A stretch of DNA of 64,000 nt, taken from positions 186,001 through 250,000 of the IMG/VR virus record IMGVR_UViG_3300050821_009835. One strand, given 5' to 3'. Every line of letters starts with the position of its first letter. Positions within the stretch are counted from its first letter, which is position 1. This document shows positions 1-64,000 of this stretch, piece after piece. The translations under genes and the position numbers were made by a program. Below the pieces are notes generated by a model that ran no database searches, had not been told where the DNA came from, and saw only the letters and a list, made by a program, of their open reading frames with translations.

Positions 1-1
1 T

Positions 2-451
2 GTTGATGGTGCTGTTCCATACGGTGCCCCTTTCATCGACAGCATGGGAACTTTATATGGAACCACTGGAGGTGGGGGAGATTCCGATAGCGACGGTGTT
101 ATCTATCAGTATGTTCCTGGCGGTTTTCTAACCGTGCTTCACACTTTCGGTAATTCCGATGGTAAGCAACCTGTAGGTGAATTGGTATCATCCGGAACCA
201 AGTTGTGGGGTACTACAACTTACGGCGGTGCTCACTCTTGTGGAGTAGTATTCTCGTACTCTGGAACTACATACACTGATGTGTATGACTTCCAGGGCGG
301 AACTACTGATGGGTGTAATACTTATGCTCCCATCACTTTTGACGGTGGCAGTATGTATACCATGACCAACAGAGGCGGAAACAACGGCGGTTCAATGGCA
401 CCCGGTTGTTCCAGAAGTGGGTGCGGAGTCTTGGTAAAGATAAACCCTTAG
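2..451 (+). CDS. Choice-of-anchor tandem-repeat (GloVer-type) protein, C-terminal part; open at left edge
   Basis: Repeated G-x-LYGTT-x-x-GG / LWGTTTYGG units with DG-x-x-P spacers. The frame is open from base 2 (VDGAVPYGAPFIDSMGTLYGTT). Confidence 0.7.
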   Translation, partial: VDGAVPYGAPFIDSMGTLYGTTGGGGDSDSDGVIYQYVPGGFLTVLHTFGNSDGKQPVGELVSSGTKLWGTTTYGGAHSCGVVFSYSGTTYTDVYDFQGGTTDGCNTYAPITFDGGSMYTMTNRGGNNGGSMAPGCSRSGCGVLVKINP

Positions 452-473
452 ACGTTAATAATTTAGATTAACC

Positions 474-496
474 GGGGCACCTTTAAAAGGTGCCCC
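474..496. terminator. Hairpin between convergent genes, probable bidirectional intrinsic terminator
   Basis: GGGGCACCTT/AAGGTGCCCC stem followed by ATTTGTTTT, between ORF ..451(+) and ORF 504..(-). Confidence 0.7.
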
Positions 497-503
497 ATTT
501 GTT

Positions 504-1121
504 TTACGAGACAGTTGGGGAAGAACTGCCAGGTAGGGGTCCAAATTTAGGTTTGGCCTTTTGTTTTGCTCTAATCTTTTCTATCACTGTCCAGGCTCTA
601 GCTAGTTCTGCTTCTCCAGCTTCATTCATCTCTAACTTTTGGGCATTGCATAAAGCTGAAAGTGTGACCATGACGCCACCAACCTCTTGGAATTTTTCTC
701 CCACAGGGCGATTAAAGACATAGTCCACTAATTTGTGCGCTTCTTCTTGAGTTGTTCCACAGGCCTGAACAAGTTCTAGGGCTTCCTCAAGGAATCTGTG
801 ATTACGTTCCACTTTATCGGTTGCAATCTCTTTGCCGAAGCAAGCATACAACCAATCGCGAACTCTGTTTTGGTAAGATTGTTTCTGAATTGACATGACC
901 ACAAAATTACTGGGCTGCATGGCTTGACAGGACGCGGCTATGTAGGGTACGCTGAGGAGGATCTCTCGTCCAGAATAGAGTTTTGTTGTGGGATCCCATT
1001 CTCTGAGTAATAATTCATCACCAACTTGGTACCCACGGTCGTTTTTGCGTACCTCGAAAGTTTTGGTACCGGATAAGATAGTGGTGAAATAGATAGGCCA
1101 GCATTTCAATTCATGTTTCAT
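504..1121 (-). CDS. DUF3850/ASCH-like domain fused to a MazG-like NTP pyrophosphohydrolase domain
   Basis: N-terminal HELKCWPIYF..GTKTFEVRKNDRGYQVGDELLLREWD (ASCH/PUA type). C-terminal RFLEEALELVQACG...QEVGGVMVTL (MazG-like helical motif). Confidence 0.7.
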   Translation of the reverse strand: MKHELKCWPIYFTTILSGTKTFEVRKNDRGYQVGDELLLREWDPTTKLYSGREILLSVPYIAASCQAMQPSNFVVMSIQKQSYQNRVRDWLYACFGKEIATDKVERNHRFLEEALELVQACGTTQEEAHKLVDYVFNRPVGEKFQEVGGVMVTLSALCNAQKLEMNEAGEAELARAWTVIEKIRAKQKAKPKFGPLPGSSSPTVS

Positions 1122-1161
1122 CCTGTTTAATACTCAGGTATTTAGACACCGCTAGTGAATC

Positions 1162-1674
1162 TTGGACTTACGGCTGTCAGCAACAGGTTGTATGGATGAA
1201 CTATTTGAAGTAAAACTCCTTAATTACACCTTTCGTTTCAAAAGACTTACATGGCGAGAGGAGTTTCTTATCAAATTTCCCAAAGGGAAGGATCAAACAA
1301 GGGTGTATCTTTCTCATGCACTTAAAGAAGTATCTGGCCTTTCGGTAGAAACGATTGAAGAAGCCACACGTATTTTGGAGGCTCTTCCATCAGCCATTTC
1401 TAGTCGAGTTTTTCGTATCTATAAAGGACAGATTCAACCCAATCAGAGATTTGAAACGGCAGCTTTGTACAAAGCCCCAGAACCCAATAAGTTCCGGGTG
1501 TTGCTACAAGACGATGAGACTGAGAAAGACGAACTTGCTGAGCGGGCGCGCATACGACTGGAACAGCAATTTGGTCATCGTGAAGTTGCCGCAGCCACGG
1601 CAGTAGATCTTCAGATTTTAAAGGCTTCTAAATTACGTGGAGCCATTAAGGCAAGTCCAGAAAATGTCTCTTAA
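1162..1674 (+). CDS. Hypothetical protein, possible tail assembly chaperone
   Basis: 170-aa ORF leading the tail operon. TTG start; ATG at 1192 is an alternative. Confidence 0.45.
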   Translation: MDLRLSATGCMDELFEVKLLNYTFRFKRLTWREEFLIKFPKGKDQTRVYLSHALKEVSGLSVETIEEATRILEALPSAISSRVFRIYKGQIQPNQRFETAALYKAPEPNKFRVLLQDDETEKDELAERARIRLEQQFGHREVAAATAVDLQILKASKLRGAIKASPENVS

Positions 1675-2818
1675 AACCGAACCCGCTAAGACTGACTCCC
1701 AGGTTTTTGGCGCTGGGGTTAAGCTTCTTCGACCGCGTAATCAGAAGGAGAAGAACGCATTGAGTGTCTCTGGGGTAGATCTGATGCGTAAGATTAGCGA
1801 AGGTGTAGTTCCACAAGCTTCTACTGCGCAAATTTTAGAAGTGCGAACGGTGATCTCCAAAAATTGCGAAGAGTTGATTGAACAAGGAGCGCGTATTCGC
1901 CCGTTAATGTCGGGCAATAAACAGATTGGTTGGGTTCGAGGCTTGCACATTGTAGAACGGAAGCTTTTGCAAAGATGGATTTTTGATACCAATGAATTTC
2001 TTGCTGCCGTAATGAAAACATGCACAACTTTGACAGTAGAAGAAATCAATCAATTGTCGGGTTTTGAGATGCGTAGATTAGCTGAGTTAATAGCAAAAAT
2101 GGGCGTATACGATTTATCACTTTTCCCGTATTTATCCGCTTTTGTGACAACATCAACTTCAGAAAATCTTTGGTACAGCCGAGGGACACAACTTTCATCA
2201 TATGATAATCGAATTGTCCATTTTCCCGATGGACACTCCATGACTATTCTAGCTCCACCGGAGCATGCAAAACTCTGGGCTACACTTTGCAATTATCGTG
2301 AAGCGGCCAAACGACGATTGGATGACAATTTTAATGCCCTTATGATCGTAGGGGTTTGGGCAGGCAAAAGTGCAGAGCCTATTCGCAATGACTTACGATC
2401 TGCACAAAAAGCGATGGCTGTGGATTCTATGGTACCTTGGGAAGAAGTTGTTCGTATTCAAAGAGAAACTGATTTGGACGATGGTTGGGCTCATTCCGGT
2501 GTGGATGATTCTGTAGAAGGGTTGCAGAAAGAACTCAAAGGTTTGTTTTCCAACGATAAGCATGAGAAATTCATGATGAAATTCTACGAACAGCAGAAAC
2601 AAAAGGCGGAAGCTGAAAAGAGACAAGCTGAAGAAATGCTGGCTCGACGCGGTGGCCCTGGTGTTAGGTCCACAATTGGAACGGAAGTCTTTACAGAACA
2701 AGAAGTTAGGCAGAGAGAGCAGGATCTTAAAAAGGGACGCCCCGTTCTTTTGCCTGTTCGAGATCGTGGGGAAACGCCGGATGATCCAGAGAAACGGATT
2801 CAGAAATACAGGTCTTAA
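1637..2818 (+). CDS. Hypothetical tail-module protein (likely start ATG 1664)
   Basis: 393-aa ORF coupled to the upstream gene, within the tail operon. Confidence 0.5.
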   Translation: MEPLRQVQKMSLKTEPAKTDSQVFGAGVKLLRPRNQKEKNALSVSGVDLMRKISEGVVPQASTAQILEVRTVISKNCEELIEQGARIRPLMSGNKQIGWVRGLHIVERKLLQRWIFDTNEFLAAVMKTCTTLTVEEINQLSGFEMRRLAELIAKMGVYDLSLFPYLSAFVTTSTSENLWYSRGTQLSSYDNRIVHFPDGHSMTILAPPEHAKLWATLCNYREAAKRRLDDNFNALMIVGVWAGKSAEPIRNDLRSAQKAMAVDSMVPWEEVVRIQRETDLDDGWAHSGVDDSVEGLQKELKGLFSNDKHEKFMMKFYEQQKQKAEAEKRQAEEMLARRGGPGVRSTIGTEVFTEQEVRQREQDLKKGRPVLLPVRDRGETPDDPEKRIQKYRS

Positions 2819-3003
2819 ATCTCATTTAGGTCATGGAGGAAATCAACAAAATTGATGATTAGTTCTGTATCAGTACCGGGGAGGTTTTCTTCTGAAACAT
2901 TAGCCTGCTCTTTAAGATAGGAAAGGATCTGTTTTTCAATGAATCCTTCCAGGATTCTACGAGCAACAATGGGATTTTTAGGGCTTATCATTGAGTCCTC
3001 CAT
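2815..3003 (-). CDS. Small hypothetical protein
   Basis: 62-aa ATG ORF filling the gap between two + strand genes. Confidence 0.4.
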   Translation of the reverse strand: MEDSMISPKNPIVARRILEGFIEKQILSYLKEQANVSEENLPGTDTELIINFVDFLHDLNEI

Positions 3004-3036
3004 TCATATGCTACGGGAACGTTAACGAAATCAGGT

Positions 3037-3669
3037 ATGTCACCTGAGAATTCCATAGAACAAGGAGTGTTTATGGCAGAGACAGTGCAGTCGCAAGTTA
3101 AGGAAGAAACACCAAAGTCTGTTGATGAAATCATATTTAACCTGAAAAATTTTGGCATTGAGGATTCAGAAGAAATCCTTACCCTGAAAGCAGGCGGTCA
3201 AGAACATCACATCCGTATATCCAACATCCCGACTGAGGGCGAGTTGATGTCTATTATGGCCTGTGAGGATGTTAAAGGCTATGCATGGCTCCAGCGCGTT
3301 AAGGCAGAAGTGCTCTCGCGTGCTATTTCGTATATAGATGGAGTTTCAGTTAAAACTCTTGAAAACAAGATGTTTACTGATCCGACAACTAAAAATCAAA
3401 TGCTTTGGCAGCCAGCTCTTCGAAACGTCATCTTGACTTGGGGCATGGAGATCATGAATGTGCTCTGGAAGGTTTTCATGGTTCACAGTCAGCGTATTGA
3501 AGATCGTTTAAAAGATGCATTTCCAGATTCCGCATTGATGACAGACGTTGAGAAGCGATTTGTAGAACTCGCTGTTCAGGATATCGAAGATCAAACTCGA
3601 GATATGATCAAAGATCGTCTCAGCACGATGGTGGAAGAAAACGCAGAAGAAAGTGCTCCCAAGGTTTAA
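3037..3669 (+). CDS. Probable tail assembly chaperone
   Basis: Acidic ~200-aa ORF directly before the tape-measure-like gene. AAGGAG RBS precedes ATG 3073. Confidence 0.45.
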   Translation: MSPENSIEQGVFMAETVQSQVKEETPKSVDEIIFNLKNFGIEDSEEILTLKAGGQEHHIRISNIPTEGELMSIMACEDVKGYAWLQRVKAEVLSRAISYIDGVSVKTLENKMFTDPTTKNQMLWQPALRNVILTWGMEIMNVLWKVFMVHSQRIEDRLKDAFPDSALMTDVEKRFVELAVQDIEDQTRDMIKDRLSTMVEENAEESAPKV

Positions 3670-3672
3670 TAG

Positions 3673-6600
3673 ATGGCTGATCAACCTATCAATACGCCGC
3701 CCAATTTTTCGCAGACCGGAGCTGGAGTTCCGCCTGCGAATTTTCAAGCACAGCAAACTGCGCAGAAAGCAGTCAATGATTTGTTAGGGGATCAAGTTAA
3801 ACTTACCAACACCGTAGCAGATATTTGGAAGGAACTCCCGGATTCTATCAAAGCTACAGTCAATGTAACTCAGGATTGGCAAACCAAGTTGAAGGGCATC
3901 GTCAAGTACACGGAAGATTATGAAGATGCTTTTAAACGAATGTTGCAGCTCAGTAAGCAATATGGGGAAACTGGTATTTTCCGGGCCAAGAATTATGGTG
4001 ACTTACTCAAGAATCTGCAAGATCTAAAAGAAGCTCAAAACAAGCTGATGAAAGACGGGTTCTTTGATAAGACTCAGCAACGTGAATTGAAGCGGCAAAC
4101 TGATTTTCTCAGCATGGCTATTGAGAAGGTTGGTAAGAATATGGAGAAAGCGGGAAAGAGAGCAAAAGATGCTATCGATCCAGAGCTTCTTGCAGAAGTG
4201 GGCGAAAACGCACGTAAGGCCTCTGCCGATATTGAGAAGATGGGACGAGCTTGGAATAATGTTCACTTGCGTCCATTAACAAGCAATCTGGCAAGGATGA
4301 ATGACGCTCTTGGAGGTTCTTCTCAATTTTTGAGCAGAGTTACAGAGCGAGCAACTAAGTTTGCAGGAATTGCCACCAAACTGGAAAAAGTTAAGAGTGA
4401 AGCTGCCCACACTGCGAAATTGTCAATGAAAGAAACCTTTGGCAAATTGACTCCAAGGGAACAGTTGACAGCCAGAGCTGCTGGGTTGACGGGTAAACCT
4501 TCTGACAAGCGATTGAGCAAGCAGACTCGCGAACAAATTCGAAAGGATCTAGCCAGAAACGTGACAGAGCAGGCAGGTGGGGGTGGATTCATTGATCGCT
4601 TCCTTACACAACGGGCCATGAAGCAAGTTGCCGATGCTGCTCAACGAACTTCAGAAGGTGGGCAATCACAGACCGGATTTTTAGGGAGGGCTTACCAAGC
4701 GGGGGGTGGTTCGGTCATGCGAGGAGCCTCTAATATGGCTCAGGGCGCGGGTGCCGGGTTTTTAGCTCATCAGGCAGAGGCAGCTGCTAATTTGAGCCCA
4801 TACCTCATGGTGGCAGAACTCATTGCAAAGTTTATCGATGCTAATGCTAAGGCGAACTCAGAAATCGCCACTAGTTTGGGAGAAGCAGGCATATTTGGTG
4901 GAGGAGCATCCGGCGTTAAGGATTTGATGAATGTTCGTAAAGCTCTTCGTTCTGAAAACATGGGATTTAACTTTACTGGAGAGAGTTATCAGAAAAATCT
5001 AAAGATTGCTCAAGCTATCAAAGAAGGTGGTGTTAATCTCCCCGAACTTGCAGGAGGCGTTCGTCCTGAAGAAACTGGTGGCGTAGGCATGGTAAAGAAT
5101 ATCGCTTATCATGGCGCGAAACTTGCAGGCTATCTTGACGAAGGTGCGGCAGCAAAAGAAATCATGAAAGTGCTGCAGGAGTACCATACATCCTTCACTG
5201 GTGTTCAAGACTTCTTCGAACATATCAATCGTGACACGGCTCGAGCAGGCATTACAACCACGAAATACATCGGCATCATTGATGAAGTTAACAAGCAGTT
5301 TGATCGTTTTGGCATGTCACTTGAACAGACCGTAACTACAATGCGAATGCTGGGTCGTACTGGCACTCAATCTGCGGAAGATGTTAGAGATGCTATGGGA
5401 GCTATTACGAATGCAGGGCAGAAACGCACTTTTGAAATGCAGGCTTTTCTAGGAATGCAGACTGCTAGAACCCCTGGTGCTCCAGAAGAACAGGTTCGTT
5501 ATCAAGAGTCTAACGTTGCCGTAGCTAAGAAGCGTGCGCAGGAAGCCTTGGGAATACCGTCTATTGGCTTGGATGCAACGCAAGTTAAAAGCCGCGACGA
5601 TGTTAGAGAAATGAAAGCTCACCTTGCGCGTTCTGGCGGTGGTACACCCGCTGAACGCCAGACTGCTATGGATGCGCTCAATCAATTGGATATGGAAATG
5701 CAGCGTCTAGAAGGGTCTAAGAAAGTTAGAGATCTCGCGCATGCCGGGAGATTTGGTGAAGCTGGTTTGGCTCAAGCTTCGCAAAATTCGATGTTAGGGT
5801 ACAATTTAACTGGGTCAACGATGGAACAATTTCGCGCTATTCAGGTTGCTTTACAACATGCAAACAAGGGGAAGGGTTACACGCTGCAACAAGTTATGGG
5901 AGGAGCAGGTGCGACTGATCCAACACTCGTGAAACTTATGGAAGCCTTGCAGACTGACCCATCAATACTACAAAAGATGCTACGTGTGTTTGATGCACAG
6001 GGGCATGCCACTATGCAGGGTGCGCGGCAAGGAATCCTGGGGGAAGAAACCTATAAACAGCTTGTGGGCATTGCTGATCAGCATGGTTTGAAGATGAAGG
6101 GAAGCACACCTCAAGGAAAAATTCAGAGCTTGTCCGGTACAGATCAAGATAAATTGGCTATCTATCTTGCGGACAATGAGAACATTCTAAAAGAGATCAT
6201 GAAGACTGAGGCTGGCGCCAATGCATTAGCTCAGGACAAGATTGATCAGGATGAAAAGGATCGTCAACGTGAAAAAGCTGAAGAAGTCGCAACTGCATCG
6301 CGTCCTTTAGCAGATGTTTTCGCTGATGCTTTCGAAAATTTGTTTGTTACAATTAGTGCACCAGTTGAAGATATTTATGAGTTGCTCTCACGTTCACCTT
6401 TAGGGTCTAAATTACATAAAGAAGAAACTGCTCGTCTTCGTGAAATGTACGGCGGTGCAGATCCAACCACTGGTGTTTCTGGACCTCAAGCGGAGTATTT
6501 TGAAAAAGTGATCGCTCACCTTGAAGATATGAAAGTTCAATCAAAGGCAGACCTCGCTAGAGTTAATCAGGAATTAGAGACTCAGACAGACCCGAAAAAG

Positions 6601-7086
6601 ATCATAGGGCTTCAAGCGCAAAAGAATCAATTAGAAGGCACACAAAAACGGGTCATCGGGTTAGAAGAATCGTTAAAACACACAGCTCTTTCGGCAACAG
6701 GTCCGCGAGGCATTGTGGATAGAGAAGCCGGGACAAACGCCTACGGTTTAATGAAGGCAGCAGATGATATGATGCCTCTTATGGAAAAGGGGCTGAAAAA
6801 GATAGACGAGAGTGTCTCTAGTCAGCAAGAGGGGGCTCTAAAATATTTGGATCCTAAATGGCTTGGGAGTTTGGTTCCCGTTTTGCCCACCTCTGCACTT
6901 AAAACGTCTACTCCTACAACCAATGTAACTATTCAAAACAATGGATCATATTTGTACCCGAATCTAGGGGGCAAAACCCCGAGCATTAATCAGACTGAGG
7001 GTCACAGTGCTATTCAACAAGTAGGTGATCAACCGCCTCCAAGCACCAGACATCAAGTGGCGGGAGTGACAGGAACAGGACAGTAA
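3673..7086 (+). CDS. Tape-measure-like protein
   Basis: 1137 aa, Ala/Gly/Gln/Lys-rich and helical, between chaperone-like and baseplate genes. Confidence 0.7.
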   Translation: MADQPINTPPNFSQTGAGVPPANFQAQQTAQKAVNDLLGDQVKLTNTVADIWKELPDSIKATVNVTQDWQTKLKGIVKYTEDYEDAFKRMLQLSKQYGETGIFRAKNYGDLLKNLQDLKEAQNKLMKDGFFDKTQQRELKRQTDFLSMAIEKVGKNMEKAGKRAKDAIDPELLAEVGENARKASADIEKMGRAWNNVHLRPLTSNLARMNDALGGSSQFLSRVTERATKFAGIATKLEKVKSEAAHTAKLSMKETFGKLTPREQLTARAAGLTGKPSDKRLSKQTREQIRKDLARNVTEQAGGGGFIDRFLTQRAMKQVADAAQRTSEGGQSQTGFLGRAYQAGGGSVMRGASNMAQGAGAGFLAHQAEAAANLSPYLMVAELIAKFIDANAKANSEIATSLGEAGIFGGGASGVKDLMNVRKALRSENMGFNFTGESYQKNLKIAQAIKEGGVNLPELAGGVRPEETGGVGMVKNIAYHGAKLAGYLDEGAAAKEIMKVLQEYHTSFTGVQDFFEHINRDTARAGITTTKYIGIIDEVNKQFDRFGMSLEQTVTTMRMLGRTGTQSAEDVRDAMGAITNAGQKRTFEMQAFLGMQTARTPGAPEEQVRYQESNVAVAKKRAQEALGIPSIGLDATQVKSRDDVREMKAHLARSGGGTPAERQTAMDALNQLDMEMQRLEGSKKVRDLAHAGRFGEAGLAQASQNSMLGYNLTGSTMEQFRAIQVALQHANKGKGYTLQQVMGGAGATDPTLVKLMEALQTDPSILQKMLRVFDAQGHATMQGARQGILGEETYKQLVGIADQHGLKMKGSTPQGKIQSLSGTDQDKLAIYLADNENILKEIMKTEAGANALAQDKIDQDEKDRQREKAEEVATASRPLADVFADAFENLFVTISAPVEDIYELLSRSPLGSKLHKEETARLREMYGGADPTTGVSGPQAEYFEKVIAHLEDMKVQSKADLARVNQELETQTDPKKIIGLQAQKNQLEGTQKRVIGLEESLKHTALSATGPRGIVDREAGTNAYGLMKAADDMMPLMEKGLKKIDESVSSQQEGALKYLDPKWLGSLVPVLPTSALKTSTPTTNVTIQNNGSYLYPNLGGKTPSINQTEGHSAIQQVGDQPPPSTRHQVAGVTGTGQ

Positions 7087-7087
7087 T

Positions 7088-8551
7088 ATGGCTAGCGGAA
7101 CCGGAACCCCGTTAACTCCAGCGCAGATTACACAGTATGCAGAGAATGCCGGCTTCACTGGTCCTGCTCTCACCACAGCTGTGGCTATAGCTGAGGCAGA
7201 AAGTTCTGGGTACACTAATGCTAACGGGGATACAACCCTGACTCCTGGGGGTTCTGTGGGGCTTTGGCAAGTTAATTTAGAAGCCCATCCGCAGTATAGT
7301 GCTGATCAGCTTCAAGATCCACAAGCAAATGCCGATGCGGCCTTTGCTATTTACCAAGATAAGGGCGATTCGTTTTCTTCTTGGTCCACTTATAACAACG
7401 GAGCATATCAACAGTTTTTACCCTCTGCTCAATCCGCTGCTGGGGATACAGCTAACCTTGTTGGAATAGGAGCTAATCAAAGTCAGGAGAGAGTTGCTGG
7501 TGCTTATAATTCTTTGACTAATAACGACATTAGCACAGCGACTTACGAGAGTCTGAATCCCTCCGTTGTTATTGTAAAACAAGGTGCCGCTGCGCTCGCA
7601 AATCAGCCTTGGTATCAAGACCCTGGTATGGTGATCTTTAATGCTCGGGCAAGAGCGCAGGCTACTCCTGTTTCTTTCAATGTGATTTTAACTGATAATT
7701 CGACTCGATTTTTCTTGTCTAATAATGTTACAGGTATACCAATTGAGATTCAATTGAAAGCTAGTCTAAAAACCTTCAACGTCAATATGAAGCATATCTA
7801 CTTTAAGCAACCATCTAGAACAGGTTTTCACTTGACTTTGTGGGGTATGCAAGCAGACATAATAGAAGGTTCGGGCACTACGGGCATATTTATGAATCAG
7901 CTCGGCTTAACAGATTTTATGAGTGTGGGCAATGTCACCCCCGATCTTATTCAATTAGTAACTTCTGGATTCGCGCATACCAGTTCAAACTTTCAACAGA
8001 CTTCTCAAGCTCCCCCTTCGATAAATTCAAATGGTGCAGTTAATCAAGAGGCACCCGATGTCTTTACTCAGGTTGTACAGACGCAAACTAATTCGCTTCC
8101 TAGTTCATTTCGTGTTACGGCGCAAGATGCTTTTGTGGAGTTTCTTTCATTGTTCAAAATGAACGCCACAGTCTGGTTTTACAATCAGGCGTACAACACC
8201 TCATTGATAGATCAGGATCAAGCAGACGCCTCTGCGTGGTCACCCAAATTGGGTACGAGCAGTCAGCAGATGCACGGGCGCAACAATGATGTAATGACTA
8301 GGGGTTCTGTTGTTATGAAGTTAGAAGGGGCTAATTATTTTGGTTATTTCAAGTCCTTAAGCTGGACGCAGGATTCTAAAGATCCTTTTCAGTGGCATTT
8401 TAATTTTGTCTATCAAGTGGAACGCACGTCGACGATGCTGTATTACCCTTCGAGTAATTCATCGAATATGGCTTCTGTGCCAACACCAGTAACTAGTGTG
8501 CCCCAACCAACAGAAGTGGTTACTCATACTATAACTTTTCCTACAGAGTGA
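7088..8551 (+). CDS. Tail/baseplate protein with N-terminal lysozyme-like (SLT_3-type) domain
   Basis: AVAIAEAESSG...GSVGLWQVN...DPQANADAA...SFSSWSTY transglycosylase motifs. The C-terminal YFGYFKSLSWTQDSKDPFQWHFNF resembles tail-tube initiator folds. Confidence 0.7.
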   Translation: MASGTGTPLTPAQITQYAENAGFTGPALTTAVAIAEAESSGYTNANGDTTLTPGGSVGLWQVNLEAHPQYSADQLQDPQANADAAFAIYQDKGDSFSSWSTYNNGAYQQFLPSAQSAAGDTANLVGIGANQSQERVAGAYNSLTNNDISTATYESLNPSVVIVKQGAAALANQPWYQDPGMVIFNARARAQATPVSFNVILTDNSTRFFLSNNVTGIPIEIQLKASLKTFNVNMKHIYFKQPSRTGFHLTLWGMQADIIEGSGTTGIFMNQLGLTDFMSVGNVTPDLIQLVTSGFAHTSSNFQQTSQAPPSINSNGAVNQEAPDVFTQVVQTQTNSLPSSFRVTAQDAFVEFLSLFKMNATVWFYNQAYNTSLIDQDQADASAWSPKLGTSSQQMHGRNNDVMTRGSVVMKLEGANYFGYFKSLSWTQDSKDPFQWHFNFVYQVERTSTMLYYPSSNSSNMASVPTPVTSVPQPTEVVTHTITFPTE

Positions 8552-8554
8552 TTT

Positions 8555-9658
8555 ATGGCTAATGGTTTTGTCAATCCGGGTAGCAGTGGGCCGAACGATC
8601 TTTCGGATATCCAGTATACAACTCCAGCTTACTCTGAGGTTACGCCACAACAGCTCCCTATTCGTGGTGAGAAGCGCATTATTCCTAGTCAGATCAATCT
8701 TTCTTCCCTTCAAAGTGCTGCAGATGCTGCTATTCAGCAGCAAGGTGGCAATCCATCAGAATTTTCGAGCATACAACTTTCAGATTTTACGACTACGGCA
8801 TCAACATCCCCCTTTGTTGATTATATGTTCATTCGTATTCCTCATCGCGGCGTGAACCCACAAGGAAAACCGGATCCAGGTTACTCAGCCACTTATCAAT
8901 TTCTGATTAATCCAGAAACTTTGCAGATTAATCGCAGCACCGTAGATCAACAATCCCTTACACGTGGTGGCTGGCAATTCGGGGTTTGGGGCGAGGATAT
9001 GCAGCAGATATCTATGCAAGGTCAGACAGCGGGTCAATACTGGACATATGGTTTAACAGATAAGTTTCATCAATTCACTGAATCTTACCGCAATCTCCAG
9101 CAACTCCTTATGGTCTTTGAGAACAATGGATACTTTTTTGAGGGCGAACAAGCTGGGCAGGGTCCGCTTGCAGCCGATTTTACACGACGTCGCATTAAAA
9201 TGCATCAAGATGTCGAGCTCATTGTTGGTAATTTTGTTTGGTCGGGTATGTTCGATAGCATGAATATAACAGATTCCGCTGATCATTCATACAATTACAA
9301 CTTCTCTCTCGTCTTCACGGCTTGGAAAGAACGGTTTCGGAGTGGTTCACCTTATAACGACACTTTGCATAATGATGTTCAACGAGGGCATTCGTATTCT
9401 TCGTATCAAGGGGCGCAACAGTTGGCAGCAATCACAGCCCAAGCCACAGCATTGCCGTTGACCAGTCTTCCCTATGTACCGCCTCCGAGTATTACACCTT
9501 TGCCTCCAAATGGAGGGCCGCAATCTCCTGCCGTGGCTTCTTCACAACAAGAAGATGCAACGGTTAATGTTGATTCAACCGCTTACGTCACCGGGTACAA
9601 TTCAGGGACGGCGTTTTTAAATGGAGTGATTTCGCCGTTCTTTACGGCGACACCATAA
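8555..9658 (+). CDS. Tail tube initiator/baseplate-type protein
   Basis: FLINPETLQINRS...ISMQGQT...WSGMFDSMNITDS...YNFSLVF pattern typical of tube-initiator/gpU-like folds; operon position. Confidence 0.5.
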   Translation: MANGFVNPGSSGPNDLSDIQYTTPAYSEVTPQQLPIRGEKRIIPSQINLSSLQSAADAAIQQQGGNPSEFSSIQLSDFTTTASTSPFVDYMFIRIPHRGVNPQGKPDPGYSATYQFLINPETLQINRSTVDQQSLTRGGWQFGVWGEDMQQISMQGQTAGQYWTYGLTDKFHQFTESYRNLQQLLMVFENNGYFFEGEQAGQGPLAADFTRRRIKMHQDVELIVGNFVWSGMFDSMNITDSADHSYNYNFSLVFTAWKERFRSGSPYNDTLHNDVQRGHSYSSYQGAQQLAAITAQATALPLTSLPYVPPPSITPLPPNGGPQSPAVASSQQEDATVNVDSTAYVTGYNSGTAFLNGVISPFFTATP

Positions 9659-9661
9659 CTT

Positions 9662-12481
9662 ATGGCAACTTTGAACCAAACTACGACGAATGCTATACGA
9701 AATATCTCTCAGACCGTTCAAGAAAGAGAGATAGTTAAGACAGCACCGGACATCGTCGTGTTTATTGACGGGCTGCCCTATTTGCTCAATCCATATCTCG
9801 GTAGTGGAGTGGGCAGTACATCAACTTCTGCCCCGCAGAACGGTGTAGATTATACTCTTGTGAATTTCAACAATTACGTTCAGGCATTCAACGCCACTTA
9901 TGACGTTGACAACTTCAAACCTGAGTGTACTGTTAATCTATCTGTCCCCAACCAAGCTAAGTATATGTTTCAGTCACCGGGTGGAGCTAACCTGATTGAA
10001 AGCATGAGCGAGTTACAGGTTTTTGCTAAAAACTATTTTCCAGCAGCAGATGGGAATACGGTCTATACTCGTGTGTTTAAAGGAGTAACTGCTCATATTA
10101 CGCATACAGATACTGGGAAGTCTTTAGAAATCAGCATTCAGGGCTCCGGTGTGTTGCGGTTTTTTGAGCTTATGCAGATAGAGTTGAATCCTTCATTGAT
10201 GACAAATTCTGAGAATCCTGCTCAACCTATGAAGTCTAACCAAGCTGCTTTAGACCCTTATCAACAGATAGCTGACACCTTTAAGCGGGGTATATCTTTT
10301 GAAGGTTTTCAATATTCTTCAATGCTTGAACAGAGAGTCCCAGATAGTGATTTTTCCAATGCAGTCAAAGCTGGATACATCAATAAATGGCAGCCCATCT
10401 TGAATAATATCCGTAAGGACGTTCATATTTTTGGCTATTTTTCAGGATTATCGTCTTTGGACATAAACGCTATTTCAGTCCCGAGCGCAAAAGTGGGGAA
10501 GGCAGGGCCACAGTACCTTCCGATTTCTAATGATAAAATCGGTACTCTTCTGGAGAGTGATCCTTCCCATGATCTGTATGTTAGTATTATTCGCGGCTAC
10601 TTACCCGATTTTTCGATAGGTACTATCAATCTCCTTAACAGTCAGTTTTCTTCTCGCCTTGAGCGAATTCGTACTATTGCTCAAGCTATAGGTTTCGAAG
10701 GATATCAGGATATTAATGGCGAAATCATCATTAAGCCACCGTTGTATAATCTGGATGTGACTAACACTACACCTTTGCCTAACACATCCGCAACTGTGAC
10801 TAATCCGTCATCTCCTAACACTTCTACAGTTCCAAGTCAGGCTACCCAATCTCAGATTTCAGATATTAACAAGAAATTGACAGATCAGAACAATCCATTC
10901 ATCGTTCATTTGTCAGAGATTAGAACAGAATCTGAAACCGAAGACGAACAAGGCATTCGAGCAACTCGTATGACCATTCAACCTGGTTGGGACCGTCAAT
11001 TTATGTATAACGAGGGCACAGGTGGCCTTCGTGAAGCTGTTTATCATATAGATATTGCTAAACTTGCCAAGTTCGGTTTACGAGAGGAACCGCCGCGTAC
11101 TCTTGCTTGGTTGAATAGTGGGGATAAATTCGCAGCTTATGCTTATGCAACCAGTGAATTAAATCGAGCTAACCGAGGATACCGAACTTACCAGATCACC
11201 ATACCGATGCGCCCGGAATTAAAGCTGGGGTTTCCAATGTTTTTTCCCCACCGTGATATGTACGGGTATATTCGTTCTGTCAACATTAGCTACCAGATGG
11301 GCGGGGAAGCCAGCATGAGTATTTTGTTGGATACATTACGCAAGCGGCCAATGTTTCCAGCTACTCACACTCTCTCAGATCAAACTGACCCCACGACTGG
11401 GAAACCCAAGACTGTTACTATTTACACTACACAGCCAAACCTTGTAATGAAGTGGACCGAGCCACCCTCGCCGCCTCCATCATCTTTGAATCAATTGTCT
11501 GGGCAAAGCAATTTGGATGCAGCTACAGCGTTTACACTTGGGCAACCCACAGGAACAACTTCCAGTGATGGGGATTCATGTACCGACAATCCAGCAGTAA
11601 ACCTTGTGGGAAACCCGGCAACTCAGATAGCCTCAACTAATGCTCCAGTTTATCAAGAGCAACTCCAAGTTGTCAATTATCGTCGTTCACAGCTTGGTAC
11701 AACTTGGGGCACTAAGGTGGATACAACAACTAAGAGTTTTCGTGTTCAGAATGATCTTGAAACTCAGGCTCTTTCAAACGGGGTTTCTCCTTACGGCGCT
11801 GGTGGGCAGGGCTACCCGGCATCTGGTGTAAAGCCAAACACACCTTTCTTCTCTAGAGATCGGTGGTTGGCGCAAACTGCCGCGTTAAATCCAGATGGCA
11901 CTGCTGTAATAAACCCGGCAACTGGCCAAAATGTGCCAACTTCTGGCATTAATGCTATCTACTTCGATCGTATTCTTGTAGAACAACCTTATACAGACGA
12001 GAAAGGCTATGAGGTCGTTACACCATTTCCTTGGGGGAGATGGAAGACTTTGCCGGAAGCCTATTCCGAAACCAGGCAAGGCACTATTGTCCCGAATCCT
12101 GACTCACAGACTCAAGCGGTATTACAAGGAGTTAACGCTTTCTTGTTTGCTGGTATGGGAACACCCCAAGGTTCGCTAGAAGCGGGCGGAAACTTGTTGG
12201 ATGCCTTGACAAATTTAACCTCACAGGTTGAAAACAATGATTCCTTCGAACTCGTTCCGGCTACTTCTACTGGGCCTGGGTCAGAGTCTTCAATTTTGAG
12301 CACACAAGAACCGGATCAGCAGCCCAATACGAGTCAGTATTTGAATACGAATACACCAGATCAATCGCAAGCAGCGGTGAATATATTTTTGAGTGGTGCA
12401 GCAGCTCAGAGCACCACCACGAGTTCAATTTTGGACAACATCGAAAATGAGATGGGAAACCCGGTAGGTCCTAATGCTTAA
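9662..12481 (+). CDS. Baseplate hub-like protein
   Basis: 939 aa. Contains RVFKGVT, GYQDINGEIIIKPPLY and ITIPMRPELKLGFP...YIRSVNISY (gp27/VgrG-like layout); followed by the spike-like gene. Confidence 0.6.
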   Translation: MATLNQTTTNAIRNISQTVQEREIVKTAPDIVVFIDGLPYLLNPYLGSGVGSTSTSAPQNGVDYTLVNFNNYVQAFNATYDVDNFKPECTVNLSVPNQAKYMFQSPGGANLIESMSELQVFAKNYFPAADGNTVYTRVFKGVTAHITHTDTGKSLEISIQGSGVLRFFELMQIELNPSLMTNSENPAQPMKSNQAALDPYQQIADTFKRGISFEGFQYSSMLEQRVPDSDFSNAVKAGYINKWQPILNNIRKDVHIFGYFSGLSSLDINAISVPSAKVGKAGPQYLPISNDKIGTLLESDPSHDLYVSIIRGYLPDFSIGTINLLNSQFSSRLERIRTIAQAIGFEGYQDINGEIIIKPPLYNLDVTNTTPLPNTSATVTNPSSPNTSTVPSQATQSQISDINKKLTDQNNPFIVHLSEIRTESETEDEQGIRATRMTIQPGWDRQFMYNEGTGGLREAVYHIDIAKLAKFGLREEPPRTLAWLNSGDKFAAYAYATSELNRANRGYRTYQITIPMRPELKLGFPMFFPHRDMYGYIRSVNISYQMGGEASMSILLDTLRKRPMFPATHTLSDQTDPTTGKPKTVTIYTTQPNLVMKWTEPPSPPPSSLNQLSGQSNLDAATAFTLGQPTGTTSSDGDSCTDNPAVNLVGNPATQIASTNAPVYQEQLQVVNYRRSQLGTTWGTKVDTTTKSFRVQNDLETQALSNGVSPYGAGGQGYPASGVKPNTPFFSRDRWLAQTAALNPDGTAVINPATGQNVPTSGINAIYFDRILVEQPYTDEKGYEVVTPFPWGRWKTLPEAYSETRQGTIVPNPDSQTQAVLQGVNAFLFAGMGTPQGSLEAGGNLLDALTNLTSQVENNDSFELVPATSTGPGSESSILSTQEPDQQPNTSQYLNTNTPDQSQAAVNIFLSGAAAQSTTTSSILDNIENEMGNPVGPNA

Positions 12482-14861
12482 GAACAACGCTGATTTGTAT
12501 AAGCCGGGGCCGAGTGAACTTTCTCGCGACGACTTGATGTACCAGGTCTTTGCTGCTCGTGTTCTTACCGTAGATTTTGAACGAAAGGTTTGTACCCTTC
12601 AAGATGTACGAACAGGAATAAACTACACAGATATAAACATCTTTCCTGCTACAGCTTCCGCTTTTGAATCTACAGAAATTAGCATGCCAGAACCAGGGAC
12701 CACCTGCATCGCCGCCCCGGTTTGGTGGAGGGGCGGCTATCAACAAATTGCTATAATCGCGTATATGGCAGCCGATATGGATCGCGCTCAGGACGCGATT
12801 GCAGTCCGCCCTATTGAGGGCGTGGAAGGTTACAGTAATCGTCGTCGTGGCACTTACCGTAAAGCATTCTGGGGTCAAAAAACTGTATCCAATGTTTATG
12901 GATACACTGAAAAGATTGATGGAGATTGGGATCGTAGCGGTAAAGATTTTACACGGGATAAGTTAGATTCTGATCGTCGTCAATGGACTCAGATTGCGGG
13001 ACGTCGAGTGGAATACTCCGACGCAGGGGTGGTATTTAGTGGACCGATTAATCGTCCGTCAGCTACTAACATTGCTCCCCGGACTCTCCCTGATGGTACA
13101 CAAGAGTTTGTTTACTATCTCCAACCCGGCGCTCAGGTGCAGGATCGCTATATCAACGGTAAACAAGATGTCATCCCGTTTGCAGAAAACACGCAACGAG
13201 TTCAGGAATATTCGCTTGATTACCCACTGCCTCCTGAAGTTTTAGAGACCCCGTTATTCGATTTTATTCTAGGAACTACGCAGAATCCTTGGAATAGAAC
13301 AACAGTCGGCGGTTTGGCTGTTACAGGTTCTACAGTAGGAACAGTCCAAGCTGACAGTCAAACGTATGTCATCAATCAAGATGCTGATCACCCATACACT
13401 CGAGGAATTCCTACAGTCGGGCCAACAACGAAGGAAGGCCCAACTCCTGCACGACGGGGCTTCATTGTTGAAAAATCTGAAGGAACGTTGGTTGGGTATA
13501 ATCTTTTCGATACGTTCACTTACGGCCAGGTTCTTAAACCTGTCCTTTTCCCGTACACGGTCCCGGGACGTTTCGGTGCTGATGTTGATTCTTCTTACTT
13601 GCCCGTAATTGATTCTACAGATCATATTGAAGCCAGGCTTGCGGCTTCAGCTATGGCAATTCGATTTCCTCAAGAGTACAACACTGTTCGTTGGGATGTA
13701 ACCAAAGAAGGATTTATCTCTTTCGAAATTGGATCAACCCTTCCTAAAGAGAACATTCCCCTACTCCCGGCAAACAGTTACGAACATCCCCATGGTGCGG
13801 GGCGTTCCATGGAAGGCCATCTTGTTGGTTCTTTAAAATTGGTCATTGGTAAGAATCGTGATGAAGAGGATGCCATAGATCTTCAGGCTTTAGGACAAAC
13901 TGTCTTACGGCTCGGGGCCGATGACGCTTCTCTTCCGAACGATCGTCGTTCCGTTATGTCTCAGGAACGTGGAAAGATGGACACTCCTAATGTTAGGAAA
14001 AATCCAGATTTCCCTCAATATTGGTCAAAGGCGCGACTTCAGCCAAACGCAGATGCAGGTACTTACGGCAGTCCGAATTCTAATCAGTTGAAGGCAGGAG
14101 CAGAAAACGTTTCTTTGCGCGTAGCCACTGATGGTGGTATAGTAGCACGATTCGGCGCCAAATCTTCCAATGCTTTGCGCCGTCATTTGATGAACGGGTA
14201 TGCTGATCCGCAAGGAACTCAGTATCAGTCCAGTTCAAATGCTTCACGTGTGGATTCTAAATCCCCAGGGCGTCAATTTTACGCAGCGGGTGATAGCAAC
14301 TACGCCTTCCATGATTTGACACAAGCAGGTGCCCCGGCTGCTACTTTTAATGGGAAACCTGCTGGTTTCCCGCCATATAATGCTAGTGCCTGGTTTGGTA
14401 ATCCAGTGCCAGCAGGCATGGATTCATACGGAAGATCTATAGATATCCACACAGTTGCAGATATTTTAGTCCGTGCTGGTACTAATCCAGATAATCTTCA
14501 ATCTTTATTGGCGGATCTCGCAGGTGGTATCGTCGCGTGGATTGGAGCTGATAAACAGGGTCGTTCTATTACAGCTTCTCTGGACGGCGGCGTTCAGTTA
14601 GTCATCAATAAGAATGGAAAGACTGGTAAAGGTCTTCAACTTCAAATCATTGGAGATGTGGATCTTACTGTTATAGGAAATTGGCATCAGCACGTTACAG
14701 GTGATATCGTAATGGAATGTGCAGCTTTTCGACAGATTACAAAAACTGACCATGTGTTGACGGCCCAGAAAATCATTGAATCAGCCCTTACTAGAATCAC
14801 AAACGAGGCTCCGGAACTTATTCATAACCAAGGACTTTACAGCTCCAATGAAAACTCTTAA
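12474..14861 (+). CDS. Baseplate spike (gp5/gpV-like) protein
   Basis: N-terminal OB-like ARVLTVDFERKVCTL...MPEPGTTCI and C-terminal beta-helix-type IIGDVDLTVIGNWHQHVTGD. Confidence 0.6.
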   Translation: MLKNNADLYKPGPSELSRDDLMYQVFAARVLTVDFERKVCTLQDVRTGINYTDINIFPATASAFESTEISMPEPGTTCIAAPVWWRGGYQQIAIIAYMAADMDRAQDAIAVRPIEGVEGYSNRRRGTYRKAFWGQKTVSNVYGYTEKIDGDWDRSGKDFTRDKLDSDRRQWTQIAGRRVEYSDAGVVFSGPINRPSATNIAPRTLPDGTQEFVYYLQPGAQVQDRYINGKQDVIPFAENTQRVQEYSLDYPLPPEVLETPLFDFILGTTQNPWNRTTVGGLAVTGSTVGTVQADSQTYVINQDADHPYTRGIPTVGPTTKEGPTPARRGFIVEKSEGTLVGYNLFDTFTYGQVLKPVLFPYTVPGRFGADVDSSYLPVIDSTDHIEARLAASAMAIRFPQEYNTVRWDVTKEGFISFEIGSTLPKENIPLLPANSYEHPHGAGRSMEGHLVGSLKLVIGKNRDEEDAIDLQALGQTVLRLGADDASLPNDRRSVMSQERGKMDTPNVRKNPDFPQYWSKARLQPNADAGTYGSPNSNQLKAGAENVSLRVATDGGIVARFGAKSSNALRRHLMNGYADPQGTQYQSSSNASRVDSKSPGRQFYAAGDSNYAFHDLTQAGAPAATFNGKPAGFPPYNASAWFGNPVPAGMDSYGRSIDIHTVADILVRAGTNPDNLQSLLADLAGGIVAWIGADKQGRSITASLDGGVQLVINKNGKTGKGLQLQIIGDVDLTVIGNWHQHVTGDIVMECAAFRQITKTDHVLTAQKIIESALTRITNEAPELIHNQGLYSSNENS

Positions 14862-15693
14862 AACTCAAGGCGTGTATGGCATAACACTGGTTTTGGATGG
14901 CCGTGTGTATGTTGGCAGTTCCAATGAATGTGAACGTCGTTTGCAGGAGCATTTGCATGATTTACGATTGGGAAAACACGAAAATCCCTATCTTCAAAAT
15001 GCTTGGAACAAACATGGGGAGGAGAATTTTCTGTTTGAAATTCTAGAGGTGGTGAAAGACAAGATTTGGCTACGAGCTAGAGAGCAGGCTGGGTTCTCTC
15101 GTTTTCATAGTTGTGACCCTAAATTTGGTTTCAATATCTCAAAAGACGCTTGGTGGGCTAGTGTAAATCATGATCCGGAGACGCTAAAAAGAAAAACTGA
15201 AAAACTTCGACAATATTTGAACCTTCCGGAAGTTAAAGCAAAACGGTCAAAGTTGATGAAAGATGTTTGTAATCGTCCTGGTCAACGAGAGAAATTGCAA
15301 GCAGCGGGAAAATTGACAGCGAAGCCTTTTGAGCTAATAGATCCTAAAGGGAAGAGATTTTCTGGAGTTAATTTAAAGGCATTTTGTTTAGCAAACAACT
15401 TGGTTTACACAAAAATGTGTGGAGTTAATAACGGAGAGTTTGCCTATTCTGGTTGGAAATACCCTTCATTTAATGAAGAAATTCATAAATTAGAGATTTC
15501 CAGAATTCGTTCAAAAGCAGGCATCAAGCGGTACCAGAACCCAAAAGAGCGGGAGAGAGTAGCAAAAAACTCAACCAATTGGCACCATAACCCCAATACT
15601 CTAGAAGCTAGAAAACTTCGTGGATTACACATTAGTCAAAGCAAAAAGGGGAAGAAATTCAATAGAACCTCAGCCTCGGGAGTCGCTGCCTAA
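14776..15693 (+). mobile_element. Free-standing GIY-YIG homing endonuclease (likely start ATG 14848)
   Basis: GVYGITLVLDGRVYVGSS...RLQEH..L...HENPYLQNAWNKHGEENFLFEILE; sits inside the baseplate operon. Confidence 0.85.
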
Positions 15694-18611
15694 TGTCATC
15701 TCTTCCATCCAATCTCGCAGCAGTTGAACTTTGGCCGATTCGGGCGAAAGGCGCAGTCACACGCCTCAGCCCGTTTTCTGATCCAGCTATCACACAATTT
15801 TATCAGAAATCAATTGAAGAAGGTCGACTCCTCGAAAACTCCATTGCGGATGCGAATGATCAACTTCTGAAGAGGAAACAGCAGCTCTATGACTTGATTA
15901 CGAATTACGCGCACATGCAGAGCATCGGCGTAAACGGCCAGCTCAAGTATACACCTCGTGTAATCAAACTTGCTAATGATGTTGTCCAGATTATCAATGT
16001 CATCACGACGATTCAGGGTGAACTGCGGGGGGTGTTGGGCGCTTTAACTCAAAACCTTACCATACTTGCATCTATTGAGCGTTCTCTTTTACAGGAAGTT
16101 CAAACAACGCTCAACTCGTTAGCTAATCTTCTTCAAAACATCTGTAATTGGGGCTTGCCTTCACTCCCTTCACTCCCCAATCTATTTCCTGATGGTCTCT
16201 GGAACTGGCAGGGTTTCAACTTTTCTCCCTTGTTCAACTTGAGTCAGTTGTTTAAACCCAATCTCCCGAACTTATCGGCGTTTTCTCAATTTTCGTTTAG
16301 TCAGTGTTCTCTAATGAATCTAGGACTTGTCAATAACCCGAGCACTAACAATCCTCTTCAGATCACAGGCTACAGCGGCAACACTTTGGGTACTCCTCCC
16401 ACTATACTCCCGGCTCCGTTGAATGGTTTGATTCTTAATTCCCCAACGCAGGCGCAGTTGAATCAAACTGTAACTCCTGTATACAGTGCCACGACATTTA
16501 ATCCCAATACGAGTATGATAGGCAGTCTGCCAGACCCCTCCACCATTTTGAGCGATTATCAGATGCCGAGTGCCACGTATCAATCCAACATTTTAAGTTT
16601 GATCCCGGCTACACTCAACCAAGTCATTGAGCCGACAGACGCAGACTATACCAATCCCAATTATGGTGTTCGCAACCCATTGGAAGTGAAGTCACTTGCA
16701 ACTAGTATCACACTTGGGGAAGTGGTGGCTTCAAACTATGACCCTTATATAGTGTCTGCTTGGTTGTTCTACCTCAGTCTCAATTTTACGGGTCGTGCTG
16801 GTCTTTGGCTCCCGAATTTTGCTCAACTATACAGCGCAGTTATCCTCCCATCTCTAACCTCGCTTTCTCAAAATGCAGTGCCTTTTAACAACTTCACGGG
16901 TACTGTGGTCGATACACCCACAGATATTCCACTTACTGATCTATTGAAGAATCTATCCCCCGGCTTGCTTCAAAACATGCTTTGGAAATTATCGTATATC
17001 GAAGCTTCATTGCTTGGTTACACAAGAAATAAAACCTGGGATTCGGGCGCGGATACATTGTTTACGGCTAGTTTTACGAGTGTAGATCTCGATTACGAGG
17101 TAACCCTAATCAGTGCCGAGGTTACAACTTTGATTTTGGGCCAGACCACGGCTCAATATCCTGTCCCTTGCACATTTCCATCTTCACTTACAACAGTGCT
17201 CAATGAAGTTATCACGATCGCCACGGCTGATATCAACGCTACGTCAAACTATTTGTCCCCGCACCCACAGTATCGATATGTCTACAATCAGTTTGCTCAA
17301 GCAACTGTAGTTGATCGTTTTTCGCAATTCTGGCGCGAGTTTAACAGCAATCTTATTGTATTCTTGAGCATGGACCCCTACGTTGTACAGCGCGTGGCTT
17401 CGTACCCGCAGACCTTAGATGGAGTGCTGAATCCTTTGGCGAACACGGTTGATATCGCCGCTTATAATCAAGTATTGAGTGATAGTCTAACTCGTAATAG
17501 ATCCTGGATTCCTGGTTCTGATCTTTTGACGCTCCCCATAGCCCCAGTTGTGGCATTCAGCAATACAACTACCCCTCCAAACACAGGATGGAGTGGAACC
17601 ACTTTTAATAGTCAAGCATACCTAAATCGCCCGGATATTCAGGCTTTACCCATCCCAACACAAATGGCCATGCTCCGTACGAATATCAGCTACGCGGGCA
17701 TTATGCAATTTTCTCAAAATCTTCAGGCTGAAATTCAAACGCAGATGAACAGCATAAATGCTGCACTAGCTCAGATCAGTACTCTGGGTTTCTACACCAG
17801 TGACGTCACTGCGGTAACAGGAGTCGGGGAGACACCCACGCCGATAGAGTTCGATTCTATCACTGCCCCAAACGATTTTGATTTAACGGGATATACCGCC
17901 ATCCCTCCAGGGACAACATTCACGATTCAGAATTCAGGAGTGTTTTCTATTACAGGTCAACTCAACTGGAGCGGCGGAGGGCCAGGAACGTATACGATTC
18001 AGATTACTCAAAATGGAGGAGTTGTTTTTCAATCGGAACCTATGGTTGGGAGTGGCACTTTCACCCAGCAGTTCGTATCAAATGGGGGTTTCAATCAAGG
18101 TGATGAGATTCAAGTTCTCGCGTACACTACAGCTACGGGTTCAGGCAGCCCCCCAAATATCTTCGTGGGGTCAGGTAGTTTTTTCAGCATGATTTTGTCC
18201 ATCCCCACTCCCGGCCTACCACCTGGGCCAATTCCCCCAGTATCTCAGTTGGGTGCCACTAAGACCTTTACAGCTGATGGAAATTTTCCGATAGGAACTG
18301 CTGTTAGGGTTGACTCCAGTGGCAACGTAGTTGCCGTGGATCCTACAATTGGTAAGCCTGGTCCTCCAGTTCCTTACGTGGATGGGATTGCAACTTCAAT
18401 TGGAGTTGCGGGTCAGCCTGTGGATGTCATTGTTAGCTATGGAAGCTACGTTCAAGTTTCTGGCTTACCAGCTTTTACTGTAGGGCAGGGCATCTACGTT
18501 GGAATAAGCGGTTTGGTGACTCAACCCAATCCCAATTTGACTTGGACGATATATGTTGGAATAGCTCTTTCCGACAATACCTTTCTCTTCGAACCCCACA
18601 TTCCCCAGTAA
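15693..18611 (+). CDS. Large virion structural protein with C-terminal C1q-like and cement-like beta domains
   Basis: 972 aa, rich in N/S/T/P/L. PIEFDS...FTIQNSGVFSITGQLNW (C1q/BclA-like) then GTAVRVD...DGIA...GQGIYVG (DUF2190-like). Confidence 0.5.
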   Translation: MSSLPSNLAAVELWPIRAKGAVTRLSPFSDPAITQFYQKSIEEGRLLENSIADANDQLLKRKQQLYDLITNYAHMQSIGVNGQLKYTPRVIKLANDVVQIINVITTIQGELRGVLGALTQNLTILASIERSLLQEVQTTLNSLANLLQNICNWGLPSLPSLPNLFPDGLWNWQGFNFSPLFNLSQLFKPNLPNLSAFSQFSFSQCSLMNLGLVNNPSTNNPLQITGYSGNTLGTPPTILPAPLNGLILNSPTQAQLNQTVTPVYSATTFNPNTSMIGSLPDPSTILSDYQMPSATYQSNILSLIPATLNQVIEPTDADYTNPNYGVRNPLEVKSLATSITLGEVVASNYDPYIVSAWLFYLSLNFTGRAGLWLPNFAQLYSAVILPSLTSLSQNAVPFNNFTGTVVDTPTDIPLTDLLKNLSPGLLQNMLWKLSYIEASLLGYTRNKTWDSGADTLFTASFTSVDLDYEVTLISAEVTTLILGQTTAQYPVPCTFPSSLTTVLNEVITIATADINATSNYLSPHPQYRYVYNQFAQATVVDRFSQFWREFNSNLIVFLSMDPYVVQRVASYPQTLDGVLNPLANTVDIAAYNQVLSDSLTRNRSWIPGSDLLTLPIAPVVAFSNTTTPPNTGWSGTTFNSQAYLNRPDIQALPIPTQMAMLRTNISYAGIMQFSQNLQAEIQTQMNSINAALAQISTLGFYTSDVTAVTGVGETPTPIEFDSITAPNDFDLTGYTAIPPGTTFTIQNSGVFSITGQLNWSGGGPGTYTIQITQNGGVVFQSEPMVGSGTFTQQFVSNGGFNQGDEIQVLAYTTATGSGSPPNIFVGSGSFFSMILSIPTPGLPPGPIPPVSQLGATKTFTADGNFPIGTAVRVDSSGNVVAVDPTIGKPGPPVPYVDGIATSIGVAGQPVDVIVSYGSYVQVSGLPAFTVGQGIYVGISGLVTQPNPNLTWTIYVGIALSDNTFLFEPHIPQ

Positions 18612-18639
18612 TTCGGTATCATTTCAGAAGGAGTTAAAA

Positions 18640-18987
18640 ATGAAGTTGATGATGATGGAAGACGAGATTCATGCCTATCTAATTGATGTGATTGCCGATT
18701 TTGTACGTGGCGGAGGTGTCTCGTTAGGCAATTTAGAGATTATGGCACAGCTGCATCATGCAATAAAGAAGGCTCAGGATATCGATTTTTCCAAGTTAGG
18801 GAAAATGACATTGGATAAAATTGGCTCAGATGGAATTTCTATGGGACTTGACCTGAGCAATCAGCAATCTGACGATAAAACTGAAACTGATCGTATTCGC
18901 TGTGAAACAGGAGGTCCGCTTCCTTATGACAGCGGTCACCCTGACCAACCCTTAATGACTGTTGAGCATCGCGGTCCAGGCTGTTAA
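18640..18987 (+). CDS. Hypothetical protein
   Basis: 115-aa ORF with AAGGAG RBS. Confidence 0.55.
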   Translation: MKLMMMEDEIHAYLIDVIADFVRGGGVSLGNLEIMAQLHHAIKKAQDIDFSKLGKMTLDKIGSDGISMGLDLSNQQSDDKTETDRIRCETGGPLPYDSGHPDQPLMTVEHRGPGC

Positions 18988-19019
18988 AACTTTCAATTCC
19001 TGAATAGGGGAGAATTAAA

Positions 19020-19805
19020 ATGTTAACAGATCAGGCTTTACTCGAATTGTGTGTTCAAATCTCTGGTGGGTTTGAAAACTCTGCTGGAGCCTCGTACACT
19101 ACGGTTGCAGGGGACGAAGATGGCCAGGGATTCTCGGCTGGCGTGCTACAGTGGAATGCCGGGCAAGGCACCCTTCAAATTCTACTCCAACACATCGGTG
19201 CTGCCATGGGTTGGTCAAAGGCGCAGACTTATTTCAAGTCTGATATTCAACATCTTTCCACATTGAACACGACAGCCGCTGTTCAATTTTGTATTCAGCA
19301 CTATATTGTCAATGGAGGTACAGCGGTTGCTCCTGACGCAAAAACTGCCTGGCAGAATTTTCTGAGTACTCCTGAATCAATAGCTGCCCAGATTCAGATG
19401 GCGAGCATGGGTATTTTAAGCCACACTAAAAGCCTTGTTTCCCAGTTTACTTCAGCGTATGTTGGCCGTACCCGCCCGTATGCTTTCTTTTTTGATCTTA
19501 TTACGCAGGAGGGTGGCATGCGTAATGCTAACGGGGCAGTTCTTCCGGTATCCTCTGCAACGCTGGCAGATTGTCAACCAGCACTTGTGATGGCAAATCA
19601 GAATAACCCTAAATGCGAGGCAATTTGGGAGATTGTACTTCCTAATGATTCATTAGCACAACTTCTTCTATACTACGCTTATGAGCGTAGCATCTTGGCT
19701 AGTCCTCCCTATGTCTGGGACGCATTGTCTAGACGTGGGAGCATTGCTTGTTTGGGGGGCATTGTCCATGGAGCCACGGTTAACTTGAAAAATCTCTTGG
19801 ATTGA
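19020..19805 (+). CDS. Lysozyme-superfamily peptidoglycan hydrolase, candidate endolysin
   Basis: FE...YTTVAGDEDGQGFSAGVLQWNAGQGTLQ motif; last gene of the structural operon. Confidence 0.55.
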   Translation: MLTDQALLELCVQISGGFENSAGASYTTVAGDEDGQGFSAGVLQWNAGQGTLQILLQHIGAAMGWSKAQTYFKSDIQHLSTLNTTAAVQFCIQHYIVNGGTAVAPDAKTAWQNFLSTPESIAAQIQMASMGILSHTKSLVSQFTSAYVGRTRPYAFFFDLITQEGGMRNANGAVLPVSSATLADCQPALVMANQNNPKCEAIWEIVLPNDSLAQLLLYYAYERSILASPPYVWDALSRRGSIACLGGIVHGATVNLKNLLD

Positions 19806-19807
19806 GT

Positions 19808-20035
19808 TTAGATTTCAGCCGTTGTTTTGGACGTTTCATCCCATTCATCCATAACAATTTCAGTAGGAACTTCCACTAATCTACCAGGGGCACCTTGTCT
19901 TTTGAGTCCATCAACAAGTGATTTGGCGAATGCCAAACCCACACCTTTTCTGGTGGTGTACTCGGCGTAGATACCAATAGTGGTAAGAATATCCACGCGA
20001 TATGCCCTACGATTAGAGATAAGTTTCTTACGCAT
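19808..20035 (-). CDS. Small hypothetical protein
   Basis: 75-aa ATG ORF convergent with the lysin-like gene. Confidence 0.45.
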   Translation of the reverse strand: MRKKLISNRRAYRVDILTTIGIYAEYTTRKGVGLAFAKSLVDGLKRQGAPGRLVEVPTEIVMDEWDETSKTTAEI

Positions 20036-20113
20036 GTAGTAAATCTACGGCAAGAGATAAAAAACTAGCTAAAACACTTCCTCTCCAAGTAGTATAGACG
20101 TGGACGACCACAT

Positions 20114-20406
20114 ATGAAGATCTGGCACAAAACCGTGAAAGAACTCCCACCAGCTCAATTTTTCAGACATACGGCCCCGGTATTCAACTAAAAGAACTCC
20201 GTGCTTGGGAAGCAGCAGGCAAACCCGACATCGGTCGCCCCATTCACTTACTCGTTGTCGCCAACATTGATAATCATCCTCGAATCGAACTTTGGAAACA
20301 AGGTACGACTTCAGAGAATTACTTCAAACAGATAGTTTTAGAGTGGTCTTTCGCACCTGATGTCCCCAAAGAATATTGGGCACCACATGCCCAGAAAACT
20401 ACCTGA
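20114..20406 (+). pseudogene. ~97-aa ORF interrupted by a -1 shift in a T5 run (frameshifted gene or sequence error)
   Basis: The ATG 20114 frame stops at 20191. The -1 frame from the T-run (20159-20163) is open to TGA 20406 and has no ATG/GTG/TTG start of its own. Confidence 0.45.
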
Positions 20407-20436
20407 TTTCTGAGTCTTTACCGTAGATTCAAAGCG

Positions 20437-21243
20437 ATGATAAAAAGTGAACTGCTCACCGAGATAACGACGGGCGAAGCACAGCGGTTCATCGCAGATG
20501 ACAACTACGGCTGCGAAGAGAAGCATAACGGCGAACGCCGCACTATCTGCAAAGACGCCTCTGGAATTCGCAATTTCAATCGGGAAGGCAATCCTGGAAA
20601 AGCTCTCCCAGCTCACGTTATTAACGCTCTGATGAGCCACCCGCTCCCGCAATTCATCATCGACGCAGAATATGAAAAAGGCATTGTGGTTGTTTTGGAT
20701 GTGCTGGTCATTGGCGAAGACAACCTGACCACAACGCCCTACAGTGAGCGCAAACGAATTGCTCACAAGCATTTTGAGAATCACTCAATCCTGATCAAGG
20801 TCTGCAAAACTGTAACCGGGAACCGCGCCAAGGCTGCCTTTGTTTTGGAGAAGATGGAAGAAGTAGCGGAAGGCGTCTGCTTCAAGAAACTCGACGCCGT
20901 CTTCATTCAGGGTAAGAACGGCCAACATAAAAAGCTAAAGTTCTGGAAAAGTTTGGACTGCGTGGTGATTGGCCCGAGCCGTCACGACCACAACAGCGTG
21001 GAAGTGGGCTTGTACGACTACTCTGTTATGCTCGCAACGGGTAAGCCACTACTCCGCCGGATCTGTGGAGTGAGTTTAAACGGTAAGCCTTCTGTCAAAA
21101 TTGGTGATACTCTAGAGATAGACTACCTGTACGGAACCAAAAGGCTCGAGGTTGTTCAGCCAAACTTGGTTCGTGTTCGTGACGACAAGCGACCTGAGCA
21201 ATGCACCATCGATCAAATTCAAATCAACAAGAATTTCAAATAG
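20437..21243 (+). CDS. Minimal ATP-dependent DNA ligase
   Basis: Motif I EEKHNGER, IIDAE, LDVL, EGVCFK, KLKF, plus a C-terminal OB domain (LEIDYLY). Confidence 0.75.
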   Translation: MIKSELLTEITTGEAQRFIADDNYGCEEKHNGERRTICKDASGIRNFNREGNPGKALPAHVINALMSHPLPQFIIDAEYEKGIVVVLDVLVIGEDNLTTTPYSERKRIAHKHFENHSILIKVCKTVTGNRAKAAFVLEKMEEVAEGVCFKKLDAVFIQGKNGQHKKLKFWKSLDCVVIGPSRHDHNSVEVGLYDYSVMLATGKPLLRRICGVSLNGKPSVKIGDTLEIDYLYGTKRLEVVQPNLVRVRDDKRPEQCTIDQIQINKNFK

Positions 21244-21251
21244 GAGGATTT

Positions 21252-21383
21252 ATGGGAGAAAAGATCAAGCAAGCCGCGTTGGAGCTTTTGGCGCTCTTGG
21301 AAGCCAAGGGCAAGTTGACCATGGATGAATACATTTTGGCTCAGGCTTTGACCACGTTCAAGAACAACACAAAAGCGGATTGA
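21252..21383 (+). CDS. Small hypothetical protein
   Basis: AGGAGG RBS then ATG 21252; 43 aa. Confidence 0.55.
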   Translation: MGEKIKQAALELLALLEAKGKLTMDEYILAQALTTFKNNTKAD

Positions 21384-21571
21384 AGATGAAAGACTTCGAC
21401 ATCGCCCTAAACGAGAGCCAAACAGACAGCTGGTTTTCTGTTTTCTTTCAGGGGGAATTCCACAAGATCCCCATTAAATTCATGCGGGTGTCAGAACGTA
21501 AGGGCCTGTCTGATCTTTTAAGGAAACTATGCAATATACCGTGTGATACGGGCAAAATAAATGAAGAATAA
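21380..21571 (+). CDS. Small hypothetical protein
   Basis: Translationally coupled ORF of about 60 aa. Confidence 0.45.
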   Translation: MKMKDFDIALNESQTDSWFSVFFQGEFHKIPIKFMRVSERKGLSDLLRKLCNIPCDTGKINEE

Positions 21572-21797
21572 ACTAGAAATAAAACCGGGCGAGTCGCGCA
21601 CGATGTTCGTGGACAAGTTCAATACTCTGGAAGACCTCAAAATTGCTATTACTAAAGCAGAGATGGTGAGCAATCAAATCGCAGATGTAATCAACGTGGA
21701 TGGTCAGTTCGAGCTTGAGGCTGAATGTCTTAGCGATGGCTCTGTTGTCTACAACGTTGGAATTGTCGGCAATGTTCTCACGAGTTGGCAGGGATAA
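21561..21797 (+). CDS. Hypothetical protein
   Basis: 78-aa coupled ORF. Confidence 0.5.
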   Translation: MKNKLEIKPGESRTMFVDKFNTLEDLKIAITKAEMVSNQIADVINVDGQFELEAECLSDGSVVYNVGIVGNVLTSWQG

Positions 21798-22852
21798 CGT
21801 CCGGGCAATCGCGGCGAAGTTCGAGGCCGCCAGGCAAAAGCGTCGTGGGTAATTTACTGTCTCGAAGTCTGTTTCGCGAGGATGTTTTTAATCGCGACCG
21901 CTACAAGTGTGTCAATTGCGGAATGCCTGGTCAAGATGCTCATCACATTCTAGAACGAAGACTTTGGCCTGACGGCGGTTACCACCTTGACAATGGAGCT
22001 ACAGTTTGTGGTACTTGTCACTTAGAAGCTGAAGCGACGTTGATATCTTGCGACACGCTACGCCATAAAGCCGGAATTTCCCGAGTGATTCTTCCACCCC
22101 ATTTTTATCCAGACCAAGAATACGATAAGTGGGGCAACCCAATACTGCCCAATGGCCAGCGCCTTCGTGGAGAATTATTCGAAGATGCATCTGTTCAGAA
22201 AGTCCTTGCTCCTGTATTGCATCTTTTTACAAATCGAGTCAAGTACCCGCGCACTTGGCATTTGCCCTGGTCACCCGGAGCGACCTCTTACGATCGGATT
22301 CTAGCAACAACTGATCACTGGCGAGGTAAACAAGTAGTTATAACAGAGAAGATGGACGGGGAGAACACAACCCTTTACAAAGACTACGTACATGCAAGGT
22401 CTCTAGATTACAGTCCTCATCCTAGTCGCGACAGAGTTAAGGCATTGTGGGGATCCATACAATCAGATATTCCCGACAACTATCGGGTATGCGCCGAGAA
22501 CGTTACTGCCACGCATTCCATCGCGTATAGCAATCTTCCATCGGTTCTTTTAGTATTCAGCATTTGGGATGGTTTAACTTGTCTCAGTTGGAAAGAGACA
22601 GTGGAGTGGTGCGATTTGTTGGGGTTACGAACAGTTCCTGCACTCTATTGCGGAATGTATGAACCAGGTATGTGCCAGGAACTCTGCAAGCAGCTAGATA
22701 CGGAGAAGCAGGAAGGGCTTGTTGTGCGACCCGATGGACAATTCCACATGAGAGAATTTTCTGATGTCGTGGGCAAATATGTCCGCTCAAATCACGTACA
22801 GACGCACGGTCACTGGATGCGTCAGAAACTGGAGTTTAACAAATGCGTTTAG
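21785..22852 (+). CDS. HNH endonuclease-RNA ligase (Rnl2-like) fusion (likely start GTG 21845)
   Basis: N-terminal CVNC...DAHHI...NGATVCGTCH (HNH). C-terminal ITEKMDGEN, VCAEN, VFSIW, EGLVVR, GKYVR nucleotidyltransferase motifs. Confidence 0.8.
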   Translation: MAGITSGQSRRSSRPPGKSVVGNLLSRSLFREDVFNRDRYKCVNCGMPGQDAHHILERRLWPDGGYHLDNGATVCGTCHLEAEATLISCDTLRHKAGISRVILPPHFYPDQEYDKWGNPILPNGQRLRGELFEDASVQKVLAPVLHLFTNRVKYPRTWHLPWSPGATSYDRILATTDHWRGKQVVITEKMDGENTTLYKDYVHARSLDYSPHPSRDRVKALWGSIQSDIPDNYRVCAENVTATHSIAYSNLPSVLLVFSIWDGLTCLSWKETVEWCDLLGLRTVPALYCGMYEPGMCQELCKQLDTEKQEGLVVRPDGQFHMREFSDVVGKYVRSNHVQTHGHWMRQKLEFNKCV

Positions 22853-23286
22853 AGATTAAGCAATGTAAGCGAACCCGCACAATGCAGCCCGACCTTGGGT
22901 GCCCCTATGATTACACTGAACGCTGGACGGAGCATTGGCTCCATTTTGATGACTACTTAGAGCGTTTGCGATTTCACAACAGAATCATGGATTTGAAACC
23001 CAAGGTTAAGGAGGCTATCGAAACGCGGCGAAATATTGCTATCGAGGAAGCGCAAAAGGTTTTAACTAAGTGGCAGGCTCGATATGAGCTTGAAAAAGAA
23101 ATCTGGGATCATAGGTCCAAGTGGGGAAAATTCTGGAATGTAGAGCCTGATAAACCTTACCTAGAAATCAAAGGGATTCCCGTTTCTGATGTTGAGACGT
23201 TCATTCAGAACGTAAATTCCAATGTTGACCTTTTTTACGGCCCGATTCAAGAGTATGTCTACAAAGGCATCTGGAATTTTGCGTAG
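22843..23286 (+). CDS. Hypothetical protein
   Basis: 147-aa coupled ORF. Confidence 0.5.
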   Translation: MRLEIKQCKRTRTMQPDLGCPYDYTERWTEHWLHFDDYLERLRFHNRIMDLKPKVKEAIETRRNIAIEEAQKVLTKWQARYELEKEIWDHRSKWGKFWNVEPDKPYLEIKGIPVSDVETFIQNVNSNVDLFYGPIQEYVYKGIWNFA

Positions 23287-23328
23287 GAAACTAGGACCAC
23301 GAGGTATCAACGGTATCAAATCATAGGA

Positions 23329-23544
23329 GTGTGTCCAGTGGCTCAGAAGTTACTTTCACAAGCAGGTAAGGAAGAATTGGCACTCGCTCTTCTTTTGCTT
23401 AAAGACTTCAAGTGTGGAGAGAAGTTCGATGTGGATGTTACACGGTCAATTCTTGAGTTAGCCCAAGAGCTGGGTGTTCTCAAAGAATTTTCCGCTTTAC
23501 TATCCAAATTGCCTCCAATGAAAGTAATCCCGCGATATGAATGA
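23329..23544 (+). CDS. Hypothetical protein
   Basis: AGGAG RBS and GTG start; 71 aa. Confidence 0.5.
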   Translation: MCPVAQKLLSQAGKEELALALLLLKDFKCGEKFDVDVTRSILELAQELGVLKEFSALLSKLPPMKVIPRYE

Positions 23545-23740
23545 AATCAACTACAACTGCTGCGGGCATAAATGCCATGATGGGAGAGGGCTTAATCCCT
23601 GGGTCGAAGTCTGCGTTGTTTGTGGTTGCCGGAATGAAAAATACAATCCCAATGTGCCTCTCCCGGAGACTATGGAGGAGCTGTTGAACTGGGATAATCC
23701 CGATCTCTCGCTCCGACCTGAGAAATACCGAAACCTTTAG
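23537..23740 (+). CDS. Small Cys-rich protein
   Basis: CCGHKC...CVVCGC; 67 aa. Confidence 0.5.
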   Translation: MNEINYNCCGHKCHDGRGLNPWVEVCVVCGCRNEKYNPNVPLPETMEELLNWDNPDLSLRPEKYRNL

Positions 23741-23744
23741 TGAT

Positions 23745-25316
23745 ATGAAAAAACTCCTCAGCAATTTTTTCTTGGTGATTTTGCTTGCTTCAGCAAGTTT
23801 AGCCCAGATTCAGTCTAGTTTCTTTGGTATGAATCAATCTCATTCCATTGTTTGCCCAAATACTCCACTCAGTTTACAGTATCCGTTGTACGGAGTAAAT
23901 GCAGCACTTAGAGATTGGAATTTATGCACTACTCAGTGGGCAGACATAAATTCTGCTAATGGTGTGTACAATTTCGCAAGTCTAGATGGTCTTTTGGCAG
24001 GAGCAAAGTCAAAAAACGTAGATGTGTACATCACGCTAGGAGCTACCCCCAACTGGATATCCTCCAAACCAACAGACACTGCTTGCGACAGAGCCAACAG
24101 CTTCGGTCAACCTGCCGGAATGTGCGATCCTCCTTCCGATATAAACCCAGATGGTACGGGTACGGATACAGCTTGGAGAGCATTCATTACCGCACTAGTT
24201 ACTCATGTAAGCACCAGTAGCTATCTTCAGACGCATGCTCATATCATGTTTTACGAAATTTGGTCTGAGTTTTCTCGTTCAGATAGCATAGGGACCGCAA
24301 CTTGCAATGCCACAGGACCTACCTGTAGCTACCGGGGGACATTCGCCCAGATGCTCAGAATGACGCAAGATTTAAGATGCATAGTAGAAGGTTTTCCAAA
24401 TGATCCAATCACGGCGTTAAATACCACCTGCGGTAACGATAAAACCATGCCAGTAAGAGGGTTAGATCCAACAGCTAGAATAGCAGAAGGTGACGCTGGT
24501 GACACTCCTCTGGATAACGGTAACATTGTCATGCAGAACTATCTGTACTGCAATAATAATCCTCCAGTAAACAGCCAATGTAACTATGGATCTGCGGGAA
24601 GTGCAGCGACAGATATAATCGACGGTCATCCCTACTTTACCAGCCACGTCCCAGAAGCCCTAATTCCCGTACTTGCAGACATGATCTCCCGCCTGTCATT
24701 GACAGATCAAGCTAAACTTCGATTTGCCAGCGAAGGATCGTGGGGACAGAATTCAACTGTAAATGACCCTATGCTTCAAGCCGCGTATGTCCCAAGATGG
24801 TTTGCTGTTTTATTGATACAAAAGTTTGACAGAGGATACTGGTGGTCGTGGGACGGTGCTGGTGCTGGGGGAAATGGGGGTTTGTGGAACTCGGTTTCCA
24901 TGACTTTTCCTCCCAATCAGTGCAACACAATTGATCCTGTAGTAGGAGGATATGATTGCACAGGTGGGACGGCATTTAGAACTACTATACAGTGGTTTGT
25001 TGGAAATACGGTAACAGGAATAACCTGCCCCACTAGTTGCAGCAACCCAACGTTGGGCGTCTATACCATGACATTCACAGGGGTCAACGGTCAGACGTTT
25101 GTCATGGTGTGGGATAGTTCTCAAACCTCTCCTTGCAGCAATCCCATGTGTGGGCAAACCCCGCTTCCTACATTACCATTTCAAGCAGCAAATTGGCAGG
25201 ATGTTTTAGGAAATAACTATAGCGGGCAGCCAAAAACAATTGGCGCGAGTCCCATTTGGTTAGTAAAGGGAACTGGACCGCTGGCACCACAAAATCTAGG
25301 AGCAATCGTAAATTAA
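23745..25316 (+). CDS. Secreted glycoside-hydrolase-like protein (clan GH-A, GH39-like)
   Basis: Signal peptide MKKLLSNFFLVILLASASLA. Contains FFGMN, WADINSANGVYNFASLD, YEIWSE (acid/base-like), HPY and SEGSWG (nucleophile-like). Confidence 0.65.
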   Translation: MKKLLSNFFLVILLASASLAQIQSSFFGMNQSHSIVCPNTPLSLQYPLYGVNAALRDWNLCTTQWADINSANGVYNFASLDGLLAGAKSKNVDVYITLGATPNWISSKPTDTACDRANSFGQPAGMCDPPSDINPDGTGTDTAWRAFITALVTHVSTSSYLQTHAHIMFYEIWSEFSRSDSIGTATCNATGPTCSYRGTFAQMLRMTQDLRCIVEGFPNDPITALNTTCGNDKTMPVRGLDPTARIAEGDAGDTPLDNGNIVMQNYLYCNNNPPVNSQCNYGSAGSAATDIIDGHPYFTSHVPEALIPVLADMISRLSLTDQAKLRFASEGSWGQNSTVNDPMLQAAYVPRWFAVLLIQKFDRGYWWSWDGAGAGGNGGLWNSVSMTFPPNQCNTIDPVVGGYDCTGGTAFRTTIQWFVGNTVTGITCPTSCSNPTLGVYTMTFTGVNGQTFVMVWDSSQTSPCSNPMCGQTPLPTLPFQAANWQDVLGNNYSGQPKTIGASPIWLVKGTGPLAPQNLGAIVN

Positions 25317-25326
25317 CGGAGGGAAA

Positions 25327-25584
25327 ATGTTTGTTAAAGATCAAGTAGTTAAAATCCAAAAGGGCCAGAACCATCCATATGTACAGGTCGAGTCTGGGCC
25401 ATTTAAATTCGTCAACAGCCCCGAGGATTCTTATCAAGGTTGGATCCTTCTCGAAAAACATCATAATCCATGCAGTGAAACACTCTCCGTTTGCTTCAAA
25501 GAAATTGACGCAATTTTAGCTTCAGAAGAAGAAATAGCAACTATGACGCAAGGACGGATAAACTTCCATGAGTCTAGCTTCTGA
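25327..25584 (+). CDS. Hypothetical protein
   Basis: GGAGGG RBS; 85 aa. Confidence 0.5.
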   Translation: MFVKDQVVKIQKGQNHPYVQVESGPFKFVNSPEDSYQGWILLEKHHNPCSETLSVCFKEIDAILASEEEIATMTQGRINFHESSF

Positions 25585-25888
25585 GGAGTTTGCCAACAAA
25601 TATTTAAATAAATTCTGGATAGAATCTAGCACGGCGGTCTTCACTCGTGAGGAAATCGATGTGCTCAACCGCACTGGACATATCACGGGGGATACAGCGC
25701 AACTTCTTTTGGAACTTTGTTATGATCCTGTACGAGATCTTCATGACTACGCTTGCATCTTCCATAACCGCCATGAGTCTATCCCCTATAATGGAGAACA
25801 GTTGATGGGACTGAAACGTCTTGCTGCCACCCTCATGACTCGGGACGAGCCAAACGGGCTTCGCCAAAATAAATGGATGAAAGGGTAA
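25568..25888 (+). CDS. Hypothetical protein
   Basis: 106-aa coupled ORF. Confidence 0.5.
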   Translation: MSLASEEFANKYLNKFWIESSTAVFTREEIDVLNRTGHITGDTAQLLLELCYDPVRDLHDYACIFHNRHESIPYNGEQLMGLKRLAATLMTRDEPNGLRQNKWMKG

Positions 25889-25917
25889 ATCTTCCCGCTA
25901 CGGAGTATTTATACTAG

Positions 25918-26228
25918 AGACGGTTTGGCTGAACAACACGCAGCCAGCGTGTAAAGCACGGGTCGTGCCGCTGAAAAGCGAAGAAAGTGCGATCTGGTGA
26001 TACAGTCAATGCCGCGTAAGGCTGAACACCACTGGATTGTACAATCTAGATGGGCGTAAGAACCGGACAAATCGACATACTCGATGATGGCTGTATCCGG
26101 TTGGGAGGCACCAATCCTTCCCTAGCTGCCGCAAGGCGACTCGTATGGCTGATCCCCTTCGAGGCTAGTGGCCGAATAACGCGACACTGGTTAAGGTTTT
26201 GGGGTAATCATTAGTCCCCACGCCGTCT
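25918..26228 (+). ncRNA. Unassigned ~310-nt structured RNA candidate
   Basis: ORF-free gap. 5'/3' closing helix AGACGG/CCGTCT; hairpins CGCT-GAAA-AGCG, GCC-GCAA-GGC, TGGCTG/CAGCCA, AACCGGA/TCCGGTT and TGGGG/CCCCA. Upstream AGTATT motif, downstream T-run. Confidence 0.6.
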
Positions 26229-26242
26229 TTTTCATTATTGCC

Positions 26243-26290
26243 ACGGCCTCTGACCCTTGTTATAAAGGGACCTCCTCAGAGGCCGTTTTT
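26243..26290 (+). terminator. Intrinsic terminator-like hairpin
   Basis: ACGGCCTCTGA...TCAGAGGCCGT stem followed by a T-run. Confidence 0.65.
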
Positions 26291-26333
26291 ATAGCCGTTT
26301 TGTTGTAGAGAGTCGTAGAATGTTAGCATCAAC

Positions 26334-26552
26334 ATGACAGGCGAACGTCTATCTAAAACCCAAGAACTCATCGAGCTAATTTTGGCAGATCTATATAAAC
26401 GAGAAATCCTCTCAACGGTAACTCATATCCCAACGATTCTTCTGTATTCCCCAGATCAACTGCGGAAGATGTTAAACAAACACTTATCCGGGCGTTGTTT
26501 ATCTCAGAATAAAGAAACCTCTTCCGAGATAAGACTTCTCGGGAGAAAGTAA
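26334..26552 (+). CDS. Small hypothetical protein
   Basis: 72-aa ATG ORF before the Clp-like gene. Confidence 0.35.
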   Translation: MTGERLSKTQELIELILADLYKREILSTVTHIPTILLYSPDQLRKMLNKHLSGRCLSQNKETSSEIRLLGRK

Positions 26553-26579
26553 ATTTTAGGACACAATACAGAGGCACTC

Positions 26580-27752
26580 ATGATGGGAACGGGCGTAAAA
26601 GCAGCAAAACTTGACCCCAAAAAGAAGTCCAACGATGCTGTAGAATTTGAAAAAGCTCTCCAGCGCAAAATCGTCGGCCAGGAAGCTGCCGTCGAGAAGA
26701 TGGTTGAAATCTACCAGATGTTCCTGGCTGGGTTGAATCCTCCGGGACGGCCCGTCGGCAATCTGCTTTTTCTCGGACCCACCGGAACTGGTAAAACGCG
26801 AGTCGTGGAAGCCATGGCCGAGAGTCTGTTTGGAGATGCACGCGCCTGCATCAAAATTGATTGTGCAGAATTTCAGCACTCTCACGAAATCGCCAAATTA
26901 GTGGGTTCTCCTCCAGGATATCTTGGTCATCGTGAAACTCACCCCGTTCTTACTCAAGAAGCATTGAATCAATGGCATACGGGTACGCTGAAACTCTCTA
27001 TTCTCCTTTTTGACGAAATTGAAAAGGCTTCGGATGCCCTCTGGCAGTTGCTGCTCGGTATTCTCGACAAAGCCACGCTAACTCTCGGCGATAACCACCG
27101 AGTGGATCTGTCACAGTGCATCATCATCATGACCTCAAATCTAGGAGCAAGTGAGATGTCAAAGCTCCAGGGCGACGAAGAGAGGATGGGTTTTTCCAAA
27201 AAGATTGAGCTCGAAGATGTAGATGATGATAAGATAGAGGCAGAGGCCAAAGAAGCTTGTAAAAGAAAATTCACCCCGGAATTTATGAATCGTATCGACA
27301 AAATTGTAACTTTCAAAACTCTGCGAGAGGCGCATCTGAAGCAGATTCTAGACATTGAGATTGGCATGGTGCAACAACGTGTGTTGATGGCCTCTGCTGG
27401 TAATCAATTTGTCTTCAAATGTGATGATTTAGCCAAGAATTTTTTGCTCAAAGAAGGTTCGGATGCAAAATATGGTGCACGCCACTTAAAGCGGGCGATC
27501 GAAAGATTCTTAGTTTTCCCTCTAGCTAATCTTGTTGCAACAAAACAGGTTAAATTGGGCGATCTTATTCTTGTTTCTCTGGATAAAGAAGGTAAGGAAT
27601 TAACCTTTACCAAAGAAGCGGAAAACGCCATGGTGGAAGCCTTGATGGCAACTTACGGTCGAGAGTCCATTGTACCAGCAACTCCCCTTGCTAAACCGTA
27701 TGAATTTGGAAAAGAAAAGCCGCTAACTGCAACTAAGCCATATTACATATGA
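26580..27752 (+). CDS. ClpA/ClpB-family AAA+ ATPase with only the second (D2) module
   Basis: IVGQEAAV, LFLGPTGTGKT (Walker A), GSPPGYLGH, LLFDEIEKA (Walker B), IMTSN, PEFMNRID, YGARHLKRAIE. Confidence 0.9.
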   Translation: MMGTGVKAAKLDPKKKSNDAVEFEKALQRKIVGQEAAVEKMVEIYQMFLAGLNPPGRPVGNLLFLGPTGTGKTRVVEAMAESLFGDARACIKIDCAEFQHSHEIAKLVGSPPGYLGHRETHPVLTQEALNQWHTGTLKLSILLFDEIEKASDALWQLLLGILDKATLTLGDNHRVDLSQCIIIMTSNLGASEMSKLQGDEERMGFSKKIELEDVDDDKIEAEAKEACKRKFTPEFMNRIDKIVTFKTLREAHLKQILDIEIGMVQQRVLMASAGNQFVFKCDDLAKNFLLKEGSDAKYGARHLKRAIERFLVFPLANLVATKQVKLGDLILVSLDKEGKELTFTKEAENAMVEALMATYGRESIVPATPLAKPYEFGKEKPLTATKPYYI

Positions 27753-27754
27753 AC

Positions 27755-28804
27755 TTAAACCCGAGGCAGCATTAAACGTGAAGAACCAGGTTGGGGTTCC
27801 TCTACGATTTTGCGTATTTTGCGCCAATCGCGTTTTGGCATTTCTAGTTTTGCAAGCAGGGCTTCGCTTCGCTTTAGTCGTTTTCTTAGCGGTTTGAGAA
27901 TTTCTGCTATTTGCATTTTAATAGAGGCGCTTTCTCGCTTTTGTCTTCCAATCTGATTTTCCGTTTCTTCTTCTGTTATTGATTTCCCTGCCCATTTTAA
28001 TGGGAGAGTAGCACAAATTGATGCCATTGTGTGACCAACCCCTCTGTAGGGAAAAAATCGGCTAATTTTGTAATCAGAGCCTTTAAAGACATGAGCTAGG
28101 ACAGCAGGCACGACGTCATGGGGAATGTAACCCGGCTTTTTCTCAAGGTGGCATTCCTTAGTGATGGGTTGGATGACACTGTTCACCATCTTCCTTCCCC
28201 ATTTACTTCTAGGCTGTCGTAACGGTGCTCCTACTAATCGAGCTAATTTATCAAAAGCCTCTCGACCAAATTTCCCACGACGAACGGAGTTAGTAAATGA
28301 GATAGATTCTATACCGGAGGTTAAGACTTGGGTGGCCAGGGCCACTTCATAATCTCCGAATACAGCTACAAGATCAGCGTCGACGTCGGATACAATTTCA
28401 GGTAATGGGCTAAACGGATAGTGATATTCGTCGCCACCTTCTTGAAGTCTTTTGATGACTTCTAGTAAATCCCCTTCTATCACTCGTCCTTCAAAATTGT
28501 TGGCGTTGGCGTAATTCAGGATTTCACGAGCAGTTTTAGAATCATTTTCTACGAAAACCATCTGAGAATCAAGAAAACCTCGTAGTCTAAGTTCTTCCAC
28601 ATGACGTGCAAAAGAGCCAAAATGCGGGCTTCCCATAGTTGCCACAGCCAAGCCTTCGCGAGGATGACTTCGGGGATTCAAGACTCTAAGAATTTCCTGG
28701 GTGCTACGCTGTTTTCCTTGAGAATTGGTGTTGTGGTTGACGTGGCATTTTTTGCGACTTCGATTCAGAGTGGTTAGTTTCCTGAAGCTAATTGTTCCCC
28801 TCAT
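27755..28804 (-). CDS. Hypothetical protein, possible class I SAM-dependent methyltransferase-like fold
   Basis: ATMGSP (motif I-like), MVFVEND (acidic end of strand 2), IEGDLLE, VDAD and a terminal YRGVGHTM. Strong AAGGAG RBS. Confidence 0.4.
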   Translation of the reverse strand: MRGTISFRKLTTLNRSRKKCHVNHNTNSQGKQRSTQEILRVLNPRSHPREGLAVATMGSPHFGSFARHVEELRLRGFLDSQMVFVENDSKTAREILNYANANNFEGRVIEGDLLEVIKRLQEGGDEYHYPFSPLPEIVSDVDADLVAVFGDYEVALATQVLTSGIESISFTNSVRRGKFGREAFDKLARLVGAPLRQPRSKWGRKMVNSVIQPITKECHLEKKPGYIPHDVVPAVLAHVFKGSDYKISRFFPYRGVGHTMASICATLPLKWAGKSITEEETENQIGRQKRESASIKMQIAEILKPLRKRLKRSEALLAKLEMPKRDWRKIRKIVEEPQPGSSRLMLPRV

Positions 28805-28869
28805 CTAAATTCTCCTTAAGGCTTCATTATACGGCAGAGATGGAGAAATCAGTTATCCCTTATAAAGAA

Positions 28870-28875
28870 AGTATT
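28870..28875 (+). promoter_or_regulatory. Recurrent RGTATT motif, candidate phage promoter (representative copy)
   Basis: AGTATT 4 nt before ATG 28880. Similar copies lie upstream of many genes and both ncRNA candidates (see findings). Confidence 0.5.
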
Positions 28876-28879
28876 AAAC

Positions 28880-29596
28880 ATGCGGGGAACGCTTGCATTG
28901 GCCGAAGAATTCACGCCGTGGTCTGTAGACGTTGATTGGGAAACTGACAATCTCAATAATGTCTATGTCAAACACAGCATAAATCCTGAACGTCTTGAAC
29001 AAATCAAGCGCGAGATAGAATTTGCTGACTTGGTCGAGGACTTGACTGGAAAATACGGCTCGGAGATAAGCTGCCCTTTTCATGGCACTGACTCAACCCC
29101 TTCCTTCTATATTTATCCCGTCTCTAGAGGTAACAACGGATGGTGCTTCGGTTGTCCGCCAGGCCACCAATATTGGGACCATGTACGTTTTGTTAAAGAA
29201 CTCCTTGGGTACAGTTATCCGAAGGCCGTTGAATATCTAGAAAAACAATACAGCCTACCGTTCATTCCCGATGTAGAAGAGGAAATCGAAGAAGAGGAGG
29301 AAACGGGTGAGGTCACAATTACTGTTGAACCAGAGGATTTGACTGAACTTTTTGTACTCCACGCACGCCGCGAAATACAAACTAATCGTGATACTGAGCA
29401 AGCTGAAGAGTTCTTACGTATTTATTTTGAGGCCGAGAAACTTGTTATAGACGCCAAAGCTCTCAATGAATCGAATGAGCTTGAAGATCCCCAAGAGCGT
29501 CGTGAAGAAGTGAATCGGATGAGAACTCTAGCAGCCATTAAGTTGGCAAGAGTATTAGGAACTGAAGTTGTGGATCAAGTCGTGGGGTCGAAATGA
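28880..29596 (+). CDS. Stand-alone CHC2 primase zinc-finger protein with acidic helical tail
   Basis: SCPFHGTDSTPSFYIY...WCFGC; no TOPRIM domain. Confidence 0.8.
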   Translation: MRGTLALAEEFTPWSVDVDWETDNLNNVYVKHSINPERLEQIKREIEFADLVEDLTGKYGSEISCPFHGTDSTPSFYIYPVSRGNNGWCFGCPPGHQYWDHVRFVKELLGYSYPKAVEYLEKQYSLPFIPDVEEEIEEEEETGEVTITVEPEDLTELFVLHARREIQTNRDTEQAEEFLRIYFEAEKLVIDAKALNESNELEDPQERREEVNRMRTLAAIKLARVLGTEVVDQVVGSK

Positions 29597-32500
29597 AGGT
29601 TGTACAAGTAGATATCAAGCCTGCTTCACTTAGGAAAATCCGTAAAATCAAACCTAAAAAACTTAAGAAGCCCAAGCCGCGTCGTGACCTTCACACGATG
29701 TTCCGTAGACATCTTTCCACTCTTGATGTTGAGAAGTTAAAGAAGCCCTGGATGGCTTCTAAAGCCTTTCGTTTGATTGACACTAAAGACGCGCTTTGGG
29801 AATGGGCGCGGGGTATCATGGCGGATAAATCCCGTTATCATCTTAATCCAATTGCTAAACAGGAGATGCCTGTCATAGCAGTTGACACGGAAAACACTGG
29901 ACTAGATACACGTATCATCACGATCATTGATGAAAACCCTGATGGTACTTTATCTTTTCGTTACGAAGTTAACATTGAAGTTGCCGGATTATGTTTATCA
30001 GCCGATGGTATTGAGGGCATCTATGTCCCGGTTAATCACGAGTTTGGGGCTTGGGTGCGTCCGATCTACGACCCAGCAGATCCCTCTAAAATTATAGAGG
30101 AAGGGTACTGGGGTCCGGCTGTTAACGTCAGCCGTGAAGATGTAGCTGAAGTTCTCCAATGGTTATTTGATCAATGCCATCTTGTCTTTTATAATGCTAA
30201 ATACGATCGTGAAGTTATTCGTGTCACACTAGGCATTAACTTCCGGGGCTACCCGTTCTTTGAAGACGTTCAGGTGATGCAATATATCAATGATCCCAAG
30301 GCAGACTTGGGCGACAGGGGCAAATATACTGGTGACAGCGGCGGCCTAAAATCCCTGTCCGCAAATGTTCTTGGCTTGGATCAGATTCATTCTGAGGATT
30401 TGCTCAAAGTTAGAGCCGATTTCTTCAACCCAGTGGGTAACAAAACCACGCTTCGTGTTCAATATGCCCCGTTCACTTGGCTTCCAACTGAAGTGGCTCT
30501 TTGGTATGCGGCAGCTGACTCTATTTGCACCTGGCTTTTGTGGTTTCAAATGAAGAACAAAGCGCGGGAACGCGGTCTTGTTCATCGTATTGATCACGAG
30601 TTAGTAGAGTCCTTGACTTATTTAGAGCGGCAGCGTTTCATCGTAGACATCGCAAAACATAAACGCACGGTTAATTGGCACGATCGTATGCTGTCTGAGA
30701 TGGGAGCCAAGTTACGCCTGATGGCGTTGGAGGCTGGATTTGTAGAGGAAAAGAACCCAGACGGTACTGTTGATCCTGATAATCGTTTCAACCCAGACAG
30801 CAATCCTCAGTTGGGGAAATTTCTCTTTGGTGTAAAGAGATTCAAAGTTATACGGATGGGAAAACTTCTCCCATCCGTAGACGCTGAAGTTATCAAGGAA
30901 TTGCAGAAGCAACATCCCGAAGATGAATTCCTTAAGTTGTTCTCTAGATACAAAGCATATGTTGCTCTTCATCCCGAGAGCCTGCGCTTTGATACTCGTG
31001 ATAATTCCGCTCGTGTCTATCTAAAGCAGAACGTGGTAGCTGGTGGACGCCTGGCTGCTGCTGGAGGAGACTTTGACATCGATGGTGGGTTTGGTCTTAA
31101 CCCGCAAGGCATTAAACGTGTAGAAGGTAACTGGTGGGTTCGTGGCAACGTGCTGGAACCAGATAATGTTCCGGAAGATCAGGTTGAAGAATACACTGAA
31201 GCTGATCTACACCCATCTTGTTTCAAAGAAGATAAGGGCATAAAGAAGAAAGCACCCGGGATTGTCAAAAACCACATCGGCAATTATATGGGCTACGCTA
31301 TTTGCCTTGTCCCTAAGTGTACTTCTTGCGCTAACAGGCATGGTGTCTTATTAGCGGATTCACGCATGGACGCTAATCAGGTGGTCAATATCCGCACCTT
31401 GATGGTTGCGCCTCCAGGTTTTACCTTCTTCACAATCGATTATAGCAACATTGAAATGCGAGCAGCGGCTAACTGCTCAGGTGAACCGGAATTCATTAAG
31501 GAATTCTTAGAGGGTAAGGGAGATTTTCACTCGCTAACCGCCAGCAAGGTGTTCCCGGCTTTCAACGACCCAAACATCGACAAAGCTGTCAAGAAAGCTC
31601 TGCGTTCCCTTGCTAAGATCATCAACTTTGCCTTGCTGTATGGTGGTACGGAGTACACAATCTATGAGAACATGAAGAAGGAAAAACCGGACATTACTTG
31701 GGATGAATGTAAGGATATGGTCGCCAAGTACTGGGAAGGAGTTCCTGTTTTTGCTGAGTTCTGTAACAAGAAACAGACTATTGCTCGCGAAAAGATGACC
31801 TGCACCACAAGTACAGGTCGTGTTATTTACTTCAAGTCTGCGATGGATGCTTTAGGCATTCATATGCCCAATGAATCAGAGAAGGATAACTACTGGCAAT
31901 ACCGTAATTTACAGAAGAAGGAAGAAGAAGCTAAAAAACAAGGGAACGAAGATCTTGCAGCTAAATGTAAGGTGTTGTATGATCGTATGTGGAAGGATCA
32001 AACCACAGGCGTTCGCAACTACCAAGACTACAATCGTTTCATGGGTAAGATTCAGCGCGTGGCTGTCAATGTACCTCTCCAGGGTCTGGCTGGTGATTTC
32101 ATGCGTATCAGCTTGAATCGTATCCGTGCTTGGGCATTGAGCAATCCCATTATTCAATCCGTATTCCGGCTCTTTTGTTCAGTTCATGATGAAATCGATT
32201 TCGCCGTTAAGAACGAATATTGCCCATTCGTATTGCCTCGTTTGACGCGTCTCATGAAGCTGCGTAAATACCACGAGAAAATGAAGTGGCCCGTCCCGGT
32301 TGAGTGTGATTGCGAATATGGTTTATCATGGGATGTTGAACACCACTTAACAGGTGATGAAGGGCACAAGCCCGCTGGATGGTCTAAAGTTCCGGGAATG
32401 GAAAACTACATTCCCGATGGGGTAGATCCGGTCGATATCAAGACTTTGCGAGATGCCATCGTATCGGGTGATATTCTCCGTAAAACTAACGCTGAGAAAT

Positions 32501-33207
32501 TCCTTAAAGAAAACTTGCATCCACGTTGTGATGAAGCCATTAAAGTAGCACTGGCTCAGACTCAACCTCAAGCTGCTTTACAGGCAATCATCATCGCTTT
32601 CCAACTTGATGAGTATTGGAAAATCGATCATATCCCCGACGGGCAGGACGATACCATGGAGACGTTGGAGCAATTTGAAGCTCGCAACGGTCTTACGGCG
32701 AAAGACCGAGGCGTTATGCCAGAGATGGGTTATTTAGGAGCTATCCCGTTAACGGCGAATATCAAGAGACCGACTCTCCAGGTTCTGGGTAAGGACGTAC
32801 CTGCTGAAGACGTTACAATCGTCGTTTCCGATACAGAGATCGCCGTAGAGGAACCTTGTCAGAATTCAGGACCCATAGTGTCAGATTGCGAAGATTGTCA
32901 CCCAGACCATGAATGCCCTGGGCCAAGTACATCGGATGAAGATGTTATAGGAGATTTCGTGAAAAAGAAGCCTGTTGCTGAAACGATTTCAATACAGCCT
33001 CCATTGGTACCATCTACACCTGGGGCTGAAATCCCAGAATTGATTGATATGGATGCGACGACTATTAAACAATTCAAAACTGCTATGGGAGTTGGAAGGA
33101 ACAAGATTCGAGTTCGGTATCAAGGCACGTTATTGGATCTTGGAGATGTTTCATTGACAAAGATCCCGGATGAGTTTATCCATAAGGAGCAACCTGTTGG
33201 TGCGTAA
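29593..33207 (+). CDS. polA: Family A DNA polymerase with 3'-5' exonuclease domain
   Basis: Exo I VDTE, Exo II NAKYD, Exo III YAAAD. Motif A TIDYSNIEMR, motif B RSLAKIINFALLYG, motif C VHDEID. Confidence 0.95.
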   Translation: MKVVQVDIKPASLRKIRKIKPKKLKKPKPRRDLHTMFRRHLSTLDVEKLKKPWMASKAFRLIDTKDALWEWARGIMADKSRYHLNPIAKQEMPVIAVDTENTGLDTRIITIIDENPDGTLSFRYEVNIEVAGLCLSADGIEGIYVPVNHEFGAWVRPIYDPADPSKIIEEGYWGPAVNVSREDVAEVLQWLFDQCHLVFYNAKYDREVIRVTLGINFRGYPFFEDVQVMQYINDPKADLGDRGKYTGDSGGLKSLSANVLGLDQIHSEDLLKVRADFFNPVGNKTTLRVQYAPFTWLPTEVALWYAAADSICTWLLWFQMKNKARERGLVHRIDHELVESLTYLERQRFIVDIAKHKRTVNWHDRMLSEMGAKLRLMALEAGFVEEKNPDGTVDPDNRFNPDSNPQLGKFLFGVKRFKVIRMGKLLPSVDAEVIKELQKQHPEDEFLKLFSRYKAYVALHPESLRFDTRDNSARVYLKQNVVAGGRLAAAGGDFDIDGGFGLNPQGIKRVEGNWWVRGNVLEPDNVPEDQVEEYTEADLHPSCFKEDKGIKKKAPGIVKNHIGNYMGYAICLVPKCTSCANRHGVLLADSRMDANQVVNIRTLMVAPPGFTFFTIDYSNIEMRAAANCSGEPEFIKEFLEGKGDFHSLTASKVFPAFNDPNIDKAVKKALRSLAKIINFALLYGGTEYTIYENMKKEKPDITWDECKDMVAKYWEGVPVFAEFCNKKQTIAREKMTCTTSTGRVIYFKSAMDALGIHMPNESEKDNYWQYRNLQKKEEEAKKQGNEDLAAKCKVLYDRMWKDQTTGVRNYQDYNRFMGKIQRVAVNVPLQGLAGDFMRISLNRIRAWALSNPIIQSVFRLFCSVHDEIDFAVKNEYCPFVLPRLTRLMKLRKYHEKMKWPVPVECDCEYGLSWDVEHHLTGDEGHKPAGWSKVPGMENYIPDGVDPVDIKTLRDAIVSGDILRKTNAEKFLKENLHPRCDEAIKVALAQTQPQAALQAIIIAFQLDEYWKIDHIPDGQDDTMETLEQFEARNGLTAKDRGVMPEMGYLGAIPLTANIKRPTLQVLGKDVPAEDVTIVVSDTEIAVEEPCQNSGPIVSDCEDCHPDHECPGPSTSDEDVIGDFVKKKPVAETISIQPPLVPSTPGAEIPELIDMDATTIKQFKTAMGVGRNKIRVRYQGTLLDLGDVSLTKIPDEFIHKEQPVGA

Positions 33208-33270
33208 AGAAGACAAAGGCTTGAATTGGTTTAAGGTCACTAAGTTTTGTCCTAAGTATGGAGAAACAAA

Positions 33271-34158
33271 GTGAGCGATAGCCCGGTTACACCAGACATC
33301 CCAACTCTGGATATCAAAACACAATTAACGAGTAAAGCCAAGGAATTAAAGCGTGTTCCTGGTTTTCGTACATCTGAAAAGATGTTACCCTACGATTCCA
33401 CTAAAGTCTACACTCAAATGGGTACAGCAGTACAGGCTTCCGCAGCTGCAAATTCAGCAATGCGTAGAATTGCTATCGTTTTAGATGATGTTCAGGTTTC
33501 TCGAGATAGTCAAACTGGGGCTTTGGTCGAAAAACTAAATGATCATGTTAAACGAGTAGACGGCAGGGATCTTCAACTCCTTTTTCAACGACTGAAAGAA
33601 GTTAATTCAGCAGTTGAAGCGGCAAAGAAACAATTAGAGAAGTGCAACGGTGTGTCTCAAGATTGGAGTGAGTACGAATTACTACTTCAGAAATTCACCT
33701 CAGTAAAATCAGCCGAATTGGTGCCGCTCATCTCTAAAGCGTTCGGAGATATGAAATCTGCAATGGTTTGGTATCAAAAGATGCTAGAATCTCATCGCGT
33801 AGAAGATCAAGTGGAGCTTCTTCCTGTGTTGGAAGAGTTAAAGAAAATTGTAGCAAAACTTGGAAAGGCTCGTGAAGACAAGATTCATGCTGCTGTAGCT
33901 ATGGAAGAGCGGTTTTCAAAGTCGCGCCGAGCATATTGGGCTGAAAAGCGTAGCAACGCTAATCTGTTGAAAAAGTCCAACCGCACTCGTCCAGTAGTTC
34001 ATGAAAACATGCCGTACCCAGTAAACAGCGTAACTCCTGTTGTTTCGCTGGACCCAAAACAGCTTCTAGAACAAGCTGGGGAACAAATCAGAACTAAAGA
34101 AAAATTGAAGAAAACAGCGTTAAAACAGCAAGAAATCGACGAAAAAGAGTCAAATTAG
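33271..34158 (+). CDS. Hypothetical coiled-coil protein
   Basis: 295 aa, K/E-rich and helical. Confidence 0.55.
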   Translation: MSDSPVTPDIPTLDIKTQLTSKAKELKRVPGFRTSEKMLPYDSTKVYTQMGTAVQASAAANSAMRRIAIVLDDVQVSRDSQTGALVEKLNDHVKRVDGRDLQLLFQRLKEVNSAVEAAKKQLEKCNGVSQDWSEYELLLQKFTSVKSAELVPLISKAFGDMKSAMVWYQKMLESHRVEDQVELLPVLEELKKIVAKLGKAREDKIHAAVAMEERFSKSRRAYWAEKRSNANLLKKSNRTRPVVHENMPYPVNSVTPVVSLDPKQLLEQAGEQIRTKEKLKKTALKQQEIDEKESN

Positions 34159-34186
34159 CCTTTTCGTACGTAGTTAGAGGGCAAGT

Positions 34187-36646
34187 ATGCCAAAACCAAA
34201 AGTCGTTCGTGCTACGAATCGCGACCGTGGTACTAATTTTACAGTAGGAGCTAAGAAGCAGCGTCGAGTTGTTGCTACCGGGTTAGATCCAACCACAGGC
34301 AAGAGCCGTGAATTCGCTTCGGTTGGGCGCTATTCCAGCACAGACAGTAAAGGTCGCATTGTTGAAGATGTAGGCACTCGTAATCGGATGCGCAATATCA
34401 ACCGGGCCGCGAATGCTTTGGTGTTTGGCGGTGGGTTGGATAAAACAGCTGCTCTCTTTGGTGACTCAATGATGGGCGGGGCTGACATTGTTGATTCTCA
34501 GAACATCGGCTATTACTCTTACGAGTTTCCTGTAGACGCTCTAGAATTACCACAATCCCGCGCTGAAGAACTCCGTTTCTACCGCCTAGCGTATGATCGT
34601 GATCCAATTGTCTCCCGCGCCATCAATATGCACGTTGAATTGCCTCTCTCTAAGATGACGCTGGAGAAGCCCAAATGCTCCTCCGAAGAATTCAAGGACT
34701 ACATATTCGATTGGTATCAAGGTCTGATCAATGACAAGAAACTGTTTTCGGTCTTAATCGACGGTGCCCGTGAATTCTGGCTCCTTGGAGAATGTTTCTT
34801 TTATATTGAAGAGAAACAGAAGACTGAGCCTTGTCCCGTTGCTAAGAAACAAATAGACGAAGAGGAAAAGGGTGAAAGCTCCGACCCTGGAAAAGAGTCC
34901 GAATTTAACCCGCCAATGGGTGGGAGCGCGGGTGATCTAATGGATTGGATTGAACCCACCCGTAAAGCATCACTTATCAAAAAAGCAGCAGCGGTCATTG
35001 ACACGATTAAGAAGGGTGGCCTTTCGTTCAATCCAGATGAATCACTCAAGGATGTCATCGCGGAGTTGAAAAAGAAAAAAGCAGCTCTTTTAAAGTTGCA
35101 GCGTAAGGTCGCCAAAGTTATCGGTCGCGTTAATCAGAAAGATGAATATCCGATCCAGGTCACTGCTGATATCTCAAAAATTGCAGAACCTCCAGTCCCC
35201 GGCGCGAACCCAGCCCCAGAACCTGGCAAACCCGGCGCGGACCCAAATGTAGAACCGGCTCCAGGTAGCGAAGGTGCCCCGCAAGGACCGGATGGGATGG
35301 CAGATGTGGATGTTCCAGGTGGTGGTGCAGGTGTGCCTCCAATGGGAGGTGGGGGAGGAGGGGCAGTTACACCAGCTGATCTAGGTGGAGAAGTCAAGGA
35401 CGCTGTAGCTTTGGGTGTTAGCATCGACGAACAGCGCGAACTTATGGAGATGCGTCATTATCTTAAGTTGTTAGAGCGTAAGAAGCAACTGTTGGAAGAG
35501 TTGCAAGAACTCCGTGAAAAGCGCAAAGAAGAATTGGAACTTTTCTCCCACGTAACCAATCCAAACTACCGGGGCTTCTTCCGCATTCAGATCCTGCCTC
35601 CTGAGCAAATGGAGATGTCTAACGAGGGTACATTGGAGGATGGCCCTACCATCTATTACAAACCACCCGAAGCTCAAAAGGAACAATATCTCGAAAGCGA
35701 GAATACTCCAGCTGAAGTTAAGGATAAGATTCAGGAAGAGGGCAAGATCCCTTTGAATCAGGACCCGTTTAAGGGTTCTTATGTAATCCATTTTGCTCGT
35801 AAAAAAGCAAACTATGAATTACACGGGCGTTCTATTGTCCAACCTGTTATCCGATCCTGCATATATCGCGAGAAACTGCGCCAAGTACAATCCACGATTG
35901 CTTCTCGTAACATGACACCAAAAACGATGGTGACTGCGCCTGGTGTGCCATTGTCAGAAATCATGCAGTTGCGTGCTCATATTGATGAAGCGAAGGCTGA
36001 CCCAGACTACACGATCGTGGTGAATTACGATGCACAATGGAATGAGATTGGATCGGAAGCTCGTTTATTGGCACTGGATGGAGAATACCAACATACTAAC
36101 TCTGATCTAGCTATTGGATTGGGCTTATCCCCTGAAATTCTTATCGGGGAAGGTTTGTATAGCGGAAACCGTATTCAATTGGAAATTCTCAACACAGCAT
36201 ATCTGCAGTTCCGTGATTTGATTACGGGGATTGTGGAAGATCTGATCTTTAAGCCGTTGGCGATGAAGAAGGGATTTTATGAGATAGATAAATGGGGCAG
36301 GCCAAGATGGATTTTTCCTAAGGTCACATTCTCCAGAATGGCACTTCGCGACTCTGGTGATTTATTCGACATGATGTTTAATCTTTACGCGAAGGGGTCC
36401 CTTCCAGTTTCAATAATCTACGAATTTTTAAACATAGATTCTGAAGATTGCAAACGGAAATTGGAAGACGATTTGTTCACTGTAAACGATGCGAAATTCA
36501 GCGAACTTCTGTCAACATTGTATAGTTCAATGGCTGACTTGATCCTATCAAAATCTGATCTTTTAAAACGTGTTATAGAAGGCTTGACCCTGAATGAAGT
36601 GGACACAGACGATCAAGGACCAGAAGGCAGCGGCGAGGGTATGTGA
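34187..36646 (+). CDS. Portal protein
   Basis: YRLAYDRDPIVSRAINMHVELPLS, REFWLLGECFFY, HFARK..YELHGRSIVQP, LAIGLGLS and FKPLAMKKGF; large-myovirus portal pattern. Confidence 0.7.
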   Translation: MPKPKVVRATNRDRGTNFTVGAKKQRRVVATGLDPTTGKSREFASVGRYSSTDSKGRIVEDVGTRNRMRNINRAANALVFGGGLDKTAALFGDSMMGGADIVDSQNIGYYSYEFPVDALELPQSRAEELRFYRLAYDRDPIVSRAINMHVELPLSKMTLEKPKCSSEEFKDYIFDWYQGLINDKKLFSVLIDGAREFWLLGECFFYIEEKQKTEPCPVAKKQIDEEEKGESSDPGKESEFNPPMGGSAGDLMDWIEPTRKASLIKKAAAVIDTIKKGGLSFNPDESLKDVIAELKKKKAALLKLQRKVAKVIGRVNQKDEYPIQVTADISKIAEPPVPGANPAPEPGKPGADPNVEPAPGSEGAPQGPDGMADVDVPGGGAGVPPMGGGGGGAVTPADLGGEVKDAVALGVSIDEQRELMEMRHYLKLLERKKQLLEELQELREKRKEELELFSHVTNPNYRGFFRIQILPPEQMEMSNEGTLEDGPTIYYKPPEAQKEQYLESENTPAEVKDKIQEEGKIPLNQDPFKGSYVIHFARKKANYELHGRSIVQPVIRSCIYREKLRQVQSTIASRNMTPKTMVTAPGVPLSEIMQLRAHIDEAKADPDYTIVVNYDAQWNEIGSEARLLALDGEYQHTNSDLAIGLGLSPEILIGEGLYSGNRIQLEILNTAYLQFRDLITGIVEDLIFKPLAMKKGFYEIDKWGRPRWIFPKVTFSRMALRDSGDLFDMMFNLYAKGSLPVSIIYEFLNIDSEDCKRKLEDDLFTVNDAKFSELLSTLYSSMADLILSKSDLLKRVIEGLTLNEVDTDDQGPEGSGEGM

Positions 36647-36692
36647 TCCCCGCGTTTTCTGACTTTCTAGGTATTAAGCAGAGGGTCAGAAA

Positions 36693-37442
36693 ATGTTCAT
36701 CTATCTTATCGTCAACCATATCACCGGGAAATATTACGTTGGACAACACAAAGGCAAGAGTCTCCAGAAATACCTCGTAGCCAAATTCTGGGATGCCCGT
36801 CATCAGAGAAACGGACGATCCTATCTCTACAACTCCATGAGAAAACATCCGGACCCTTCGGTCTGGTCCATTCACGCTCTCCTATCCGATATCCAAACCA
36901 AAACTGAACTAGATAAGTATGAAAAAGAGTTCATCAAGTTTCTTCGTTCACGAGATCCTGAATACGGATACAATATCTGTAAAGGTGGAGAGGGTTTCAC
37001 TGGTCCGGGGTTCAGGGGGCCACGTACTGAGGAGTGGAAGCAAAAGATAAGAAAGACCATGAAAGAACGCAACATAAAGCCCCGTTTACGCTGGTCTTCC
37101 TTAAAAGACATGACTGGGCAAATTATAAATGGTATAGAGATCCTCAGAAGGCTAGAAAATAATAAAGAAGAAGATGCAATCTGGTTTTGCCAGTGTTTTT
37201 GTGGTAGAACTTTTACAGCTGTAGGGAGTTGTTTACGAAGCGGGCATACCCGAAGCTGCGGCTGTCTCAAAATCCAACAGAACGAACAGAACTTGAGTCA
37301 TGGATCAGAAGCGGGTTTGAAAAAGATGCGAGATGACCCTCAAGAATTTTCCCGTAGGGTAAAAATGGGGATGAGACGTGCTAAAGCAGCAAGGGAGCGA
37401 TCCAAACAAAACTATCTTTCCCAATCACAGGGTGCTGCATGA
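36693..37442 (+). mobile_element. Free-standing GIY-YIG homing endonuclease
   Basis: FIYLIVNHITGKYYVGQH, YGYNICKGGEG, NUMOD-like RTEEWKQKI, and a WFCQCFCG...HTRSCGC Zn module. Confidence 0.85.
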
Positions 37443-37554
37443 AATACTGGCTTCGATTCTTGTTTTTGAATTCTGCGGAATTCGCGGCATTTAGACTGTT
37501 ACGCCGTCTAGAGAGTTACAGTCATGAAGTCAACTTTCCAAAACAATCACAGGG
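37422..37554 (+). repeat. 11-bp direct repeat CAATCACAGGG (37422-37432, 37544-37554)
   Basis: Exact copies at the 3' ends of the endonuclease gene and the following small ORF. Confidence 0.6.
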
Positions 37555-37561
37555 AGTGTAA
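37439..37561 (+). CDS. Small hypothetical protein (40 aa)
   Basis: ATG overlaps the endonuclease stop: MKYWLRFLFL...FPKQSQGV. Confidence 0.4.
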   Translation: MKYWLRFLFLNSAEFAAFRLLRRLESYSHEVNFPKQSQGV

Positions 37562-37564
37562 CTT

Positions 37565-40500
37565 GTGATTACAGTACTTGACAACACCACATGGGCGCAA
37601 GCAGATTTGGATGGAAATTCTGCTTTCATAGAAGTCATCGGTCCTGGCAGCCCACCTCAGGAATCCCTCTTTGTTGTTTCTAACAATCGTGCTGATAATT
37701 CCTTCATCATTCTTGAATCCTCCCTTGGAGCAGGTTCCCCTCCTGTGGAACTCTTAGGGAGTTCTTTTACAGTCGTAGCAGAGTATGTTTTTCCCTATGC
37801 TGCTGGCACCCCGCCATTTCCTAATCAAGAATTTGCCCCGTGTGTAGCTTATGATCCGATAGCAGGTGTGATTCATATTGTTGGTCTAAGAAACAATTTG
37901 ACCAACCCGCGCTTTTTTGATTTTATCAAATTCCAGTACAACGTCGCAACAGGAGTCCTAACCGGGCCAACTGTGTTAGCAACAACTTCTCTTATCCGAT
38001 CAGGCTACGACATCATCGTATTAGGTAACAGCGACACTGTCATTGGTGTTATTCTAACGGATGCGACCACGATAGGCTCACCCCCAGAAATGCCGGGCCA
38101 GAGTTTAGTGATTTTCGAGTTGGACCCAAATGACAATCTGGTTTCTGTTACTCAGTTGCTGAATTCTCCAGACAATTCGTCCAGTACTGCGTCCTTGATA
38201 ACTTATAATTCTCTGTCATTGGCTTCTCCTGATGGCGTTAATGTAGAGTTATACTGGGAGCAACACCCGCGTTTGATTACGTTTAAAGATCAGCTGTTTC
38301 AGATTTTTTTCGCTCTACGTAGCGGCGGTGTTTGGAATCTCCCTGGGAATCCGATTGAATCCTTTGTTGGGCGTTATTCCGATGATCGTCTCACGGTTCT
38401 CCAAGATACACAAGGAGGACGTTACCTAGCACAAATATTTTATACGCAAACTAACATCCCAGAAGGTATCACTGGGAATTTGCTGCTCGGTTATTTGCAA
38501 GGCGGGGGATCTTGGATATTTCAAATTGTGAAGGGTTCGCTAAACGGTTCAATTGTAGAAGCTACTCTGTCTCTTGATCAAGCTGGTAATGTATTCGTTG
38601 CTTATTTGATAGAGGACCTTCTCACAGGTCAAGTGGGTGGTCCCACTTACCCGATGCAATTAGCATCGGTGAATCTGGCCAACCTCGCCGTAACTAATCT
38701 CCCTGGGTGGTACAACAATCACAATTTTACTTGGCTTCGAGGCACTAAATCGATCGTTGACGATTTGTCCATGTGGGCTGTTGTGGCAGAAGAGCAAGTT
38801 GGTGGGAGTCCGACTATTGATACCCCGAGCTATCTCTCGGGCATCCATACTCCTCCCGTGGCTGTATTGTCCCCAGCTTCAGTGGTCGTAGAACGTGGGA
38901 CTCCACAATTCTTTGATGCTAGTGCATCCTACGATACTACCGAAGACCCGATTACTTACAATTGGTCAGAAACTAGCCCAGATTTGGTAGATGTAACTCT
39001 TGCACCCAATGGGGATACGGCCATTCTGAATGTCGCTCGCGCTATTGGTGGCGGGCAGCGCATTTTTGACGTTACAGTAGAAGAGACGACTTCTTATTAC
39101 CCAACCCCCGAAAACGGATCTATAGCATCCTCACTGGTTACTGTCCCATTTGACCCGCCGTCTTATGTCGAGTTTCTGGGTCTTGCATTTTTGGGGTCTC
39201 CTCCGATACCAACAATCTATGCCGCTAGAAATACAAGTGTTACAATTACACCAACGTATTTTCCAGAACCCCCGAATGCGGATGCCCTGATGTCCTACAC
39301 TTGGACACAAACGATGGGGGATATGGTTGAACCTTTGAGTTTTTCAACGCCGACTTTTACTTTCCCAACCAATGGGTTGTCGGTGAATGGGGAAACCCTG
39401 ATGTTCACTGTTCAAGTCAATGATGGGGTTACAACCACATGGAGTTCTGCCACAAACTATTCTATTGGAGACTCAGCAATTTACAACAACGCTGTTTACA
39501 CAGCTCAAGAAGCTAACACGAATGTTTTGCCTCCTAACTCTCCTACAGTTTGGTCGTTCATTGGTTTTAATCTAGCCACTGTTCAGGTGATTGTTGCCTC
39601 ATACGAAGAACAGAATCCCTCGTATATCCCTAATACACTTCGATTAGCTCGTGCTATATGGCAAACTGGAGGTTCTCCGCCATCTAATGCTACTATCAGT
39701 CAACGTAACTCACTGGTGCCCTCCTACAGTTCTTTAAGTGTCTCCGGGGTTTGGTCTAATTTACAGAATATCAAGCGTATTTCTGTCATTAGTGGGCAAA
39801 ATCGGGAACTCATTATTTCGCCTGCGTCAGCGTTGGTGTATGGTGGGGTAGCGCCGAATGTAGTACTGCTTACGCGCTGCCTAACGCCGCTAGGTACCCC
39901 AATTCTGGATGCTTTTCACACAGAACAAGATTACACTCTTGTATTGACGTTGGACGGGAATCCAGCAACATACAAAATCTATCGCTATATGACAGCCTAC
40001 CATGTTGATACAGATAACCCGGACGCTTTTATAGATCTGTCAACTATCGTGCCAGAAATGGCCTTTAATACGATAACAGCTACAATTGTTTACAACAACG
40101 TTCGTGTTATTGCTTTATCTGGCCTAAATGGATGTTTGTTGCTTCAAGTAAACTCTCAAACTCTTACCCCTGAAGGTTTTACGGTGTTTTCTGTAGAGTC
40201 CAAAAGGCTCTACGGTGCGGATAATGTTCAATGGGTTCGTATGGCGAATGTAGAAAGCGTCAATTCTGGTTTGATTCTAATCGGCAGCATTCAAATAGTA
40301 GGTAACCCACCTGTAAGCAGCACTTATGAAACGTTTTATGATCTCCCATCGGGAACTATTTTGGGTGTTTGGGACAAGACTAAATTAGTGAATCAAATTG
40401 TGAATACAGGTGAAATCCTCTTTGAGGCGATTTCTACGTATGGTGGTTTTCCTGCTACTCCTACTATGGGTGTTCCTACTCTTATTGATGGAGTGGTAAC

Positions 40501-40639
40501 TCTATCTTGGTCTGAAGTAAACCCAAGTTCTATTGATGGATATGAGATCTTCTATTCAAGTGACGGCGTTTCGTATTCCAGCTTTCAAGTAGGCTCGGGA
40601 GCCATTCAGTCCATTCAAATCCCATTGTCGCAACTATGA
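37565..40639 (+). CDS. Large virion-type protein with PKD/Ig-like domains, a CBM5/12-like module and a truncated C-terminal FN3
   Basis: FDASASYD...ITYNWS (PKD), WSSATNYSIGD...YNNAVYTA...PTVW (CBM5/12-like) and VTLSW...GYEIFYS (FN3 N-half). Confidence 0.6.
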   Translation: MITVLDNTTWAQADLDGNSAFIEVIGPGSPPQESLFVVSNNRADNSFIILESSLGAGSPPVELLGSSFTVVAEYVFPYAAGTPPFPNQEFAPCVAYDPIAGVIHIVGLRNNLTNPRFFDFIKFQYNVATGVLTGPTVLATTSLIRSGYDIIVLGNSDTVIGVILTDATTIGSPPEMPGQSLVIFELDPNDNLVSVTQLLNSPDNSSSTASLITYNSLSLASPDGVNVELYWEQHPRLITFKDQLFQIFFALRSGGVWNLPGNPIESFVGRYSDDRLTVLQDTQGGRYLAQIFYTQTNIPEGITGNLLLGYLQGGGSWIFQIVKGSLNGSIVEATLSLDQAGNVFVAYLIEDLLTGQVGGPTYPMQLASVNLANLAVTNLPGWYNNHNFTWLRGTKSIVDDLSMWAVVAEEQVGGSPTIDTPSYLSGIHTPPVAVLSPASVVVERGTPQFFDASASYDTTEDPITYNWSETSPDLVDVTLAPNGDTAILNVARAIGGGQRIFDVTVEETTSYYPTPENGSIASSLVTVPFDPPSYVEFLGLAFLGSPPIPTIYAARNTSVTITPTYFPEPPNADALMSYTWTQTMGDMVEPLSFSTPTFTFPTNGLSVNGETLMFTVQVNDGVTTTWSSATNYSIGDSAIYNNAVYTAQEANTNVLPPNSPTVWSFIGFNLATVQVIVASYEEQNPSYIPNTLRLARAIWQTGGSPPSNATISQRNSLVPSYSSLSVSGVWSNLQNIKRISVISGQNRELIISPASALVYGGVAPNVVLLTRCLTPLGTPILDAFHTEQDYTLVLTLDGNPATYKIYRYMTAYHVDTDNPDAFIDLSTIVPEMAFNTITATIVYNNVRVIALSGLNGCLLLQVNSQTLTPEGFTVFSVESKRLYGADNVQWVRMANVESVNSGLILIGSIQIVGNPPVSSTYETFYDLPSGTILGVWDKTKLVNQIVNTGEILFEAISTYGGFPATPTMGVPTLIDGVVTLSWSEVNPSSIDGYEIFYSSDGVSYSSFQVGSGAIQSIQIPLSQL

Positions 40640-41629
40640 TTGTGGAAGTAATGTTACAATGTTAGACGGAAGTGAAGTACCGTCTCCATTGCTGGCAGTC
40701 ATGTAAAATTGAAACAGAATCCCGGAGAGAGCCTGCTGAGCTTCGAGATGGCTTTGAGCGTAGTATATATTTGCTGGATTATACGCAATTTCTATGTACG
40801 ACTCTGGAATTTCAAACGCATCACACCCGTTAGCCCGTGCAAATGGTAGAATTACTAATGGATCCGTGATTGTGTCAGGATTTTGCAGTTGTAGGAAATG
40901 ATAGACATCGGGGTATGCTGCAAAAAGGCTTACCCAATCACCGCTGGATTGACCCTGTGTGTCTCCTCCACTAGCCGAGTCGTTTCCGATTCCTAAACCC
41001 GCGTTTGCAAAAATTTGTCCTGTTCCATAGGTAATTGCATTTGAAATGCAATTGCTCACGTTGTAGCATATTTGTATAGAAGAATTTAGACTCTTTACGA
41101 ATGCTGCAAGATTGGTTAAATAAGCCTGTACCCCCGGTATTCCTCCCCAAGCCGAGGGATTATTTAAGTAGCATGGTGGGCAGGATAAATCCCCTTGAAA
41201 GGGGCCAACCCTGACATAAAGTACGTTGTTGGCATAGTTTGATGCTTCGAGATGAGTGATTAATGCTTGGATGAACGCTTCTTCTCTGGCAACAAAGAAT
41301 GGAGATACAGTAATGGGCAATGGTTGTGGGTAGGCAGGGCACGCTATGGAAGGCGTCCCGGATACTACATATGCTGGGGTTGCCGTATTAGGTCCTGGAG
41401 TCGGGGAGAGGCCAGAACTTCCCGCTAAAGTGACTATAATGGCAACATTTTTGCCTATACTGGTAAATGGAGCATTCATTGCATCGAGAGCTGACCAATT
41501 GTAAACTCCTTCGCTGGTTTCTATTTGCGCCCAGTTGATCCGGGTTGCAAATGTGGAGATATGTGGTACAATATATTCCCAGAATGCTGGAGTGTCCGGG
41601 TTGAAACTGCTTACGATAGTCATGCCCAT
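40634..41629 (-). CDS. Glycoside-hydrolase-like TIM-barrel protein (GH42/GH-A-like) with an FN3 F-G strand tail
   Basis: RINWAQIETSEGVYNWSALD motif; own RBS; C-terminal FQFYMTASNGDGTSLPSNIV. Confidence 0.6.
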   Translation of the reverse strand: MGMTIVSSFNPDTPAFWEYIVPHISTFATRINWAQIETSEGVYNWSALDAMNAPFTSIGKNVAIIVTLAGSSGLSPTPGPNTATPAYVVSGTPSIACPAYPQPLPITVSPFFVAREEAFIQALITHLEASNYANNVLYVRVGPFQGDLSCPPCYLNNPSAWGGIPGVQAYLTNLAAFVKSLNSSIQICYNVSNCISNAITYGTGQIFANAGLGIGNDSASGGDTQGQSSGDWVSLFAAYPDVYHFLQLQNPDTITDPLVILPFARANGCDAFEIPESYIEIAYNPANIYYAQSHLEAQQALSGILFQFYMTASNGDGTSLPSNIVTLLPQS

Positions 41630-41683
41630 ACGTATTCTCTTCCTGTAAAGTAGTATTAAATTGGATTAAAGGAGGATCTGAAA

Positions 41684-41857
41684 GTGAGTCTCTGTCCAGA
41701 TTATTGCGATTGTCGCCAATGTAAACATGGTACCCCTGCATGCGAACCATGTAAAGACTGTCGTCAGGAAAGAGAAGTTGCCCAACATCAAATCGATCAT
41801 CAGCATAGTGTAGAACGACAACGAGCAAGAATCAAGAAAGCGCCTTGGAGAGAATGA
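41684..41857 (+). CDS. Small Cys-rich protein (57 aa)
   Basis: AAGGAGG RBS and GTG start: MSLCPDYCDCRQCKHGTPACEPCKDC. Confidence 0.55.
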   Translation: MSLCPDYCDCRQCKHGTPACEPCKDCRQEREVAQHQIDHQHSVERQRARIKKAPWRE

Positions 41858-41858
41858 A

Positions 41859-42872
41859 GTGCTCTTAAGTAAAAATGATCTCCTCAAAACTCTGCGTTCT
41901 CTCAGTGAATTTGATACTAACGCCAGCCCGTTTGTCGCCGTTCAGCTAGTGGAGAACAGTCTCCCACGCTTCTTTCGTTCCTCCATAAATGGCCAAATCA
42001 TGTCCTCGGATTTTGATTTACTAAAAACAGGCAACACTTATGTTTCGCTGTCACATTTTAAGGATTGTCTCAAGGTACTACCAGAAGAGAAGATCGAATT
42101 ATCACTGGATCCTAACGGTATTTTGAAGATTTCCTCCTTGGACAACACTTTTGACTCAGAGATTCGTGTGCACACAGTCCCGGTGACTCAGGCAGGTCTC
42201 AAAGCACATGATTTGGGCGGCGTGGCAACCCGGCTTGGTGCGAATACATTCTTGGGTTGTGACACATCTCCTTTTGCGGCAGCCTCCCCGCCTATGCTGG
42301 TTAACGGGCGACTCTTTATTTCCACTAAATTCGGCGCAGTAATGTGGAATGGTCCAGATTGGCTCCGCGCTGTTCAATTGCAGCCGCGTGAACCATTTCT
42401 AAAGCTGATCACGGGAAATTCGGCTGTTGAAGATTTGTTTCTCACTGAGAAGGGTTATTGGGGAACGGCGATTGCGGGCATGGTCATTTTTAGTTACGGT
42501 CATCTGCTCGGTAGAGAACTTTTCGACGCCTATGCTGCCCCTGGTGTGGAGCTAACGCGGTTCCCAGCTGCTCGTCTTGTTCAAGCGTTGCACGCCGCAG
42601 CAGGACTTTGCGATGATCAAGACAAAGTCGAGATTCGACCTAAAGAAGGCATTGTGGTGCGTGATAAATTCGGCAATGATTCTAGGTTTTCACTAGGCGG
42701 TAGTGATGGGTGGCAAAAATTTACGGCTTTTGGGAGAACGATGAAGACGATTGCCGATGCGCTTTCTCAAGCGGCGGATGAAGAAGCGGTATTACTGGAT
42801 ATACCCAGCTTTACAAATCCGACCAAGCGACTTCAACGCGGACCATGGTCTGTGAGTTTTAAAACATTATGA
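41859..42872 (+). CDS. Probable sliding clamp (DnaN-like), divergent
   Basis: 337 aa. VSLSHFKDCLKVLPEEKIELSL...LKIS and FPAARLVQAL..AAGL resemble beta-clamp repeats; replication gene context. Confidence 0.45.
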   Translation: MLLSKNDLLKTLRSLSEFDTNASPFVAVQLVENSLPRFFRSSINGQIMSSDFDLLKTGNTYVSLSHFKDCLKVLPEEKIELSLDPNGILKISSLDNTFDSEIRVHTVPVTQAGLKAHDLGGVATRLGANTFLGCDTSPFAAASPPMLVNGRLFISTKFGAVMWNGPDWLRAVQLQPREPFLKLITGNSAVEDLFLTEKGYWGTAIAGMVIFSYGHLLGRELFDAYAAPGVELTRFPAARLVQALHAAAGLCDDQDKVEIRPKEGIVVRDKFGNDSRFSLGGSDGWQKFTAFGRTMKTIADALSQAADEEAVLLDIPSFTNPTKRLQRGPWSVSFKTL

Positions 42873-43138
42873 TCGTTGCAATTATCTGCCCGAAATGCAA
42901 GGAAATGATCACGGAAACTTATCCGCATCCGCTGAACATGCCGTGCTTCGTATGCCGAGAATGTAGGCTGATTCTCGAGCCGCCGAATGGGATGAGAGAA
43001 GAGATATCTACAACACCCCTGGAAGGTGGAAGCATTCTTCCGTCTCGATTACCTTGGGATGATGGACGGGCCAGAGAAAAGAATTGGATAGGAAGTAAAG
43101 CATGGAAAGATTGGAAACACTCTCAATCTGCTAGATAG
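42869..43138 (+). CDS. Zinc-ribbon protein
   Basis: CPKC...CFVCREC. Confidence 0.5.
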   Translation: MIVAIICPKCKEMITETYPHPLNMPCFVCRECRLILEPPNGMREEISTTPLEGGSILPSRLPWDDGRAREKNWIGSKAWKDWKHSQSAR

Positions 43139-43509
43139 TGAGTATTACAAGGAGAGGAGATCTTATGGCTAGAGTTGATGATAATCCAAGCGGTATCGTT
43201 TTTGATGACGCAGGTCCAGGAGCAGGTTTAAAAGCACCAGGAGTCCCGAAATCTGCTGATAAAATTGCTCAAGTAGCAGCAAAGGCAAAGAAGACGCCAG
43301 GAACGCAAGCTCAAGCTGCAAAGCCTGTTGCACCCGTAAAACTCAAGAAGGGCACCCCGCAAGTCAAGGTAATTACAGCAGAGCGTTATAAGATGCAGGA
43401 CAGCATTAATGCTGCCTTAGTTGAACTTGGAACCGGGGATGTTGTGGCTATTGCTGCTTCGGGTGCGGTTCAAAACGCTTACGAAGTTGTTATCCAATAC
43501 GTGGTTTAA
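43138..43509 (+). CDS. Hypothetical protein (likely start ATG 43167)
   Basis: AGGAG RBS before the internal ATG. Confidence 0.5.
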   Translation: MSITRRGDLMARVDDNPSGIVFDDAGPGAGLKAPGVPKSADKIAQVAAKAKKTPGTQAQAAKPVAPVKLKKGTPQVKVITAERYKMQDSINAALVELGTGDVVAIAASGAVQNAYEVVIQYVV

Positions 43510-43521
43510 TTATCGATAACA

Positions 43522-44214
43522 ATGGATGAAGTTCTCAGCCATCGTGTGGGTGCTTACTCTCACTTTTTTGGACGCCTCGAGCACCAAATAGACGCTGAGA
43601 AAAACCTTATCACACGTCTTAAAATTAAAATATCCACACTTGAATCTGAGAAAGCTCAACTAGTAAAAGCAGTGGGGCTGCTCGATAGGGCCATTGCCAT
43701 TATCAGTGCCAATGGTATAGGTAAAATTGAATCTATCGTGACAGCAGGATTGCAACTAGTCTTTCATGATCCGCAGATGGGTTTGATCGTGGAGAAGACA
43801 GAAGGTAAACGCGGCAACTCTTTTCGGCTTCTCGTACGGCAGGGCGCGGTAAAGGGCGATCCTCTTGATAGTAGTTCTGGAGGAGTGGCGAACGTGATTG
43901 CTTTCCTTCTCCGTGTTATTCTTATTAAGAGATTCAAATTGTGTCAGCTTATTGTTTTGGATGAAACCTTTAACAACGTAAGTTCTGAATTTCAACCAAG
44001 CGTTAGTCAACTTCTTCACGAGATGTGTGATAAGTACAAATTTACCATCTTCGCTGTAACTCATTCCCCACGTTTGATACGAGAAGCTGATGCGGTTTAC
44101 CGCGCTTCTAGAACTGAAAATCCAGATGGCACTCGTCAGCCCCCAGTATTGAAGAATATTGAGGGTGCGGAATTAGAGACTTTAAAGCAGTCTCAGGAAA
44201 CTGAGGTCATCTAG
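43522..44214 (+). CDS. SbcC/Rad50 (gp46-like) ABC-ATPase, C-terminal half
   Basis: Coiled coil, then SSGG signature, LIVLDETF (Walker B) and AVTH (H-loop); no Walker A. Confidence 0.8.
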   Translation: MDEVLSHRVGAYSHFFGRLEHQIDAEKNLITRLKIKISTLESEKAQLVKAVGLLDRAIAIISANGIGKIESIVTAGLQLVFHDPQMGLIVEKTEGKRGNSFRLLVRQGAVKGDPLDSSSGGVANVIAFLLRVILIKRFKLCQLIVLDETFNNVSSEFQPSVSQLLHEMCDKYKFTIFAVTHSPRLIREADAVYRASRTENPDGTRQPPVLKNIEGAELETLKQSQETEVI

Positions 44215-44220
44215 GTCCAA

Positions 44221-44667
44221 GTGAAACTCAGATCACTGGAAGAAATTGTTGCTAAGTTCAAAGAAGTAGTGCATCGTCATCGTCGTCGCTATCTCCAGCG
44301 TAACTTGCGCCCGTGCCCGCTCAATTGCAAGGCTGCTGAAATCGGGACTGGTCATAAAGTTCTGGGATGTGAAAGCTGTGGCTCCACCAATCCAGATCGT
44401 TGTTATGCTCTTGACAAGTTCGTCCCAATTCTCAATAAAGAAGAATGTGTTAAGCAATTTCGTGAGGATTTGAAGAACCCAGATGTTCTTCTTCGCGATT
44501 ATCGAGATATTGTATTTTTCTTATGGGTTTTGGGCGAGCCCATTGAAGGGAGAACAAATGAAAACGTTTTGCAGAAAGTAGAGGCGCAAAAGCTGGATGG
44601 AAATAAAGCCGCTCCAACTCTAGGGCATAGAATTATTCGAAGTAATCGCCCTATGGGAGTTGAATAG
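44221..44667 (+). CDS. Hypothetical Cys-rich protein
   Basis: CPLNC...CESC...C; 148 aa. Confidence 0.5.
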   Translation: MKLRSLEEIVAKFKEVVHRHRRRYLQRNLRPCPLNCKAAEIGTGHKVLGCESCGSTNPDRCYALDKFVPILNKEECVKQFREDLKNPDVLLRDYRDIVFFLWVLGEPIEGRTNENVLQKVEAQKLDGNKAAPTLGHRIIRSNRPMGVE

Positions 44668-45429
44668 ATGGCGTACAGCGACGAATGGTGGTTTTCGGTT
44701 CCTGAGTTGATTAAGAAAACACGAGAATTCTACACTAGAAACGCGGCCAAGAATCCAAACGCAGACCTGATTTCAGCAACCACACAAAAGATTATTGTCG
44801 CTCGTGAATGGCAACCCGCTCTTTCTCATATTCAAGAGAATTTTCCTCGGGTCTTAACAGAACTAGGCGTGTTTTATGTACCCAAGACTTATGAACCGGG
44901 TCCGATGTTTGTATTTCCAATTCGTGCTTTAGATGGAACATTTCCAAGAGCGCAAACTAAACCTTGCGAGGGCTCAGTTCTGTGGGGGCAGGGCAATTAT
45001 CATTGGATTGGGGAAAAGCTGGTCGGACCGAATTGGCTGGGCAATGATCCAGAGACCCTGAAGCGAATCATTGAACGCAAAGAAGCTACACTGGTGGAAG
45101 GCCCGTTTGATTTGTTGGCGTGCCGACTTCTCACACCAGATCTGCCAATCATGACCCCGCTAACTAAGAGTATTAGCGATAAGCATGAAGCCTACCTCCG
45201 TATGCTAGGAGTTGAAAAATTGAATCTGTTGTTTGATAACGAACGTCCAGATATTGAGAAAGGCAAAGATTTGGGCGGCGGTAATTTGAGTATGCGAGTA
45301 TTGAAGTACAAGATTAAGACCATGAATGTTGAGGTTAAACTTCTCAAAGGCAGCGATCCTTCTGCGGCACTAAAGACTGGGGCAGGAACTAATAACCTGT
45401 TATCTTTGCTCATGGGGAATGAATTATGA
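44668..45429 (+). CDS. DnaG-like primase catalytic (TOPRIM) protein lacking the Zn finger
   Basis: FVFPIR, ATLVEGPFDLLA, LLFDNE and DPS. Confidence 0.75.
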   Translation: MAYSDEWWFSVPELIKKTREFYTRNAAKNPNADLISATTQKIIVAREWQPALSHIQENFPRVLTELGVFYVPKTYEPGPMFVFPIRALDGTFPRAQTKPCEGSVLWGQGNYHWIGEKLVGPNWLGNDPETLKRIIERKEATLVEGPFDLLACRLLTPDLPIMTPLTKSISDKHEAYLRMLGVEKLNLLFDNERPDIEKGKDLGGGNLSMRVLKYKIKTMNVEVKLLKGSDPSAALKTGAGTNNLLSLLMGNEL

Positions 45430-45536
45430 AACTTTGGATGTGGATCTTTATGGCTGTATGGTTTATCGGAGGCTTACTCCTCTGTTCTCGAAAACCAACA
45501 ACATCCGAAGGTCGCCCCCTACCTCCTTTTGCTTAA
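45426..45536 (+). CDS. Small single-TM protein (36 aa)
   Basis: MKLWMWIFMAVWFIGGLLLC; overlaps the upstream stop. Confidence 0.4.
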   Translation: MKLWMWIFMAVWFIGGLLLCSRKPTTSEGRPLPPFA

Positions 45537-45572
45537 TCCTGTAGCATTGGAAATCCCAGTATTGAGGACATT

Positions 45573-45791
45573 ATGACTACTGCTAAGGCGGTCGCGGTCA
45601 ACACTCGGTTTGGCCTTGTGGAACGAGACTTAACCGAAAAGGAGAAATCGGAGCCCAATTTACCGGAGGGGCTATTCGTTAGACTTCAAAGCGTTGGTTT
45701 TTACGGAATTAAAGATGCAGGCTTTCTCCAGGGGGAAAATGTTTACGTTCCTGCGGAGCTTGTTCGTCAGTCAATTCTCTTCATACGTTAA
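45573..45791 (+). CDS. Hypothetical protein
   Basis: GAGGA RBS; 72 aa. Confidence 0.5.
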   Translation: MTTAKAVAVNTRFGLVERDLTEKEKSEPNLPEGLFVRLQSVGFYGIKDAGFLQGENVYVPAELVRQSILFIR

Positions 45792-45801
45792 AAGGATTCC
45801 T

Positions 45802-46014
45802 ATGTCGAAATCGTGTTTGCATCGAAAGCTAGTGATTTTAACTCCATTTGGTTGGTTTGAACGAGATTTGGAAAATTCGAAGGATTCCGGTACTAGTCCT
45901 GAGAATCTTCTTAAAATCTATCGTAAGAACGGCGTCTGGGGGAATATGCCTCATTCTGGACAAGTAGTGTGGCTGGCGCCAGAGATGGTGACTAACGCGA
46001 CATTTCAGAGCTGA
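45802..46014 (+). CDS. Hypothetical protein
   Basis: AAGGA RBS before ATG 45802. Confidence 0.45.
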   Translation: MSKSCLHRKLVILTPFGWFERDLENSKDSGTSPENLLKIYRKNGVWGNMPHSGQVVWLAPEMVTNATFQS

Positions 46015-46022
46015 GGAAATGC

Positions 46023-46223
46023 ATGACGAGCAGTCCCATTGTAGCTTGTGGTTTTGGCCTCGGGTTAGGAATTATTGCGGGAACTGGAACTGGCGTAGGC
46101 TTGCACTATTTCTCTGTTTGGAATAATTCTGGTCAGGCGGAAGTAATCGGCTTAGTGATGGGAATTGGGGTTGCTCTCACAATCAGTAGCTGGGTTTATT
46201 CAACACTTAAGGGTGACAGATGA
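46023..46223 (+). CDS. Small two-TM membrane protein
   Basis: Two Gly-rich hydrophobic segments. Confidence 0.5.
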   Translation: MTSSPIVACGFGLGLGIIAGTGTGVGLHYFSVWNNSGQAEVIGLVMGIGVALTISSWVYSTLKGDR

Positions 46224-46501
46224 GAGTAGAGCTTGAATCTGCAAACCAGGCATACGGTGAGCATCGAGACTCTTGTTATCTTTGCGGCGCTGTCGATCTC
46301 CAGATGCGGCCTACCGAAATTTCTAGATGCCCAGAGGGTCAAAAACTGGTTCGGTCAGCGGCTCAAGAGAGTCGCATAAAAGGTTGGAAACTCAAAATCA
46401 CCTCAGAAGATCTGTTGTTTTTGGAGCAAGTAGGTATTGAAAATGGCATTGTCCACCCACAAATCGGAAGTCGTGCCATTCGTGATGGAGAAGCATCCTG
46501 A
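46220..46501 (+). CDS. Hypothetical protein
   Basis: 93 aa with CYLC...C. Confidence 0.45.
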   Translation: MRVELESANQAYGEHRDSCYLCGAVDLQMRPTEISRCPEGQKLVRSAAQESRIKGWKLKITSEDLLFLEQVGIENGIVHPQIGSRAIRDGEAS

Positions 46502-47600
46502 TGCGGATTCGCTTTCGATCGTCAAGGTTTGGAACTTCACGTGCGTCGTCCGCACGGAAGATTGGCTCGGGACCACTAAGGCGGTGTACATCACGCCTGA
46601 TTCCGTGCTACCGAACCTCCCCGAGTATCGATGGCTTAAAGACACCCCCAACCTCCGAAAAGACCGTGAAATCCTAGCCAAGAAACTTGCTGCTGAACCG
46701 GAAAGCGATCTTGCTCGTATTGCATACAACGAGGGGATTGCTGCACTAGAAGCCCGAATTGACGGCAATACTAAGTACCTTCGAATCGCGGCTAAGAGGC
46801 TGCGTGGCGTGTGGTCTATGGGTATGCTTCTACCCTGCCCAGAAGGCAAAGAAATTGGGGATGACTGTGCGGAGCTGCTCGGCATCACGCACTACGAACC
46901 ACCCCCGGAGCCGCTGTTCAATGCCTCGGGACGTCATCAGGGCGCGGATGTAGGCCCACCACCACCCGTACCCCTAGCTCCTAAGTATGACATCGAGTCT
47001 GCTTACCGTTACGCCTCGGAGGTCTTTGAGCCGGGTGAGATGGTCTATGTCACGGAGAAATTGGATGGTCAGAATGCTCGTTTCACTATGGCTGATGATC
47101 CGTTTCATGGGGAAATTCTTCAGCAGGCTAAGATGTATGCGGGTTCTCGTACGGAATGGAAGCTTGAAGAAGGCGAGAGCAATTGGTGGCAAGTTCAAAA
47201 ACAGAACCCTTGGATCCCAGAATGGTGCGACTCAAATCGTAACAAACTCCTCTATGGTGAAAATTTTGGATGGGTTCAGAAGATGCGCTATGGCGCGACA
47301 GTACCAGGCACTCTATGGTTTCGCGCTTTCGATATTCTGGATGTTACTCGTTGGTTGGACGCTGAAGAATTCATTGCTGCTCTACCAGAAGATCGCCGTG
47401 TGCCCATGCTTGGCATTATGCCCTATAATTTTGAGCAGCTCGTCAAATTAGCTGACGGAAAATCTTTGATTCCTGGTGCTAGTGATCAGATAAGGGAGGG
47501 CATTGTAATCAAGCCTCTGAAAGAACGTTATCACCAGAAATTAGGCCGCGTTGTTCTTAAGATTGTTTCCAATGTGTATTTAGCTGAGTCAGCAAGATAA
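46437..47600 (+). CDS. RNA ligase, Rnl2/DRB0094-like
   Basis: N-terminal HPDADSLSIVKV...LRGVWSMG (tRNA-binding OB-like). YVTEKLDGQN, LYGEN, FDI, REGIVIK and LKIVS ligase motifs. Confidence 0.85.
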   Translation: MKMALSTHKSEVVPFVMEKHPDADSLSIVKVWNFTCVVRTEDWLGTTKAVYITPDSVLPNLPEYRWLKDTPNLRKDREILAKKLAAEPESDLARIAYNEGIAALEARIDGNTKYLRIAAKRLRGVWSMGMLLPCPEGKEIGDDCAELLGITHYEPPPEPLFNASGRHQGADVGPPPPVPLAPKYDIESAYRYASEVFEPGEMVYVTEKLDGQNARFTMADDPFHGEILQQAKMYAGSRTEWKLEEGESNWWQVQKQNPWIPEWCDSNRNKLLYGENFGWVQKMRYGATVPGTLWFRAFDILDVTRWLDAEEFIAALPEDRRVPMLGIMPYNFEQLVKLADGKSLIPGASDQIREGIVIKPLKERYHQKLGRVVLKIVSNVYLAESAR

Positions 47601-47669
47601 AGCGGTATTTGAACGAAGAGGAGAAGAAATCAATGAGTGCGCCCTAAAACTCAAACTTGAGGGCTAGAG

Positions 47670-47834
47670 ATGAACAAAGTAGAACAACTGCGGGAGATCA
47701 TCAAACGGATGCACAAGCGTCCCGGGATGAATACGGGGGCATATTGGCGCGGTGAGTGCGCTGACGGCTGTCATGCTTGTGAAGCCCTCGCCGTATTGGA
47801 AGAACTTTATCCGGTTGTTGTGACTCGAAAATAA
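47670..47834 (+). CDS. Small hypothetical protein (54 aa)
   Basis: GAGGG RBS; ECADGCHAC. Confidence 0.45.
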   Translation: MNKVEQLREIIKRMHKRPGMNTGAYWRGECADGCHACEALAVLEELYPVVVTRK

Positions 47835-47843
47835 GGAGCGTGT

Positions 47844-48074
47844 ATGGTTGATTTTATCGTTCAAGCATTGGCAGCCGTGTTACTGTTTTTCGGCCTCTGG
47901 TCAATGGGGAACAACCAGTTGCGTGGACCGTTTGTAACCATGGTTGCTGAAATCTTCACAACTGCTGTTGGGATTATGCATCATACTTGGAGTATCATCC
48001 TCATTGGAACTGTATTGGCTTTTGTGCAAGGGCGGAATTTCCTTAAGTGGCGTAAAGAAGGAATAGCCTGGTAA
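47844..48074 (+). CDS. Small 3-TM membrane protein, possibly PnuC/SemiSWEET-like half
   Basis: AAGGAG RBS; three hydrophobic helices ending NFLKW. Confidence 0.45.
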   Translation: MVDFIVQALAAVLLFFGLWSMGNNQLRGPFVTMVAEIFTTAVGIMHHTWSIILIGTVLAFVQGRNFLKWRKEGIAW

Positions 48075-48090
48075 GTCTAGGAGAATAAAC

Positions 48091-49455
48091 ATGCTGTTTG
48101 GTAAAGGTCAGTGGGCTATTCTTGGCCTTAAAGTAGATTCCTTCCCGAAATTCCAAGCTACTCTGGCTGATCCATTGAAGACGCTGCTTGTTTCTCAATT
48201 GGTGGCAAGCATCCGTACACGCTTCAAAAATTGCTCTACAGTTGGCATCAATCCGTTTGATAAACCGCGCATGGATGAGGTTTTGGCGGAATCCCCTAAT
48301 TCTGTATCTTTGGTAGACCCCGGCGTAGAGGATATTCAGCACTATCTAGAACTTCGTGAAACCATGGGGCCGGATTACTCTGCTACGTTTGATCCTCTTT
48401 GCTACGCTAAGGCATATGGAGCGGTGGAGCCGGATTTCGTTTTGGACGCCAACCTGTTCAATACTTACGGTTTCTGGGTTGTCTTCAACGATTATGAGGA
48501 TGTAAGCGATGTTGCCAGCAAAAAGGAACAACTGGCATACGAAACCCTGGGCCGTCCGTATAAATTTGCTGTTAAGGATGACAAATCTCGCATTGACTTA
48601 ACTGCAAATGGATTCTCCATTCATGCTCGGAAGCAATTTCCAGTCATTGTAGATTATCAGACTGGGCGAGTCTTTATTGCTTCTTCAAACACAGAAGAGA
48701 TATTGACCGTGCGTCAAATGTTGGAGAATATGGGCGCGGTTGTGAATAGCGTGTACTGGTCTTTTGGTAAACCAGATTGGACTAGAGATTTCTTGACTAA
48801 GATCTCGGAAACAACAAAGTTTGAGGCGGAATTTCAAAAACGTACAGAAGAACGTACAAGATTTACAAAAGAACAAGTTGAGAAACTGGAAGACAAAATG
48901 ATGGAGAGAATTGTTTCCACCTTCTTCTCCTTAGCAGAACTCCCTACAGGACAATGGGCCGGACTGAAAGCTCCCACCCGTCTTAAGATGATGAAGACTG
49001 CTGAACCTGTATCCTGTGCTGATCCTACCGCAGCGTTCTACATCCGTTACATGGCTAATGAATTTGAAGTTGTCTCTGCTGGCGTGGTTTTCCAAGAGTT
49101 GACTAGTCGACTCATGAAGGATAAGGAGATTCCAGTTCGGCATGACCTTTTTACTCTGACGATCGATGACAACATCAATAATTTTGATGCCGGGGCTGCG
49201 ATGTTGAAGGGGTTTGACCTGCCTAAATATAAGAACGAAATGAAGCAATTCTTAAAGCAGAAGGGGCAAGCTGCAATCAAAGATTACTGGTACAACTGGT
49301 GCTCTGGTATGCGAGGAGCTATTGCATACTTCGTTGACAATGTAGCAGAAACGCTCGATCTTAAGGCTTCGTCCAACATAAAGCCGGATGAGTATGGTTT
49401 GCTCGCAGCCAAATATGATGCAGCAGAAGTTAGCGACATCGCTGCGAATCTTTAA
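48091..49455 (+). CDS. Hypothetical protein
   Basis: 454 aa with AGGAG RBS; no motif recognised. Confidence 0.6.
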   Translation: MLFGKGQWAILGLKVDSFPKFQATLADPLKTLLVSQLVASIRTRFKNCSTVGINPFDKPRMDEVLAESPNSVSLVDPGVEDIQHYLELRETMGPDYSATFDPLCYAKAYGAVEPDFVLDANLFNTYGFWVVFNDYEDVSDVASKKEQLAYETLGRPYKFAVKDDKSRIDLTANGFSIHARKQFPVIVDYQTGRVFIASSNTEEILTVRQMLENMGAVVNSVYWSFGKPDWTRDFLTKISETTKFEAEFQKRTEERTRFTKEQVEKLEDKMMERIVSTFFSLAELPTGQWAGLKAPTRLKMMKTAEPVSCADPTAAFYIRYMANEFEVVSAGVVFQELTSRLMKDKEIPVRHDLFTLTIDDNINNFDAGAAMLKGFDLPKYKNEMKQFLKQKGQAAIKDYWYNWCSGMRGAIAYFVDNVAETLDLKASSNIKPDEYGLLAAKYDAAEVSDIAANL

Positions 49456-49463
49456 GGATATGT

Positions 49464-49988
49464 ATGTCAGAAAATAAACTATGGGAAGGCACACGTGGAG
49501 AAGGGTGCCATGGGTTTCCAAGACCGCACGCAGCACCCCCGGATTCCTTTGATCTGGATAAAAAATTTCCTCGAGTCATGATCGCCGCCATTGTTACTCG
49601 TGGTTCTGAAATCTTATTGGGACGTAGTAAGGAGGCTAAATGGGTTATCCCCGGCGGAGAAGTCAAGCCATTTGAATCACTCCCCAACACGATTACACGA
49701 ATCTTAAGAGAAGAAGCAAATGTTGATATTCGCCCCGGTTCGACACTTTTTGTTTCCGAAAATTTCAAACCAGAGATTGATCATCTGATTGCAATATATG
49801 TTGAAGCAGATTACTTGGGTGGGTACCTCAAGGCGGGCGGCAATTTCAAAGATGTTTGTTGGGTGGATGTTCGTCAACTTGGGGATATGCAGGATGCTAT
49901 GAGTCAGCTTACGATTGATGCACTGCACAAATTTAGCCTCATCTTGAAAGCGCGGGCTATTCAAAAGAAACAGAGTGTATTTCCGTGA
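49464..49988 (+). CDS. Nudix hydrolase
   Basis: WVIPGGEVKPFESLPNTITRILREEANVD (degenerate Nudix box). Confidence 0.8.
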   Translation: MSENKLWEGTRGEGCHGFPRPHAAPPDSFDLDKKFPRVMIAAIVTRGSEILLGRSKEAKWVIPGGEVKPFESLPNTITRILREEANVDIRPGSTLFVSENFKPEIDHLIAIYVEADYLGGYLKAGGNFKDVCWVDVRQLGDMQDAMSQLTIDALHKFSLILKARAIQKKQSVFP

Positions 49989-50118
49989 GTGGGCTGTTGG
50001 ATTTACTGATGGCCTTTCAGATGTTGCTCAGGGAAGCCTGGCATTTTATTCGGGATGTATTTTTGGTTATCGCTGGGTTAGCGATAATTGCATACTGGTG
50101 GCCTCGTAAGGGAAAATA

Positions 50119-50456
50119 ATGCAAACGACAAAGAAACTGCAATTGACATTAGAAATAGCGGGGAAATCTCGGAAACAGAGAAATTGAGTAGTTTTATTCA
50201 GAGCGAATTGGGACGTATTTCTAAACTCCCTGGTGTTGTTACTTATGAAATCACAATAGATCATTCGTTGGGTGAACCAATACCGGGTGACCCAACGTTT
50301 GGAATGACAGAAGGTCCTGTTGATAGCTGCCTTCCTAAACTGAGTTGGTGGAAGAGAATCGCTAATATAACCGATTTCTACCACTACGTAGTATTATACA
50401 GAAGCAGTACTTTCCGTGGGAACCACGGTTTAGCCGTCTGTCTTGGGTTGAAGTAA
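50119..50456 (+). pseudogene. ORF with an apparent -1 shift in a G4 run (frameshifted gene or sequence error)
   Basis: The ATG 50119 frame (AAGGG RBS) stops at 50187. A -1 shift at GCGGGGAAA joins it to the long frame ending 50456. Confidence 0.4.
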
Positions 50457-50640
50457 GACCTGATTGGGGGCGGAATCCATGAAATGGAAGTTCACAGATA
50501 TGAATTACCAACGCCAAACACGAATTACCACAACGACCACGCAAGTGGGCGTCTCTGGTTCGTGTGTAACCGTTGGCAAGTAAGACCAAGGTTAGATCGA
50601 TCCGAAGACGCTCTCCAGTGATGGAGGGCATTTTTGTTTT
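50400..50640 (+). ncRNA. Unassigned ~240-nt structured RNA candidate upstream of the tRNA cluster
   Basis: Hairpins CCGTGG/CCACGG, GTCTT/AAGAC, CCAC-GCAA-GTGG, CCAACG/CGTTGG and ACACGAA/TTCGTGT. Ends in GCTCTCCA-GTGA-TGGAGGGC plus a T-run; AGTATT upstream. Confidence 0.5.
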
Positions 50641-50652
50641 ATGGAGGAATCT

Positions 50653-50775
50653 ATGGAAACAAATTGGCATGAATGGACGAGTTGTGAATTTTACGGTCAT
50701 GTTTTCCAGACCGATGAAGAAACTGGCCGCACTCATTGCACAGACTGCGGTGAAAAAACCGAAGACCACGAGTAG
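50653..50775 (+). CDS. Small zinc-ribbon protein (40 aa)
   Basis: GGAGG RBS; C..GH...CTDC; its stop overlaps the 5' end of tRNA-Ile. Confidence 0.45.
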   Translation: METNWHEWTSCEFYGHVFQTDEETGRTHCTDCGEKTEDHE

Positions 50776-50842
50776 CTCAGTTGGTAGCAGCAATTGGCCG
50801 ATAACCGATAGGTCGCAGGTTCGATCCCTGCCTCGTGGACCA
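50766..50842 (+). tRNA. tRNA-Ile(GAT)
   Basis: Acceptor CCACGAG/CTCGTGG, anticodon loop CC-GAT-AA, TTCGAT T-loop, encoded CCA. Confidence 0.9.
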
Positions 50843-50929
50843 AAATTTTAATGGAGGCCAAATATGGCTGAAGAAAAGGAACAGCACGAGGAGTATCCGA
50901 TGAACGGGCCTTGTTGCTAGAGGAATTTT

Positions 50930-51011
50930 GCTAGGATGGCTCAGCGGCGACAGCAGCAGTTTCGTACACTGCCATACAAACACAGGGGTTCGAGTCCCCT
51001 TCCTAGCTCCA
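50930..51011 (+). tRNA. tRNA-Thr(CGT) with 11-nt variable region
   Basis: Acceptor GCTAGGA/TCCTAGC, stem GCAGT/ACTGC, loop TT-CGT-AC, TTCGAGT, encoded CCA. Confidence 0.85.
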
Positions 51012-51016
51012 AGTTT

Positions 51017-51089
51017 GCAGATGTAACACAATTGGCAGTGTACTTCCTTGGTAAGGAAGAGGTTGTGGGTTCGACTCCCATCGTCTGCT
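51017..51089 (+). tRNA. tRNA-Thr(GGT), CCA not encoded
   Basis: Acceptor GCAGATG/CGTCTGC, stem CTTCC/GGAAG, loop TT-GGT-AA, TTCGACT. Confidence 0.9.
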
Positions 51090-51311
51090 CTTTCGTGACT
51101 TTCTTTAAGAAAGGTTCATGACGAATTATGAATAACGGGTGCCCATGTAGCAGCTGTCATCCATACGGTGCAGCTTATTGTTGGTGTTTTCTCCACAGAC
51201 TAGAGCACCCGTTAGTAGAGAAGATTATCAATGCGGAGAGCTGGCGTGAAACCAGCCAATTGATGAATGAACTTTACACGACGTATTTGAGTCGTTTAGG
51301 AAGATAAGTTT

Positions 51312-51397
51312 GCTGGTATCGCATAGTGGCCGATTGCAGCAGTTTTGTAAACTGCCGGAGAAATCCCACGGGGGTCCAAATCCCTCTGCCAGCTCCA
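51312..51397 (+). tRNA. tRNA-Thr(TGT) with long variable arm
   Basis: Acceptor GCTGGTA/TGCCAGC, loop TT-TGT-AA, V-arm GGA-GAAA-TCC, T-loop TCCAAAT, encoded CCA. Confidence 0.85.
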
Positions 51398-51404
51398 AAA
51401 TTTT

Positions 51405-51491
51405 AGGGCGGTCGGGTAATGGCATCCCACCTGACTTTGAATCAGACGAGCCTTCGGCTCATTGTAGGTTCGAATCCTACCCGCCCTGCCA
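51405..51491 (+). tRNA. tRNA-Gln(TTG) with long variable arm
   Basis: Acceptor AGGGCGG/CCGCCCT, G73, loop CT-TTG-AA, V-arm GAGC-CTTCG-GCTC, TTCGAAT, encoded CCA. Confidence 0.88.
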
Positions 51492-51649
51492 ACTCCAATA
51501 ACTACGGCAAGATAGGGCGACCAGATTTGTAGCTGTTAGTGTTAGTGCATAATACCCGAAATTCCCACCTCATCCGTAGCTTAACTCCAAGGACGTGTGT
51601 TCTGTAGTATCTGAATAACAGTCCTAATTCGAAGTTCAGGAGAGAAGAC

Positions 51650-52462
51650 ATGAAGTTATTTCGTTCAGTAGTACTCGCAACAATTCTGTTGGCGGCTGCA
51701 TTTGTTTTGGCTCAAAAACAGACTGGAAATCAAACTCAGAACGGCAAGCAGAACTGCACAGGTATTGGCCAGTGTCAGGGTCAACAACAGAATCAAGGGC
51801 AGCAGCAGGGTCAGAATCAGACAGGCACTAACACTCAGTCTGGAGTGAACACGGGTACCAATACTCAATCAGGCACCAATACTCAATCAGGCACTAACAC
51901 TCAGTCCGGTAAGATCACCAGCAACAATTCCAACACTTCTGCTGGCGGTGCAGCTACTGCTCAGAACAGTCAGACGAGTAACAGCGTCTACAATGATTCT
52001 CGTCAGACGCCGCCTACTTTCGTTACTCCTCCCTTCCCCACCGATCATTGTCAAGCAACGGGTGGCGGTGGCGGGGCAGGAGGCGCATTCAGCTTTGGCA
52101 TCTCCGGCAGTCACACCAACAAGGAATGTCAGCAAGTTTCAACCGCACAAGCCTTTGCTGCTCTTGGAAATCCTACTGCGGCGGCTAAGATTCTGTGTGC
52201 CACCAAAACTGCTAAGCAGGCCAACCTCACCTTTGAGGATTGCCTAAAGATTGCTCAGCCACAAGAACAGGTGGCACCAACCCCAGCGCCTGTAGCTGAG
52301 CCTGTAGCCCCAGCACCGATCGTCGTACCTGCTCCGCAGGTTACGATTAACATCCCTCCGCAAGTAGTGACTGCGCTTATTCCACCGTTGACAGAAACTC
52401 CTACGGTGGTAATAAAACACAAAAAGAAATCCAGGCCTTGTGTTCAATCTTCTGAAAAATAA
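51650..52462 (+). CDS. Secreted low-complexity protein with TNTQSG repeats and a Cys-containing C-terminal domain
   Basis: Signal peptide MKLFRSVVLATILLAAAFVLA; Q/N/T/G-rich tract; AGGAG RBS. Confidence 0.75.
   Translation: MKLFRSVVLATILLAAAFVLAQKQTGNQTQNGKQNCTGIGQCQGQQQNQGQQQGQNQTGTNTQSGVNTGTNTQSGTNTQSGTNTQSGKITSNNSNTSAGGAATAQNSQTSNSVYNDSRQTPPTFVTPPFPTDHCQATGGGGGAGGAFSFGISGSHTNKECQQVSTAQAFAALGNPTAAAKILCATKTAKQANLTFEDCLKIAQPQEQVAPTPAPVAEPVAPAPIVVPAPQVTINIPPQVVTALIPPLTETPTVVIKHKKKSRPCVQSSEK
51826..51909 (+). repeat. Imperfect 18-bp in-frame tandem repeat (TNTQSG)
   Basis: ACCAATACTCAATCAGGC-type units within the CDS. Confidence 0.7.
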
Positions 52463-52483
52463 TTGGGAGTAAAGCGAAGAGGT

Positions 52484-52516
52484 AAACGGGTCTCCAGTTA
52501 ATTGGAGACCCGTTTT
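52484..52516 (+). terminator. Intrinsic terminator
   Basis: 13-bp perfect stem AAACGGGTCTCCA/TGGAGACCCGTTT. Confidence 0.8.
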
Positions 52517-53306
52517 GCCAGTATTAGATTCTATGATTCAAAAAGCTACAGCCAAAGGTATGCGCCCGTATCAAGAAGATACTTCATTCATTTGTACTCA
52601 TCCTCACGGCGATCTTTTCGGTGTGTTTGACGGTCATGGTGGTCTAAATTGTTCTACATATCTTAGTGAACATTTTCCAGAAGCGTTCATTACACATTAC
52701 GAAGAAGTCTATGGTGATGCATACGAGGATTCTGTCGATGAGAAAGAAGTTTCTTTTTACAAATTTCTATCAAAAGCTGCTATGCGCAAAGCGTTTTATC
52801 AAATGGCAGATGAAACCAAACAGATGAGAAATGGTTCAACGGCCTCTGTGATTTGGGTGTTTCGTAAATTAAATTTTGCTGTTTGTGCGGTAATTGGCGA
52901 TTCTCCTATTATTGTTGGGACTGGTAAAAGGAGCTATCACTTAGGGCCGGATCACAATGCACGTTCCAACACAAAAGAGCGGGAAGCGGCTGAGAAACGT
53001 GGGGCATTTTGGGACGGTTATTATCTGTGCCATAGTTGGCATGGGGGCGGACTTCAAATGAGCCGCGCTTTGGGGGATTGTTCTCTACCGTTTCTTAGTC
53101 GTGTACCTCAAATCTATACTCAAAAGGTGCACGATTTTGTGTTAGTTGGAACGGATGGTATTCTAGACCCAGGGCATAAGAGTCATGATATGGTGCCGGG
53201 TATGGTAAAGGCAGTTCGTGAAGGAGCTACTGCGAATCAAATCGTCGCGACAGCACTCGCAGTTCCCACCGGGGACAACGCCACTTGTCTGATTTGGAGA
53301 CCATAA
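52515..53306 (+). CDS. PP2C/PPM-family Ser/Thr phosphatase (likely start ATG 52533 or 52560)
   Basis: RPYQED, FGVFDGHGG, GSTA, GDS, SRALGD, GTDGI and DNAT motifs. Confidence 0.9.
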   Translation: MPVLDSMIQKATAKGMRPYQEDTSFICTHPHGDLFGVFDGHGGLNCSTYLSEHFPEAFITHYEEVYGDAYEDSVDEKEVSFYKFLSKAAMRKAFYQMADETKQMRNGSTASVIWVFRKLNFAVCAVIGDSPIIVGTGKRSYHLGPDHNARSNTKEREAAEKRGAFWDGYYLCHSWHGGGLQMSRALGDCSLPFLSRVPQIYTQKVHDFVLVGTDGILDPGHKSHDMVPGMVKAVREGATANQIVATALAVPTGDNATCLIWRP

Positions 53307-55226
53307 TTGCAGCTCAACGAGGAACAGCTTCTAGCTGTAGAACATTCCATTGGGAGCCCGGCAGTATTGGTAGCGGGTGCAGGTAGTGGTAAAACAAGAG
53401 TTCTTACTGAACGTGTTCGTTGGTTGATGAAGCAAGGCATTGCCCCTCGCCGGATTTGCGTTCTAACTTTTACTAACAAAGCTGCGGGGGAATTAGTCAA
53501 TCGTTTGGGTCTTGGGCCAGAAGTTCCTCGTGATCAGGTTCCCCGCGTTAGCACAATTCACTCTCTTGCTCTTAGTGCCATTCGTCGCAATCCTCAAGGT
53601 TTTGGCCTTTTGTCTCGTGTTTCCCCACTTGATGAAGGTGATGCGGGCAGTATGATTAAGAAAATCATCGATCGCTTAGAATTAGATGAAAATCAGTGGG
53701 CAATGTTGGAAGTGATAAGTTACCACCGTGCTCGTGGTCTTTGCTTTTCTAGTGACTATACAGATGAAATCCATAAAATCTCGGAAAAGGCGCACGGCGG
53801 TTATCATGCTATGGATGCTGGACGGCTTGCTATCTGGAAGGCATACGAGGCGGAGAAGAAAGCCAATTCCGTAGTTGACTTCGATGATATGGTACATCTA
53901 GTCGTTCATCGCGGTAAAATGGATAGCACCTGGCGCGGGAAACTTGAAAAGACCTTCGAGTTTTTATTGATGGATGAAGCACAGGATACCAACCCGATTC
54001 AATGGGCGTTTGTCAATTTATTAGTTGCACCAGACAATCCAAATCTATATGTTGTCGGTGACATGAATCAGAGCATCTACGGCTTTAATGGGGCTACCCC
54101 GGAACTCCTTAAAGAATACAGTGAGGGTTGGCGCGGTGTTGTTCCTAAACTTTACAAGATTCAACGCAATCATCGTTCTGTCCCCGAAATTGTTAATCTC
54201 GCGAATGCTACCTGCGCTAAAATGACCAATTCGATTCCACTGAAAATGGAATCCTGGCGAGGGATCAATAATGAACATGGTACCACCAAATTGATGAAAG
54301 CGTGCGAACCACGCGACATTGCTGTTCAGATAGCAACAGAAATTTACCATGATGCCAACCTTAAAAAGAATCCCATAGTCTATCGTGACAACGCTGTGTT
54401 AGTCCGTAGCGGTAAGACTCAAGTCCGGGATATAGAAGCTGAGTTGGTAAAGCGGCGCATCCCTTATGTGGTGCGCGGCGGCCTGTCCCTCCTTCAGACG
54501 GAAGAGGTTCGCGATTTGATGGCGTATATGAGGCTCATTGCAAACCCAAACGATTTCATGGCGCTCGTACGGGCTTCAGGTATTCCAAAGCGTGGCGTGG
54601 GGCCGAAGGCGCTAGAGGATATTCGTGATCGAGCCAAGCTACAGCACAGCAATGACTTGGTTGCTGCCAGCGCCAGCGACAAGAAATTGGGCGGTTTCGC
54701 TGCCATGATAAAGAGTCTTGGAGATTACCGAGATGATCCTTTCAAGGCGCTTCAAGAACTCATTCGTCTTCTTAATTATGGTCAGATCATTCAGGATAAG
54801 TACAAGCGTGAACCGGAGCGAGTACAGCAGAAATTGGAGAATATCAATCGTTTACAGATGATGTTTCAAATTCTCCTTGAGGAGAATGAAATGACCATCG
54901 AGGATCTGGTGTTCCAGTTGAGTATGAATAAACAATCTGAGCAATCAAATAAAGACGAAGGGAAGGTTGTCATTAGTACGATCCATTCTGCTAAAGGATT
55001 GGAATTTCGGCGCGTATACGTGACCAATTGTTACGAAGGCTCCCTTCCTCATAAATTTTCAATGGGATCCCCATCGGAAATTGAGGAGGAAAGGCGGCTT
55101 TTTTATGTGGCATGTACTAGGGCCAAGGACAACCTTACACTCTGCCTCCCAGCAATGATTCAACACGGTCCAAATACTACTGCTTTAACTCCCAGCAGAT
55201 TTCTATACGAAATTGGCGTTCACTGA
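53307..55226 (+). CDS. uvrD: UvrD/PcrA-family SF1A helicase
   Basis: AGAGSGKT, LTFTNKAA, STIHS, MDEAQDT, VVGDMNQSIY, NHRS, TIHSAKGLEF and EERRLFYVACTRAK. Confidence 0.95.
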   Translation: MQLNEEQLLAVEHSIGSPAVLVAGAGSGKTRVLTERVRWLMKQGIAPRRICVLTFTNKAAGELVNRLGLGPEVPRDQVPRVSTIHSLALSAIRRNPQGFGLLSRVSPLDEGDAGSMIKKIIDRLELDENQWAMLEVISYHRARGLCFSSDYTDEIHKISEKAHGGYHAMDAGRLAIWKAYEAEKKANSVVDFDDMVHLVVHRGKMDSTWRGKLEKTFEFLLMDEAQDTNPIQWAFVNLLVAPDNPNLYVVGDMNQSIYGFNGATPELLKEYSEGWRGVVPKLYKIQRNHRSVPEIVNLANATCAKMTNSIPLKMESWRGINNEHGTTKLMKACEPRDIAVQIATEIYHDANLKKNPIVYRDNAVLVRSGKTQVRDIEAELVKRRIPYVVRGGLSLLQTEEVRDLMAYMRLIANPNDFMALVRASGIPKRGVGPKALEDIRDRAKLQHSNDLVAASASDKKLGGFAAMIKSLGDYRDDPFKALQELIRLLNYGQIIQDKYKREPERVQQKLENINRLQMMFQILLEENEMTIEDLVFQLSMNKQSEQSNKDEGKVVISTIHSAKGLEFRRVYVTNCYEGSLPHKFSMGSPSEIEEERRLFYVACTRAKDNLTLCLPAMIQHGPNTTALTPSRFLYEIGVH

Positions 55227-55255
55227 GTAGTATACAACAGGAAAAGGAGAAACCG

Positions 55256-55414
55256 ATGCTCACCGAACCCGGACTCAACACGCTTCAGAGTAGGGAACTT
55301 GCCGACCGAATTGAAGAGGCAGTTGGGCCACTCCGCGAACGTATCCAAGAACTTGAGAGCAAAGTAGAACGTTTAGAACAACAAATTCCCTCATCAGAAA
55401 GTTGGAGGTTTTAG
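55256..55414 (+). CDS. Small coiled-coil protein (52 aa)
   Basis: AAGGAG RBS; LRERIQELESKVERLEQQ. Confidence 0.55.
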   Translation: MLTEPGLNTLQSRELADRIEEAVGPLRERIQELESKVERLEQQIPSSESWRF

Positions 55415-56386
55415 TTGAATAAGCCATCTTGGGGCGTAATCGTTGGCCGTTTTCAAGTGCACGAACTCCATGAAGGTCACATGGACTTATTCCGCGCCGT
55501 CATGGGACGCCATAATCGTGTAATTGTTTTTGTGGGTAAGTCTCCGAATGGAATGACCAAACGTAACCCGCTAGATTTCGTTACTCGCAAGGCGATGATT
55601 CAAGCAAAGTTCCCTAATTTTACAGTTCTTCCTTTGATTGATTGTATGACAGACGAGGCGTGGTCTGATTCTCTGGACGCCAAAATCCGAGAGGTTGTTG
55701 ACTATGGCGACGTTACTCTGTATGGGGGCCGTGACAGTTTCGTGCCTCATTACCACGGTGCCTATCCTCCTGTTGAACTCGCTTTGCCTACCACGGAGCA
55801 CATCAAAGGCGAAGACATTCGGGCAAAGTTGACAAATACGATCATCGAGTCCGCTGATTTTCGCGCTGGCGCTATTTACTCCGCGATGAATCAGTGGCCC
55901 AAAGCCATTACTTGCGTGGATGTAGTCATGTATCACTACTCTTGGTCAGATGTGAATAAAAACAATGACGACATGGAGTTCCTTCTCTGCAAGAAATACG
56001 GTGAGCCTGGTTGGCGTTTCGTGGGTGGCCACACTAAACCGATAACTGAGACTTTTGAACAGGATGCCAAAGATGAAGCTAGGGAAGAAGTGGGCCAATA
56101 TCTAACCAAAATGGAGTATATTGGCAGCTGTTATGTTCCCGACTGGCGCTGGGCGGCTGAGCAGGATAAAGTCAAGACGCTCGTGTTCGCCTCCGAGACT
56201 ATGACTCTATCCGCTGCAGCAAAGGACGACATTTCTGAAGCGAAATGGTTTTCTATTCGTGAACTGAAAGAGGGGCTCCTCAACCCGGTTCATCACCCGA
56301 TATTAAAGCTCGTACAAGAAGGATTCAGAAAGGAATTCAAACTATATGCCGCGCCCATTTCAACCGCGTCCGTTGCACAAGACTGA
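55415..56386 (+). CDS. nadM: Bifunctional NMN adenylyltransferase / Nudix (NadM-Nudix)
   Basis: VGRFQVHELHEGH (HxGH), NPL and GRDSF; C-terminal RFVGGH...AKDEAREEVG. Confidence 0.88.
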   Translation: MNKPSWGVIVGRFQVHELHEGHMDLFRAVMGRHNRVIVFVGKSPNGMTKRNPLDFVTRKAMIQAKFPNFTVLPLIDCMTDEAWSDSLDAKIREVVDYGDVTLYGGRDSFVPHYHGAYPPVELALPTTEHIKGEDIRAKLTNTIIESADFRAGAIYSAMNQWPKAITCVDVVMYHYSWSDVNKNNDDMEFLLCKKYGEPGWRFVGGHTKPITETFEQDAKDEAREEVGQYLTKMEYIGSCYVPDWRWAAEQDKVKTLVFASETMTLSAAAKDDISEAKWFSIRELKEGLLNPVHHPILKLVQEGFRKEFKLYAAPISTASVAQD

Positions 56387-57776
56387 CAGCTATAAGGTTG
56401 GTCACTGGAGATTCATTGTCCCGGGAACTACGGAGATGCTCTACTACTACGAAGCTCGTGGCGGCGAGTATCCATACACTGTACTATTTGATCTCCAAGG
56501 AAACATTCAACGCAACATCGAAGGTCGTTTCGCCACTCTAACTGATGTTGAGGAGGCAGAATTTAAGGCGGGTCTCCATTTTGGCACGGATCGTGCTTTC
56601 AATAAAGAGGGCTGGCGCCACGTCATCAACAAGCATGGCGGTCACCTACCTTTGGATATCCGCGCTGTGAAAGAAGGCATTCCTGTAGAAGTGAAGAACG
56701 TTATGTGGACAATGAAGAACTCATGCCCTGATTGTGCTTGGGTTCCTGGTTGGACAGAAACAATTCTGGAGCATACCTGGTACGGCTCCGGCGTTGTCAC
56801 CAAATCTCGGTATTCCAAAGAAATGATTGCTGAATTTCTTTCGGGTACAGCAGATGATTTTTCTACTTTGCCTTTTCAGCTGCATGACTTCGGTGGTCGC
56901 GGCGTCACTTGTGATCTACAAATGGGCATCGGGGCAGCGGCTCATTTAGTCAATTTCCAAGGCACTGATACATTGCCTGGTCTAGACTACATTGAGCAGT
57001 TTTATGGGTTTGGAATCGAAAACGAAATGCCCGGCTTTTCTGTATTCGCTACAGAGCATTCTGTCACTACAATGTGGAAACGGGAGTATGAATCCCAGTT
57101 TGTAGAGAACGCTTTGAATGAGGTTCCGTCGGGAATTCTTTCTTTGGTTGGAGATAGCTATGATATCTTCAACTTCACGGCTAATATCATCGGCGGGACT
57201 TACCGCGAACGCATTCGCAATCGAGATGGTAAGGTTGTTGTTCGCCCCGACTCAGGTGATTCAGTTGCAGTAACACTTCGAGTACTTGACATTTTGGCAG
57301 AGAAATTTGGCATTCGTGAGAATGACAAAGGTTACAAGGTTCTCCCGCCCTGTGTAGGTGTGCTGTGGGGAGATGGCATTGATCACTATGGCATTCGAAA
57401 AATTTTGCAGGCCATGAAGGACGCCAAGTGGTCCGCATCTAACATTGTCTTCGGTATGGGCGGAGGGTTGCTTCAGAAGATTAACCGCGATACGCAGAAG
57501 GTTGCTATTAAATGCTGTAATGCGGTAGTCAACGGCGGCCAAGTTGAGATTTGGAAAGACCCCGTTACTGACCCAGGTAAGGCTTCTAAGCGAGGACGCT
57601 TGGCACTTCTGGAAGATTCGAATGACCAATATCGCACGGTGCAATACAAGGATGAAAGGGCGGGTTGCCCATTTGATCTCCTTGAGCCAGTTTTTCTTAA
57701 TGGTGAATTATTAAGATTTCAGAAGTTCCCGGAGATTCGTAAGCTGGCGGAGGTTGTTCTTCCTGTTTACGTATAG
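56346..57776 (+). CDS. nadV: Nicotinamide phosphoribosyltransferase (NAMPT)
   Basis: KTDSYKVGH, LHDFGGRG, GTDT, ATEHSV, VGDSYD, VRPDSGD, FGMGGGLLQ and SKRGRL. Confidence 0.93.
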   Translation: MPRPFQPRPLHKTDSYKVGHWRFIVPGTTEMLYYYEARGGEYPYTVLFDLQGNIQRNIEGRFATLTDVEEAEFKAGLHFGTDRAFNKEGWRHVINKHGGHLPLDIRAVKEGIPVEVKNVMWTMKNSCPDCAWVPGWTETILEHTWYGSGVVTKSRYSKEMIAEFLSGTADDFSTLPFQLHDFGGRGVTCDLQMGIGAAAHLVNFQGTDTLPGLDYIEQFYGFGIENEMPGFSVFATEHSVTTMWKREYESQFVENALNEVPSGILSLVGDSYDIFNFTANIIGGTYRERIRNRDGKVVVRPDSGDSVAVTLRVLDILAEKFGIRENDKGYKVLPPCVGVLWGDGIDHYGIRKILQAMKDAKWSASNIVFGMGGGLLQKINRDTQKVAIKCCNAVVNGGQVEIWKDPVTDPGKASKRGRLALLEDSNDQYRTVQYKDERAGCPFDLLEPVFLNGELLRFQKFPEIRKLAEVVLPVYV

Positions 57777-57803
57777 CTGTTCGTACTCCACCTATCGTAG
57801 ATT

Positions 57804-58022
57804 GTGAGTGGAGGGAATATGATTAAGAAAATCAGGAAGTTGAACGCACGTAAGCAGATGAAATTCGTCCGTAGACCTTCAACGCCCAGAACGGACTGGA
57901 GAGATCTAGGTGAAGGTTTTGGATGGCGAGCCTTTGTAACGGAACGAAATCCCGAACCCGAGGGTGTAGAATGCCCTCAACCAGAAAAGCTCGATTTGTG
58001 GGCGGAAACTCTTTGGGTGTAG
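57804..58022 (+). CDS. Small hypothetical protein
   Basis: GGAGGG RBS before the internal ATG (MIKKIRK). Confidence 0.4.
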   Translation: MSGGNMIKKIRKLNARKQMKFVRRPSTPRTDWRDLGEGFGWRAFVTERNPEPEGVECPQPEKLDLWAETLWV

Positions 58023-58037
58023 TATTGAACTGGTATT

Positions 58038-58481
58038 ATGCCCCCAATTTCTAACCCCAACGCTCGCCAAATCGGTGGTACCCATTACAATCAGGTCTCA
58101 ATTCAACATTGGGACCTTGTTCTAACCAATCGCCTTCCTTATCTTGAAGCACAAGCCACCAAATATGTGACTCGTTGGAAAAAGAAGAATCAGGCTGTCG
58201 CCGATATCGATAAGTCGCAGCACTATCTAGAGAAGCTGATTGTTTCTATTCAAGAAGGCTTCTTGCCGATGCCCACTCCAGAGTTTACATCATGCGGGTC
58301 TCCTAGAGTGCCATTGACAAACCTGGATGAATTCGCTTCTCAAAACAAGATCGGCGATGTTGAAAAGACAATCTTCTACCTTCTCTTGACTTACACTACA
58401 ATGGATGAACTTGAAAGGATACGCATACTTCTTGCTCATCTCATGATAGAGGCAAAAGAATTTGAAGCATCTCTGGTATGA
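58038..58481 (+). CDS. DUF3310 (SaV-like) domain protein
   Basis: RQIGGTHY...HWD...ATKYVTRWKKKN...DIDKSQHYLEKLI. Confidence 0.75.
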   Translation: MPPISNPNARQIGGTHYNQVSIQHWDLVLTNRLPYLEAQATKYVTRWKKKNQAVADIDKSQHYLEKLIVSIQEGFLPMPTPEFTSCGSPRVPLTNLDEFASQNKIGDVEKTIFYLLLTYTTMDELERIRILLAHLMIEAKEFEASLV

Positions 58482-58493
58482 ACTGGTAGCCGT

Positions 58494-58637
58494 ATGAAGA
58501 TGATCTGCCCAGCTTGTAAGAAGATTATGGAACGAGACCCTAGAACTTCTTCATTTACTAAGAAAAATCATGTTAGGTCGTTCTGTGAAACTACAGGTAA
58601 ATCAGTATGGCTAAAGCCAGTACGAAAGGCAGTATGA
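58494..58637 (+). CDS. Small zinc-ribbon protein (47 aa)
   Basis: MKMICPACKK...FCETTG. Confidence 0.4.
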   Translation: MKMICPACKKIMERDPRTSSFTKKNHVRSFCETTGKSVWLKPVRKAV

Positions 58638-58921
58638 ATATTCTAGAATTTCTCCTTCTCCTTGAATCCACTGTCCCTCCCCCATTAAATTGTCATCACG
58701 TAATACTTGCCGCAAAATATGGCAGTGATAAAGAAGGTTGGAATAACCGTCTCGCCGTTCAAATCAATGTGAATGGCAAGTTTCAATGCTTCTTTCTGGA
58801 TGACGCGGATCTTGCAACAGAAGCGGCAGTATTAGTGAGTAGGATCACTATGCTGTTGACAGGCACTGTTCTGGCAACTAAAATTCAATACAGCAGAGAA
58901 GCAAGTTCGTTTGTGGAATAA
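58607..58921 (+). CDS. Hypothetical protein (likely start ATG 58634)
   Basis: Coupled ORF. Confidence 0.45.
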   Translation: MAKASTKGSMNILEFLLLLESTVPPPLNCHHVILAAKYGSDKEGWNNRLAVQINVNGKFQCFFLDDADLATEAAVLVSRITMLLTGTVLATKIQYSREASSFVE

Positions 58922-58924
58922 TCT

Positions 58925-59200
58925 ATGCCCTACACTGAACCTCAAGATCGTGTTAAGGTTGATGAATTGATTGCGGGTGCCGTTTCTCACACTGGTGATT
59001 GGTCCGCTGGGGATCTTACCTACGGGTTGACAAAACTAGTCGTGGCTTGGATCAAAAGCCATGGTAAGAAGTACCTGAATCTAGCCATCGTTATGGGCTG
59101 CCTCTTTTGTACGGCCTTTGAACTTTATCGCCGAGTGATTGCGCCATACGAGGATAAAAAGCGCCAAGATAATGGCGATGTTTATGGTGACATTCTCTAA
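58925..59200 (+). CDS. DUF6899-like phage protein
   Basis: MPY...GDLTY...ELYRRVIAPYEDKKRQDNGDVY. Confidence 0.6.
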   Translation: MPYTEPQDRVKVDELIAGAVSHTGDWSAGDLTYGLTKLVVAWIKSHGKKYLNLAIVMGCLFCTAFELYRRVIAPYEDKKRQDNGDVYGDIL

Positions 59201-59800
59201 ATGAGTGTCATCTATGGTTTTCGCGGCGCAAATGGTTCTGGTAAATCGACTCTTGTCCGTCAACTCATGAAGCATATTGGCGTTGTAGCTGATCTTACAG
59301 AGCCCTCCGGTAAGGTCTGGGGGTACGAACTCCAGAACAACATCCGTGTCTTGGGTCGATATGAAACTCAATGCGGCGGTGTGGATGCCATAAAAGAAGT
59401 TCGTGTACCCGGTCAGTCCGGATTTGTAAACACTCGAAAGGGAATTACACTCCTTGCCTCTCTAGGGCATGTCATTTTTGAAGGAGTGCTATGGTCAACC
59501 GTTTTCAAGAGTAGCGACCTCATCGCTCGGGCGCTCCCTCAACATCATTTTATCTTTGCCATGCTAGATACCCCGGCTGAAGTTTGCATTGAACGAGTGC
59601 GGGCAAGACGGTTGGAAAAAGGCAATCATAAACCCTTCAACCCACGAGAGCTATTGTCGAAGGTGGAACAGATCCGAAGACGACAAGAAGATTTGAAGAA
59701 AGCTGGGTATGATACTCGGACGATACCGTATCAGTCGGCTTTATCTACGGTATGCGGTTGGCTTGCTGAGGAAGGTGTGTTAATCCAACCGCCAGTTTGA
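59201..59800 (+). CDS. P-loop nucleotide kinase of the type seen in phage base-modification loci
   Basis: FRGANGSGKST, LGRYETQCGGVDAI, IFEG and LDTPAEVCIERVRARR. Confidence 0.65.
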   Translation: MSVIYGFRGANGSGKSTLVRQLMKHIGVVADLTEPSGKVWGYELQNNIRVLGRYETQCGGVDAIKEVRVPGQSGFVNTRKGITLLASLGHVIFEGVLWSTVFKSSDLIARALPQHHFIFAMLDTPAEVCIERVRARRLEKGNHKPFNPRELLSKVEQIRRRQEDLKKAGYDTRTIPYQSALSTVCGWLAEEGVLIQPPV

Positions 59801-60372
59801 GACGGAAGTAGGTTTGTGCTTTCCCAAGATTTTACAACCTTCAGCGCCCAATTGATAAGCTGCTCATGCCCTTCGTCGTTTCCTTTGATTTCCAAGTTGA
59901 AAGGCTTACCAATTATTTCTCGAATCTTTGGTTCTAAGGCAGCTGCCTGCTCTTCTGTTTCTCGACGTTCTCCAGCGCGATAGGCATGTGCGCGCTGGAT
60001 AAAGACGTTGTAAGTACCATGGCCATTCAAATGGTAATAGGTTGCGCAATTTTCTAGAAGTGCTTGTAATTCTTTATGGTAGGGAAGATGCTCAGAGTAC
60101 AGAGAACCCTGCTGAAAAGGGCATTCTGCGATTGCAATATCAACCCTAAATCGTTCAAGCCGTTTCACACGCTCGAATTGCAAAGCACTAATAAGAAACT
60201 GATTGTCATCCAGTTGACAGGTGGATTGACTGTACATGTGCTCTCGAGCTTGTTCCCCAACTAATTCAACATGGTAGTGAGCTTTTTTAAAAGCAAGGAA
60301 AAGGGCTGCGGCGGCAGTTGTTTTCCCACCTCCCGGTGGAGACCACAAGTTAAAAAGTAGCATGAAACCCAA
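59731..60372 (-). CDS. AAA_28/NadR-like P-loop kinase
   Basis: NLWSPPGGGKTT...VELVGEQARE...VDIAIAECP. Confidence 0.65.
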   Translation of the reverse strand: MGFMLLFNLWSPPGGGKTTAAAALFLAFKKAHYHVELVGEQAREHMYSQSTCQLDDNQFLISALQFERVKRLERFRVDIAIAECPFQQGSLYSEHLPYHKELQALLENCATYYHLNGHGTYNVFIQRAHAYRAGERRETEEQAAALEPKIREIIGKPFNLEIKGNDEGHEQLINWALKVVKSWESTNLLPSQTGGWINTPSSASQPHTVDKAD

Positions 60373-60403
60373 TACCGGAATCTTCTACAGGAGCAATTTT
60401 TAA

Positions 60404-61330
60404 ATGGTAACTCTTACTAATGGGAAGACCCTCCAAGCGGGGGATCTTGATATCTGCGTTCGAGGTGCAGACGGATCCATGATCGATCCCGCAGCGATTA
60501 CTTACAGCATCTTCCAAATTGATAAGCAGATTCCCGTTCGCCCCACTCTAGCATACTCTTACGACCAGATGCAGCCGGACAAACTATCATCGCATTCGGT
60601 AAACCCTGAATCCACATTGGTTTACGGGCCAATGCAAGTTCCCACTCGCTCTTCGCAGGGATGTTACTATGTTCCTATCACTGTCCCAACAACATGGCAT
60701 GGTGTCTTTCGTCTTGTCTGGTATCTGACGCAGTATGCAGGTGGTCAGCAGAACATGGTTCATGAAGAATTCGCGGTTGAAAATGTTGACCCAACTTCCA
60801 TGAGTTTTGAGGCTCCCTCCGTCCAGATGGCAAAGGCTCCGCGCACTACTCACAAATACACGAAAGCGATTATGTATGTGCGGGAACTACTTTCAGATGA
60901 TAACCCGGATCGAAACTATCACTTTCGTCCCCCAACTCCGAGTAAGGTGGTTGCGGGTTATACGACTCGTGTGGGGTATATCTGGACGGATCAGACGATT
61001 ATTCGTATGTTGGAGATGTCGATACAGGACTTGAATACGTGGAATCCAATGAACTTAACAGCCTACACGTTGGATACTCTTCCTTTAAATTGGAGTTCAG
61101 CAGCGGCAACAGGTGCAGCGGCGAAGTGTTTGAATCGGGAAGGCGCTCGTTGGGCGGCGGATGAATTCAGTTTTTCGTTGAACGGTGTCAGTTTGGATAT
61201 CAATAAGGCTGCACTCTATCAGGGAATGGGTGCTCAGTACCGGGCAGAATTTTCAGAAATGGCCCCGTTAGTCACAGCTAACCGCCCTGGATCCGTGGGT
61301 TTACGTCAGCAACGCTGGCTTTTGGGATGA
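60404..61330 (+). CDS. Virion structural protein, probable neck/head-tail adaptor
   Basis: N-terminal Ig-like region (GCYYV...WHGVFRLVW); C-terminal helical region with FSFSLNGVSLDI. Confidence 0.45.
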   Translation: MVTLTNGKTLQAGDLDICVRGADGSMIDPAAITYSIFQIDKQIPVRPTLAYSYDQMQPDKLSSHSVNPESTLVYGPMQVPTRSSQGCYYVPITVPTTWHGVFRLVWYLTQYAGGQQNMVHEEFAVENVDPTSMSFEAPSVQMAKAPRTTHKYTKAIMYVRELLSDDNPDRNYHFRPPTPSKVVAGYTTRVGYIWTDQTIIRMLEMSIQDLNTWNPMNLTAYTLDTLPLNWSSAAATGAAAKCLNREGARWAADEFSFSLNGVSLDINKAALYQGMGAQYRAEFSEMAPLVTANRPGSVGLRQQRWLLG

Positions 61331-61425
61331 TGGATTACCTGTTCCCGCTTATTTGGCCTCTGTGCAATTTGTATCATGTCCTTAGATAACTCATCAATAA
61401 TCCAACTATCAGTATTATTGGTAGA

Positions 61426-63453
61426 ATGGACAAAATTCAACGGAAACAGCTTTTCTTAGAATATGCTTCCGATTCAAAAACCTGGTACGCAAAAGTACCT
61501 ACTCTAGAGCCCTGTGAACTAGGTTGTGGAAGACGAGCCGCCTTTCTCCTTAAAAACTCTTGGCTCTTCTGTTGCCAAAATTCAGCCAAGCGATGCCTCA
61601 ATCCTCTGCTCACATCCAACCTTATCTGTTATGGATGTGGGCAGTCAGCTTCTTTGTTGCAAACCTGCGGACCTGTCTGTGGGAAACTCCCAACAGGAAT
61701 CCGTTGCCCCGTCGCTGCAGAAGAAAACAAACTACGCAGGAAATCCTCCGCAAAACAGCATTTTCAGGATCCTGTATTTGCCACCCAACGTCAGAAAAGG
61801 TTTGTTGCTACCATGATGAGTCGCCACGGCGCTCCGTCTGCTATGGCTTCTCCGGAACTCCGTAAGAAGATTTCTGCAACGATCCAAGAAAAGTACGGTG
61901 CGGATTGGGCACCTAGCATCCCTGGTGTTTTCGATGCGGCTCGTCAACGTTGCCAAGACGAACATGGAGTGGATCATTGGACTAAACTAGACTCTACGAA
62001 ACAAGCTCGAGCTGCAACTTGCCTAAAACAATATGGATTCTCCAATCCTGTAAAGTCCCCCATCGTGTTGAACAAACGCAGACAGAATTGGCGCAATAAA
62101 TATGGGGCAGATCACCCTCAGCAGATTAAGGCAATCACTGATCGTCGATACAAAACGTGGTTGAAAAATCAAGGCGGTTTAGTCTTTGGAAGTCCAACTT
62201 GGTGGAACAAATACCAGCCTTCCTACCAACAACGTACAGGATTTGCTCATCCCACTCAAGATCCTGAACGCATTAGAAAATGGATGAAGACCTTCTATCC
62301 CAGTTGTTTCCGTACTAAAGAAATGGTTCTTCCTTCAGGGAACACCATCCAGTTCCAAGGGTATGAGGACAAAGCCATCAACCATTTGCTAAAGAGTTAT
62401 CGTGAGAATGGCCTGCTCTGGGGAGATGAGATCCCGCAAATTACCTATGTTAAACCTGACGGGGAGCCGGGATTGTATTTCCCTGATCTTTGTCTCGAAC
62501 ACGAGAAGATTCTCATAGAAGTTAAATCCACTTATACCTTGATGGAGGAGATACAACGAGGATTGCTCAGGGCCAAGTTCCAGGGAGCGTTAAAAGCAGG
62601 CTGGAATCCTCGAGTAGAAGTCTGGTCCGAGAGGGAAGATTTTCCCGTGGAGATTGACGCTAACCTGATTTGTCAGGATGACGGATTTGAGTCGTTCTCT
62701 TCCTTCATTTTAGAGTTGTGGCCAGAAGCCAAAATTTCTTTCTACGAAATAGAAGTCCCGGACATCGGCGCTATTGACTACCGCGTCCTGTACCAATTCA
62801 TGAGTGGGGTGAAAAAGAAATTCAAAACTCCCCATTTTGTCGTGTTTGAAGATGAGTGGAAAACAAGACCCAATATCGTAAAAAACTTCTTGTTTTCCCT
62901 TGTTAAGTCGAAACGACAGGGAAGTCGTATCGTACCTCAATTCCTTACTCATGGTCGCCTACTCCCTGAGCACAAAATATTCCTGCAAGAGCAGCACTAC
63001 CTAGGAGCAGTAAAAACGGGAGGATTGGTGATTTCCGCCATCTGGGAAGGGAAGATTGTGGGCCTTTGGGTGTTCAAGAAGCGAAATTCTGAAACTGCGG
63101 AGTGGACTCGAGCTTGCTGGGACCACAACTTTAAGGCTTGGCAACCTCATGGTGAAGCTCTCCAGATAGCCAAGGAGAAGTTAGCGCAGCAAGGAATAAA
63201 GGAGATGGTGAGTTTCTCTGACAACCGATATCATTCAGGAAAACTCTACGAGGCTTTGGGATTTTCTAAAACAGGTGAATTACCTCCGGATTACATGTAC
63301 ACCGACGGGCACGAACGCCAGCACAAATTCCGTTTTCGGGTTCCCGCAGGCGTCCCTGAGGAAGAATTCGCCGCCCGCAAAGGCTGGTACAGAATTCAAG
63401 ACCTAGGGAAATTGAGATTCGGTCTAGAAACGTCGTCACCTCCAAGCAAGTAA
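61426..63453 (+). mobile_element. Composite homing-endonuclease-like protein (Zn modules, YG repeats, PD-(D/E)XK nuclease, Hef-like C-terminus)
   Basis: CELGCG/CYGCG, KYGADHP-type repeats, YFPDL...IEVKSTY and SFSDNRY..G.LYEALGF...PDYMY. Confidence 0.7.
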
Positions 63454-63518
63454 GGCGATTAAGACCATACCTATCAATGCGATACTCTCGAGTATGAGTC
63501 TTTCTGTCTTGTAAGTCA

Positions 63519-64000
63519 TTAGTTGAATTCGACCAGATAGCGGATATTCGCTTGCGACGTACGATAGACAATTTGCTCGTCGTTGATTACGCCAGAGCGA
63601 CCCGGCTTGGCCCAGCAAGAATCATAACCGAGGCGTTTGCCGTTGCCGCTACCGCTCGGGATGTACTCCTTGCCCATCGCCACGTCAACCATGAACATGT
63701 AGCAGTTCTTGTCACGCGACCCGCCGTCCCAGTAGCCGTATGCATAATTTAAACTTTTTGTGCTCATCGCGGAGAAGTAGAGACCAGTCCCATACATCGC
63801 CCCTGTGGTTTGAACCGTGCTCAATTCGGTGGGCAAAACAAATCCACGTTTCAAAATCGAAAGCACATTGAACATGCGAGTGCCATGCCACAAAGATTTG
63901 ATGTTACCAACCTTCTTACCGTCAGCATTAAAGGCCGCTTCCATGTGCGGGATGCGAACTTCGTATACACGAACCGGGCGAAGATGTGAGCACTCGTGAC
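63519..64000 (-). CDS. PARP-type ADP-ribosyltransferase catalytic domain, C-terminal part; open at right edge
   Basis: LWHGT (H), GAMYGTGLYFS (Y), SLNY, MFMVDVAMG and NDEQIVY (E). The frame is open to the window end (HECSHLRPVRVYEV). Confidence 0.88.
   Translation of the reverse strand, partial: HECSHLRPVRVYEVRIPHMEAAFNADGKKVGNIKSLWHGTRMFNVLSILKRGFVLPTELSTVQTTGAMYGTGLYFSAMSTKSLNYAYGYWDGGSRDKNCYMFMVDVAMGKEYIPSGSGNGKRLGYDSCWAKPGRSGVINDEQIVYRTSQANIRYLVEFN

What the first reader, a model, noticed from the sequence alone, without database searches (positions are those of the whole stretch)
40430..40740. One FN3 domain split between two convergent genes on opposite strands
Seen: the 1024-aa + strand protein ends with FN3 strands A-E only (PATP...VTLSW...IDGYEIFYS...SIQIPLSQL*). 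The abutting - strand GH-like protein ends with the missing F-G strands (LSGILFQFYMTASNGDGTSLPSNIVTLLPQS*). Flipping 40631-40723 gives ...IQIPLS-GILFQFYMTASNGDGTSLPSNIV (complete FN3) and ...HLEAQQALS-QL* (a plausible GH end). No inverted repeats flank those breakpoints. Inference: either a micro-inversion that swapped the two C-termini (ancient, switchable or an assembly artefact), or strand complementation that clips a glycan hydrolase onto a virion protein as an exchangeable module.
Basis: partly seen in the sequence, partly recalled or inferred. Interest (0 to 1): 0.75.

Follow-up and report, generated by a model that had tools for sequence, protein, structure and literature searches.

The report
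Micro-inversion swapped two gene tails
In a large soil phage, a 93-base stretch at the meeting point of two head-on genes has been flipped, so the last two strands of a fibronectin-type domain now hang on a neighbouring sugar-cutting-like enzyme instead of on their own protein; it is a real and tidy mutational curiosity, and whether the two halves re-join as proteins is untested.

Summary
The 1024-aa + strand protein (37565-40639) stops after FN3 strands A-E. The 331-aa - strand TIM-barrel protein (40634-41629) ends with a 29-aa tail that is the missing F-G hairpin.

Evidence that this is a derived inversion of about 93 nt:
- 27 homologues of the large protein carry the intact C-terminal FN3, colinear with the in-silico flip.
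- Four of five homologues of the TIM-barrel protein end 2-5 residues after the breakpoint; the fifth (P0005) has an unrelated 15-residue extension.
- A profile of the homologous FN3 domains is tiled by the two proteins: positions 1-64 on one, 63-90 on the other.
- In the two closest relatives the TIM-barrel gene is absent from the locus, and the tail's homologue lies on the + strand.
- So the enzyme gene was inserted head-on, and the junction then (or at once) inverted in frame.

Other points:
- No inverted repeats flank the segment, and no invertase lies in the 265-kb record.
- Every contig found, whatever the assembler, shows the same orientation. Raw reads were not available.
- A structure model pairs the tail with the half domain (ipSAE 0.72, best control 0.00). 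This allows trans-complementation but does not show it.

Most likely this is a fixed, non-programmed micro-inversion that the phage tolerates.

The parts
37565..40639 (+). Gene of the 1024-aa multidomain protein. It has an N-terminal beta-propeller (about 1-425, sialidase/GH145-like fold), PKD-like domains, a CBM5/12-like module, a beta-sandwich region (about 730-940), a linker, then FN3 strands A-E only.
40445..40630 (+). FN3 strands A-E (residues 961-1022). They match positions 1-64 of the 92-position family FN3 profile.
40631..40723 (.). The inverted segment, 93 nt. Each breakpoint is ambiguous by 3 nt (40628-40630 and 40724-40726) because both genes have a Ser codon starting TC there.
40631..40639 (+). 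CAA CTA TGA = Gln-Leu-stop. This was the original end of the TIM-barrel gene and now ends the large protein.
   Evidence: homologues end ...ALQLP*...VLQLK*...ALALP*
40637..40723 (-). FN3 strands F-G (29 aa, residues 303-331 of the 331-aa protein). They are now the C-terminal tail of the TIM-barrel protein, use the large gene's original TAG stop (40634-40636), and are disordered in the monomer model.
40724..41629 (-). Body of the GH35/GH42-like (beta/alpha)8-barrel protein (residues 1-302). It has no signal peptide, unlike 4 of its 5 homologues. It is absent from this locus in the closest relatives.
41684..41857 (+). A 57-aa Cys-rich ORF with an AAGGAGG ribosome-binding site. Like the TIM-barrel gene, it has no counterpart between the two conserved genes in the relatives, so it is part of the inserted block.
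41859..42872 (+). Conserved 337-aa gene. In the relatives it follows the large gene after only 14-16 nt, which marks the right edge of the inserted block.

Best explanation
This is a real, derived, non-programmed micro-inversion.

Proposed history. In the ancestor the large beta-propeller/PKD/CBM/FN3 protein gene ended with a complete FN3 domain and was followed directly by the 337-aa gene. A block of about 1.2 kb, carrying a GH35/42-like TIM-barrel gene in the opposite orientation plus a 57-aa Cys-rich ORF, was inserted there. The two stop codons then overlapped (TCATAG / CTATGA). After that, or in the same complex event, the 93 nt spanning the two 3' ends were reversed in place.

Breakpoints. 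One lies in the E-F loop of the FN3 (after Ser1022). The other lies after Ser302 of the enzyme, two codons before its stop. Both are in the same codon phase, so each gene now reads in frame into the other's tail and uses the other's stop.

Likely cause (inferred). Only 2 nt of inverted microhomology are present. A replication template switch or a two-break rejoining therefore fits better than a site-specific recombinase.

Result (shown). The large protein ends with a five-strand half FN3 plus Gln-Leu. The enzyme carries the F-G hairpin as a floppy 29-aa tail.

Consequence (inferred). The lesion is tolerated, since this form is the one in every contig found that spans the junction. The two fragments may re-associate when both proteins are made in the same cell. 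That would be a by-product until shown to be selected.
For: Shown:
- The flip restores both family-typical ends.
- 26 homologues (36-66% identity) align through the join to their own C-termini.
- Five of the six nearly invariant F-G residues are kept in the tail, and the sixth is Tyr to Phe.
- The family FN3 profile is tiled 1-64 / 63-90 by the two proteins.
- Four of the five homologues of the enzyme end 2-5 residues after the breakpoint. The enzyme family profile ends at residue 301-302.
- In relatives L003 and L005 (portal 82-86% identical, 337-aa protein 80-82%) the large gene and the 338/337-aa gene are 14-16 nt apart. The enzyme's only match there is its tail, on the + strand 3' end of the large gene.
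- The enzyme gene is one of only two ORFs of 250 aa or more on the - strand in 64 kb.
- There is no IR at the breakpoints and no second copy of either half in the genome.
- No resolvase/invertase, tyrosine recombinase or IS110 transposase lies in the record.
- The junction is identical in the IMG/VR record, a JGI 340,335-bp contig and a Logan contig at depth 24.

Inferred: the mutational mechanism, and that the lesion is tolerated.
Against: - No raw reads could be laid; the runs are held only as contigs. Read-level support, and the absence of a minor flipped subpopulation, are therefore not shown.
- The contigs probably come from one sample or a few related samples, so they are independent assemblers, not independent populations.
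- The record is only 78% complete, and the 340-kb contig could not be searched for recombinases.
- The tail shows no decay (71% identity to P0009 over 21 aa, against 56% for the whole domain). The enzyme lacks the signal peptide that most of its homologues have. Both facts would also fit a selected, tethering role.
Confidence: 0.72

Rival explanations
1. Selected split-domain tether. The inversion is kept because the F-G hairpin on the enzyme completes the half FN3 on the large protein by beta-strand complementation. This would non-covalently clip a glycan-active enzyme onto a glycan-binding (possibly virion) protein.
For: - The complex model gives ipSAE 0.72 (three runs 0.66-0.74) against a best control of 0.00.
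- The interface is residues 960-1024 of the large protein with residues 304-327 of the enzyme. These are the A, B and C strand regions expected for an F-G hairpin.
- The tail is disordered and free in the monomer model.
- The tail keeps the family's conserved residues.
- The enzyme lacks a signal peptide, so both proteins would be cytoplasmic together.
- Engineered FN3 (monobody) fragments do complement non-covalently (PMC11666773, citing Dutta et al. 2005).
Against: - A predictor will reassemble two pieces of one known fold whether or not this occurs in cells. The tool's own caveat says so.
- No second lineage has the arrangement, so selection cannot be tested.
- Virion location of the large protein is not shown: no PHROG match.
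- The published split was in the CD loop, not the EF loop.
- The residue aligned with a Glu conserved in all five homologues is Leu here, so the enzyme may not even be active.
Confidence: 0.18
2. Programmed invertible switch (phase variation). The segment would flip between both orientations, toggling between an intact FN3 and the swapped state.
For: Phage invertible segments that exchange C-terminal ends of surface proteins are well known (Mu G, P1 C; from general knowledge). The inversion is exactly in frame in both genes.
Against: - No inverted repeats lie at the ends.
- No serine, tyrosine or IS110 recombinase is in the 265-kb record.
- Only one orientation appears in all contigs. The left flank fetched a single metagenome locus, which is in this orientation.
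- In-frame swapping has a prior of 1 in 3 for any inversion between two convergent reading frames (inference).
Confidence: 0.05
3. Assembly or library artefact: the true genome has the flipped (intact FN3) orientation.
For: Raw reads were not available, and all contigs may derive from the same read set or related sets.
Against: - Different assemblers give the same junctions at 100% identity. These are the IMG/VR record, the JGI contig and Logan's contig at depth 24. An ENA contig of 264,969 bp also carries the same 1024-aa product.
- An assembler needs a repeat of about k-mer length to invert a path, and none exists.
- The 93-nt segment is probably shorter than one read (read length not checked), so junction k-mers must come from reads (inference).
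Confidence: 0.05

Closest known systems
Short in-place inversions from replication template switching or quasi-palindrome-type events (a known mutation class; from general knowledge, not checked in the paper library)
   Same: A segment of tens of bases is reversed in place. There are no long inverted repeats, at most a few bases of microhomology, and no dedicated enzyme.
   Different: Here the segment spans the overlapping stops of two convergent genes and is in phase in both. It therefore exchanges protein tails and splits a folded domain between two polypeptides. I did not find such an outcome described, but I made no dedicated literature search for it.
Invertible tail-fibre segments of phages Mu (G/Gin), P1 (C/Cin) and e14 (P/Pin), and plasmid shufflons (Rci)
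   Same: A DNA inversion exchanges the C-terminal coding end of a phage or plasmid surface protein.
   Different: Those are kilobase segments bounded by 19-34-bp inverted recombination sites with an adjacent recombinase. They switch between alternative cassettes of the same gene. Here the segment is 93 nt, with no repeats, no recombinase found and one orientation only, and the partners are two unrelated genes.
Donor-strand complementation in chaperone-usher pilus subunits
   Same: An Ig-like beta-sandwich that lacks C-terminal strand(s) could be completed by strands supplied by another polypeptide.
   Different: Pilins lack one strand (G). They are completed by an N-terminal extension of the next subunit in an evolved, chaperone-assisted pathway. 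Here two strands (F-G) sit at the C-terminus of an unrelated enzyme, and complementation is only modelled.
Engineered FN3 (monobody) fragment complementation (Dutta et al. 2005, as cited; split monobody in PMC11666773)
   Same: It shows that two separate fragments of an FN3 domain can form a functional domain non-covalently.
   Different: This is engineered. The split read in the paper is in the CD loop, whereas here it is in the EF loop. The natural case is untested.
GH35/GH42-type beta-galactosidase (beta/alpha)8 barrels (clan GH-A-like)
   Same: The fold of residues 1-303 matches (Foldseek TM 0.55-0.71). Pfam gives a weak GH42 hit.
   Different: Identity is 9-17% and there is no Pfam hit above the cut-off. 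A Glu conserved after strand 4 in all five homologues (GGE) is GDL here. The protein has a single domain of about 300 aa.

Membership tests
Fibronectin type III domain (Pfam PF00041), as one domain split over two genes | Sequence match to the FN3 profile over all seven strands | tested here: met
   Homologous C-termini match PF00041: P0010 at 30.1 bits and P0017 at 29.0 bits (cut-off 25), P0008 at 23.8 and P0009 at 18.9. The window's A-E piece alone gives 13.7 bits over profile positions 16-40. In the family profile the + protein covers 1-64, the - protein tail covers 63-90 and the flipped join covers 1-90. The flipped protein itself could not be sent to Pfam.
Fibronectin type III domain (Pfam PF00041), as one domain split over two genes | The two pieces form one beta-sandwich | tested here: met
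   In silico only. The complex model puts tail residues 304-327 against residues 960-1024, with ipSAE 0.72 against a best control of 0.00.
Site-specific invertible segment (Gin/Hin/Cin/Pin or shufflon type) | Inverted repeat recombination sites at both ends of the segment | tested here: not met
   With seed 6 and minimum length 8 there is no pair at 40628-40631 / 40723-40726, and only a 2-nt TC/GA match.
Site-specific invertible segment (Gin/Hin/Cin/Pin or shufflon type) | A recombinase gene in the element | tested here: not met
   PF00239, PF00589 and PF01548 give no match in the 264,912-bp record, and the positive controls rang. The record is 78% complete, so absence is not final.
Site-specific invertible segment (Gin/Hin/Cin/Pin or shufflon type) | Both orientations present in a population | tested here: inconclusive
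   Only the present orientation is seen in every contig found that spans the junction. Contigs drop minor variants, and raw reads were not available.
Clan GH-A-like glycoside hydrolase (GH35/GH42-like) | (beta/alpha)8 barrel fold | tested here: met
   The AF2 model has mean pLDDT 77.5 and eight strand-helix units over residues 1-303. Foldseek hits GH35 and GH42 proteins with probability 1.00 and TM 0.55-0.71.
Clan GH-A-like glycoside hydrolase (GH35/GH42-like) | Catalytic acid/base after strand 4 and nucleophile after strand 7 | tested here: inconclusive
   The homologues share GGE after strand 4, where the window protein has GDL. No conserved Glu follows strand 7 (family motif YLQ). Glu273 after strand 8 is invariant. 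Activity is therefore not established for the family or for this copy.
Donor-strand / fragment complementation pair | Physical association of the two polypeptides | not testable with these tools
   Only a model is available. This needs co-expression and pull-down, or virion proteomics.
Virion structural protein (claimed for the 1024-aa protein) | Homology to a known virion component, or proteomic detection | tested here: not met
   There is no PHROG match. The fold matches are generic beta-propeller/Ig proteins, including phage G Gp424-427 of unnamed function. The only hint is the gene's position after the portal gene.

The most novel reading that the evidence does not exclude
The inversion created, in one mutational step, a natural split-domain tether. 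The F-G hairpin now carried by a laterally acquired glycan-active barrel completes the half FN3 at the end of the large glycan-binding protein, so the enzyme rides on that protein, possibly on the virion. This would be a newly born protein-protein interface made by DNA inversion, not by gradual evolution of a docking domain.
Probability: 0.18. Interest if true: 0.75.

Novelty: new variant of a known kind. Interest (0 to 1): 0.5.

Why it matters
This is a clean natural example of a small, repeat-free inversion across the abutting ends of convergent genes. The inversion exchanges protein tails in frame and leaves one folded domain divided between two polypeptides.

For annotation, it warns that a truncated terminal domain and an odd tail on the neighbouring opposite-strand gene can be two halves of one event.

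For evolution, if the halves re-associate it would show how a new non-covalent partnership, an enzyme docked to a phage surface or glycan-binding protein, can arise in a single step. That is directly testable with two expressed proteins.

If they do not re-associate, it is simply a tolerated lesion showing that the conserved terminal FN3 is dispensable.

Tried and rejected
- Close relatives in IMG/VR. The search for related loci with both proteins found none. blastn against GenBank phages gave no match.
- Raw-read test. The three runs that hold the sequence are kept only as Logan contigs. One spans the junction (X1, probably the source sample). The RNA run X2 and DNA run X3 have short 100%-identical contigs that stop short of the junction.
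- Search for the other orientation. The exact left flank was scanned in JGI metagenome contigs and fetched one locus, identical to the window.
- Variant in the protein cluster. The second member differs only by Met/Val at the start.
- Recombinase search in the fuller 340-kb contig. That record is not held.
- Second copy of either half as a gene-conversion donor. None is in the genome.
- Compositional sign of recent transfer. The enzyme gene has the same GC (0.452 against 0.450) and GC3 (0.384 against 0.390) as the large gene, so this says nothing.
- A larger inversion that included the whole enzyme gene was rejected. It would put the F-G segment at the enzyme's 5' end, not its 3' end (inference from the layout).
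- Chance resemblance of the tail was rejected.
- Dutta et al. 2005 could not be read. Only its title, and how PMC11666773 uses it, were verified.
Full report
**What is there.** The window is bases 186,001-250,000 of a 264,912-bp IMG/VR virus record that is linear and estimated 78% complete. It looks like a large soil phage. It carries a portal gene, a family A DNA polymerase, homing endonucleases and a tRNA cluster, and almost all genes lie on the + strand.

At the finding, the + ORF 37565..40639 encodes 1024 aa ending ...SIQIPLSQL*. The - ORF 40634..41629 encodes 331 aa ending ...EAQQALSGILFQFYMTASNGDGTSLPSNIVTLLPQS*. The two ORFs overlap by six bases, CTATGA. Reversing 40631-40723 in silico gives a 1051-aa protein and a 304-aa protein ending ...EAQQALSQL*. 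Reversing 40628-40726 gives the same proteins, so each breakpoint is defined to within 3 nt.

**Is it more than chance?**
- The 29-aa tail of the - strand protein, searched alone against 26 homologues of the + strand protein, hits the extreme C-termini of P0009 (residues 1187-1207 of 1211; 46.9 bits, E 3e-10) and P0008 (1074-1096 of 1100; 41.8 bits). The best of 200 shuffled tails reached 27.4 bits.
- A profile built from 14 homologous FN3 domains has 92 positions. The + protein matches positions 1-64 (48.8 bits). The - protein matches positions 63-90 (15.8 bits). The flipped + protein matches 1-90 (73.9 bits).
- Pfam fn3 (PF00041) is found on the homologues' C-termini. Two are above the cut-off and two just below. 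It is found only weakly on the window's A-E piece.

**Which state is ancestral?**
- All 26 homologues of the large protein (36-66% identity over the C-terminal 345 aa) align through the in-silico join. Most run to within a few residues of their own stop. For example P0008 ends ...IQIQLISGVQYEFYMIAVNNDGTSVPSNTVSVTA*.
- The columns that are nearly invariant in the family but empty in the window protein are Y, F, D, G, S, S. The - strand tail carries F, F, D, G, S, S at those positions.
- Conversely, four of the five homologues of the 331-aa protein (29-53% identity) stop 2-5 residues after the point where the tail begins (...ALQLP*...VLQLK*...ALALP*...VLQISCKV*). The fifth, P0005, has an unrelated 15-residue extension. 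The flipped end ...ALSQL* has the same length as three of them. The profile of that family ends at residue 301-302.
- The present arrangement is therefore derived, and the flip restores both families' normal ends.

In the two closest relatives found the gene order is portal, (endonuclease), large protein, 338/337-aa protein, all on one strand. The relatives are L003 (from an NCBI assembly) and L005 (from a Logan contig). Their portal is 82-86% identical and their 337-aa protein 80-82%. Only 14-16 nt separate the large gene's stop from the next start.

The 331-aa protein has no counterpart in those loci except its residues 299-328. These hit the + strand 3' end of the relatives' large gene. The 57-aa Cys-rich ORF at 41684-41857, which has a strong AAGGAGG site, is also absent there.

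So a block of about 1.2 kb was inserted head-on behind the large gene. The inversion then took in the last 29 codons plus stop of the resident gene and the last 2 codons plus stop of the newcomer. Before the inversion the stops overlapped as TCATAG / CTATGA. A single complex event, insertion with an adjacent inversion, cannot be told apart from two successive events.

**What the two proteins are.**
- The 331-aa protein models as a (beta/alpha)8 barrel over residues 1-303 (mean pLDDT 77.5). Residues 304-331 have pLDDT under 50.
- Foldseek places the barrel with GH35 and GH42-type beta-galactosidase barrels (TM 0.55-0.71 at 9-17% identity). Pfam gives only a sub-threshold GH42 hit.
- Four of its five homologues have signal peptides or lipoprotein-like leaders, and the window copy has none. 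One homologue lies beside a lytic transglycosylase on a phage-like contig from the same sample.
- A Glu shared by all five homologues after strand 4 (GGE) is GDL here, so activity is uncertain.
- The 1024-aa protein models as an N-terminal beta-propeller resembling sialidase/GH145-type propellers (TM by target 0.6-0.67). It continues with PKD-like domains, a CBM5/12-like module, a beta-sandwich region, a disordered linker (943-962) and five strands of FN3.
- Nothing shows that it is a virion component. There is no PHROG match, and its position after the portal gene is the only hint.

**Real or artefact?**
- The same sequence, without one difference, stands in three places. These are the IMG/VR record, a JGI contig of 340,335 bp (L006, 13.5 kb compared) and a Logan contig of 56,210 bp at word depth 24 (L002, 13 kb compared). 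An ENA contig of 264,969 bp carries the same 1024-aa product.
- These are different assemblers, though probably of the same reads or related reads.
- There is no repeat near k-mer length at the breakpoints that could let an assembler invert a path.
- The 93-nt segment is shorter than a typical short read (the read length of these runs was not checked), so the junction words must come from reads (inference).
- Raw reads could not be examined. The three runs are held as contigs only, and the contigs of the two other samples stop short of the junction.
- I put an artefact at about 5%.

**Programmed or accidental?**
- No inverted repeats flank the segment.
- No resolvase/invertase, tyrosine recombinase or IS110-type transposase is found in the record, and the positive controls rang.
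- No second copy of either half exists in the genome.
- Only one orientation is seen.
- Each gene reading in frame into the other's tail needs only that both breakpoints share a codon phase. That has a prior of one in three (inference).
- With 2 nt of inverted microhomology (TC/GA), a replication template switch or a two-break rejoining is the most economical cause (inference from general knowledge of such mutations).

**Consequence.**
- Shown: the large protein lacks strands F-G, and the barrel protein carries them as a disordered tail.
- Modelled: residues 680-1024 of the large protein and the whole 331-aa protein were folded together, each with its alignment. The partner score was 0.72 (runs 0.66, 0.72, 0.74) against 0.00 for all three controls. 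In the tool's calibration this mark was reached by 58 of 80 solved complexes and 2 of 110 mismatched pairs.
- The interface is residues 960-1024 of the large protein with residues 304-327 of the barrel protein. The tail lies against the A, B and C strand regions, as F-G would.
It is also what any predictor should do with two pieces of one familiar fold, and the tool's own caveats apply.
- Engineered FN3 fragments do complement non-covalently, though the split read in the paper is in the CD loop (PMC11666773).
- Three points favour a real partnership: the tail is undecayed (71% identity to P0009 over 21 aa, against 56% for the whole domain), the tail is free in the model, and the barrel protein has no signal peptide.
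- Three points count against reading much into it. No second lineage shares the arrangement, so selection is untestable. A recent event explains the lack of decay equally well. Accessory Ig-like or FN3 domains on phage proteins are often dispensable (general knowledge).

**Verdict.**
- The finding is a real, derived, in-frame 93-nt micro-inversion at the junction of a resident gene and a head-on inserted gene. It swapped their tails and split an FN3 domain (confidence about 0.9 for the inversion as history, about 0.72 for the full account as fixed and non-programmed).
- Functional trans-complementation is possible (about 0.18), a switch is unlikely (0.05) and an artefact is unlikely (0.05).
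- It is a new variant of a known mutation class with an unusual and testable protein-level outcome.

Noticed in passing
window 23745-25316 (+): A second GH42-like gene of 523 aa with a clear N-terminal signal peptide. It is weakly similar to the 331-aa protein (31% over 111 aa, E 2e-6) and has a weak Pfam GH42 hit. The phage thus carries two distant members of this barrel family, one exported and one not.
   Followed up: partly
window 41186-41194 (- strand; residues 146-148 of the 331-aa protein): All five homologues have Gly-Gly-Glu after barrel strand 4, the place of the acid/base residue in clan GH-A enzymes. The window protein has Gly-Asp-Leu, so it may be inactive or use a shifted carboxylate.
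   Followed up: partly
window 41684-41857 (+): A 57-aa Cys-rich ORF (CPDYCDCRQCKHGTPACEPCKDC...) with an AAGGAGG ribosome-binding site. It ends at the start of the 337-aa gene, is absent from the relatives' loci, and has no Pfam match. It was apparently inserted together with the barrel gene.
   Followed up: partly
window 36693-37442 (+): A GIY-YIG-type homing endonuclease with an HNH-endonuclease-like C-terminal part lies between the portal and the large gene. It is present in relative L003 (51% identity) and absent in L005, as expected of a mobile endonuclease. Breaks made by such enzymes could favour local rearrangements; this is speculation.
   Followed up: no
window 26580-28804: The only other ORF of 250 aa or more on the - strand (27755-28804, 349 aa, no Pfam match) abuts head-on a ClpB-like AAA+ ATPase gene (26580-27752) with a 2-nt gap. 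I did not check it for a similar exchange of ends.
   Followed up: no
window 50766-51491 (+): A cluster of five tRNA genes: Ile-GAT, Thr-CGT, Thr-GGT, Thr-TGT and Gln-TTG. Three are different threonine isoacceptors.
   Followed up: no
L007 2781-3794 and neighbours; L008 1415-2880: Two homologues of the barrel protein sit in phage-like contexts. In L007 the gene follows a lytic transglycosylase (SLT) gene and lies near resolvase and methylase genes, in the same JGI sample as the window. In L008 a leaderless homologue with its own short C-terminal extension is followed at once by a He_PIG Ig-like domain gene.
   Followed up: no
window 40186-40371 and 41247-41598: A soil metatranscriptome run from another sample holds 100%-identical contigs inside both genes. 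This may mean both genes are transcribed, but DNA carry-over is not excluded, and neither contig reaches the junction.
   Followed up: no
P0012, P0031, P0033 (homologues of the large protein): In these three homologues the match to FN3 A-E and the match to F-G lie about 140-180 residues apart. This is probably tandem FN3 domains aligned in halves, not an insertion in the E-F loop. I did not resolve it.
   Followed up: no

Follow-up and report, generated by a model that had tools for sequence, protein, structure and literature searches.

The stretch of DNA analysed here (the window, 64,000 nucleotides) comprises positions C1:186001-250000 of a linear, 264,912-bp IMG/VR virus record (G000), which is approximately 78% complete and belongs to a soil jumbo myophage with a genome of more than 265 kb, 45.9% GC and 29 tRNAs. 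The nearest cultured relative is the Tunturiibacter phage Tunturi_5, which infects an acidobacterium and has a tail sheath that is 44.6% identical over 99%. The genes and residues on which the following account turns are listed in Table 1.

Table 1. Genes and codons discussed in the text; coordinates are those of the window unless another sequence is named.
Feature	Coordinates	Strand	Length	Basis or remarks
NADAR gene	C1:137158-137712			ADP-ribose hydrolase candidate, ~112 kb from PARP
Stand-alone Nudix	49464-49988	plus	174 aa	Pfam NUDIX 9e-11, generic MutT-like
NadM-like NMN adenylyltransferase-Nudix fusion	55415-56386	plus	323 aa	overlaps the start of NadV
NadV/NAMPT	56346-57776	plus	476 aa	Pfam NAPRTase and NAMPT_N; NCBIfam PRK09198 494 bits (equivalog cut-off 405); PHROG 448
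DUF7487 protein with HNH/homing-endonuclease-like C-terminus	61426-63453	plus	675 aa	convergent neighbour, ends 65 nt from the PARP stop
PARP gene, C-terminal part	63519-64000	minus	159 codons and stop	Pfam PARP, PHROG 23333
PARP stop codon	63519-63521	minus
Catalytic Glu434 codon (NDEQIVY)	63576-63578	minus		PARP1 E988, CdPARP E428; 177/179 relatives
Tyr367 codon (GLYFS)	63777-63779	minus		PARP1 Y896; 179/179 relatives
Catalytic His331 codon (LWHGT)	63885-63887	minus		PARP1 H862, CdPARP H322; 179/179 relatives
PARP gene, full	window-equivalent 63519-64877 = L002:519-1877(-) = G000:C1:249519-250877	minus	452 aa	ORF
Tail sheath	L002:6144-9758		1204 aa	in the neck/tail module

The PARP gene

At its far end the window runs into a frame on the minus strand that stays open up to the edge (63519-63998) and reads LWHGTRMF, then GTGLYFSAMSTKSLNY, then GVINDEQIVY and finally EFN before the stop codon. 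This fragment alone matches Pfam PARP (PF00644) at E 4.8e-21, with 75.6 bits against a cut-off of 26.7, which is far above chance. A first reading of the window from its letters alone (the sequence-only reading) had placed the N-terminal domains outside the window and called for the full frame to be retrieved. The remaining 877 nt of the gene do lie beyond the window end, and because the sequence past that point gives a full ORF of 452 aa, the gene is intact, neither truncated nor degenerate. The full protein matches PF00644 over residues 282-404 (E 2.2e-20, 73.5 bits, cut-off 26.7) and PHROG 23333 at 9e-49, and the identical protein recurs, in the same gene order, in a soil metagenome run that Logan assembled independently; an exact copy is also recorded on a 340,335-bp contig. 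The gene is predicted to encode a complete phage PARP-type ADP-ribosyltransferase of the H-Y-E clade, and the enzyme of this soil jumbo phage is, to judge from its sequence, apparently active. No clear Shine-Dalgarno sequence was seen before the ATG, promoter and terminator scans in its vicinity scored no higher than expected from shuffled sequence, and the PARP sequence was absent from the RNA runs checked. The sequence-only reading gave no strand for this gene; its frame is on the minus strand.

Domain architecture

The protein is made up of three domains, a WGR domain (residues ~12-96), a helical regulatory domain (~114-255) and an ART catalytic domain (~270-452), and no zinc fingers or BRCT domain were found in its 452 residues. 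The Pfam WGR model matches residues 20-88 with 19.2 bits, below the cut-off of 22, and PARP_reg (PF02877) gives no Pfam match in this sequence, so that here the WGR and regulatory domains become visible only through profile, fold and relatives. Many of the relatives pass the Pfam WGR threshold, and P0048 and P0076-P0120 carry PF02877. When phmmer was run against PDB sequences, residues ~150-406 and 432-451 aligned to the helical and catalytic domains of PARP3, PARP1 and PARP2 (E ~1e-14), with the alignments starting inside the helical domain of PARP1-3 at residues ~150-166. A family profile built from 37 relatives aligned to the WGR-HD-CAT chain of PARP1 (4dqy_C) over positions 12-438, as far as the C-terminus (E 4.5e-31), and to PARP2 chains from the WGR domain across the greater part of the catalytic domain, the catalytic Glu aligning as a separate, second segment; in this profile the WGR motif NNNKF..WGRVG is aligned with NNNKYY..WGRVG of PARP2.

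An AlphaFold2 model (mean pLDDT 76.8) shows a beta-rich N-terminal domain, helices at residues 114-255 and an ART fold, the catalytic region lying mostly at pLDDT 80-94 and the geometry between domains being uncertain (pTM 0.56). The best Foldseek matches of the model are DNA-bound PARP2 (7aeo_A, E 6e-23) and the PARP1 WGR-CAT chain 4dqy_C (TM 0.63/0.62); the fold thus aligns to chains that contain WGR, and the catalytic domains of PARP1, PARP2, PARP3 and PARP4 are matched with probability 1.00. On the Pfam, profile, model and Foldseek evidence, the N-terminal part consists of a WGR and a PARP-type helical regulatory domain, which answers in the affirmative, for both domains, a question left by the sequence-only reading.

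The phage protein has its domain order, fold and catalytic residues in common with human PARP2 and PARP3 and with the WGR-HD-CAT core of PARP1. Against PARP1-3 the phage profile reaches E 4e-31 and Foldseek E 6e-23 to 1e-21, although identity is only ~18-21% and the phage protein has no zinc fingers, BRCT domain or N-terminal tail. The bacterial enzymes CdPARP of Clostridioides difficile CD160 and HaPARP of Herpetosiphon aurantiacus are of similar size, with the same order of WGR, helical and PARP_cat domains and masses of 52 and 47 kDa to set against the 452 aa here. Like the phage protein, many bacterial PARPs lack a detectable Pfam PARP_reg match and yet model as helical. When compared by published residue numbers, the CdPARP triad H322/Y359/E428 corresponds to H331/Y367/E434 here (PMC5966428), and the CdPARP WGR zones N34-Y39, Y57-G61 and K88-Y93 coincide almost number for number with conserved zones of the phage protein (PMC5966428), G58 and R59 being the same WGR residue numbers in both. 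The T4 enzymes Alt, ModA and ModB are likewise NAD+-dependent ADP-ribosyltransferases of a phage, but they are mono-transferases of the R-S-E clade that lack a WGR or regulatory domain, and Alt is packaged in the head (PMC8120803; PMC9503650). The same contrast of class with T4 Alt and Mod was drawn in the sequence-only reading, correctly, though it is not new (PMC9503650; PMC7824862).

Conservation of catalytic and WGR residues

The tally of residues covers 179 relatives of full length, of which 115 are metagenome proteins, 44 come from IMG/VR loci, 17 from bacterial genomes and 2 from cultured phages. H331, Y367 and E434 align with the triad of PARP1, PARP2 and PARP3, and the intact H-Y-E triad in a PARP-like context that had been noticed in the window is borne out both by the PF00644 match and by this alignment to the catalytic residues of PARP1 and PARP3. 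The two relatives in which E434 was not scored are alignment gaps. The segment STKSLNY that follows Tyr367 carries K374 and Y378, the equivalents of PARP1 K903 and Y907, each of which is invariant (179/179). The WGR domain is constrained as well: G58, K84 and Y93 are found in all 179 relatives, R59 in 178, N26 in 177 and K29 in 175. In the helical regulatory region L182 and L234, candidate counterparts of the CdPARP core leucines L181/L236, are invariant in the alignment of 37 relatives that underlies the family profile. Such strict constraint on catalytic and WGR residues in some 180 relatives argues for a real use of break-sensing ADP-ribosylation by phages.

From the strand that follows VAMG to the catalytic Glu the chain counts ~25 residues, compared with ~60 in PARP3; relative to PARP1 and PARP3 this segment is ~35 residues short, which indicates that the PARP1/2-type loop region is missing. 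The catalytic domains of tankyrase and PARP4 align over residues 308-451 in a single stretch and are alike in VAMG-to-Glu length. An H-Y-E triad is necessary, but not sufficient, for the formation of ADP-ribose chains, and PARP3 and PARP4 are mono-transferases. The triad found here decides neither for mono- nor for poly-transfer.

Distribution and phylogeny

A word-index search for homologues, covering proteins of 0.55-1.75 times the query length (longer fusions fall outside this range), returned 491 proteins at E <= 1e-5, the best of which are 60-71% identical. Many of the 491 lie on contigs of 300-450 kb, and many carry Pfam WGR, PARP_reg and PARP together; shorter matches devoid of WGR appeared only in the search for related loci (L057-L068). 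Related loci number 59 in IMG/VR and 18 in GTDB genomes, the latter in Gemmobacter, on a Paracoccus plasmid, in Variovorax, in a Gemmataceae bin, in a Bacteriovoracaceae bin and in many Armatimonadota. The FastTree phylogeny groups the protein with metagenome and viral sequences, in a clade of 67-80 members supported at 97-100, the bacterial copies forming three clusters. This clade, of ~70-80 soil and metagenome sequences at 51-71% identity, is separate from the XacN1-type phage proteins.

Full-length homologues are present in GenBank in the Xanthomonas phages XacN1 and Xoo-sp13, the Stenotrophomonas phages CM1 and RAS14 and three Klebsiella phages (05F01, FBKp34 and KP13-16), with 31-35% identity over 97-98% of the protein (E 1e-41 to 3e-57), and the proteins of Cellulophaga phages phi17:2 and phi4:1 match only residues 246-449. 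Several of the GenBank phage homologues are annotated as poly(ADP-ribose) polymerase, for example XacN1 BBA65562.1; this protein, ORF414, was given by Iyer et al., 2021 (PMC7824862) as their example of a PARP in a jumbo phage, and the PART/PARP group was subsequently placed in the H-Y-[EDQ] clade and counted among the most frequent viral ARTs (Iyer et al., 2022; PMC9503650). In the literature searched, no experimental study of any phage PARP was found. Judged by sequence, phage PARPs of bacterial-PARP architecture are thus a known family that has been described computationally, of which the present gene is a new member, and it brings to the family a well-conserved soil jumbo-phage clade. The cultured relatives XacN1, RAS14/CM1 and Klebsiella 05F01 make the function of phage PARPs testable.

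Gene neighbourhood

The PARP gene converges with that of a DUF7487/HNH protein, which is found beside PARP in none of the related loci, and diverges from a neck/tail module that includes the tail sheath, in a gene order resembling that of Tunturi_5. A gene for UvrD, nucleotide kinase genes and NAD salvage genes lie within 10 kb of it. Neighbourhoods were compared by all-against-all clustering of the ORFs within +/-10 kb of PARP in 47 loci, and no neighbour from the present locus recurs beside PARP in the 46 related loci, with the exception of NadM in three of them. The PARPs of XacN1 and other PHROG 23333 phages are full-length homologues, but their gene neighbourhoods are unrelated to that described here. 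In the L014 clade (53% identical) PARP comes after topoisomerase II subunits, a dNMP kinase, Endonuclease_NS and an Rnl1-type ligase, in that order, and before a MazG-like protein and ThyA; in Cellulophaga phi17:2 it stands between a tRNA nucleotidyltransferase and a DNA ligase; and in Klebsiella 05F01 a cluster with UvrD and Macro precedes it and an anaerobic ribonucleotide reductase follows.

These surroundings bear on the proposal that the protein is a takeover effector comparable to T4 Alt/ModA, one that would act independently of breaks, would modify host RNA polymerase, translation factors or other host proteins, and might be associated with the virion. Approximately 44% of phage ARTs are found in head or packaging contexts (PMC9503650), and the PARP gene abuts the neck/tail module with its sheath. 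Nevertheless, it lies on the strand opposite to the structural module and shows no fusion to MuF, portal or any other head protein, and in other clades PARP is found among genes for replication and nucleotide metabolism. In addition, the invariant WGR residues and the retained helical domain argue for an activity that is gated by nucleic acid and not constitutive, and for these reasons we regard such an effector as unlikely. The contexts in the other clades favour a role in nucleic-acid transactions over that of a head-packaged effector, but they vary, and because neighbourhoods differ from clade to clade the argument from context is a weak one. It should be noted that adjacency of PARP to the tail module could instead indicate a virion-associated or late role.

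Three further genes were considered. In ~10 loci of another subclade a gene of ~220 aa directly follows PARP; it matches nothing in Pfam, lacks a homologue in the present phage and, inspected by eye, resembles a small DNA-binding protein and not an eraser. Downstream of the XacN1 PARP there is a vWA protein, which does not belong to this ~220-aa family and is absent from the present phage. A 1822-aa ORF was rejected as a second PARP, since it scores only 13 bits with PF00644 and is more like an ART of the KptA/Tpt1 type.

NAD salvage genes and erasers of ADP-ribose

Beyond PARP, the sequence-only reading had listed a NAMPT, an NMNAT-Nudix and a second Nudix, all of which are present (Table 1), and had proposed that the phage may run a closed cycle in which ADP-ribosylation is written, erased and recycled. 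The NadM-Nudix assignment rests on Pfam NUDIX together with a weak CTP_transf_like match and weak NCBIfam matches to bifunctional NMNAT/Nudix models, its NMNAT half being a weakly supported HIGH-type nucleotidyltransferase N-terminus. The stand-alone Nudix gives weak NCBIfam matches to (d)NTP diphosphatase models and none to an ADPr-specific model; the gene supposed to act in an ADP-ribose cycle is there, but it matches generic MutT-like models only. Genes for PP2C and UvrD are interspersed between the NAD-related genes of the window, and the phage also encodes a NAD-dependent ligase of the LigA type, another user of NAD+. With NadV adjacent to an NMNAT ORF, albeit one whose NMNAT half is weakly supported, the layout is of the NARP2 type, and NadV plus NMNAT constitutes the described NARP2 counter-defence pathway (bioRxiv 10.1101/2024.02.11.579819).

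Several observations are in keeping with a dedicated cycle made up of PARP, NadV, NadM-Nudix and the second Nudix. The four genes fit within a 14-kb stretch, NadV chemically recycles the nicotinamide that PARP releases as a by-product, and the 5.7-kb spacing between PARP and NadV is the shortest seen. Furthermore, NadV is present in 16/26 large PARP-positive viral records and in 11/17 complete ones, and the latter proportion (65%) exceeds the 33% published for jumbo phages (PMC9503650; binomial p = 0.007), in a comparison that ignores phylogeny and takes its baseline from a different data set. However, PARP and the NAD genes are here on opposite strands with at least eight unrelated genes between PARP and NadV, and in the 16 relatives with both genes the two lie 14.7-145 kb apart (median 35 kb), so that of the nearness pointed out in the sequence-only reading the local spacing holds and the linkage is not conserved; NadM too is within 10 kb of PARP in so few of the related loci (3/46). 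Either gene is also found without the other, Tunturi_5 having NadV but no PARP and Cellulophaga phi17:2 PARP but no NadV, and among phage records NAMPT (1,771) is approximately 100 times commoner than PARP (16). The second Nudix is generic, and for NadV plus NMNAT there is already a demonstrated role in counter-defence (10.1101/2024.02.11.579819).

The erasing step of such a cycle was sought directly. In the 264,912-bp, ~78% complete record, Macro (PF01661), PARG (PF05028 and PF10021) and ARH (PF03747) gave no match at E <= 1, with positive controls in reference genomes, and SIR2 was not found in the ~78% complete record either; the search for macrodomain and PARG genes that had been suggested on the strength of the window thus came out empty over this extent. 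C. difficile and H. aurantiacus differ in this respect, as they have a DUF2263-type PARG that reverses the modification. The sole candidate for an ADPr hydrolase in the record is the NADAR gene. Enzymes of the NADAR family take ADP-ribose off nucleic-acid bases, and those encoded by phages neutralise DarTG1 (PMC11543638; PMC11825919); as an eraser for PARP this gene was rejected, being unlinked and better explained as anti-DarT. Among the complete PARP-positive viral records 12/17 contain Macro, against a published baseline of 56% (p = 0.17), and bacterial-type PARG occurs in 2/17 complete and 3/26 large records.

Because Macro, PARG and ARH were not found in the ~78% complete record, PARP-NadV linkage is not conserved and the Nudix is generic, the closed cycle is not supported, and we consider it very unlikely. 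The nearness of PARP to the NAD salvage genes looks incidental: these neighbours are a common jumbo-phage module with an independent explanation, and the locus itself is an ordinary one.

Discussion

PARP-type enzymes are a central signal of DNA damage in eukaryotes, and to our knowledge almost nothing is known of their role in bacteria and phages. We consider it probable that the protein described here is a complete WGR-HD-CAT 'minimal' PARP that acts as an ADP-ribosyltransferase activated by DNA breaks or ends, its activity, its activation by breaks and its target being read from the architecture. In assays with NAD+ and activated DNA, HaPARP and CdPARP auto-PARylate, PARGs reverse the modification, and HaPARP was reported to require DNA for activation (PMC5966428; PMC8120803). 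It is from these assays, together with the architecture of the phage protein, that we infer activation by breaks. According to the model, the WGR domain would bind a break or end in DNA, or in another nucleic acid, and this binding would free the NAD+ site from the block imposed by the helical domain. The catalytic domain could then transfer ADP-ribose, singly or as short chains, onto itself, onto proteins at the break site or onto the nucleic-acid end, presumably during the period in which phage and host DNA are being cut, replicated and joined. NadV-NadM would be a general module for NAD+ maintenance or counter-defence (NARP2) which incidentally replaces the NAD+ used by PARP and the ligase, and not a dedicated partner.

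That the enzyme serves instead as an NAD+-consuming device for suicide or exclusion, in which break-triggered hyper-activation would drain NAD+ and thereby abort superinfection or shut down host metabolism, is extremely improbable: hyper-activation of PARP1 does deplete NAD+ in eukaryotes, and the bacterial copies, found on a Paracoccus plasmid and scattered over genomes, have the distribution usual for conflict genes, but the same phage invests in NAD+ synthesis and in a NAD-dependent ligase, which is contrary to depletion, and neither a defence-island-like context nor a toxin-antitoxin-like partner was seen near PARP (47 loci, +/-10 kb).

The reading of the protein as a break-activated PARP can be carried further, into a doubtful but far-reaching suggestion, namely that phage WGR-PARPs are guards of nucleic-acid ends. 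Such enzymes might be gated by free ends and nicks in the phage genome as it enters the cell or replicates, or by broken tRNA and other RNA, and might modify either terminal phosphates or the host nucleases, repair and defence proteins that gather there, such as RecBCD-like enzymes, restriction systems and retron-type sensors. If this were true, the guarding of ends would shield phage DNA or blind host defences, and break-gated ADP-ribosylation would be a form of counter-defence with no described precedent in phages. The position of PARP beside ligases and end-processing enzymes in two clades, and the finding of no dedicated eraser in the present record, do not contradict end-guarding.

Genomic setting of the PARP gene

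The stretch just past the window end is occupied by a probable neck/tail module, in which proteins of 452, 203, 568 and 142 aa are followed by a tail sheath of 1204 aa and then by proteins of 147 and 525 aa. This sheath shares 44.6% identity over 99% with its counterpart in Tunturiibacter phage Tunturi_5, a 309-kb phage from Finnish soil whose host belongs to the Acidobacteriota, and the genes of the two phages are arranged similarly; these resemblances suggest that the phage studied here is a soil jumbo myophage of the acidobacterial type. The PARP gene lies at a module boundary with mobile endonuclease genes on either side (see table), and its non-conserved placement may be related to the presence of these flanking genes.

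Upstream of the NadM-NadV salvage pair, the succession of a PP2C-type phosphatase and a UvrD-type helicase may have a counterpart in Klebsiella phage 05F01: a few kb upstream of its PARP, that phage carries both a helicase of the UvrD type and a 'putative phosphatase', the latter matched in the Macro search. Between the stand-alone Nudix gene and the PP2C gene are five (Ile, three Thr and Gln; G000:C1:236766-237491, window 50766-51491) of the 29 tRNA genes that ARAGORN placed in three clusters within this and one other region of the phage record (G000:C1:132442-173791).

Features around the PARP gene and elsewhere in the phage record (G000, whole record; L002, sequence including the stretch beyond the window end; L010, L070 and L089, other segments of the record)
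Feature	Location	Strand	Remarks
Probable neck/tail module	L002:1936-11838	+	just past window end
675-aa protein	window 61426-63453	+	convergent with PARP; DUF7487 at residues 173-392, HNH/homing-endonuclease-like C-terminus
GIY-YIG endonuclease gene	L002:13086-13850	-	
PP2C-type Ser/Thr phosphatase	window 52515-55226 (region)	+	directly 5' of UvrD-type helicase and NadM-NadV pair
1822-aa polyvalent-type protein	G000:C1:107924-113392 = L010:924-6392	-	outside window
GNAT domain	residues 378-462 of 1822-aa protein		
2H/LigT/Acb1-like phosphoesterase	residues 517-656 of 1822-aa protein		
ParB-like region	residues 691-782 of 1822-aa protein		
NADAR-domain protein, 184 aa	G000:C1:137158-137712 = L070:1489-2043	-	outside window, tRNA-rich region; Pfam 74.8 bits
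NAD-dependent LigA-type DNA ligase, 401 aa	G000:C1:78363-79568 = L089:1273-2478	+	outside window

Other genes related to NAD+ and ADP-ribosylation

The phage may encode a second domain of the ART superfamily besides PARP. The N-terminal ~110 residues of the polyvalent-type protein bear a weak likeness (PDB E 0.07; PHROG 5470 E 5e-4) to the RNA 2'-phosphotransferase KptA/Tpt1, an ART of the H-H-h clade, and contain the motif 'HGT..GIYFA'. The NADAR gene, which is unlinked to PARP, gave a weak match to the NCBIfam model 'NADAR family anti-phage protein', and its product is a plausible candidate for an anti-DarT counter-defence enzyme. The LigA-type ligase comprises the adenylation and OB part only, spanning approximately the first 380 of the 652 positions of the LigA model and lacking the C-terminal modules; it is a further consumer of NAD+, possibly served by the salvage genes.

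PARP neighbourhoods in other phages

In one subclade of the related loci, of 34-40% identity, a gene family of ~200-230 aa recurs downstream of PARP, either directly 3' on the same strand at a distance of 14-950 bp (L023, L028, L029, L031, L035, L038 and L046) or ~4.5 kb away (L030, L034 and L037). This family, which had no match in a Pfam search and is absent from the phage under study, has conserved N-terminal ('FTAFDVTK..LR...H..VR') and C-terminal ('D.RGR..I....R..G') motifs; judged by eye, its members resemble small DNA-binding proteins or proteins of the AbrB-like kind. In the L014 subclade, which includes one complete 360-kb genome, PARP lies within a co-oriented conserved block (L014, L015, L016, L017, L019, L020, L021 and L050) in the order GyrB-like and ParC-like topoisomerase II subunits, dNMP kinase, Endonuclease_NS, Rnl1-type RNA ligase, PARP, MazG-like protein and thymidylate synthase.

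In GenBank, the full-length PARP homologues of the cultured phages Stenotrophomonas phage RAS14 (OP752703.1, 45206-46480) and Klebsiella phage KP13-16 (OP617741.1) are labelled merely 'hypothetical protein', and the record of Stenotrophomonas phage CM1 (OP883945.1) carries no annotation at all.
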